Assembly (NCBI RefSeq): GCF_900083515.1 | Contig: NZ_LT671858.1 | Span: forward strand, 1,020,001-1,052,000 | Length of the DNA: 32,000 bases | Source of the DNA: Cuniculiplasma divulgatum | GTDB lineage: Archaea > Thermoplasmatota > Thermoplasmata > Thermoplasmatales > Thermoplasmataceae | Direction: 5' to 3' | In this document: positions 1-32,000 of the stretch, piece by piece | Layout: every line of letters starts with the position of its first letter | Position numbering within the stretch: position 1 is the stretch's first letter | Notes under the pieces: generated by a model | The model's input: the letters and a program-made list of their open reading frames with translations, nothing else | What the model was told of the DNA's origin: nothing | Databases searched by the model: none | Program-made: the position numbers and the translations under genes

Positions 1-1325
1 AATATTGACCCCCACTTAACTTCTTCCTCTTTCTTTGGTGAAAAAAGATACATTTCTATCTCTACCTCCTCAAATTCACATTTAATTAATCTTTCCAGAA
101 ATGAGAATGGAAATTTGCTACCTTCAATATTATGTTTTACACTGATGTCCGGTTCATTATGTTTTATTATTTTATCTCTTAAATAGTCCATATAGTATGC
201 AAAACTATCGGTATTCTTGACTAACAACCCGATCTCCAGAACAAAGTAACCTAAATTATTATTCACTACCCCTTCCATTACGAATAAAATGTCCTTATTC
301 TGAAAATGATCAATGTTATATTTTATCACTCCTATTAAGTCCTCTGGATTACTGGATTTAATAAAAGAGTCAACCGCTGGTTCAATGCACTCAATCGGTA
401 TCCTTGTTCTGTCATCATAAAGTTTGGCTATTTCTTTATACTCTTTAAGTTCATAAAGAGTAGTTGTTAATCTGCTAAGGTACCATTCGTTTTGATTTAA
501 TGATAATGCTTTTCTGAAATATGAAATAGACTCTTTCCTTCTTGCAGAATTGTAACTGATTTCTCCCATGGAAAGGTAAAGCAAATCTTCATGAGGCCAT
601 TCCAAAATAGCGTTTTTGCATAATTCCTCAGCCTTTTCATAAAAACTGTTTTCAATCAGAAATTCTATTTCAACAAGAATTTCAGTGAAAGTTCCTTTAA
701 TTTCCATAAATCCCTTACGATTTATTTCTTTTTCAGCCTCTTCCCTCTTTTTTGCCTTCATCAGTCTGCGTATCTTCTCCATTCTGAGAAGATTTGATTC
801 TGGATTGAATCTAATTGCTATATCCAGTTCTTTAATGGATTGTTTTTCCATATTTTGATACTGGAAATACCTTGATAGGATGAAATGCGCATTCCATGAT
901 GACGGTAAAATTGATATGGATTTCATCGCCATTCTGTAGGCCTCATCTGGCTTCCCCATTCTAAGGAATATATCTGCCATTAGATCTAATGCTTCAGTAT
1001 TCTTACTATTAATTTTGAATACCTCATCCAATGTTTCCATGCACTCCCGGTAAAATGAAAACTGATGAAGCAATCTTGCCTTTAGCATAAGGGACTTTGT
1101 GTTATCAGGGTTTAATTCCACGCTTTTCTTGGCCCATATTAGAGCTTCTCCCTTGTTTCCAGAACTGTTCAGAAGTATGGATTTAAGATAAACTGCTTCA
1201 GGATCCGAATGAGTTACATTCAGAATATCATCTACAATTCTTAACGCATCATTAAAATAACCATTTTCAATTAGCCTAACTGCAAGGGCTTTCTTTTCCT
1301 CAATAGGGTCATAAATTCTTTGCAT
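1..1325 (-). CDS. TPR-repeat protein (partial; C-terminal end runs off the left window edge)
   Basis: Not in the supplied ORF track because it is open at the window edge. Hand translation of the minus strand from the ATG (complement of 1323-1325) gives MQRIYDPIEEKKALAVRLIENGYFNDALRIVDDIL... and stays open down to position 1. It shows repeated ~34-aa helical-hairpin units (e.g. GKPDEAYRMAMKSISILP, YEKAEELCKNAILEWP, RKESISYFRKALSLNQ) typical of TPR. Confidence 0.7.
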   Translation of the reverse strand, partial: MQRIYDPIEEKKALAVRLIENGYFNDALRIVDDILNVTHSDPEAVYLKSILLNSSGNKGEALIWAKKSVELNPDNTKSLMLKARLLHQFSFYRECMETLDEVFKINSKNTEALDLMADIFLRMGKPDEAYRMAMKSISILPSSWNAHFILSRYFQYQNMEKQSIKELDIAIRFNPESNLLRMEKIRRLMKAKKREEAEKEINRKGFMEIKGTFTEILVEIEFLIENSFYEKAEELCKNAILEWPHEDLLYLSMGEISYNSARRKESISYFRKALSLNQNEWYLSRLTTTLYELKEYKEIAKLYDDRTRIPIECIEPAVDSFIKSSNPEDLIGVIKYNIDHFQNKDILFVMEGVVNNNLGYFVLEIGLLVKNTDSFAYYMDYLRDKIIKHNEPDISVKHNIEGSKFPFSFLERLIKCEFEEVEIEMYLFSPKKEEEVKWGSI

Positions 1326-1548
1326 TTACCTGTACAGGATGATTAAAACCTCTCATATTGATATTTGCATTTACCTGAATGTTCACCTAACAATGCGAAT
1401 GTACCAAACTTTGATAGAGTAGATTTGCTATGAAAAATAAGAAAGATATAGTAAATAAGTAAATTCTCTTCTTCCAACAAATACTAAAGTGAATCTTTTG
1501 AACCTTTAGTTCCTTGTACCACAACCACTTTAAATATGAAATGAATGA

Positions 1549-2070
1549 TTGATTATGGAAAAAAAATACATAGCGGCAATTGTGGCTGTTATAATAATAG
1601 CTGCCGGGCTGACAGGACTGGTATATTACCAGGCTTCAGAAGCTGCAGCGAATGACGGCCATGTTGCAATGAAAGTGGCAGATTCACCAAACCTTGGTGT
1701 TTCGGGAGTGTTCATGACATTTAGTAAGGTATCGTTGCACAGCAATGTTTCTGGATGGACAAATTACAGTGTGAAATCACAGACTATAGATATACTTGGT
1801 CTGACCACTACAAATGCATCGTTGCTGACAAATATCACACTTAAGGCTGGAACATATACAATGATAAGGCTGTATATAACCAATGTTTCAGTGGACATAC
1901 TGGGATTGAGTGTTAATTTCACGCTTCATGCTCCATTTGCATTCATAAACCACCCATTCAAGGTTAGCGCCCACGGAAACATGAATGTGATAATTGACTT
2001 CAACCTGACACAGGATCTGAGCCTTAACGCGAAGGTATTCACTCCTAATGTTGGTGTGGTTGTCAACTAA
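1549..2070 (+). CDS. N-terminally membrane-anchored protein, DUF4382-like beta-rich domain
   Basis: Single N-terminal TM helix (IAAIVAVIIIAAGLTGLVYY). The pattern VSLHS..GW....QTIDILGL......L.AGTYTMIRLYITNVSV resembles my recollection of DUF4382. Several N-x-S/T sequons are present. Confidence 0.5.
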   Translation: MIMEKKYIAAIVAVIIIAAGLTGLVYYQASEAAANDGHVAMKVADSPNLGVSGVFMTFSKVSLHSNVSGWTNYSVKSQTIDILGLTTTNASLLTNITLKAGTYTMIRLYITNVSVDILGLSVNFTLHAPFAFINHPFKVSAHGNMNVIIDFNLTQDLSLNAKVFTPNVGVVVN

Positions 2071-2075
2071 AACAA

Positions 2076-2087
2076 TTTTTATTTTTT
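2076..2087 (+). terminator. oligo-T tract (T5-A-T6) just after the stop codon; putative archaeal intrinsic terminator
   Basis: Sequence tttttatttttt starts 6 nt after the TAA at 2068-2070. Archaeal RNAP terminates on T-runs. The AT-rich background makes chance occurrence plausible. Confidence 0.35.
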
Positions 2088-2211
2088 ATTAATAGTAAAA
2101 ATAATAGTAAAAAACTTATTTCAAAAATTATTTCTCTTTTATTCACACGATTTGAATCTTATACTAAAAAAATTATTTGAAACTGCTTTTAAGATATCAA
2201 AAAGGATTGGT

Positions 2212-3144
2212 TTAGGCGTATATGAATTCTACGCTTGATATTTTATCAATTCTTTCCATATCCTCTTTTGACAGCTTTACGGAATCTGCACCCATATTTG
2301 ATTCAACCTGTGATTTGTTCTTGGCTCCAGGTATTATAAGGCAGTTCTTGTGAAGTAAGTATGCGAGAGATAGCTGTGCCATAGAGCATTTCTTTTCCTT
2401 TGCCATCTTTCCCAGTTCATCCAACACTGGCTTCATTATCTTCCTGTTCTTCGGGTTGTTAAAAAGCTCATCACCCTTACGGATATTATCCTGAGGTATC
2501 TCACCACTGTTATACTTTCCTGTGAGCAGACCTTTTGCAAGGGGGCTGTATGGAATTAGTGTTATATTTTTCTCCTTCATGTAGGGTATGAGCTCCCTTT
2601 CTATGTTTCTCTCCAGAATACTGTATTCCATCTGGTTAGATACAATTGAATAATCCTTCATACTGTCTACCGCATCCTTGAGAACAGGTTTTGAAAGGTT
2701 ACAGACACCAATCTGATCAATGTATCCTTCGTTCTTCAGCTTCTCCATGGAATGCATTATCTCTGACACGGGAACATAGGGCTCATACCAGTGTAGTTGA
2801 TATAGATCAATTTTTTCTATACCCAGTCTTTCAAGACTCCCCTTCACACTTCTCTCCATTGTCCTGTAATTCTTCACATGTGGGGGATTAACCTTCGTTG
2901 CAACTATATATCTGTTTTTTGGAATTTCAGATAGTGCCTGTTTTATGAGTTCCTCTGAGTGACCCATTCCATATATTTCTGCAGTGTCTAGATAGTTCCC
3001 ACCATTCTCAACATAAAACTTTATGGCCTCAATAATATCCTTATCTCCATAATCTTCTCCCCATCCTCTCAGTCCAGCCTGCCAGCAGCCAAGACCAACT
3101 CTAGTTGCCTGTAGCTTGCTGTTTCCAATATTTATTTTTTGCAT
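2212..3144 (-). CDS. aldo/keto reductase family oxidoreductase
   Basis: 310 aa. N-terminal GLGCW..G..GWG, LDTAEIYG.GHSEE, and LYQLHW motifs are typical of the AKR superfamily. Confidence 0.85.
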   Translation of the reverse strand: MQKINIGNSKLQATRVGLGCWQAGLRGWGEDYGDKDIIEAIKFYVENGGNYLDTAEIYGMGHSEELIKQALSEIPKNRYIVATKVNPPHVKNYRTMERSVKGSLERLGIEKIDLYQLHWYEPYVPVSEIMHSMEKLKNEGYIDQIGVCNLSKPVLKDAVDSMKDYSIVSNQMEYSILERNIERELIPYMKEKNITLIPYSPLAKGLLTGKYNSGEIPQDNIRKGDELFNNPKNRKIMKPVLDELGKMAKEKKCSMAQLSLAYLLHKNCLIIPGAKNKSQVESNMGADSVKLSKEDMERIDKISSVEFIYA

Positions 3145-3222
3145 TTTACCCCATCGTGATACATGTTTTTTAAATTATCGTTATGAAAAAAAGGTTTAAT
3201 TATGAAAATGTTTGGAAATAAC

Positions 3223-4830
3223 CTACTCAAGATTATAAATAGTTCCTTCACCATCAATATGAATGTTACATGCGGCAGGTTCCTTTGGTAATCCTGGCAT
3301 TGTCATTATGTCACCAGAATACACCACAATAAAACCTGCCCCTGAACTCACTGATGCTGAGGTAACCCTTAGAATATTGTCATCATTCTCAAGAGGATTC
3401 CCACTTAGTGAATACTGGCTTTTTGCCATGCAGATTGGTAATCCTGCGTAACCATTCTTTTCCATTCTTCTAATATCTGAAAGAGCCTTTTTGGAGAATT
3501 CAACCCTGTTTACACCATATATGTTCAATCCAATAGATTCAATTTTCTCTCTTATTCCATCATCGAAATTGTAGGTATATTTGATATTATCCGTCGTCTT
3601 CTCACATTTCTCTAAAACAGTCTTTGCCAGGGATAGGGCACCATCGCCACCCTTCATAAAAACTTCAGATAACTGATACTCCATATTGTTCTTTTTCAGC
3701 ATCCCGTCAAGGAACTGAATTTCTTCCTCGGTATCATTAGAGAATTTATTGATTGCCACAACAGGATGAAAACCAAATCTGGTCAAATTATCATAGTGAC
3801 GTTTCAGATTATTGAATCCACTGGCAATACCATTTTTATCCTCGCTTCCACCAAGAAGTTTCATTGCCCTGATTGTTGCAACGATAACAACAGCGGATAT
3901 TTTCAAATTGCCTATTCTTGAAACCATATTAATGAATTTCTCAGCACCAAGATCAGATCCGAAACCCGCTTCAGTTATGACGTAATCACTGTATTTCATC
4001 GCCATTTTTGCTGCCAGGATACTTGAGGTTCCATGTGCTATATTTCCAAATGGACCTGTGTGAATGAACGCAGGTACGCCTTCAGTGGTCTGAACAATAT
4101 TTGGTTTAATTGCGTCAGAGAGAATGGCTGCCATTGCACCCTCAGCTTTCAGATCACCAGAATAGACAGGTTTTCCATTTATGTCGTAACCAATAAGAAT
4201 TTTTGAAAGTCTTCTTACAAGATCATCATAATCCATGGAAAATCCCATAATTGCCATTATCTCTGAGGCTGGTGTTATAACGAAACTGTCCCTAGTGAGT
4301 GGCCCATTTTCCTTACCACCGGCATTAAGTATCATGTCCCTCAGTGATCTATCATTCATGTCTATTGTTCGTGGGAAAGTTATCTTCTCCGGATCGATTT
4401 TTAACTGGTTCCCATGGTAAATGTGATTTTGTATCATTGAGGAAAGAAGATTATGGGCACCTGTTATTGCGGGAAAATCCCCTGTAAAAAGAAGATTGAT
4501 TTTGTCAGATGGTTCAACTTTAGATTTTCCACCACCGGTTGCTCCTCCCTTTACTCCAAAACATGGTCCCATTGATGGTTCTCTTATACTAATTGAAACA
4601 TTTTTGCCAAGTTTTTTAAATGCCTGTGATAGACCGATGGTGTTTGTGGTCTTTCCCTCACCGTACTTTGTTGGTGTCATTGCTGTAACTAAAATGAGCT
4701 TTCCATTCTTATTTCCCTTATCCAGTGCCTTAAGGCTAATTTTTGCCATGTATTTTCCATAATTATCTATGTATTCCCTATCAATTCCAAGGTTTGCTGC
4801 AATATCCATTATATTTTCCATACCTATCAT
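3223..4830 (-). CDS. fhs: formate--tetrahydrofolate ligase
   Basis: 535 aa. Contains the P-loop-like TPTKYGEGKTTNTIGL and full-length collinearity with FTHFS hallmarks (GPCFGVKGGATGGG, HTGPFGNIAHG). Confidence 0.9.
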   Translation of the reverse strand: MIGMENIMDIAANLGIDREYIDNYGKYMAKISLKALDKGNKNGKLILVTAMTPTKYGEGKTTNTIGLSQAFKKLGKNVSISIREPSMGPCFGVKGGATGGGKSKVEPSDKINLLFTGDFPAITGAHNLLSSMIQNHIYHGNQLKIDPEKITFPRTIDMNDRSLRDMILNAGGKENGPLTRDSFVITPASEIMAIMGFSMDYDDLVRRLSKILIGYDINGKPVYSGDLKAEGAMAAILSDAIKPNIVQTTEGVPAFIHTGPFGNIAHGTSSILAAKMAMKYSDYVITEAGFGSDLGAEKFINMVSRIGNLKISAVVIVATIRAMKLLGGSEDKNGIASGFNNLKRHYDNLTRFGFHPVVAINKFSNDTEEEIQFLDGMLKKNNMEYQLSEVFMKGGDGALSLAKTVLEKCEKTTDNIKYTYNFDDGIREKIESIGLNIYGVNRVEFSKKALSDIRRMEKNGYAGLPICMAKSQYSLSGNPLENDDNILRVTSASVSSGAGFIVVYSGDIMTMPGLPKEPAACNIHIDGEGTIYNLE

Positions 4831-4908
4831 ATAAGCATGCTCACTAAAATTATAAATATACCCTGACTATAAATTGCGTCCATGATTCCAGAGAAGTAAG
4901 TATACTTC

Positions 4909-6129
4909 TTAACTCATTTTCGTAATGATTTCGGCATCAGATTCATCCTTTTTCTTCAGTATTTTTCCTGAGAAAATAAGAAGCAAAATACTTACTGCAA
5001 AAATACCGGCTGCAAGAATCTGCCAGATTGTTGAATACTCATGGGTATAGTCACTTATGTACCCAGAAAATGGTGTTCCCAGGATTGTTCCAAAGGAGAT
5101 AATGAGCAACCCAAGACCACTGTAAAGACCGATCTTTCCCCTTGGTGCTATCTCCGAGATTACGGTTATGTATACACCATTCCATCCTATGGCAGTTAGC
5201 CCCAGAACGAATGACATCCCTATGGCCAGATAAAAATTTAGGGTAAGAAAAGAGTAAATAAAGAAAAACAGAGAAGAGAGGATCATCACCATTATGAGAG
5301 AAAGAATCCTTCTGTTTGGAAACAGTCGATTACTAAGGGAAGCCCATAATATTCTTCCTATGAATGATCCAATGAGGATACTTGCAAGCAGTATCTCCGC
5401 GGTGAATAACTTGAACCCTATGGAACTTGTAAATAGAACAGAATAGGTAAGAAGTGACTGCTGTCCCCATGACATGGCTGCCACAAGAACGTTTATGAGT
5501 ATAAACCTACCATTTCTAAATGCACCTTTTATTTCCTTAACATATCCTCTGAAATCTATGGGTGAAGCATTCTCATGGTTTTCACCTCTTATTAGAACAA
5601 AAAAGATGAATGCAATAATAGCCAGAATTATGAAAGGTCCGAAAAAGCCATATCTAATAGATATTAAAGGAAGAAGAATTGCAGCAGTGGAAGCTCCTAT
5701 TGGAACACCTGACTGCTTAATTCCCATGGGAGTTGCATGATATGGGTAATACGTCCGCATAACTGCATTATTAGTCGCAGGAGTTACAAGTCCATAACCA
5801 AGACCTATGGCATAAAATCCAGAGACAAAAATGTAGAAATTTGGAGCAAGAGTTGCAAGTGTTGAACCTATGGCCATTATAAGGAATGCTATTTTTATTG
5901 CCCTGAAGCTTCCCAGATGATCGACAAAATAGCCAACAAAAGGAGAGACTGTTGCAAGTCCAATGAATATAACACTGGTCAGGAGTCCGACCATTGCGGA
6001 ATCAATGAGAAAATGATCCTTTATAATTTTATCAAGTGGTGAATAAGAAGCCTCAATGAGATTGCCCACTGATATGAATAGGAGACTCTGGAACATCACA
6101 TTGAGACTGTATACCTTGTTCTTTAGCAT
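4909..6129 (-). CDS. MFS transporter (12-TM type)
   Basis: 406 aa and highly hydrophobic. MFS motif-A-like GYFVDHLGSFRAIK lies between TM2 and TM3. Confidence 0.8.
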   Translation of the reverse strand: MLKNKVYSLNVMFQSLLFISVGNLIEASYSPLDKIIKDHFLIDSAMVGLLTSVIFIGLATVSPFVGYFVDHLGSFRAIKIAFLIMAIGSTLATLAPNFYIFVSGFYAIGLGYGLVTPATNNAVMRTYYPYHATPMGIKQSGVPIGASTAAILLPLISIRYGFFGPFIILAIIAFIFFVLIRGENHENASPIDFRGYVKEIKGAFRNGRFILINVLVAAMSWGQQSLLTYSVLFTSSIGFKLFTAEILLASILIGSFIGRILWASLSNRLFPNRRILSLIMVMILSSLFFFIYSFLTLNFYLAIGMSFVLGLTAIGWNGVYITVISEIAPRGKIGLYSGLGLLIISFGTILGTPFSGYISDYTHEYSTIWQILAAGIFAVSILLLIFSGKILKKKDESDAEIITKMS

Positions 6130-6220
6130 TTATTCACTCCTAAATGGTTTAGTAATTTTTCATATTACCACATAAGATAAAATTATGTTTAATTGTTCAA
6201 GGAGTGATATTGGTATATAA

Positions 6221-7669
6221 TCACTTACTGTCATCTGGAGTTCTTCTTATTTCCCTTGCATTTGTATGAGTATCAGACTTTCTTCCCCTTACAAGAGCGG
6301 CTAATCCAGACACTATCAAAATCAAAAAACTTGCCAGCAAGGCAGCATGTACACCACCCAGAAATGAAGCAGACACGCCACCTTCAAGTTTGTCCTTACC
6401 AAGGAAAACTTCAAAAGCAACATAACGTGGGACAGCCAGAGCTGATATGGAAATGGCTATTACGTAACTAAACAAAGTTCCTATATTGGATAGTGTCCTC
6501 AAAAGCCCAGAAATTGAACCGTAAAGTTCTCTGGGCGCACCAGACATTACGGCAGCATTATTGGATGGCCAGAACATTGAACCTCCGAAGCCTGTCACTA
6601 TTGATCCAATTATTACAAGATAGAGAGATGTACTGATTCCCATTGCAAGATAAACCAGTACTCCCCCAGCCATCAGAAATATTCCAGTGGCAGAGACAGT
6701 TCTTGGACCAATCCTGTCAGAGAGTTTTCCCATTTTAGGAGCCAGTAGACTCGATATTATATATCCAGGTATTAAAAGGAGGGCTGCATCAAGTGGATCA
6801 AAACCTCTTATTCCCTGGAGATACATTATAAGAATGAATAATACTGAGAGATACCCAATAGCCTGAAGAGTTGCTGCAAGAAGAGAAAAAGATAATACCC
6901 TATTTTTAAAGGCTTTTAAAACTATTACAGGATCCTTAACAGATCTTTCAATAAGTAAAAATGGAACTATGAGTATCAAACCAATAACAATGAGTAATAC
7001 GTTGCTAAATGTTACTCCATTTCCGGCTATTTCCACGGCACCGTATGCGATCAAAGATAGAAATGTAAGTAGAAACAAAGTTCCAGCATAGTCTATTTTG
7101 GTTTCGGTTCTCTTATTATCTTTAATATACAGTAGGGCGAACACGAAGCCTATTAACCCTACAGGCACATTTATGTAGAAAATATATCTCCAGCCAATAA
7201 ATGTGGTTATTATTCCACCCAGAACTATTCCTAAGGAACCACCAATACTCCAACCCATAGATGTGTATCCAAAGGCCTTACCCCTTTCCATTGGCTCAAA
7301 GTGATCTGCAATTATTGCATTACTATTTCCCTGAAGGAAAACTGCACCTAATCCCTGAAATGCTCTTGATGCAATGAGGAAAAACACATTTGGAGAAGCT
7401 CCAGAGGCGGCAGAACCGATTATAAATATAAGGAATCCTATATTAAAGATCCTACCTCTTCCATATATATCTCCTAGCCTTCCAAGCTGTGTTGTAAGTG
7501 CGGCCAGTACCAGAAGATAGATCAGTATAACCCAAATTGTATCCAGAAAAGGAGCCTTTAATTGATCTGTAAGGGTTGGCAGTGCGAGGATTACAATTGT
7601 CGTGTCTATTGCTGACATTAGCATTCCAATGAATACGCTGATCAGTATAAGCGTCTTTTTTTCAACCAT
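6221..7669 (-). CDS. MFS transporter, DHA2/EmrB-like (14-TM type) drug/H+ antiporter family
   Basis: 482 aa. Motif A is LGRLGDIYGRGRIF. Length and hydrophobicity are consistent with 14 TM segments. AGGTG lies about 11 nt upstream of the ATG. Confidence 0.8.
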   Translation of the reverse strand: MVEKKTLILISVFIGMLMSAIDTTIVILALPTLTDQLKAPFLDTIWVILIYLLVLAALTTQLGRLGDIYGRGRIFNIGFLIFIIGSAASGASPNVFFLIASRAFQGLGAVFLQGNSNAIIADHFEPMERGKAFGYTSMGWSIGGSLGIVLGGIITTFIGWRYIFYINVPVGLIGFVFALLYIKDNKRTETKIDYAGTLFLLTFLSLIAYGAVEIAGNGVTFSNVLLIVIGLILIVPFLLIERSVKDPVIVLKAFKNRVLSFSLLAATLQAIGYLSVLFILIMYLQGIRGFDPLDAALLLIPGYIISSLLAPKMGKLSDRIGPRTVSATGIFLMAGGVLVYLAMGISTSLYLVIIGSIVTGFGGSMFWPSNNAAVMSGAPRELYGSISGLLRTLSNIGTLFSYVIAISISALAVPRYVAFEVFLGKDKLEGGVSASFLGGVHAALLASFLILIVSGLAALVRGRKSDTHTNAREIRRTPDDSK

Positions 7670-8461
7670 TTTTATTTACACCTATGGAGTCGGGGCACTC
7701 CCGCAAGGTCGAAACACCTTAGCACCTGAACAAACAATTTTTATCTGCTAATAGATCTTCTTTCAGGTAAATTCAGGATTTCAATATCCTATTTAAGAAT
7801 TTAACGAGAATTTGATGATAATTAGTATTGATACATTTGTTGGATGTTAACAACAAATGCAAGAACATGTGCTGTGAAAGTTAAAAAAATTGAGCAAACA
7901 TACTTCGTGTTTACCCTAAATATTTCTGAACATAGTTTTTTACTTAAGGTAAATAATATAGGAAAATCTGTCTTTCCATTCCTTTTTCCAAATCTTCATT
8001 TTGTGATTAATAATAGTTTTAATAAATTTAAATTATCATCATTTTCCATAGGTTGAAGATTTGAATAACTGACATTTGCATTTTACTAATCCTTGTAAGA
8101 CCTTTTCAGAAAATATTGGAAATGATACTTTTTTAGTTTGAATCTATTGTGTTTGTATCGTGAATGATGATATGCAGGAAATAAAATATAATGTATACTC
8201 TGAAAATCTAAATCAGTCCATGTGAAAAGTTGGAATATGACAGGTTCTAATTGGAGTCTTATTTAACTAAAGTAATAGATGATAATTTACGAGAAGGAAT
8301 AAAGAAGTCTTAGATTTGAAATTAAAAAGATTAGAAGACCAAAGATACAAATTCAAACATTTAAATAAAAAAGATACAGTTATATAATGAAAAGAAGTAT
8401 AGAAAATTAGGCAATTGATTAATGCAAAGAATTATTTAATTACAAATTAGGGGGGTTATAG

Positions 8462-8620
8462 ATGGAAAGAAAACAGTATACTGCTAATGAAAAGTTAAAA
8501 ATAATAAATAGAAGTAGGTACATTAAAATTGTTAAAAGTGAAAAAGACCTAAAAGAAAATGATATATTTGTCCAAATTAAAAAAAATGGAAAAAAGGTAT
8601 ATATAGTAGCTCAGAAGTAG
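8462..8620 (+). CDS. hypothetical 52-aa lysine-rich protein (possibly a remnant of a transposase HTH N-terminus)
   Basis: Below the ORF-track size cutoff. ATG at 8462, preceded by an AGGGGGG run (8449-8455) 6 nt upstream, and ends with TAG at 8618-8620. Translation: MERKQYTANEKLKIINRSRYIKIVKSEKDLKENDIFVQIKKNGKKVYIVAQK. The segment RKQYTANEKLKII resembles IS3-type OrfA N-termini (from memory). Confidence 0.3.
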   Translation: MERKQYTANEKLKIINRSRYIKIVKSEKDLKENDIFVQIKKNGKKVYIVAQK

Positions 8621-8629
8621 TTTTATAAA

Positions 8630-9610
8630 GTGGATTACTTGTTTTTTTACCCGAATAGTATAGAAATTATAAGCAGACGTATAAATTATAGTCATTCCGA
8701 AGGATTACTTAAGAGAACTGTCAGAGAACGGATAACCTTCCAAAATAAGTCTGAAGATGGATTGAATGAAATAATTTTAGAAATTGAAAATTTTAAGACG
8801 AATCTAAAAATAAGTAATACCATTGGAAATGAACTGACATATTTACCAAATTATAAACTGATTAAGAGGGAGGATATCCCACAAAATATTAAGGAAAGTA
8901 TAACAACGGATGACCCTGATAAAAGGATATATACCTTAGCAATTGCATTAAATGAAACAATAGAAAAGGATGAATATTGTTCAATATTTTTGGATTATAC
9001 TGAATATCCGAAAGAGGAAAAAAATAGTAAATTAATAGATGGTAATACCGAGTCTAGTCACTTCATGTATAAGGAAGCTGAATATATGGATTTGATACTT
9101 TTTTATGGTGAAGAAACTCTTAGCATTGCAAATAGCTGGGGAAATGGACTACAAATAGATGAAACAAATGATCCGTACATTTTCGGTGGTCTTGTTTCGA
9201 ATGTACAGGATGATGACTCCTTTAATGAGCTAGATGAGTTAAGAATGCATTTAGATATGAGAAAAAATAGTTACTCATTTAGTCTTTCCAATGACTATAG
9301 AAATGATAAGAATATAGATAGCATTGCCATTTTTTATAGTGTAAAACCTGAGAAAAATGAATACAGTTTAATCCAAACATTAGCTGTAATTACATTTTTA
9401 CTCCCATTCACAGGTCTCACAGCACTTTATTTTAAGAATATTTCATATTTATTTGATTCATTGGAGATTGAAAGCGTTTTCATTTTAACCTTAGCCTTTG
9501 CACAGACAAGAACAAGACTACTTTCACATGAGAAGTACATAAGAAATATAGTCATATTTGCTGGTTTTTTATTTAAATTAATTTTAGGCCTATATGTGAC
9601 CTACGTATAA
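8630..9610 (+). CDS. hypothetical protein: ~250-aa soluble N-domain plus C-terminal membrane anchor of about 3 TM helices
   Basis: 326 aa with a GTG start 9 nt after the small ORF. No motif I recognise. Hydrophobic segments at the C-terminus: LIQTLAVITFLLPFTGLTALYF, VFILTLAFAQT, IVIFAGFLFKLILGLYVTYV. Confidence 0.6.
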   Translation: MDYLFFYPNSIEIISRRINYSHSEGLLKRTVRERITFQNKSEDGLNEIILEIENFKTNLKISNTIGNELTYLPNYKLIKREDIPQNIKESITTDDPDKRIYTLAIALNETIEKDEYCSIFLDYTEYPKEEKNSKLIDGNTESSHFMYKEAEYMDLILFYGEETLSIANSWGNGLQIDETNDPYIFGGLVSNVQDDDSFNELDELRMHLDMRKNSYSFSLSNDYRNDKNIDSIAIFYSVKPEKNEYSLIQTLAVITFLLPFTGLTALYFKNISYLFDSLEIESVFILTLAFAQTRTRLLSHEKYIRNIVIFAGFLFKLILGLYVTYV

Positions 9611-9991
9611 TGAAGAAGTATTTTTTCATTAAATTGATGTGGTCATTTTAAATTTTATTAAATAGGATTATATCCTCGCAAGCTGCCTGGTTGATGGTGA
9701 AAGAGATACTAGCGTTTTAACTTCTTGCGAAGTCCCATTAATAAATGTTCAAAAAGAGACTATTGAGGTTTTTAATTTCCTCTCTATTTTCCACAAGTAT
9801 GCCAGAACTTAACGTGTAGAAGAGAAAATAGAACAATTTCACCTGATTACTTATAGAGTTATCCTTTTTTTCTTCTATCTTTTTTGAAAGATTAAGAGCT
9901 CACGCTATCCATTAACGATCTTAAATGCATGTATATTATAAACAAAACAAACAAACGAACTTCATTCTAACTCGTTTCCCTGCTGTACTGA

Positions 9992-10339
9992 TTACCTGTG
10001 AAAATGAAATACCCTTTTGATGACGCAATAGAAAATATCAGGATAGTCAAGAAAGTTCATGAATGATATTCTATCATGGATCTCCTTCTCAGAATGTTCA
10101 TCCATTAAATTGTATATGGAATGAATGTAGAGATCCTTTACCATTGTTATGATTGGAATCTTGGGTCTTCCTCCCTTATCTGTATCATTACAATACAGAT
10201 CCTTAAGAAGTGGATCAAATCCACTCCAGTCAATGGCATGCTTCATGAATGCAAATGGACCATTTAAGAAATATTGTTTGTATTTCTCCGTAAGAGCTGT
10301 GTCGAAGAGATCACTCACGCAGTAACATGCGTGTTTCAT
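9992..10339 (-). pseudogene. IS5-family transposase, N-terminal (DUF772-type) fragment only
   Basis: GGRPKIPIITMVKDLYIHSIYNLMDEHSEKEIHDRISFMNFLDYPD matches the conserved N-terminal region of IS5/InsH-type transposases. The frame breaks right after DYPD. No DDE catalytic portion follows before the next gene at 9610. Confidence 0.7.
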
Positions 10340-10594
10340 GAATAAATTTTATGGTGTTTTCTGGGAGATTTTCAGAACTCCCCTTCAAATATTATCTGCA
10401 GAAATATTTAAAAGTGCTTTCCTTTCTATTACGAGGGTTATTAGTTATAAAAGAAGTCTTGGAGTATAATAAAGTCATCCATTTGGGTACCTTTCAGTTA
10501 TCGATAAATGAATTTTTCATATATAATTGATTGATCGTAACTTCAATTTACAAAACGGAATAATTAAGAATATAAATATTGTTTTAAGAACAAC

Positions 10595-10602
10595 TTTATA
10601 AA
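10595..10602 (+). promoter_or_regulatory. putative TATA box (TTTATAAA) for the ATPase/TOPRIM operon
   Basis: Lies about 29-36 nt upstream of the ATG at 10631. That spacing fits a leaderless or near-leaderless archaeal transcript. Such strings are common in an AT-rich region. Confidence 0.3.
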
Positions 10603-10630
10603 ATTAATAGGTATACAAAGACAAATAAAA

Positions 10631-11908
10631 ATGAGGATTAAAGAAATTAATATTGAGAGCTTCAAAGGAATTGATTCACTGGAATTTAAGCCGAGGCTTC
10701 TAAATGTTATCGTTGGCAGAAATAATACCGGAAAAACTTCAGTTCTAGAAGCTATTGCTGTGACAATGGACAGAGTGTTCTTTGAACAAAATTATTCAGA
10801 TTCCCCATCCTCTATAGTAAACTATTTAGTAAATGCACTTGAAATTAACTTAGTTCTTACCGGAAATACAAATAGCAGCAAATCCTTAAAGGTTGAAAAA
10901 ATAAGTGAACAGGATGTATATAAGAATATTGCCAGCACTATTTTAGAACGGGTTAATCAAATTAGAAAAGACAAACGGTATAATTTGGAAAGAAAAAATA
11001 GTCCTGGCAAGAATAAGAATGCAACCAAGGTTGAGATCCATGATGAAATTTCTATCATCCAACAAACCATAAATAATGTTATTAAAGATCAGTTAAATTC
11101 CGATAATAATAAAAAATTATTTCAAGACTGTGTGTTAATTAAATATAATAGAGGGGAGTCAACATTGTTTAAGGGAGAAAATTTTAGGTTGAATGAAATA
11201 ATAATGACCGGTGAGGTCATCGAAAGACTTTACAAAAATAAAAAGTTGCAATTAAAATATCTGCTTGATTATCATATGAGGCATGATTTAAATCCGTTTG
11301 TTAACTCCAGAAAAGTAAAAAATAGGAAATTTGGAGAATATAAAAAGATAATTTTAGTTAATGATCCAGTCAAAACTTTGAACACGCTCTTGGACCAAAA
11401 GGACGGAAATCAGGAACTTGCATTGAAAATTGAAGAAATACTAAAAAGTGATATAATTTTACCAAACCTGAAAAGATTTGATTTTACTGAATTAGTATTT
11501 GATACGGTAAATGGCACAAAAACAGTGAAATTTAGTATGATGGGAGAGGGGTTTCAAACACTTGTTGCTATTTTAGCAATATTGAAATCAAACGAAAATT
11601 CGAAATCTGTTATCTTATTAGAGGAGCCAGAGATTCACATGCATCCCGGATACGTGACAGAATTGGTCAAGTATATCTCACAAATCTCAAGTTCTTTAAA
11701 AATTCAGCTATTCATAACGACACATAGTTCAGATTTAATACAATCACTATTTAACCAGGAACAAACCCAAATTCAAGAATTTCTAAAAAGGAATCTAGTG
11801 ATGCTTAGATTGAATAAAATGGATGACTCCATAATTGGAGAAAGAATGACGTATAAAGAAGCGAAAGAAAGTGTTTATGATCTAGAACTAGACCTGAGAG
11901 GTATTTGA
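10631..11908 (+). CDS. ABC-type (AAA_15/AAA_21, OLD/AriA-like) ATPase
   Basis: 425 aa. N-terminal IESFKG...VIVGRNNTGKTSVLEAI (Walker A), signature-like MGEGFQ, Walker B VILLEEPE followed by IHMHPG (nt 11609-11650), and H-loop ITTHS. A long K/N/E-rich insert sits between Walker A and the signature. Confidence 0.8.
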   Translation: MRIKEINIESFKGIDSLEFKPRLLNVIVGRNNTGKTSVLEAIAVTMDRVFFEQNYSDSPSSIVNYLVNALEINLVLTGNTNSSKSLKVEKISEQDVYKNIASTILERVNQIRKDKRYNLERKNSPGKNKNATKVEIHDEISIIQQTINNVIKDQLNSDNNKKLFQDCVLIKYNRGESTLFKGENFRLNEIIMTGEVIERLYKNKKLQLKYLLDYHMRHDLNPFVNSRKVKNRKFGEYKKIILVNDPVKTLNTLLDQKDGNQELALKIEEILKSDIILPNLKRFDFTELVFDTVNGTKTVKFSMMGEGFQTLVAILAILKSNENSKSVILLEEPEIHMHPGYVTELVKYISQISSSLKIQLFITTHSSDLIQSLFNQEQTQIQEFLKRNLVMLRLNKMDDSIIGERMTYKEAKESVYDLELDLRGI

Positions 11909-12511
11909 TTGAAAAAGCTTGTTATAATAGAGGGCTTACATGATGGAATTTTTCTTAAGAAAATAATGGATAACAGTATTGGAAATTCAGAATATCTCTA
12001 TTACAAAAATCGAGGAAAAAAGGAACAAAAGAGGTATAGTGAAACTGACATTTTAAGAAAATTTATTAGTGAAAAAAATAAATTAGATTTTTTAATAAAA
12101 GAGGAGGGTGGAAAAAGTTTTGTAAAGAATTTTTTTTTGGGGAATATTATCAACTTTTCACTAAATTATAGTTCTCTAGAACTAACTGTAATCTTTGATC
12201 ATGACGGTAAACATCCGACACAGGAAATCACCCAATGGAAGAAGGATTTTGAATCTAAAAATAATAATGTCACATTTGATAATGTTAGTAATCCAGTAAA
12301 AATTACGAAAGGATTGTATTGGAGAAAGTTCGACCTATATCAAATTAGAGGAAAAAATACAGTTAAATTGAATTACTTTCATTTAGTTACATTTGACAAA
12401 TCCCTAGAAAGCGAAGTTGCTGAATTTTGTAATAAAAGTAAGAAACAAATTACCGAACGGGACATTCAAGACTTTGCATCACAGGTTCCTTTAAAAAATT
12501 TATTTCCTTAA
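11909..12511 (+). CDS. small TOPRIM-like protein (putative nuclease partner of the ATPase)
   Basis: 200 aa. The TTG start directly abuts the ATPase TGA. KLVIIEGLHDGIFL (Glu8, nt 11930-11932), EEGGKS, and VIFDHDG (D97-x-D99, nt 12197-12205) follow the E...DxD order of TOPRIM, as in OLD and DUF4435 proteins. Confidence 0.55.
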   Translation: MKKLVIIEGLHDGIFLKKIMDNSIGNSEYLYYKNRGKKEQKRYSETDILRKFISEKNKLDFLIKEEGGKSFVKNFFLGNIINFSLNYSSLELTVIFDHDGKHPTQEITQWKKDFESKNNNVTFDNVSNPVKITKGLYWRKFDLYQIRGKNTVKLNYFHLVTFDKSLESEVAEFCNKSKKQITERDIQDFASQVPLKNLFP

Positions 12512-12584
12512 AAATAAGTAACATAATTTGAATCAGTTCACAATTATAGCTCTTGCTTTATGGAGTTCTAACCTTTTGTTATGA

Positions 12585-12658
12585 CGCCCGAGCCGGGATT
12601 CGAACCCGGATCAAAGGCTCCGCAGGCCTCTAGGATATCCAAATTACCCCACTCGGAC
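12585..12658 (-). tRNA. tRNA-Arg (anticodon GCG), no encoded CCA
   Basis: Hand-folded cloverleaf. Acceptor GUCCGAG/CUCGGGC. D-loop has A14, G18G19 and A21. Anticodon stem GAGGC/GCCUU with loop CUGCGGA. T-arm CCGGG-UUCGAAU-CCCGG. Discriminator G. 74 nt. An A/T-rich TATA-like tract lies upstream at about 12668-12685. Confidence 0.85.
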
Positions 12659-12814
12659 TTATGTGCCTTTTATTAAAAATAAAACGCAAATTCAGTTACT
12701 GAATGTTTTCAGAACTATAATATGTTTCCCAAAGGTGATTAGTTGTTTCAAGAAGTTCCATTTTTATAGGATATTTTGAGATAACTTTTAATAGACACAT
12801 TCAATTATTTTCTT

Positions 12815-13696
12815 ATGATAGCAATTGTTAAAATTATTATTATAGCTGTTATAGTGGTTGGTGTTGCAGCCCCAACTTCATACGTTGCATACAGTTATTT
12901 ATCCTCATCAACACCTCCAATGACTCATTTTATTCCCGAAGGGGTTTCCGCTCTTGTTGACTATAAAGTGAACAATACTAATTTCATAGTTTATGCATCA
13001 AATACCACAGCAGGTGTAATTCTGAATTACAACCTTAGTGCCTTTGAAAATACAGCAAAAAATTCCTCTAACACAACTGCAAACACAGTTAAAGGAAGTA
13101 ATGTTTCAGTAAAATATTATATGACCTATGAGAGCTACAACATTTACAGGGTATCAAACATATCCTTATCGAATTCAATAAACCTCTCCGCAGCAGGTAA
13201 CCTTCCAGGGAATGTAACCAGTTCTATATATGTGGCACCTATAGGCAACTCATTTATTGTGCTTTCCAATCTTTCAGGTGTAAAAATGGCAATCAATGCA
13301 AATCATACCGGTAAGTATTTGAAAGAACATCAGTCTTTCCTTGCAATGAAGGGGAGCGGAATTTCATTTTATGTAAATCTTTCAGCGTTGGACTATTCAA
13401 AAACGATTCCAATCTCAAAAAGCTCAGGTGTAAGTGTGTATTCAAATATGTTCAGTGGTGTAGTAATATATGGAAACGTTTCAGCTAAATTTACAAATAT
13501 TACAATCACAGGCGTAGATCATTCCCTCGACAAGAACATTTCCTTAATTACTGGTATTCTTCCGTCTAATCTGACTGTTACTTATAATTATAATTCCGTA
13601 AATGGAATTTACAGTGCAGAATTTAATGTAGGTTTCGCCAATTACAGATATGTGGCAACAGAAATATTATCTGAACTTGGAAATACTAAATTTTAA
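12815..13696 (+). CDS. membrane-anchored extracellular protein, heavily N-glycosylation-sequon-rich
   Basis: 293 aa. N-terminal TM helix IIIIAVIVVGVAA. I hand-counted 16 N-x-S/T sequons. It is the first gene of an ABC-2 cluster. Confidence 0.6.
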   Translation: MIAIVKIIIIAVIVVGVAAPTSYVAYSYLSSSTPPMTHFIPEGVSALVDYKVNNTNFIVYASNTTAGVILNYNLSAFENTAKNSSNTTANTVKGSNVSVKYYMTYESYNIYRVSNISLSNSINLSAAGNLPGNVTSSIYVAPIGNSFIVLSNLSGVKMAINANHTGKYLKEHQSFLAMKGSGISFYVNLSALDYSKTIPISKSSGVSVYSNMFSGVVIYGNVSAKFTNITITGVDHSLDKNISLITGILPSNLTVTYNYNSVNGIYSAEFNVGFANYRYVATEILSELGNTKF

Positions 13697-13749
13697 TTTG
13701 TAAGAATTTTTATTGACTTTTTTTAAATATCTTTTGGACATTACCTATT

Positions 13750-14586
13750 ATGTTTAAGAGAGCTTCTCTTCTAAAAGATACTTATGTATATTACTTCAGG
13801 AATTATTACAGATCAAAAAGTTTCTACTTGATGTTTCTAATGGCAATTCTCGTGTCCATACTTTTAATTTATCTTTCCTTTAGATATCAATCTCAAATTT
13901 CATCTTTTGCACATAGAGCAGGGCTAGATATTATTGGACCTCACGGAGATGAATTGGTTCTTGCCTATCTATGGACATTTATACTTTCATTGCTCCCTGT
14001 ATTTGCATCAGTATTTTTTGGTTCACCAGCCATTTCAAGTGAAATAGAAAGTAAGACGGCATTTCATATCTTTACCCTTCCTATACCCAGAACTATTTTG
14101 TTAACGGGAAAATACCTGGCAGCAGTTACAGTTACTTCCCTAATAGTTGTGACCTTTACTGTAATTGAGATTGCTACTTTCCAGTATATATATGGCATAA
14201 TTCTAATCCAGTTTCTATATAGCTTTCTTCTTACGATCCTATTCATATTTTCAATCTCAGGAGTTACTTTTTTGATAAGCAGTTTATTTAACAAAAATAC
14301 CTACGCTTACATATCAGTTCTCCTGATCTATCTATTAATCTTCAATGCAGGGACCATCATAATAGAGTTACTTTATAAGGTAACCCCATACTATCTATTA
14401 AACGAAGCTGAAACCATAGTTTACAGAGTTTTCCTGAACTTTTCCTTTGGTATAACAACAACTGTACCATCAAGCTTGTCAGCATCTACCCATGAGATAA
14501 TTGCAAGTTCACTGATACTTGCACTTTATGCAATCATAAGCTTTGGAATTACTTTAATATTATTTGAACGTAAGGAGGTGAAGTGA
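13750..14586 (+). CDS. ABC-2 type transporter permease
   Basis: 278 aa with about 6 hydrophobic helices. Immediately upstream of, and overlapping, the cognate ATPase gene. Confidence 0.7.
   Translation: MFKRASLLKDTYVYYFRNYYRSKSFYLMFLMAILVSILLIYLSFRYQSQISSFAHRAGLDIIGPHGDELVLAYLWTFILSLLPVFASVFFGSPAISSEIESKTAFHIFTLPIPRTILLTGKYLAAVTVTSLIVVTFTVIEIATFQYIYGIILIQFLYSFLLTILFIFSISGVTFLISSLFNKNTYAYISVLLIYLLIFNAGTIIIELLYKVTPYYLLNEAETIVYRVFLNFSFGITTTVPSSLSASTHEIIASSLILALYAIISFGITLILFERKEVK
14574..14580 (+). promoter_or_regulatory. Shine-Dalgarno (GGAGGTG) for the ABC ATPase; translational coupling
   Basis: taaGGAGGTGaaGTGATGATG. The permease stop TGA (14584-14586) overlaps the GTG/ATG start cluster at 14583-14591. 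Confidence 0.55.
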
Positions 14587-15476
14587 TGATGGAACTGGAA
14601 GCAGCTAATTTAAGCAAAAAATATGGAAATTTTTATGCTTTACAAGATTTTAATTTAGATGTTCATAAGGGTGAATGCGTAGCACTTCTTGGTCCTAATG
14701 GTGCAGGAAAGAGTACATTGTTAAAAATTTCCACAAATATAATACATCCGACAAAAGGGACTCTTAAGATCGCAGGAATAAATGTACAGGATGATCCAAT
14801 GAAAGCGCTTGAAAAGGTTGGTCCACTGGTGGAACTCCCGGAGTTTTATCCATATCTCAATGGAACTGAAATTCTTAATTTTGTATGCAAGGTGAAGGGA
14901 GCCTCAAAAGAAAAGATAAAAGATGAGATAGAAAGGCTATCTTCTATGCTAAAAATGGAAGAATTCATAAATAAAAAGAGTGGGTCATATTCCAGAGGGA
15001 TGAAGCAGAGGCTTGCACTGGCATGTTCTATGACAATGGATCCTGAGCTACTTATACTTGATGAACCAACCTTTGGCCTTGATCCAAGAGGGATGAGAGA
15101 ATTTATTGAAATAATTAGAGAGATAAATGTAAAGGAGGGGAAAACGGTAATCCTAAGCACACATCTGATTTCAGAAGCGAGGGAAATAGCAGACAAAGTT
15201 GTAATTATTAATCACGGTACAAAAATGCTTGAGATGAAAAATGAAAGAGAAACAAATCTAATGAATGTCACATTTTACAGTAAACCTGAAGCATCTTCCC
15301 TGGAAACATCTTCCATAAAGGTCATTGAGGATCATGGAAATACTGTAACTATCCAGAGAGATGAAAACATATCCAACGATGACGTAATTGATTACTTCCG
15401 GGAGAAGAATCTAAAGATAAGATGGATAGAACCCACGAACCAGATAGAGCGCAAATACCTGGAACTCATTAATTGA
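14583..15476 (+). CDS. ABC transporter ATP-binding protein (ABC-2/CcmA-like exporter type)
   Basis: Walker A GPNGAGKST, signature variant YSRGMKQRLALA, Walker B LLILDEPTFGLD, and H-loop STHL. The true start may be the ATG at 14586. Confidence 0.9.
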   Translation: MMMELEAANLSKKYGNFYALQDFNLDVHKGECVALLGPNGAGKSTLLKISTNIIHPTKGTLKIAGINVQDDPMKALEKVGPLVELPEFYPYLNGTEILNFVCKVKGASKEKIKDEIERLSSMLKMEEFINKKSGSYSRGMKQRLALACSMTMDPELLILDEPTFGLDPRGMREFIEIIREINVKEGKTVILSTHLISEAREIADKVVIINHGTKMLEMKNERETNLMNVTFYSKPEASSLETSSIKVIEDHGNTVTIQRDENISNDDVIDYFREKNLKIRWIEPTNQIERKYLELIN

Positions 15477-15502
15477 ACTTAATAAATGTATTAATTTATT
15501 AT

Positions 15503-15904
15503 TTAAATATAATCCCAGAGACGATCCTGCCAGAGATCGTATTCCTCCTTTAGTTCCTTAATTTCCACTTCCTTAAATCCACCCTTTTCCTTCGCTCTTT
15601 TATATTCCTTCATCAGATCTTCCTGACTGTTCTTTGAGAGATCGTCAAAATATTCTTTAATTTCCTTTTCTATGGCAGGGTGTAACTTTCCTATTTTTTC
15701 CCCGCTATAAAGTACCTTGAAGAATACATGATCTCCTAGGGTTACGTGGAAAATACTCCACTTCTCAACGTAATTATTCAGAAAATGGTTTCCCGTTAAA
15801 TTACCTAAAGCCTTTACGATTTCCTGATTCTGATCGGAATCGTTCAACTGAAACGATATCTCCACTCCTTTCTTCATTTTCTCTCTTCCATACATGCTAA
15901 TCAT
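15503..15904 (-). CDS. hypothetical protein
   Basis: 133-aa ORF immediately downstream of the CoA-transferase on the same strand. Charged C-terminal half. No family recognised. Confidence 0.45.
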   Translation of the reverse strand: MISMYGREKMKKGVEISFQLNDSDQNQEIVKALGNLTGNHFLNNYVEKWSIFHVTLGDHVFFKVLYSGEKIGKLHPAIEKEIKEYFDDLSKNSQEDLMKEYKRAKEKGGFKEVEIKELKEEYDLWQDRLWDYI

Positions 15905-15931
15905 AATTTATAAAGAGATTGGGATTTTGTA

Positions 15932-17587
15932 TTAGATTTCTGTAGCCCACGTCTCAATATCCCTTCTTTCCATTTCCTGTGAACCGAAAACGATCTCAGG
16001 CATCTTTTTTATATCCCTGCTCACATCTGGTTTGAATTCCATCTTCTCTACAATATCCTTATCAATATCTATTCCTTCTGGCACTTCTGTTATACACAAA
16101 CCTTTTTGTGTCAGATCAAAAACACATCTCTCTGTAAAATACTTTACAGTTTTACCATATTTCAGAGCCTCATTTCCGCTAAAGAATATCTTATACACCT
16201 TCTTGACAAATTTAACTGTATTCGCATCTTTTAATATTTTCAATTTTCCGTCCTTAAACTGTAATTCAATTTTCCCAGCGGTGAAATTACCTGCAAATAA
16301 AGATGTTGGAGATCCCTGTGCAATAACTGAAAAACCACCAGGTCCTGTTAGCTTATTCGGGATATAGGAAGGGTTCACGTTCCCACTGCCATCAATTTGA
16401 AGAAACCCAAGTGATGCAACATCTATTATTCCGCCCTCATAGTTTGAGAACATATCTGGAATTGTGGACAGGGCAAAGGCACCCATGGATACCCCAAAAT
16501 CGCCACCAGTTAGAGCTATACCTCCCCACGGTCCCGATTCTACAACTGTAACAATATCCCTGGAATACCCTGCCCTGGAAAGAATTGATGAAACTAGTGC
16601 AGGTATTCCAACACCAAGGTTAAGTAAAATTGTATTTCCTTTCTTTTTTCTCATTGATACGAGTTCAAGTGCGATTCTTTTTGCGATTATACTCTGAATG
16701 TATGGAACATTGGAATTTTGAAGATCATGAAGGATGCTGTCGGTAATGTTTGAAGGATTAATCTTAAAACAGGCCCTTGGATCATATTCAAACGAAGGTG
16801 CCTGCCAGTGATATTCTCTGGGGCTTCTAACAACTATGTCCACTAATGGATACGGTACTTCAACCATCCTGGGAGCAAACTGTTTTTCATTATCCAGCAA
16901 CTTCACCTGTGCAATTACTGTCCCAGGATTGGGTCTAGCCTTCACTGCCTGTACTATATTTATTACTGTTCCCCTGATAGGTTCGTCTTCCATTGATAGA
17001 CTGCCCATAATATCAGATGATGATACCCTTACAAAGCAGACATCAGGTTTGGGTGCCTCATAAAGTAATAAGGGGCTGCCAGAAATGTTCAGTTTTGTAA
17101 TTTTGCACATATTGCTCTTTCTTGCACTTTCATTAAGTGTTCCACTGTCCTGATCCGGATCAAGAAATGTTCCTATTCCTATCCTTGTCAAAAGACCTGG
17201 TCTTCCTGAGGCAACTTCCCTGAACCAGTATGATGCTATTCCAATAGGCCACCCATACACAGGTATTTTATCCTCTAGGGTTATTTTCTGTAAAAATGGA
17301 GAGAAACCCATGAATGGTATCAACAAACCCCTAATTAGAGAGAAATCATTTGTCTCATACATTTCTTTAAGAACTGCATCAAGAGCCCTGTCAACTGAGG
17401 CAGGAAGTGCATCTGTTTCTATGAACAAATCTCTAGGGTGACCCGTTAGTTTATAATTCTCGTACAACTTTTTGAGAAGAAACTCTGGGGTATTTGCAAG
17501 ATTAAACCCTGAAATTGCAAGAGTGGAACCATCCTTGATATCTTTGTAAAAATTAAGTTCCTGATTTTCTGTATATATTTGAACCAT
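15932..17587 (-). CDS. fused-subunit family I acyl-CoA:acetate/3-ketoacid CoA-transferase (YdiF-like)
   Basis: 551 aa, about the size of fused alpha+beta CoA-transferases. N-terminal G.TLAISGF motif. VESGPWGG is in the position of the catalytic-Glu motif. Confidence 0.7.
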   Translation of the reverse strand: MVQIYTENQELNFYKDIKDGSTLAISGFNLANTPEFLLKKLYENYKLTGHPRDLFIETDALPASVDRALDAVLKEMYETNDFSLIRGLLIPFMGFSPFLQKITLEDKIPVYGWPIGIASYWFREVASGRPGLLTRIGIGTFLDPDQDSGTLNESARKSNMCKITKLNISGSPLLLYEAPKPDVCFVRVSSSDIMGSLSMEDEPIRGTVINIVQAVKARPNPGTVIAQVKLLDNEKQFAPRMVEVPYPLVDIVVRSPREYHWQAPSFEYDPRACFKINPSNITDSILHDLQNSNVPYIQSIIAKRIALELVSMRKKKGNTILLNLGVGIPALVSSILSRAGYSRDIVTVVESGPWGGIALTGGDFGVSMGAFALSTIPDMFSNYEGGIIDVASLGFLQIDGSGNVNPSYIPNKLTGPGGFSVIAQGSPTSLFAGNFTAGKIELQFKDGKLKILKDANTVKFVKKVYKIFFSGNEALKYGKTVKYFTERCVFDLTQKGLCITEVPEGIDIDKDIVEKMEFKPDVSRDIKKMPEIVFGSQEMERRDIETWATEI

Positions 17588-17713
17588 CTAAATCATTCAT
17601 GTAGATTTAACCAATTTATTAATTCTTTGAAAAAGATTGGGCATCCTTAATTTTTAAATAATAATTGTTTTAAAATGCTATTATCATACAAGTGTCAATA
17701 CAAACAAAAAGGA

Positions 17714-18448
17714 TTAATTAAAACGTTTCTGCAAATATTCATAGGCTGCATTTATTTCCTTTATTTTTTTAGTATATTCAGAGTTGTCAGCATTTTCAGA
17801 GAGATCAGGATGATATTTTCTTACCATTTTCCTGTATGAAGATTTAATTAGTTCAGGGTCTTCTGTTGGATTCATTTCAAGCAAATTAAACATTTCTGTT
17901 TCTAATTGCAAATTATCGGATTCACTTTGAATGTGGGGCTCGTAACCAAACTTATTTTTGTATCTATCATTATCTACATACTCATAAAATATATCATGGT
18001 CTTTTTCGGGGAAACCGTAAATTTTTACAGCTTCCATTAACTTGAAGAAACATAGTTTCCTATCCTTCCTCTTTAAGGAATTATTCAGGGAATAATAGGC
18101 CTCATTAAGATTAGAATTTAAACCATCACTAAAATTGCATAATACTACAAAATTCTTTATGATATCGGGAAGTCTGAGAGACCACCCAATATTGCCAAAT
18201 GACTCAAAAACACTCTTCCTGTAAAGTGGTTTGGCCTTTATCCCGTCTCCTGTTATGTAAAATCTAATAATTCCTTTCCTGTCAGAAATAATAGATTCCT
18301 CAATTATCCAGTAGATGAAGATATTCTGGAATAACTTCTTTCCGTTGAATATACTTAAATCTGTTTGAAATTTAAGAAATCCATTTTCCTTTTCAACTTT
18401 TAATGGCTTTGAAAAGTTTGAAAATGGGATCTGATTTCCCTTTACCAT
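17714..18448 (-). CDS. J-domain protein: C-terminal DnaJ domain, uncharacterised N-terminal ~180 aa
   Basis: The C-terminus reads NPTEDPELIKSSYRKMVRKYHPDL....KKIKEINAAYEYLQ, with a canonical HPD (nt 17804-17812). No Gly/Phe region or zinc-finger CxxCxGxG repeats. Confidence 0.75.
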   Translation of the reverse strand: MVKGNQIPFSNFSKPLKVEKENGFLKFQTDLSIFNGKKLFQNIFIYWIIEESIISDRKGIIRFYITGDGIKAKPLYRKSVFESFGNIGWSLRLPDIIKNFVVLCNFSDGLNSNLNEAYYSLNNSLKRKDRKLCFFKLMEAVKIYGFPEKDHDIFYEYVDNDRYKNKFGYEPHIQSESDNLQLETEMFNLLEMNPTEDPELIKSSYRKMVRKYHPDLSENADNSEYTKKIKEINAAYEYLQKRFN

Positions 18449-18529
18449 TATGAGGGGGTATAGATTTTTCTTTTAAGATGTTTCGCAGATGTTTATACAC
18501 TATTTTATACGATTTCATAATGCAGCCTG

Positions 18530-19030
18530 GTGTTGATAGAGGATTTAGATAAATCTCAGAACTATACCACAACCACAGTTGCATTAGTTACCTCTAGAAA
18601 TGGAAATGTGGATAATGTTATGTCAGCTGAATGGAGCATAAGGGTGTCCATAGATCCATTTCTCATAGGAGTTATGGTGGGGTATGAGCGTGAATCATAC
18701 AGACTTATATCCAGATCTGGAGAATTTGGTATCAATTACTGCTCAGATGAACAGGGAGAACTTGCTCATATTGCCGGTAACTACTCTTTGAAAGATACTA
18801 ACAAATTTCAAAAAGGACATATAGCTACTTTTTATGGCAAGTTCATAAAAGCGCCCTTAATAGAGGGGTGTATATCAGTATACGAGTGCCGGGTAATTAA
18901 TGAATTCAAAGTAGGAGATCACGCTGCTTTCATTGGAGAGGTACTGAATGGCTACTACGATGGTACTAAGAAACCTCTGGTTTTCCACCAGGGAAAATTC
19001 TTTCATCTTGGTGACAGAATCTCCCATTAA
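18530..19030 (+). CDS. flavin reductase-like (FMN-binding split-barrel) domain protein
   Basis: 166 aa with a GTG start. VALVTS...NVMSAEW......P.L.GV.V......Y.LI..SGEFGIN is typical of the flavin_reduct family. Confidence 0.7.
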   Translation: MLIEDLDKSQNYTTTTVALVTSRNGNVDNVMSAEWSIRVSIDPFLIGVMVGYERESYRLISRSGEFGINYCSDEQGELAHIAGNYSLKDTNKFQKGHIATFYGKFIKAPLIEGCISVYECRVINEFKVGDHAAFIGEVLNGYYDGTKKPLVFHQGKFFHLGDRISH

Positions 19031-19180
19031 AATTTAGTTCTGTAATCCTACAAATAATTATTCATAAATTTCATAATCGTCAAACGAATCTTTGAATTTT
19101 CTGTTGAACTTTGATCTTATAAAAAATTAATTTATTCAAAAATGAATTGAAATAAAGGTTAATAAAAATCGTATGGCTGA

Positions 19181-21223
19181 TTAAAACAGCCTGGAAAATA
19201 TACTTGAGTCAGCCTGCATAGATGATACGAATGCCTGTACATTGTTTGATGAATTTTGATTTGCTACTGCCACTGAACTGGATGCTGAAGATCCGTGATA
19301 TGAAATGGTCAGTAAGTTATAGAAGTAACCAACGAACGCGTTATCAACGAACCCGTGGACATAGGGCTGTATGAAATATACGTTGTTTGGCATTGGAAGC
19401 CAGATATATGCTGATAGGTTATAGGTAATGTTGTATATTTCTTTCATGTCATGGGCCTGGACTGCAGATGACTGGAAATCAAGGGTTGAAAAGAGATTCT
19501 GCAACGTCTTATTATTTACAAACGCATCATTTCCGCCTAGAGCTCCACCCTGCTGTATATCGTACACAGGCATTAACTGCTGTCCAATTGGATCTGGATA
19601 ATCAGGTACCCATCCAAGGTCCATAAACCTCGGGAATGAACTGTTTTTCGTAAGACCTGCAAATGTTGCCTCAGTAACTGATTTTGATGCAAAATGCAGT
19701 CCAATTTTAGCGAAGGAACCAATAGCATATGTAAACTGAGCAGTTTCTATTGAATTTATTGGTGATATTCCAGTAAGATTGAATGTAACTGCAGTACTAA
19801 GATCATATCCAGATGTATCTCCATATTTATGAGTACCAACTGTTACGTAGTATCCTGATTCATTTCCAGCCATTGATATGTTCTGTAATGCGTATTTAAG
19901 ATTCTGGCTCTGCAATGGGAGGTTTAGAGGATTGTAGAATGCGCTACCATATGAAGGGGAAATTGGTCCAAGCTCATTGTAAGCCTCTGGTTGACCATTG
20001 TAATTGTTGTTATATATGCTAGTTTGTTCTGTATAGTTATTTGCCTCTATAAGTGCTCTTCTGAAATGTATGTTGTTGGTGTATGATCTTTCTGTATTCA
20101 TTGAGAAGTAAAATACTCCATCTATTGGGAATGATTTTACAAGATTATAATTGGCTTCTGAGCTATTATAGAAACTAGTTATAATGTTCTTGAAGGATGC
20201 AGGGGAAACTGTAGATATTTGTGACGTATTCTTGTCAAATTCCTCAACTCTGTCTGCGTGAGATAGTGCATATTTTATGACTATTTCCTGAATGTGAGGA
20301 GCTTGGAGGGATGAGGGTGTGTTTGTGCTTTTAGATACCCAGTAGTTAGGATTTGCCTGCAGAACCACAGTATCAAGACCGGCACTTGCAGATTTTACTT
20401 CGTATGGCCCAGTTCCAATTGCACCATTATCGTTGATGTAGGTATTTTGCTGATTATATATCACTCCACCATTTGCGTCAACTTGTCCTGGATATATTAC
20501 TGCTCCCCACCATCCGGCCAGATCTGATAGCATGAATGAATAAACATAGAGACCCTTTACTGTAACAGTGTAATTCCCATTAACAACAACAGCCTGATGA
20601 GCATAACTCATTAGCATCATGTTTGATTTGTTTGTGTTAAAATTAGACAGTACATAATCAAGAGCGTTTGCAGTATTTTTAGTTGTTACTGTTAAGTTAT
20701 TTCCTTTAACGTTGTAATGAGAAAGAGTATCGTTTTCAAATGCTCCAATTGTGCCCCATGGTAATGCAATACCAGTTGCTGCATAGTCAGAAGCATTAAA
20801 CAGTATATTTGGGTAGTTAGATGTGGATACTCCCTGCCCCATTATGATTGTCCTGTAGATTGAAAACCAAACATCAGGAGCAGTCATGGGTTTTCCATTA
20901 CTGAATGTGACATGTTGTCTCAATGTGAAAGTATAATTCTGTTGTGAAACATTTGTTACACTTTTAGCGAGAGCCGGCACAACTCCTACACCAGAATTAT
21001 GGAACTCAGTTAATTCCTGATACAAGGCAGTATAAAGCGGCTCATCTGTCGTAAAAAATCCCGTTGCTGGATCCAGTTCCCCTGGTGCAGCAGTTTGAGA
21101 TGTGTCAGTAAGTACTGAGGATGTAGCTTTAGCTGGATGATAAAATTCCAGTACAGAAACACCCGCGGCAATCAAAATGACAACAACCACGACAGCTATT
21201 ATAGCATTAGTATGTTTTACCAT
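19181..21223 (-). CDS. ABC transporter substrate-binding protein, family 5 (peptide/nickel, DppA/OppA-like), membrane-anchored
   Basis: 680 aa with an N-terminal TM anchor AIIAVVVVVILIAAGVSVL. SBP_bac_5-like core (FTLRQHVTFSNGKPMTAPDV, GTGPYEV). Many N-x-S/T sequons and a Ser-rich tail. It is the last gene of the dpp-like cluster. Confidence 0.8.
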   Translation of the reverse strand: MVKHTNAIIAVVVVVILIAAGVSVLEFYHPAKATSSVLTDTSQTAAPGELDPATGFFTTDEPLYTALYQELTEFHNSGVGVVPALAKSVTNVSQQNYTFTLRQHVTFSNGKPMTAPDVWFSIYRTIIMGQGVSTSNYPNILFNASDYAATGIALPWGTIGAFENDTLSHYNVKGNNLTVTTKNTANALDYVLSNFNTNKSNMMLMSYAHQAVVVNGNYTVTVKGLYVYSFMLSDLAGWWGAVIYPGQVDANGGVIYNQQNTYINDNGAIGTGPYEVKSASAGLDTVVLQANPNYWVSKSTNTPSSLQAPHIQEIVIKYALSHADRVEEFDKNTSQISTVSPASFKNIITSFYNSSEANYNLVKSFPIDGVFYFSMNTERSYTNNIHFRRALIEANNYTEQTSIYNNNYNGQPEAYNELGPISPSYGSAFYNPLNLPLQSQNLKYALQNISMAGNESGYYVTVGTHKYGDTSGYDLSTAVTFNLTGISPINSIETAQFTYAIGSFAKIGLHFASKSVTEATFAGLTKNSSFPRFMDLGWVPDYPDPIGQQLMPVYDIQQGGALGGNDAFVNNKTLQNLFSTLDFQSSAVQAHDMKEIYNITYNLSAYIWLPMPNNVYFIQPYVHGFVDNAFVGYFYNLLTISYHGSSASSSVAVANQNSSNNVQAFVSSMQADSSIFSRLF

Positions 21224-21373
21224 AAGCCTAAATAGTTAAATGCTAAATATAAAGATTATGGTAATTTTTAAGTCAATTATATATCATGGAAACCAACAAA
21301 ATCCGAGAAAACCTACTAATTAATATTAAGAATTTAATATATATTATTCACAATTCTATCAAATTTACTTATT

Positions 21374-21772
21374 TCAATCGGAAAATCTTTCACCCAGAAC
21401 TATTTTTAAGTCGCTGTGAATTTTATTTCCCAGTGGTTTATCTTTTATGAGAAGATTTCGTCCCCTTGATATAATGTAGATTGATTCCAAACCAAATTTC
21501 TTTTGAAGGTAACCTTGAGTTGAAAAAGCCTCAGACACGTTTCTTGATAGAATTGTGTGATTGAGGAAGAAATTCTTAACTTCTATCTCTGAATCCGTTA
21601 TTATAAATTTATAATTTCTTTTCCAAAGTATATACAAAGCAACCAATAGATAGGATATTAAAAGGAAAATAAGATAATTGGTGAAATTTTTTGGTGAAAT
21701 TTCTAGAAATACAGAGAAAATGGCTATCAGGATTGTAGCTTTTAATGTAGTTTTAATTTCCATTGCTCCCAT
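21374..21772 (-). CDS. membrane protein with bacterial-PH (bPH_2/DUF304, YdbS/YdbT-like) domain
   Basis: 132 aa. Two N-terminal TM helices are followed by YKFIITDSEIEVKN.......GLESIYIISRG. Overlaps the upstream ATPase gene by 20 nt. Confidence 0.6.
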   Translation of the reverse strand: MGAMEIKTTLKATILIAIFSVFLEISPKNFTNYLIFLLISYLLVALYILWKRNYKFIITDSEIEVKNFFLNHTILSRNVSEAFSTQGYLQKKFGLESIYIISRGRNLLIKDKPLGNKIHSDLKIVLGERFSD

Positions 21773-22706
21773 ATAACCAGCACATCACTTTTACCCCATT
21801 TACATCTGCATAACCAGGTTCCCTCGTTTTGCATATTTCCATGACGAAAGGGCATCTGTTATGGAATCTGCAGCCCTCAGGAGGATTGATAAGGCTTGGT
21901 ACGTCGCCTACTGGAGAGGCGACCTCCTTGCTGTTAAAAGATGGAATAGAACTGATCAGAAGTTGAGTATAAGGATGTTGAGGTGACTCAAGAATCTTTT
22001 TAGTATCGCCAATTTCAACTGCCTGACCAGCATATATAACGACCATTTCGTCACTTATGTATTTAGCTACTCCTATATTATGAGTTATAAAGATGTATGT
22101 AAGATTGCTCTTTTTCTGGATAGATATAAGAAGATTTAACATCTGAGCCTGTATCGATTCATCTAGGGCGGACGTTGGTTCGTCAAGAACAAGTAATTTT
22201 GGCTCCTTAATTAGTGCCCTTGCAATCGCGATTCTCTGAACCTGACCTCCAGAAAATTCTCTTGGCTGTTTATCCTTCGAATCATCATAATCCAGTCCAA
22301 CGGAATTTAGAACATTTTTTACTGCCTCTTCATCGAATCTTCCCAATGGTTCTGAAACAAGATCCTTTACTTTCATTCGGGGATTAATAGATGTTGAAGG
22401 ATTTTGAAAAACCATTGAAACATTTTTTCTCACGTTCCTGATACTGTTTTGATTGATCTCTTTTCCTTCATAATAGATCTTTCCTTCAGAGGGCTCTTCG
22501 ATAGTGGCAACAATCTTACCAAGTGTAGACTTTCCAGAACCACTTTCTCCAACTACTGAGAGAATTTTTCCAGTTTCAATTGTCAAGTTAATGTTCTCAA
22601 GTGCCCTTACATTCGGTATCTTTCTCCTTGCAATAGTGTCTAGTAACTGTTTTTTCTGGACAGGATATAATTTTTTAACATTTTCAAATCTGAATATTTC
22701 ACTCAT
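21753..22706 (-). CDS. peptide ABC transporter ATP-binding protein (DppF/OppF type)
   Basis: Walker A GESGSGKST, signature FSGGQVQR, Walker B LLVLDEPTSALD, and C-terminal oligopeptide-type Cys motif GCRFHNRCP. Confidence 0.9.
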   Translation of the reverse strand: MSEIFRFENVKKLYPVQKKQLLDTIARRKIPNVRALENINLTIETGKILSVVGESGSGKSTLGKIVATIEEPSEGKIYYEGKEINQNSIRNVRKNVSMVFQNPSTSINPRMKVKDLVSEPLGRFDEEAVKNVLNSVGLDYDDSKDKQPREFSGGQVQRIAIARALIKEPKLLVLDEPTSALDESIQAQMLNLLISIQKKSNLTYIFITHNIGVAKYISDEMVVIYAGQAVEIGDTKKILESPQHPYTQLLISSIPSFNSKEVASPVGDVPSLINPPEGCRFHNRCPFVMEICKTREPGYADVNGVKVMCWLYGSNGN

Positions 22707-23667
22707 AAAGCCAGCACCTCACCATAATATCTTGCTGGTAATTTATCAACTTAGGTTCTTCCTTTCTGCATTTATCAAACACCTTATTGCATCTGGGGTT
22801 AAATCTGCATCCTGTCGGCATATCGAAAAAAGAAGGTGGAGAGCCAGGAATAGAATATAATTCCCCAGAGGATTTATAGTTACTAGGGACACTTCTAAGC
22901 AGACCTTCTGTGTAGGGGTGCAGAGGCTTTTTTACAATATTTTCAGCAGGACTATTTTCTGCAATTCGACCTGCATACATTACAAGTATCCTATCGGATA
23001 AAACATATGCCAAACTGAGATCATGTGTTATGAAAATAATGGACATTTTAAATTCCTTATTTAACTGCTTCAATAGATTTATAACCTGTGCCTGTATGGT
23101 TACATCTAGAGCTGTTGTTGGTTCGTCGGCTATAAGCAATCTTGGCTTTAAAATTATAGCCATAGATATGACTACTCTCTGAACCTGACCTCCAGAAAGC
23201 TCATGTGGGTATCGTTTCATTATTTCCTCTGGATCTGGTAGCCTCATGATTTTTAACGTTTCTACAGCTTCTTTATGCATATCATTTTCAGAAAGATTCT
23301 CATTCTTTCGCTGGCTTCTAATTCTGATTGCCTCAATAAGCTGATACCCAACTCTCTTAACAGGGTTTAAACTGTTCAGAGGATTCTGAAAGATCATGAA
23401 AACACTTGTTCCCCTGTAAATTGTCATTTGATCCTCAGTTAATTTCACCACATCCCTGTTTTCAAACAAAATTTCCCCGGATACCACTCCAGACATGGGT
23501 AACAATTTTGTGACTGCCTGCCCAAGAGTACTTTTACCTGAACCCGATTCCCCTACTATGGAAATAATCTGTCCTTCTTCCATCTTCAGGCTGAAATCCT
23601 CAAGCACTGTTGAAATGCCATTTATGGTTTTGTAGCTTACCTTTAAATTATTTACTTCCAGTAACAA
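22699..23667 (-). CDS. peptide ABC transporter ATP-binding protein (DppD/OppD type)
   Basis: Walker A GESGSGKST, signature LSGGQVQR, Walker B LLIADEPTTALD, and C-terminal GCRFNPRC. Confidence 0.9.
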   Translation of the reverse strand: MLLEVNNLKVSYKTINGISTVLEDFSLKMEEGQIISIVGESGSGKSTLGQAVTKLLPMSGVVSGEILFENRDVVKLTEDQMTIYRGTSVFMIFQNPLNSLNPVKRVGYQLIEAIRIRSQRKNENLSENDMHKEAVETLKIMRLPDPEEIMKRYPHELSGGQVQRVVISMAIILKPRLLIADEPTTALDVTIQAQVINLLKQLNKEFKMSIIFITHDLSLAYVLSDRILVMYAGRIAENSPAENIVKKPLHPYTEGLLRSVPSNYKSSGELYSIPGSPPSFFDMPTGCRFNPRCNKVFDKCRKEEPKLINYQQDIMVRCWLYE

Positions 23668-23676
23668 TTGATCACC

Positions 23677-24630
23677 TTAATAGTCTATCCTGTTGTTTAT
23701 GAGGTCTTGATACCTGTCTCCGACCAGAACGAATCCTATCACTATAACTAAAATTGTAATCCCCGGGAAGAATGAATACCACCAGTCCGCTGGTAGATAA
23801 CTCAACCCATTTGAGGCCATTGCACCAAGCTCTGGTATCGGAATCGATAAACCTATGCCTAGAAACGCAAGGGTTGAATACGTTAGAATTACATTTCCAA
23901 AATCCAATGCAGCATATGCAATAATCGGATCTACACTGTTCAGGAAGAGATATTTTATAAAGAAATTGTGAGTTTTAACGTTATTAATTTTTGCTGCCTC
24001 TACAAAATCCATGTTCTTTAATCTCAATACCTGACCTCTGAAAAACCTTGTATATGTTGGCCACCATACTATACTCAACCCCAATATGACACCAGAATAA
24101 GTAGCTCTCAATGGAATTGATATTGCAATTACAAGGATTAACGCAGGTATTGCCAGAAAAGAATCGGTCAACCTCATAATTATTGTTTCGAGCCATCCAC
24201 CTTTATACGCAGCACTAATCCCAAGAATAGCACCTATGACTATTGCAGAGAAAACCACTATAACAGATACGAATGCATCTCTCGGCATTGCAAAGAGCAT
24301 TCTAGATAGAATACTTTCCCCTTCAAGGTTTGTTCCAAACCAAAATGCTACCGATTTTGTTGAAGGTGGTAAGAGACTATTTGCCAAAACAGTGTGATAT
24401 GGATCTGATGGTAACAAAATATAACCCCAGCTGGAATACTTAGGAAATGATGACATATACTCCAGAAAACCCTGTATTGCGGACCAGCCAAGAAATGCAA
24501 CGACTATAATCATCCCAATAATAGCCGACTTATCCTTTGACATCAGTTTCAGGAAATTTGACCTCTTTTTGAAGGCTGTCTTTCTTGCCCCTTTTTTTTC
24601 TTCGTCCTTGTGTGTTTGTTCATTGATCAT
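23677..24630 (-). CDS. peptide ABC transporter permease (DppC/OppC type)
   Basis: 317 aa polytopic protein with a BPD_transp_1-type EAA region (FVEAAKINNVKTHNFFIKYLFLNS). Confidence 0.85.
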   Translation of the reverse strand: MINEQTHKDEEKKGARKTAFKKRSNFLKLMSKDKSAIIGMIIVVAFLGWSAIQGFLEYMSSFPKYSSWGYILLPSDPYHTVLANSLLPPSTKSVAFWFGTNLEGESILSRMLFAMPRDAFVSVIVVFSAIVIGAILGISAAYKGGWLETIIMRLTDSFLAIPALILVIAISIPLRATYSGVILGLSIVWWPTYTRFFRGQVLRLKNMDFVEAAKINNVKTHNFFIKYLFLNSVDPIIAYAALDFGNVILTYSTLAFLGIGLSIPIPELGAMASNGLSYLPADWWYSFFPGITILVIVIGFVLVGDRYQDLINNRIDY

Positions 24631-25658
24631 TCCAGCCTCACCCTTGGATCAAGAATACCATATAGTATATCCGCAACCAGATTTGCTATTATAATAGAGA
24701 TGGCTATTATGATAGTAGTTCCTAAAATTGCAATATAATCCAAATTAGTAATGGCATAAACTATGAACCATCCCATTCCGTGATAGTCAAAAATATCTTC
24801 AACAACAACTGCACCTGCAACTGCGTATCCAAAAGACAGAGCTAAAAGTGTAACTATTGGTATGGAAGCATTTCTGAGAGCTACGGTATAAACAGCTCTT
24901 TTCCTTGAGATTCCTTTCATCAAACCCAGCTTGAAATATTCTGATTCCATGGAATCTAGCATACTGGATCTTGTTAATCTTGTAATTATACCAAAACTTA
25001 GCAATCCTATTGCAATAATAGGCAGAATCATATGATGAATTAAACTAATAAAATAAGTAAAGTCTCCAGCTATTAGAGCATTTAAAAGCGGAAACCCTGT
25101 GACATTTGGAGGAGATATTAACAGTGGGTTCACTAATCCGGTAGCTGGTAGTAGACCAAGGTCATACGCAAAAAATAGTTGCAAAACTATTGCGACCAAA
25201 AAAGGTGGTGATGCCCAAGTAATAAGATAAACACCCTTTACTGCCTGATCTCCAGCCTTCCTTCTCTTTGAAGCGCCGAATGCTCCGGTAAATAATCCAA
25301 GAAACATAGATAATATAAGCGCCGGAATGACAAGCTCAAGCGTTCTTGGTAGGTATCTGGCTATTAACTGAATTTCAGGCCTGTGATAAGACGGATCAAA
25401 TCCTAGATTCCCGTGAAAAATATTAGAAATATAGTTAAGCACCTGATATTCAAGAGGTGCCTTTAGATCATATTCGCTAATAATTGCATCCAGTTGCGAT
25501 TTAGTGGTGTGTCCCGGCCCAGCGTATACCTTGGCGAGGGAGTAAGGATTTGGTGCAACAGCGTGAATCAGAAGATACACAATCGTTATAATAAGGAGCA
25601 GAGAAACTACCGCATATATTGCTCTTCTTACTATATACAGAACTAGATTTGTGTTCAC
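24627..25658 (-). CDS. peptide ABC transporter permease (DppB/OppB type)
   Basis: 343 aa. N-terminal YIVRR...... and EAA-like YFKLGLMKGISRKRAVYTVALRNA. 4-nt overlap with the next gene. Confidence 0.85.
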   Translation of the reverse strand: MNTNLVLYIVRRAIYAVVSLLLIITIVYLLIHAVAPNPYSLAKVYAGPGHTTKSQLDAIISEYDLKAPLEYQVLNYISNIFHGNLGFDPSYHRPEIQLIARYLPRTLELVIPALILSMFLGLFTGAFGASKRRKAGDQAVKGVYLITWASPPFLVAIVLQLFFAYDLGLLPATGLVNPLLISPPNVTGFPLLNALIAGDFTYFISLIHHMILPIIAIGLLSFGIITRLTRSSMLDSMESEYFKLGLMKGISRKRAVYTVALRNASIPIVTLLALSFGYAVAGAVVVEDIFDYHGMGWFIVYAITNLDYIAILGTTIIIAISIIIANLVADILYGILDPRVRLE

Positions 25659-25840
25659 TAGTGCAGAATTTAATTACACTATTTAATGATTTATAGCATT
25701 TAAGTGAGAATTATGTTTCAATTTACTTAATTTTATGCAGATTTTGTATACAAAATTACAATCAAATACTAAAATAAATTAGTAGATATAAAAAAGAGAT
25801 ATATTACTATATAATTAATTTTTTACAAAACTAAAAAAAG

Positions 25841-25915
25841 CGGGCTTGGTGGGATTCGGACCCACGATCACCGACTTAGAAGGACGGTGCCTTATCCAGA
25901 CTAGGCCACAAGCCC
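25841..25915 (-). tRNA. tRNA-Arg (anticodon UCU), no encoded CCA; atypical T-loop
   Basis: Hand fold. Acceptor GGGCUUG/CAAGCCC. D-arm GCCU-AGUCUGGAUA-AGGC. Anticodon arm CCGUC-CUUCUAA-GUCGG with a U30-U40 mismatch. T-arm GUGGG-UCCGAAU-CCCAC. Discriminator G followed by C and a T7 run (minus strand). 75 nt. Confidence 0.75.
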
Positions 25916-25938
25916 ATGCAAGGAAAATACTAACTGGC

Positions 25939-25950
25939 ATAAATATTTTT
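25939..25950. promoter_or_regulatory. palindromic TATA-like element (ATAAATATTTTT) between divergent tRNA-Arg and the Pcc1-like gene
   Basis: The AAATATTT core (25941-25948) is a perfect palindrome. It lies about 30 nt from the tRNA 5' end (25915) and about 27 nt from the GTG at 25972. Confidence 0.35.
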
Positions 25951-25971
25951 GAGTTAAATGCATATCTAATT

Positions 25972-26214
25972 GTGGTAGAGAAAACAATTTCAGTTACATT
26001 AGATTTTGAAAAGAGCTGGTATTTGAAGCAAATACTTGCAATACTACCAAATATTGATGAAATATCCGGTAGAACTCAAATAAACACTCGGGAAACTGAA
26101 CAATCCTTTCAAATTTATATAGAAGCGAGGGATACTGTTGCAATAAGGGCTGCACTAGGTTCGATAACAAGATGGATTCTAATTGCAGACAGGTTAGTTA
26201 AAGAGGTGCAATGA
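25972..26214 (+). CDS. pcc1: KEOPS complex subunit Pcc1-like protein
   Basis: I trimmed the track ORF 25846..26214, whose 5' part overlaps the tRNA on the other strand. The in-frame GTG at 25972 gives 80 aa. The motif FQIYIEARDTVAIRAALGSITRWILIADRL matches the Pcc1/CTAG signature (..A.D..alRAalns..rwl). It has the usual archaeal position next to prefoldin beta. Confidence 0.6.
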   Translation: MVEKTISVTLDFEKSWYLKQILAILPNIDEISGRTQINTRETEQSFQIYIEARDTVAIRAALGSITRWILIADRLVKEVQ

Positions 26215-26574
26215 GTGGAAGGTGGAATAAGTAACTATTTACAAAATCAAGTAAGACAGGCTCAACAGATTGAAAACCAGATAGAACAGATAGGCACTCA
26301 AAAATATCAACTTGAAGTGAGAATTAAGGAACTTTCTAAGACCCTTGAGGAACTTGGGAAAGTGGGAGAAGGAATGCCAATATATAGAAGCGTGGGACCG
26401 GTCTTATATAAAGTTGATGACAAAAACAAATTAATAGAAGAACTCAAAGAGCAAAAAGAGTTGAGTGAAATTAGGATAAATACCATTGAAAAACAACAGA
26501 AAGCCCTTGAAGAGAAATATAAAGAAATAGAGGAAGTTATTAAGAAAGCATATTCAGAAAGTAAGACTAAATAA
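26215..26574 (+). CDS. pfdB: prefoldin beta subunit
   Basis: 119 aa. Two coiled-coil arms flank a beta-hairpin core (PIYRSVGPVLYKVD). The GTG start abuts the upstream TGA. Confidence 0.85.
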   Translation: MEGGISNYLQNQVRQAQQIENQIEQIGTQKYQLEVRIKELSKTLEELGKVGEGMPIYRSVGPVLYKVDDKNKLIEELKEQKELSEIRINTIEKQQKALEEKYKEIEEVIKKAYSESKTK

Positions 26575-26583
26575 GGAAGTTTT

Positions 26584-27477
26584 ATGGATAAATATAAAGA
26601 TGTTCAGGGTGGAGAACCTGTTCATCTACTAAATGTGGACAGAGTTGGAGTCAAAAATGTAAGGGTTCCAATAACGGTGAGAAGGGGAAATGATGTTTTT
26701 AATTTGTCCGTTAGTCTAAACGTATTTGTTGATCTTCCTTCCTGGAGAAAGGGTGCTGATATGTCAAGAACCATTGAATCGATAAATTCCGTTATTAATG
26801 GTCATAAAAGCGAAGACGCCATAGAACATGTATCTATGGAGATTTGTAAAGAATGCCTTAAAAGATTTGACTATTCACAAAAGGCAATGGTAGAAATGAA
26901 TACAGTGCTTTATCTTAACAGGAATGCCTCTGGAGGTTCTGAATCGTTTGTTCCCTATGAAGTTAAGGTAAATTCAGAACTTGATAGGAATGGAACCAGC
27001 AAGACTACCTTATCTGTTGAAATAATGGTAATAAACGCATGTCCATGTGCAATGGAAACGGCAAGGACAATACTAAAGGAAAGTATTCCTGAGGCTACTG
27101 AAATACTTGATAAGATTCCAGTAATAACTCACAATCAAAGGAATCACATTGTAATTAAAATAGAATACAGAGGTAATCTTGATATTGAAATCAAGAATTT
27201 AATAGAATTTGTGGAAGGTAGAATGAATGGTTCACTTCTACCACTCCTGAAGAGATCAGACGAGGGTGAGATGGTTGTAAAAGCTCATTTAAATCCTATG
27301 TTTGTTGAAGATATTGTAAGGGATATTTCATTTAATATAGTGAGGTATTTTTCTGAAATCGGAGATGATGTTAGATTAACAATATCATCCGAAAGTGAAG
27401 AAAGCATTCATCCCCACAATGCATTTGCGGAGATAAGTTCGACTTTTGGACAGATAAGAAAAGAAAATAGTAATTAA
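26584..27477 (+). CDS. GTP cyclohydrolase, FolE2/MptA (GCYH-IB/type IV) family
   Basis: VDLPSWRKGADMSR, NACPCA, ITHNQRNH, LLKRSDEGEMVVKAHLNPMFVEDIVRDI, and SESEESIHPHNAFAEI are collinear with FolE2/MptA hallmarks recalled from N. gonorrhoeae FolE2. Confidence 0.8.
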   Translation: MDKYKDVQGGEPVHLLNVDRVGVKNVRVPITVRRGNDVFNLSVSLNVFVDLPSWRKGADMSRTIESINSVINGHKSEDAIEHVSMEICKECLKRFDYSQKAMVEMNTVLYLNRNASGGSESFVPYEVKVNSELDRNGTSKTTLSVEIMVINACPCAMETARTILKESIPEATEILDKIPVITHNQRNHIVIKIEYRGNLDIEIKNLIEFVEGRMNGSLLPLLKRSDEGEMVVKAHLNPMFVEDIVRDISFNIVRYFSEIGDDVRLTISSESEESIHPHNAFAEISSTFGQIRKENSN

Positions 27478-27878
27478 TTCTTATTTGCTTTCAGCATTTT
27501 AATAACTGCTTCAACCGCGCTTCTGGCCTTTTCAATTCTTGCTTCTGCCTGTAATCTTGTCTGTCCAGGACCAGTAACTCCAAGCGACACTGGCATTCCT
27601 GTTTCAATGGATATATCCATGATTTTTCTTGCTGCGTTCTGCATTATAATGTCATCATGATCTGTTTCTCCCTGAATGACAGCACCCAGTGTAACAACAC
27701 CGTCCACGTTTCCTGCTTCAATAAGTCTTTTTACGCCGAGTGGGATCTCAAAAGTTCCGGGTACCTTAAGTACTTCTGAAACCTCACCACCAAGAAACTT
27801 AACGTGATCTATGGCTCTTTCCAGCATCATCATTGTAATATCATAATTATATTCCGATACAACTATTCCAATTTTCAT
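27474..27878 (-). CDS. ribH: 6,7-dimethyl-8-ribityllumazine synthase
   Basis: 134 aa. IGIVVSEYN.DIT, VPGTFEIP, and LGAVIQGETDH are typical of lumazine synthase. Confidence 0.9.
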   Translation of the reverse strand: MKIGIVVSEYNYDITMMMLERAIDHVKFLGGEVSEVLKVPGTFEIPLGVKRLIEAGNVDGVVTLGAVIQGETDHDDIIMQNAARKIMDISIETGMPVSLGVTGPGQTRLQAEARIEKARSAVEAVIKMLKANKN

Positions 27879-27889
27879 ATTTTTTCACC

Positions 27890-28804
<915 letters not shown>

Positions 28805-28812
<8 letters not shown>

Positions 28813-29500
28813 TGGTCCACTTTTCTATGATTTCCTTTCCCTCTATAAATGTTAAGTTATGTTCCACTGCAAAGTTTCTGGCTTCCTCAAATGTCATCGC
28901 TCTACCTGAATCTGAAAGCATCTCGGCTAAGGTTGCACTTGGTACCAAACCTGCTCTTTCTACTAAGTATGTGGCAAGCTCTGTATGTCCTCTTCTCTCG
29001 CCAAAGTAACCTTCTCTTGCTATCAGCAGATGAACATGGCCGGGAATCCTGAATTCCGTATAAAATTCATCCACAATATCTTCCTTCGATTCTATGTTTT
29101 TTATGAATTCTACAAGTTTTGAAATTGTTACCTGCCTGTCCATATCTGGTATTCCAGTATAGGTACTTCTATGATTTATTGTAAAAGTGAAGGATGAATG
29201 TTTATCATATCCCATATCTGAGGTATTCGTGGCCTTTTTCCCGTATGGCAGGAACCTTTCATAGATCTCCTCAAGATAGGGTAACTGAATTAGATCAGCC
29301 TCTTTCTTCCTAATGGTAGTGCATATAAGACCACCCGCTTCCTTTCTTAACATTTTTATTGAATCTGAAGTAACAAACTGTGATGCGAAAATAAGATCTG
29401 TCTCACCTTCTCTCTTTGCATCATCAAATATTAATATGGGTGAACCATGCTTCATATCGTCGATGGCCTGATCGAATGCCAACTCTTTCTGTCTAATCAT
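28805..29500 (-). CDS. ribB: 3,4-dihydroxy-2-butanone-4-phosphate synthase
   Basis: 231 aa. ILIFDDAKREGETDLIFASQFVT, GLICTT, RGHTE, and LVPSATLAEM are DHBP synthase hallmarks. Confidence 0.85.
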
Positions 29501-29561
29501 AGATGGATATTGAAGGATGCATTAAAAATATTTGGTAGATACTCTAATTTGAGTTGATTAC

Positions 29562-30017
29562 ATGAAAATAGACAGGATTACTGATGATGACCTTAGGAAA
29601 CTGGTGAAGCTAGAGGAACGTGCTTTTACTGTTGGACCCTATTCAGCCGATATGCTTAGATATGCACTATCAGAGTCTGGAGACATGGCGTTCAAGGTTG
29701 AAGATGAAGAAAATATAATAGCCTACATAATGGCATGTCCAGTATCAGATAGTTCTCTGGATATAGAGTCTGTAGCAGTTGATCCAGAATATAGAGGTAA
29801 GGGACTTGCAAAGGCTCTATTTCAACATATAGAGGATATTGCTAAACAAAGAGGATATGAAAAGATAGTTCTTGAGGTCAGAGAGCACAATCCGGAAGCC
29901 ATTGGTTTATACGAAAAATTAGGATTCAAAAAAACAGAATTCCTCAAGAACTACTATAGTGAGAAATTGAATGGCAGTAGAAATGCATTCAGAATGGAAA
30001 AACGTTTAATCGAGTAG
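29562..30017 (+). CDS. GNAT family N-acetyltransferase (RimI/Ard1-like)
   Basis: 151 aa. Acetyl-CoA motif A VDPEYRGKGLAKALF. LEVREHN..AIGLYEKLGF is typical of RimI-type GNATs. Confidence 0.75.
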   Translation: MKIDRITDDDLRKLVKLEERAFTVGPYSADMLRYALSESGDMAFKVEDEENIIAYIMACPVSDSSLDIESVAVDPEYRGKGLAKALFQHIEDIAKQRGYEKIVLEVREHNPEAIGLYEKLGFKKTEFLKNYYSEKLNGSRNAFRMEKRLIE

Positions 30018-31139
30018 GCTTCTAATTTCTTCCTGTCTTATTTGTAGTTTTTGTGGTCCATATATGGTTATATATCTCCTGTTGAAGCTATCATAAAGCG
30101 AGTTAATCAATGGTGAAAGTGAACTAATTTCCATGAATTTTCTTCCCTGTTTTACCAGCACCTCATTTTTACTTTTCTTTCTGTCCTGATATGCATATGG
30201 AGGTACATAATCAACTATAAGCTCAGGATATTTTTCATGAATCTTACTTTCTATTTCAGGATTCCTTATATCAGGAGCAGAATCCCTGTATACGACCTTG
30301 TATAGATCTCTTCTATCTATCTGCCCGATCATATCTGAACTTGAAGCCTGATTTCTTAGATAATTCAGGAAAATATCATCATGCATATCCATCATTGAAC
30401 TGTCAACCTTATCCAGTGAGTCCATTGCTCTCTCAATCATTTTTTGTGCAATCCTGACGGTTTTATGAAAATATACTGACTTATGCATCAGGTTTCTTGA
30501 TAGAAGGATCGATTCCACTGATGTTATTCCTTTTTCCTCAATGAATATTTTTTCGCCATCTGTCCTGAGTATGTCTACCATTCTTTTTATACTGAAAGCT
30601 ATGTTTCCTGTTCCTGTAAAGTAACTATCTCTTACAAGATAATCCATTTCATCGGCATCTAAAGGTCCACTAACGATTTCACTTTCCAGTTTAAATTCTC
30701 TGTGACCTCCAGAAAGGATTCTGGTCACCACTTCAGGATCAATATCATTAGACTCCAAATATTCCCTTATTTCACCCGTTCCTTTCTTACCAAGTATAAT
30801 TTCTCGTCCATTTTCTTCATGATTTACGTGGAATTTATCCTGAAAAAAATCTTCGAATGAATGACTTAAGGGAAAATGACCTATATCATGCAGGAGAGCA
30901 GCAAATGTAACCTCCGTGGGATATTTAGTTTCAAGTTTCCGTGCGATCTGGTCGGCCAGTGCCATAGTTCCAAGTGAATGCTGAAATCTAGTATGAACTG
31001 CACCCGGGTATACAAGATAACACATTCCAAGCTGCCTGATCCAGTGCAGTCTCTGAAACTCAGGAGTGTCTATTATTTTCAAAAATTTTTCCGGAATCTC
31101 TGTGTAACCCCAAACAGGATCCTGAATGGCTTTGAACAT
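30006..31139 (-). CDS. HD-domain phosphohydrolase, SAMHD1/dNTP-triphosphohydrolase-like
   Basis: IQDPVWGYTEI....IIDTPEFQRLHWIRQLG...VYPGAVHTRFQHSLG and LLHDIGHFPLSH. I moved the start to the ATG at 31139 (MFKAIQDP...). The track's longer N-terminus (to 31208) overlaps the SRP RNA. GAGGT lies 5-6 nt upstream of this ATG. Confidence 0.8.
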   Translation of the reverse strand: MFKAIQDPVWGYTEIPEKFLKIIDTPEFQRLHWIRQLGMCYLVYPGAVHTRFQHSLGTMALADQIARKLETKYPTEVTFAALLHDIGHFPLSHSFEDFFQDKFHVNHEENGREIILGKKGTGEIREYLESNDIDPEVVTRILSGGHREFKLESEIVSGPLDADEMDYLVRDSYFTGTGNIAFSIKRMVDILRTDGEKIFIEEKGITSVESILLSRNLMHKSVYFHKTVRIAQKMIERAMDSLDKVDSSMMDMHDDIFLNYLRNQASSSDMIGQIDRRDLYKVVYRDSAPDIRNPEIESKIHEKYPELIVDYVPPYAYQDRKKSKNEVLVKQGRKFMEISSLSPLINSLYDSFNRRYITIYGPQKLQIRQEEIRSLLD

Positions 31140-31153
31140 TTTTAACCTCAAAT

Positions 31154-31457
31154 ACCGGACGCGCCCAGATTGGGCCTGACGTCCTGCTAAGTTTACCCCT
31201 GAGTTCACTCGACCCCGGTATCCAGCAGCACCAAAAGTTCCACCTACCGTTGCTCCCTTCCGGACCTGGCGGGTTTGGTGAATAAGTTACGGAAAGCATT
31301 TCCTTTGAATTGCTTTCTGTAATCCTCCGATCCGCTGGGCCGAAATCTCATTGATTCCTCAAGGCTTAACAGAGGCCAGGTTGGCCTCTCTGGACTGTCG
31401 TTCCCGCGTATAGGCTTCGGGTAACAGGAAGAGCCTGGCTTCCCAACCTAGTCCGGC
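31154..31457 (-). ncRNA. ffs: signal recognition particle RNA (archaeal 7S/SRP RNA), about 300 nt
   Basis: A GC-rich block in an AT-rich context. The minus strand contains the universally conserved helix-8 apex CCGCCAGGUCCGGAAGGGAGCAACGG (complement of about 31247-31272). The 5' GCCGGACUAGGUUGGG pairs with the 3' CCCAAUCUGGGCGCGUCCGGU. A GAGAGGCCAACCUGGCCUCU hairpin sits in the Alu domain. Ends are +/-5 nt. Confidence 0.85.
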
Positions 31458-31631
31458 TATTACCTTTATTAATCCTTCCTTAATATTTTTTCCATAGTTT
31501 TCGCATGTTTTCGCATTTCCTTTGTGACATCCTCCCACCCCTGAAGAGTGCGGGATTTCCCGCTCACACGTGTTGAAACTTATTTATACGAAGGAATGAA
31601 AAAGTTTTTTGATTAAATGGAAACAGGATTT

Positions 31632-32000
31632 TCACATAAATGATTCGTAGACGTCATCGATCGATTTTATTATTCTTTCAGTGCTTGCTTCCATCTCTGC
31701 CAGTACCATAGATCCGCCCATTCCTGCTCCTTCTTTAACGTATCCGTCCTCAAAGCGTCTTATTCCATCGAACCTTGATTTTGTTAAATCAGTACGGGAA
31801 AACCTCAGGTGATCCGGATCGACCAGATATTCCATAGTTTTTCGTGAGTCTTTCATTACCTGTTTAGTTGTCCACACTTCGAGATTATCCACCGGTAGTT
31901 TCATAGAAGATGCAATGTAATATATTGTTGCCATCTGTGTACCGCCAGAGAGAACTATTCTGGAGTCTTCGTTCTCTGAAATAATTCCAAGTGCTATTTC
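31632..32000 (-). CDS. CobT-like / UPF0284-family protein (partial; N-terminus beyond the right window edge)
   Basis: The track ORF 31632..31934 stays open upstream to the window edge (..EIALGIISENEDSRIVLSGGTQMATIYY..). The LSGGTQM and EGAGMGG motifs resemble the archaeal nicotinate-nucleotide:DMB phosphoribosyltransferase-like family, from memory only. Confidence 0.4.
   Translation of the reverse strand, partial: EIALGIISENEDSRIVLSGGTQMATIYYIASSMKLPVDNLEVWTTKQVMKDSRKTMEYLVDPDHLRFSRTDLTKSRFDGIRRFEDGYVKEGAGMGGSMVLAEMEASTERIIKSIDDVYESFM

What the first reader, a model, noticed from the sequence alone, without database searches (positions are those of the whole stretch)
10595..12511. Translationally coupled ABC/AAA_15-type ATPase plus 200-aa mini-TOPRIM protein: candidate split-OLD / PARIS-like defence pair in an archaeal tRNA-adjacent island
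Seen directly, ATPase: ORF 10631-11908 has Walker A GRNNTGKTS (aa 29-37), a signature-like MGEGFQ, Walker B VILLEEPE immediately followed by IHMHPG, and H-loop TTHS. About 270 aa of K/N/E-rich insert lies between Walker A and the signature. Seen directly, partner: its TGA (11906-11908) is directly abutted by the TTG start of a 200-aa ORF. That ORF opens with KLVIIEGLHDGIFL (Glu8) and later carries EEGGKS and VIFDHDG (D97-x-D99). Established knowledge: the EEPE-x-H-x-HP arrangement marks the AAA_15/AAA_21 ABC ATPases found in OLD nucleases, Gabija GajA, PARIS AriA, Septu PtuA and AbiLi. An early strand-end Glu plus a later DxD is the TOPRIM catalytic layout used by OLD, AriB (DUF4435) and RloB-type partners. 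Inference: this is a two-gene ATPase-sensor plus TOPRIM-nuclease effector. No UvrD helicase is adjacent, so it is not Gabija. No HNH gene is present, so it is not Septu. No reverse transcriptase is present. The partner is much shorter than the AriB or AbiLii sizes I recall. It may therefore be a minimal, divergent or undescribed archaeal variant. The context supports an accessory role: AT-rich DNA, an IS5 fragment 300 nt upstream, and a tRNA gene 74 nt downstream.
Basis: partly seen in the sequence, partly recalled or inferred. Interest (0 to 1): 0.85.

Follow-up and report, generated by a model that had tools for sequence, protein, structure and literature searches.

The report
Archaeal ABC-ATPase plus mini-TOPRIM gene pair
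Two tightly coupled genes in the acid-loving archaeon Cuniculiplasma divulgatum encode an OLD-type ATPase and a 200-residue TOPRIM-like probable nuclease; the pair recurs across archaea and is probably an untested antiviral module related to, but distinct from, the bacterial PARIS system.

Summary
ORF A (10631-11908, 425 aa) is an intact AAA_15/AAA_21 ABC ATPase. ORF B (11909-12511, 200 aa, TTG start) begins directly after A's TGA stop.

B has no Pfam hit, but an exhaustive search found about 55 clusters of ~200-aa relatives. Their conserved residues are E8-G9-x-x-D12, E45, K64-x-E66-x-G68, D97-x-D99 and L166-E167. These follow the same motif order as the phage P2 Old TOPRIM domain. Family members hit Pfam DUF3226, OLD-like_TOPRIM, PADLOC PDC-M38B and mad4.

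An ATPase of this type sits immediately upstream of a B-type gene in all 10 loci with readable upstream sequence; 2 short contigs show only an abutting gene fragment. The loci span Thermoplasmatota, Halorussus and Altiarchaeales, in unrelated genomic contexts. The pair's GC is below its flanks in 7 of 8 loci, and both genes are under purifying selection.

The pair is not PARIS, Gabija, Septu, AbiL or a fused OLD nuclease. Its closest catalogued relative is the untested PADLOC candidate PDC-M38, matched only weakly.

One caveat: a confident AlphaFold model (pLDDT 94) found no significant Foldseek match, so the TOPRIM fold is not confirmed structurally.

The defence role and a PARIS-like mechanism are inferred. 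Overall this is a new variant of a known kind, of moderate interest.

The parts
10595..10603 (+). TTTATAAAA, a possible archaeal TATA-box-like element about 30 nt upstream of the ATPase start codon (putative promoter)
   Evidence: Read directly from the sequence. This is inference only; no archaeal promoter tool was available.
10631..11908 (+). Gene A: 425-aa OLD-type ABC ATPase (AAA_15/AAA_21). Walker A is at nt 10715-10741, the signature-like GEGFQ at 11540-11557, Walker B/EEPE at 11609-11632 and the H-loop THS at 11717-11728. A variable ~266-aa insert covers aa 38-303. The C-terminal tail DLRGI is invariant.
   Evidence: Pfam AAA_21 8e-22 and AAA_15 2e-21. PADLOC PDC-M38A 1.7e-24 over the full length. 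PDB relatives are OLD 6p74, PtuA, AriA and GajA. Catalytic motifs and the tail L418/D421/L422/R423/G424 are invariant in 8 of 8 partner-linked ATPases. 100% identical to a Cuniculiplasma divulgatum protein. dN/dS 0.12-0.32.
11897..11911 (+). Coupling junction: AGAGG (Shine-Dalgarno-like, also the Arg423-Gly424 codons), then the TGA stop, then the abutting TTG start of gene B
   Evidence: AGAGG lies 7-8 nt before the B start, and stop and start abut, in all 6 loci compared. The start codon varies (TTG, GTG, ATG) at the same position. Because the ATPase tail R-G is invariant, the AGAGG conservation cannot be attributed to an SD alone.
11909..12511 (+). Gene B: 200-aa DUF3226-like mini-TOPRIM, the probable metal-dependent nuclease effector. 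E8-G9-x-x-D12 is at nt 11930-11944, K64-x-E66-x-G68-K69 at 12098-12115, D97-x-D99 at 12197-12205 and S165-L166-E167 at 12401-12409.
   Evidence: 55 representative clusters, nearly all ~200 aa. Conserved residues. Family members hit DUF3226 (30/47), OLD-like_TOPRIM (13/47), PDC-M38B (up to 20/47), mad4 (11/47) and RT-Toprim_I-C (9/47). Best PDB sequence hits are 2p62 (PH0156) and 1t6t. Motif order matches the P2 Old TOPRIM. AF2 model has pLDDT 94.2, with (beta-alpha)x4 followed by a beta-rich C-terminal half. dN/dS 0.25-0.57.
12585..12658 (-). tRNA-Arg(GCG): a neighbour, not part of the module
   Evidence: ARAGORN and Rfam. It is adjacent only in close relatives L001, L002 and L018, and absent near the pair in L008, L010, L013, L015, L026 and L027. 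No repeat of its 3' end was found upstream.
7829..10401 (.). Variable 2.6-kb low-GC segment next to the module. It holds a 52-aa ORF (8462-8620), a 326-aa Pfam-blank ORF (8630-9610) and the DUF772/IS5 transposase fragment (9992-10339). It is context, not part of the module.
   Evidence: Replaced by ~186 nt in the 96%-identical contig L018, which keeps genes A and B. Absent next to distant family members. GC is 26-31%. DUF772 hit.

Best explanation
The locus is a two-gene operon encoding an OLD-clade ABC ATPase (A) and a minimal, DUF3226-like TOPRIM metal-dependent nuclease (B). It belongs to a mainly archaeal, horizontally mobile family. The most likely function is an antiviral or anti-mobile-element module built on the ATPase-sensor plus nuclease-effector plan of PARIS, AbiL, HEC-01 and PDC-M38.

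**Shown here**
- Both proteins are intact and under purifying selection.
- All ATPase catalytic motifs are conserved.
- B's family conserves a set of seven acidic residues, one lysine and glycines, in the same order as the OLD TOPRIM motifs.
- The genes are translationally abutting and always adjacent, and they diverge in step.

**Inferred by analogy with PARIS (PMC11464382)**
- A oligomerises through its variable insert and holds B inactive.
- A viral protein or nucleic-acid cue, sensed by the fast-evolving insert, together with ATP binding or hydrolysis, releases or activates B.
- B then cleaves a nucleic acid (tRNA or other RNA, or DNA) using a two-metal TOPRIM site formed by E8, D12, E66, D97, D99 and E167. 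This arrests growth and blocks virus spread.

The substrate, the trigger and the role of the invariant ATPase C-terminal tail (DLRG[IVL]) are unknown.
For: **ATPase class**
- Pfam AAA_21 and AAA_15.
- PADLOC: PDC-M38A over the full length, plus AriA, AbiLi, Old, GajA and PtuA models.
- PDB profile hits, in order: OLD 6p74 (1e-11), PtuA, AriA, GajA, then Rad50.
- Walker A, signature, Walker B and H-loop are invariant in 8 of 8.

**Partner**
- 55 representative clusters of ~200 aa.
- Conserved E8, G9, D12, E45, K64, E66, G68, D97, D99, L166 and E167.
- Hits to DUF3226, OLD-like_TOPRIM and Toprim, and to PDC-M38B, mad4, RT-Toprim_I-C and HEC-01B.
- PDB hits 2p62 and 1t6t, with the EG, (A/E)EGK and DxD motifs collinear.
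- 2P62 is also the top HHpred hit of a validated lactococcal AriB whose fold matches the OLD TOPRIM (PMC11381338).
- The four motifs occur in the same order as in P2 Old.

**Coupling and co-evolution**
- Adjacency in all 10 loci with a readable upstream gene; in 2 more short contigs the upstream fragment abuts.
- Identities fall together: A 84/47/35% against B 85/35/30%.

**Accessory and mobile character**
- A different context at every distant locus: MmeI-type R-M plus IS21, DDE transposase, NYN and Fic, a HerA-like ATPase, Cas6 nearby, HsdM nearby.
- Pair GC is 3-12 points below its flanks in 7 of 8 loci, with a GC dip in the window itself.
- An IS5 fragment lies beside it.

**Selection and RNA partners**
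- dN/dS is below 1 for both genes.
- No associated ncRNA.
Against: - **Fold not confirmed.** Foldseek with the confident model (pLDDT 94.2) found no match at E<=1e-3 in PDB or BFVD. No TOPRIM, OLD, AriB or 2p62 entry appears in the top 50; the top hits are generic alpha/beta folds with TM 0.2-0.45.
- **Weak direct hits.** The window protein itself has no Pfam hit and only an E=8.8e-4 hit to PDC-M38B, over its N-terminal ~120 aa. Only 2 of 10 sampled relatives reach Pfam's DUF3226 cut-off. hhalign against a single P2 Old sequence was not significant.
- **No experimental support.** Nothing has been tested for this family or for PDC-M38, and the related ATPase plus TOPRIM candidate HEC-01 gave no protection in E. 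coli (10.1101/2024.01.29.577857).
- **Some contexts are plain chromosome.** Halorussus, L026 and L030 show housekeeping neighbours.
- **Not seen on viruses.** No copy was found on IMG/VR viral contigs.
- **Stable position in Cuniculiplasma.** The pair sits at the same locus in three lineages.
Confidence: 0.6

Rival explanations
1. The pair is a housekeeping nucleic-acid maintenance or processing module. It would be analogous to RecF (ABC ATPase) plus RecR (TOPRIM), to Rad50-type repair, or to an RNase M5-like TOPRIM RNase with an ATPase chaperone.
For: - Rad50 and RecF N-terminal similarity.
- 1t6t, a small TOPRIM protein, is among the PDB hits.
- Several loci are flanked by ordinary chromosomal genes.
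- The position is stable in three Cuniculiplasma lineages.
Against: - The best ATPase relatives are defence ATPases (OLD, PtuA, AriA, GajA), ahead of Rad50.
- The neighbourhood differs at every distant locus.
- The pair's GC is lower than its flanks.
- The family is small: 55 clusters among 1.84 billion.
- One strain may carry a frameshifted partner, which is unexpected for an essential function.
- B conserves a full set of catalytic acidic residues typical of OLD-type nucleases.
Confidence: 0.1
2. The pair is a selfish toxin-antitoxin-like addiction or stabilisation module of mobile elements. B would be the toxin and A its ATP-dependent antitoxin, with no dedicated antiviral sensing.
For: - Association with IS and transposase genes.
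- Low GC relative to flanks.
- Pfam's AAA_21 label is 'putative AbiEii toxin, type IV TA'.
- AriA is deposited in the PDB as 'AriA antitoxin'.
- A possible effector-inactivating frameshift in L018.
Against: - Not found on viral contigs.
- Many copies sit in chromosomal contexts with no mobile genes.
- Mechanistically this overlaps with abortive-infection defence, and known relatives of this architecture act as defence systems (PMC11464382).
Confidence: 0.15
3. The pair is one part of a larger system that includes the upstream 52-aa and 326-aa (membrane) ORFs of the low-GC patch.
For: These ORFs are co-linear with the pair in the window and in the 90-94%-identical contigs L001-L004. They share the low GC.
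Against: L018 (96% identical) keeps the pair but lacks the whole 7829-10401 segment. None of the distant loci has these ORFs.
Confidence: 0.03
4. The pair is a decaying remnant of a horizontally acquired element and is non-functional.
For: - An IS fragment lies beside it.
- The partner has relaxed dN/dS (0.57 against L001).
- L018 carries a 2-nt deletion in the SLE motif.
Against: - Both ORFs are intact in the window, in L001-L006 and in P0001.
- dN/dS is below 1 for both genes.
- All catalytic residues are intact.
Confidence: 0.04

Closest known systems
PADLOC candidate PDC-M38 (untested 'phage defence candidate'; Payne et al., bioRxiv 10.1101/2024.01.29.577857)
   Same: - A two-gene cassette of an ABC ATPase followed by a small partner.
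- The window ATPase aligns end to end with PDC-M38A (E=1.7e-24).
- PDC-M38B models are the only recurrent specific PADLOC hit for the partner family, in up to 20 of 47 members.
- One PDC-M38 cassette uses the same ATPase family as HEC-01.
   Different: - The partner match is weak (E=8.8e-4 for the window protein; 1e-3 to 4e-8 across the family). It covers only the N-terminal ~120 of the 219-250 model positions.
- Two of five partners tested from other loci have no hit at all.
- The ATPase scores equally well against the generic AAA_15/AAA_21-length 'AriA' models and against AbiLi.
- PDC-M38 was derived from RefSeq cassettes embedded in BREX, DISARM or type I R-M systems. This family is archaeal wherever an organism is named.
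PARIS (AriA/AriB; Class 4 OLD)
   Same: - Split ABC ATPase plus TOPRIM nuclease encoded by two adjacent genes in the order ATPase then nuclease.
- The ATPase profile hits AriA structures 8ux9 and 8v45 (2e-7).
- PH0156/2P62 is the closest solved sequence relative both of this partner family and of a validated AriB (PMC11381338).
   Different: - The partner is 200 aa rather than ~280-300 aa.
- No family member hits DUF4435 or the PADLOC AriB models.
- The ATPase is 425 aa against ~460 aa.
- The trigger (Ocr-like proteins), the 6:3 complex and tRNA-Lys cleavage are untested here.
Pfam DUF3226 (PF11536; structure 2p62, P. horikoshii PH0156)
   Same: - 30 of 47 family members hit DUF3226 (best 4e-7).
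- The EG, (A/E)EGK and DxD motifs are collinear with PH0156.
- Similar size (200 against 241 aa).
   Different: - The window protein itself has no hit.
- Only 2 of 10 sampled members reach the gathering score, and alignments stop at about profile position 120 of 208.
- Foldseek did not list 2p62 among its top matches.
OLD family nucleases, Class 1 and 2 (P2 Old, TsOLD, GajA)
   Same: - ATPase clade: the best PDB hit is 6p74.
- The TOPRIM motifs share order and character with P2 Old: hhhhEGxx[DE], [DE]GK[GS], hhhDxD and a late hE.
- 13 of 47 members hit OLD-like_TOPRIM.
   Different: - ATPase and TOPRIM are separate polypeptides rather than fused.
- There are about 28 extra residues (a beta-alpha unit carrying E45) between motifs 1 and 2.
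- No UvrD-type helicase neighbour is present, so this is not Gabija.
- hhalign against a single P2 Old sequence was not significant.
HEC-01, AbiL (AbiLi/AbiLii-RloB) and MADS Mad3/Mad4 (DUF4276)
   Same: All are ABC ATPase plus small TOPRIM-superfamily partner pairs (10.1101/2024.01.29.577857; PMC12065111). The ATPase hits AbiLi, HEC-01A and mad3 models, and partners hit mad4 (11 of 47) and HEC-01B (1 of 47 for each of two models).
   Different: - There are no AbiLii/RloB hits.
- mad4 hits are weak and N-terminal only.
- The other MADS genes (methyltransferase and the rest) are absent from the window.

Membership tests
PARIS (AriA/AriB) | AriA: AAA_15/AAA_21 ABC ATPase encoded directly upstream of the effector | tested here: met
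   AAA_21 8e-22 and AAA_15 2e-21. AriA PDB chains hit at 2e-7. The genes abut. This feature is generic to many systems.
PARIS (AriA/AriB) | AriB: DUF4435 (PF14491) TOPRIM protein of ~280-300 aa | tested here: not met
   DUF4435 is not among the Pfam families matched by the 47 family members. No PADLOC AriB model is matched. B is 200 aa.
PARIS (AriA/AriB) | Trigger-induced release of AriB from an AriA hexamer and cleavage of tRNA | not testable with these tools
   Needs biochemistry or a multimer model. The mechanism is taken from PMC11464382.
PADLOC PDC-M38 | Protein A matches a PDC-M38A model | tested here: met
   PDLC04608 at E=1.7e-24, aa 2-423 against profile positions 2-366 of 367. It ranks between first and fourth for the five other partner-linked ATPases tested. 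The score is not clearly above the generic AriA and AbiLi models.
PADLOC PDC-M38 | Protein B matches a PDC-M38B model | tested here: inconclusive
   The window B hits PDLC04619 at E=8.8e-4 (17 bits), over the N-terminal half only. Up to 20 of 47 relatives hit a PDC-M38B model. Two of five partners from other loci have no hit.
Pfam DUF3226 (PF11536) | Score at or above the gathering cut-off (27 bits) against PF11536 | tested here: not met
   The window B has no hit. Among relatives, 30 of 47 hit at E<=0.1, but only P0032 (30.4 bits) and P0048 (27.0) of 10 sampled reach the cut-off. B is therefore a peripheral relative, not a member by Pfam's criterion.
TOPRIM superfamily (OLD-like) | Conserved Glu after strand 1 and DxD after a later strand, plus OLD-type extra acidic residues | tested here: met
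   E8 (>=90%), D12, E66 (invariant), D97 (invariant), D99 and E167. The AF2 model places E8, E66 and D97-D99 at the C-terminal ends of strands 2-7, 61-65 and 90-97. Motif order equals that of P2 Old.
TOPRIM superfamily (OLD-like) | TOPRIM three-layer alpha/beta fold with the acidic residues clustered | tested here: inconclusive
   The confident model has a (beta-alpha)x4 N-terminal half. Foldseek found no TOPRIM structure and nothing at E<=1e-3.
OLD nucleases, Class 1 to 3 | ATPase and TOPRIM fused in one polypeptide, with a UvrD helicase (Class 2) or a reverse transcriptase and ncRNA (Class 3) | tested here: not met
   There are two separate ORFs. The flanking ORFs scanned are not helicases or reverse transcriptases, and no other long ORF lies between them. 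No ncRNA was found. Class definitions come from PMC10568477.
Septu (PtuA/PtuB) | HNH nuclease PtuB next to the ATPase | tested here: not met
   The partner has no HNH hit. The neighbours are an IS fragment, a tRNA and a 293-aa protein with no significant Pfam hit.
AbiL | AbiLii (RloB-type) partner | tested here: not met
   The ATPase hits AbiLi (2.5e-21), but no family member hits AbiLii or RloB models.
MADS | Multi-gene system with a methyltransferase plus Mad3 and Mad4 | tested here: not met
   Only weak hits were found: MAD3 at 38.5 bits against a 420-bit cut-off, and mad4 in 11 of 47 relatives. No methyltransferase or other MADS genes lie nearby.

The most novel reading that the evidence does not exclude
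The pair represents an archaea-wide, minimal PARIS-like immune module that has not been described or tested. A 200-aa TOPRIM effector would be kept in check by an OLD-type ABC ATPase and released on sensing of archaeal viruses. Its beta-rich C-terminal half has no detectable structural relative. Control could run through the ATPase's invariant C-terminal DLRG tail. The released effector would cleave tRNA or another RNA. If so, this would be the smallest known stand-alone defence TOPRIM nuclease and one of the few ABC-ATPase defence systems native to archaea.
Probability: 0.25. Interest if true: 0.6.

Novelty: new variant of a known kind. Interest (0 to 1): 0.4.

Why it matters
ABC-ATPase plus TOPRIM modules (OLD, Gabija, PARIS, retron I-B) are a major theme in bacterial immunity, but almost all experimental work is bacterial.

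This family has four features that make it worth following up:
- It is archaeal wherever an organism is named: Thermoplasmatota, Halobacteria, Altiarchaeales, Aenigmarchaeota and Nitrososphaerota.
- Its effector is unusually small.
- It escapes Pfam and is barely detected by PADLOC models, so standard defence-finder surveys of archaea probably under-count it.
- The Halorussus homologues offer a route to testing in genetically tractable haloarchaea.

A minimal TOPRIM effector would also help define the catalytic core and the regulatory interface shared by PARIS-like systems.

The architecture itself is already familiar, and a related candidate is already catalogued, so the finding is incremental rather than surprising.

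Tried and rejected
1. **Word-indexed homologue searches for B.** These gave only 3 and then 8 hits. The exhaustive HMMER search was needed.
2. **First AF2 model.** The 4-sequence alignment gave pLDDT 48, which was useless. The 47-sequence alignment gave pLDDT 94.
3. **Foldseek against PDB and BFVD.** No significant hits. The model coordinates are not exposed, so no distance check was possible.
4. **hhalign of the family profile against a single P2 Old sequence.** Only motif 1 aligned and it was not significant. phmmer of single members against PDB found nothing.
5. **The search for related loci.**
   - A4 found nothing in the genome collection or in viral contigs.
   - The source genome seems to be absent from the genome collection, because the FTHFS scan found only a 68% MAG. 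That negative is therefore weak.
6. **Synteny test for an 'empty site' in a relative.**
   - The FTHFS locus L016 ends too early.
   - The metagenome scan gave only the near-identical L018.
   - Presence/absence at this locus in more distant Thermoplasmatales could therefore not be tested.
7. **tRNA-integration hypothesis.** No direct repeat of the tRNA 3' end was found, and tRNA adjacency is not recurrent. Rejected as a property of the module.
8. **Retron or ncRNA partner.** Rfam found only the tRNA.
9. **Literature.** There are no papers mentioning DUF3226 or PDC-M38 by name.


Full report
**1. Observation**

The window carries ORF A (10631-11908, +, 425 aa, ATG) and ORF B (11909-12511, +, 200 aa, TTG). 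A's TGA stop at 11906-11908 is followed directly by B's TTG start.

All the quoted motifs are present at the stated residues:
- A: Walker A GRNNTGKTS 29-37, MGEGFQ 304-309, VILLEEPE 327-334, IHMHPG 335-340, TTHS 363-366.
- B: IIEGLHD 6-12, IKEEGGKS 63-70, VIFDHDG 94-100.

The stated neighbours are also real:
- tRNA-Arg(GCG) lies at 12585-12658 on the minus strand.
- The ORF at 9992-10339 (-) is a DUF772/IS5-type transposase fragment.
- GC falls from about 37% to 26-31% between roughly 8000 and 13000.

The ~266-aa insert is not compositionally special (K+N+E 30% against 27% overall). The tRNA adjacency is incidental, as shown in section 5.

**2. Source organism**

A 100%-identical 425-aa protein is annotated 'ATP-binding protein [Cuniculiplasma divulgatum]' on a 1.94-Mb contig. 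JGI calls it 'predicted ATP-dependent endonuclease of OLD family'. The rest of the window is ordinary chromosome: FTHFS, MFS and ABC transporters, folate and riboflavin genes. The nearest genome in the searchable collection is a Thermoplasmata MAG with 68% FTHFS identity. The source genome itself appears not to be in that collection.

**3. The ATPase**

A hits Pfam AAA_21 (8e-22) and AAA_15 (2e-21).

In PADLOC the top hits are the 'AriA' models and PDC-M38A. The 'AriA' model lengths, 373 and 304, match those of Pfam AAA_15 and AAA_21, so I treat them as generic. PDC-M38A is the only top model that aligns end to end (aa 2-423 against positions 2-366 of 367). AbiLi, NsnB, Old, GajA and PtuA models follow.

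A profile of eight partner-linked ATPases finds, among solved structures, class 1 OLD 6p74 (1e-11), PtuA, AriA, GajA and only then Rad50. All the nucleotide-binding motifs are invariant in that alignment. So, unexpectedly, is the extreme C-terminal tail L-x-x-D-L-R-G-[IVL]. The insert between Walker A and the signature is the least conserved region, with column identity 0.31-0.36 against 0.56-0.66 in the core.

The ATPase family is large: at least 596 clusters at E<=1e-10. Every relative for which a source names an organism is archaeal: Thermoplasmatota, Cuniculiplasma spp., Altiarchaeales, Aenigmarchaeota, Nitrososphaerota and six Halorussus species.

**4. The partner**

*Family and conserved residues.* B has no Pfam, NCBIfam or PHROG assignment. 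Its only hit is a weak one to PADLOC PDC-M38B (E=8.8e-4, N-terminal 121 aa). The word-indexed search found only three near relatives. Reading all 1.84 billion representatives found 55 clusters, almost all ~200 aa. In a 47-sequence alignment:
- E66, D97 and L166 are invariant.
- E8, G9, D12, E45, L62, K64, G68, D99 and E167 are at least 90% conserved.

*Hits when members are scanned individually.*

| Model | Members hitting (of 47) | Best E-value |
|---|---|---|
| Pfam DUF3226 | 30 | 4e-7 |
| Pfam OLD-like_TOPRIM | 13 | 1.9e-4 |
| Pfam Toprim | 2 | 0.024 |
| PADLOC PDC-M38B (several models) | up to 20 | 3.8e-8 |
| PADLOC mad4 | 11 | 1.3e-5 |
| PADLOC RT-Toprim_I-C | 9 | 4.6e-7 |

Only 2 of 10 sampled members reach Pfam's DUF3226 cut-off, and alignments stop around profile position 120 of 208. 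The family is therefore peripheral to DUF3226, with a divergent C-terminal half.

*Link to solved TOPRIM proteins.* The family profile's best PDB sequence hits are 2p62 (PH0156, E=0.004) and 1t6t. The EG, (A/E)EGK and DxD motifs are collinear with PH0156. Independently, a validated lactococcal PARIS AriB has PH0156/2P62 as its top HHpred hit and an OLD-TOPRIM-like fold (PMC11381338).

*Motif comparison with phage P2 Old.* Reading the P2 Old TOPRIM region directly gives the same four motifs in the same order:

| Motif | P2 Old | B |
|---|---|---|
| 1 | VLLVEGKTE | VIIEGLHD |
| 2 | VAVDGKGS | IKEEGGKS |
| 3 | ILADCDF | VIFDHDG |
| 4 | GDIEAV | KSLESEV |

B has about 28 extra residues between motifs 1 and 2.

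*Structure.* An AlphaFold2 model built on the 47-sequence alignment is confident (pLDDT 94.2, pTM 0.89). It shows four beta-alpha units, with E8, E66 and D97-D99 at the C-terminal ends of strands. A beta-rich segment (121-162) and three helices follow.

*The unresolved point.* Foldseek found no match at E<=1e-3 in PDB or BFVD, and no TOPRIM structure among the top 50. hhalign against a single P2 Old sequence aligned only motif 1, and not significantly. The TOPRIM assignment therefore rests on motifs and sequence profiles. I judge it likely, but it is not structurally confirmed.

**5. Co-conservation and context**

In every locus where the upstream region is readable, a 413-445-aa AAA_15/AAA_21 ATPase lies immediately upstream of a B-type gene. 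Stop and start abut, are 1-2 nt apart, or overlap.

| Locus | Relationship or organism | Neighbouring genes |
|---|---|---|
| L001-L006 | 85% aa relative of B | same gene order as the window |
| L007 | 39% relative of B | upstream fragment abuts; DDE transposase downstream |
| L008/L009 | 35% relative of B | MmeI-type R-M plus IS21 |
| L010/L011 | 30% relative of B, archaeal | ribosomal genes, Cas6 about 4 kb downstream |
| L012 | 27% relative of B | upstream fragment abuts |
| L013/L014 | 24% relative of B | NYN and Fic |
| L015 | 26% relative of B | short contig |
| L026 | family member | CDC48, aRF1 |
| L027 | family member | HerA/DUF87 ATPase overlapping the pair |
| L028 | Halorussus pelagicus | ordinary chromosomal genes |
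| L029 | Altiarchaeales | HsdM about 4 kb downstream |
| L030 | second Cuniculiplasma sp. | PolD, CTP synthase |

The partners in L026-L030 are full-length family members, with E from 1e-37 to 1e-54 against the family profile.

Further points:
- A and B identities to the window proteins fall together (A 84/47/35%, B 85/35/30%).
- An AGAGG motif 7-8 nt before the B start is conserved in all six junctions compared. It coincides with the invariant Arg-Gly codons of the ATPase tail, so it cannot be credited to a Shine-Dalgarno function alone.
- The B start codon is TTG, GTG or ATG at the same position.
- Pair GC is 3-12 points below the flanks in 7 of 8 loci.
- tRNA adjacency occurs only in the close Cuniculiplasma relatives, and no repeat of the tRNA 3' end bounds the island.
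- No relative was found on IMG/VR contigs.
- Both genes are under purifying selection: dN/dS is 0.12-0.32 for A and 0.25-0.57 for B.
- No ncRNA other than the tRNA is detectable.

**6. Local polymorphism**

Contig L018 is about 96% identical to the window. It keeps the pair, the tRNA and the downstream genes. It lacks window 7829-10401, which holds the 52-aa and 326-aa ORFs and the IS5 fragment, and has about 186 nt there instead. The low-GC patch is therefore composite, and those ORFs are not part of the module.

In L018 the partner also carries a 2-nt deletion exactly in the S165-L166-E167 codons, giving a frameshifted 171-aa ORF. The ATPase there is intact. This is either real effector inactivation or an assembly error.

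**7. Mechanism**

*Shown:* two intact, co-evolving, translationally abutting genes; a catalytically complete OLD-clade ABC ATPase; and a partner with an OLD-like set of acidic residues.

*Inferred by analogy with PARIS:* in PARIS an AriA hexamer holds AriB. A viral trigger plus ATP releases AriB, which then dimerises and cleaves tRNA-Lys (PMC11464382). By analogy, A oligomerises and restrains B, its variable insert senses an invader, and released or activated B cleaves RNA or DNA at a two-metal site. This leads to growth arrest. The substrate, the trigger and the stoichiometry are unknown.

I put about 0.85 on 'ABC ATPase plus TOPRIM-type nuclease module' and about 0.6 on the full defence reading.

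*Rivals:*
- A TA-like addiction module (0.15).
- A housekeeping repair or processing pair, RecF/RecR-like or RNase M5-like (0.1).
- A decaying remnant (0.04).
- Part of a larger system with the upstream ORFs (0.03; largely refuted by L018).

**8. Comparison with known systems**

The architecture works like PARIS (Class 4 OLD), AbiL, HEC-01 and Mad3/Mad4, but the pair is not a member of any of them:
- No DUF4435 or AriB hit, and no AbiLii/RloB hit.
- No HNH nuclease, helicase, reverse transcriptase or methyltransferase neighbour.
- The ATPase and TOPRIM are not fused, unlike Class 1-3 OLD (PMC10568477).

The closest catalogued entity is PADLOC PDC-M38. It is one of 145 untested candidates derived by 'guilt-by-embedding', and one of its cassettes shares its ATPase family with HEC-01 (10.1101/2024.01.29.577857). 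The ATPase fits PDC-M38A. The partner fits PDC-M38B only weakly and only in its N-terminal half. HEC-01, the tested ATPase plus TOPRIM candidate, gave no protection in E. coli. The Cuniculiplasma genome paper lists R-M, TA and CRISPR islands but not this pair (PMC5155288). No searchable paper mentions DUF3226 or PDC-M38.

**9. Verdict**

It is a divergent, mainly archaeal variant of the familiar ABC-ATPase plus TOPRIM two-gene theme, with a minimal 200-aa effector that standard annotation misses. There is no experimental support, and the fold is not confirmed by structure comparison. Novelty: a new variant of a known kind. Interest is moderate (0.4).

Noticed in passing
window 7829-10401 compared with L018 1699-1884: A 2.6-kb indel separates the window from a 96%-identical metagenome contig (ACXJ01010829.1). 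The window segment holds a 52-aa ORF, a 326-aa Pfam-blank ORF with a hydrophobic C-terminus, and the DUF772/IS5 fragment. L018 has ~186 unrelated nt there instead. GC in 8001-9000 is only 25.6%.
   Followed up: partly
L018 3394-3909 (equivalent to window 12401-12409): A 2-nt deletion lies exactly in the codons of the invariant S165-L166-E167 motif and frameshifts the partner gene to 171 aa, while the adjacent ATPase is intact (dN/dS 0.12). This could be real loss of the effector or an assembly error in an old metagenome.
   Followed up: partly
window 11882-11905 (ATPase aa 418-425) and alignment A6: The extreme C-terminal tail of the ATPase, L-x-x-D-L-R-G-[IVL], is invariant in 8 of 8 partner-linked ATPases that share as little as 24% identity overall. 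Its role is unknown; it may be a docking element. It also explains the conserved AGAGG just before the partner's start codon.
   Followed up: partly
L027 1707-5109: In one relative a HerA-like DUF87 ATPase (491 aa) overlaps the start of the ATPase-partner pair by 4 nt, suggesting a three-gene variant of the module.
   Followed up: no
window gene B aa 121-200 (nt 12269-12508): The confidently modelled C-terminal half of the partner consists of long beta-hairpins followed by three helices. It is not covered by the DUF3226 or PDC-M38B alignments, and the full model found no significant Foldseek match.
   Followed up: partly
L030 6001-7926 (Cuniculiplasma sp. MAG, GCA_054609075.1): A second, divergent copy of the module (ATPase 35% identical) sits at a different chromosomal site in another Cuniculiplasma genome, next to PolD and CTP synthase. 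The genus therefore carries at least two lineages of the pair.
   Followed up: partly
window 25840-25915 (-): A second tRNA-Arg (anticodon TCT) lies between an ABC peptide-transporter operon and small ORFs. The mechanical ORF 25846-26214 (+) overlaps it.
   Followed up: no
Genome-contig collection: A protein from this window is 100% identical to a Cuniculiplasma divulgatum entry. Even so, the genome-collection scans found neither the partner gene nor a near-identical FTHFS, so the source genome seems absent from that collection. Negative results from it should be read with that in mind.
   Followed up: partly
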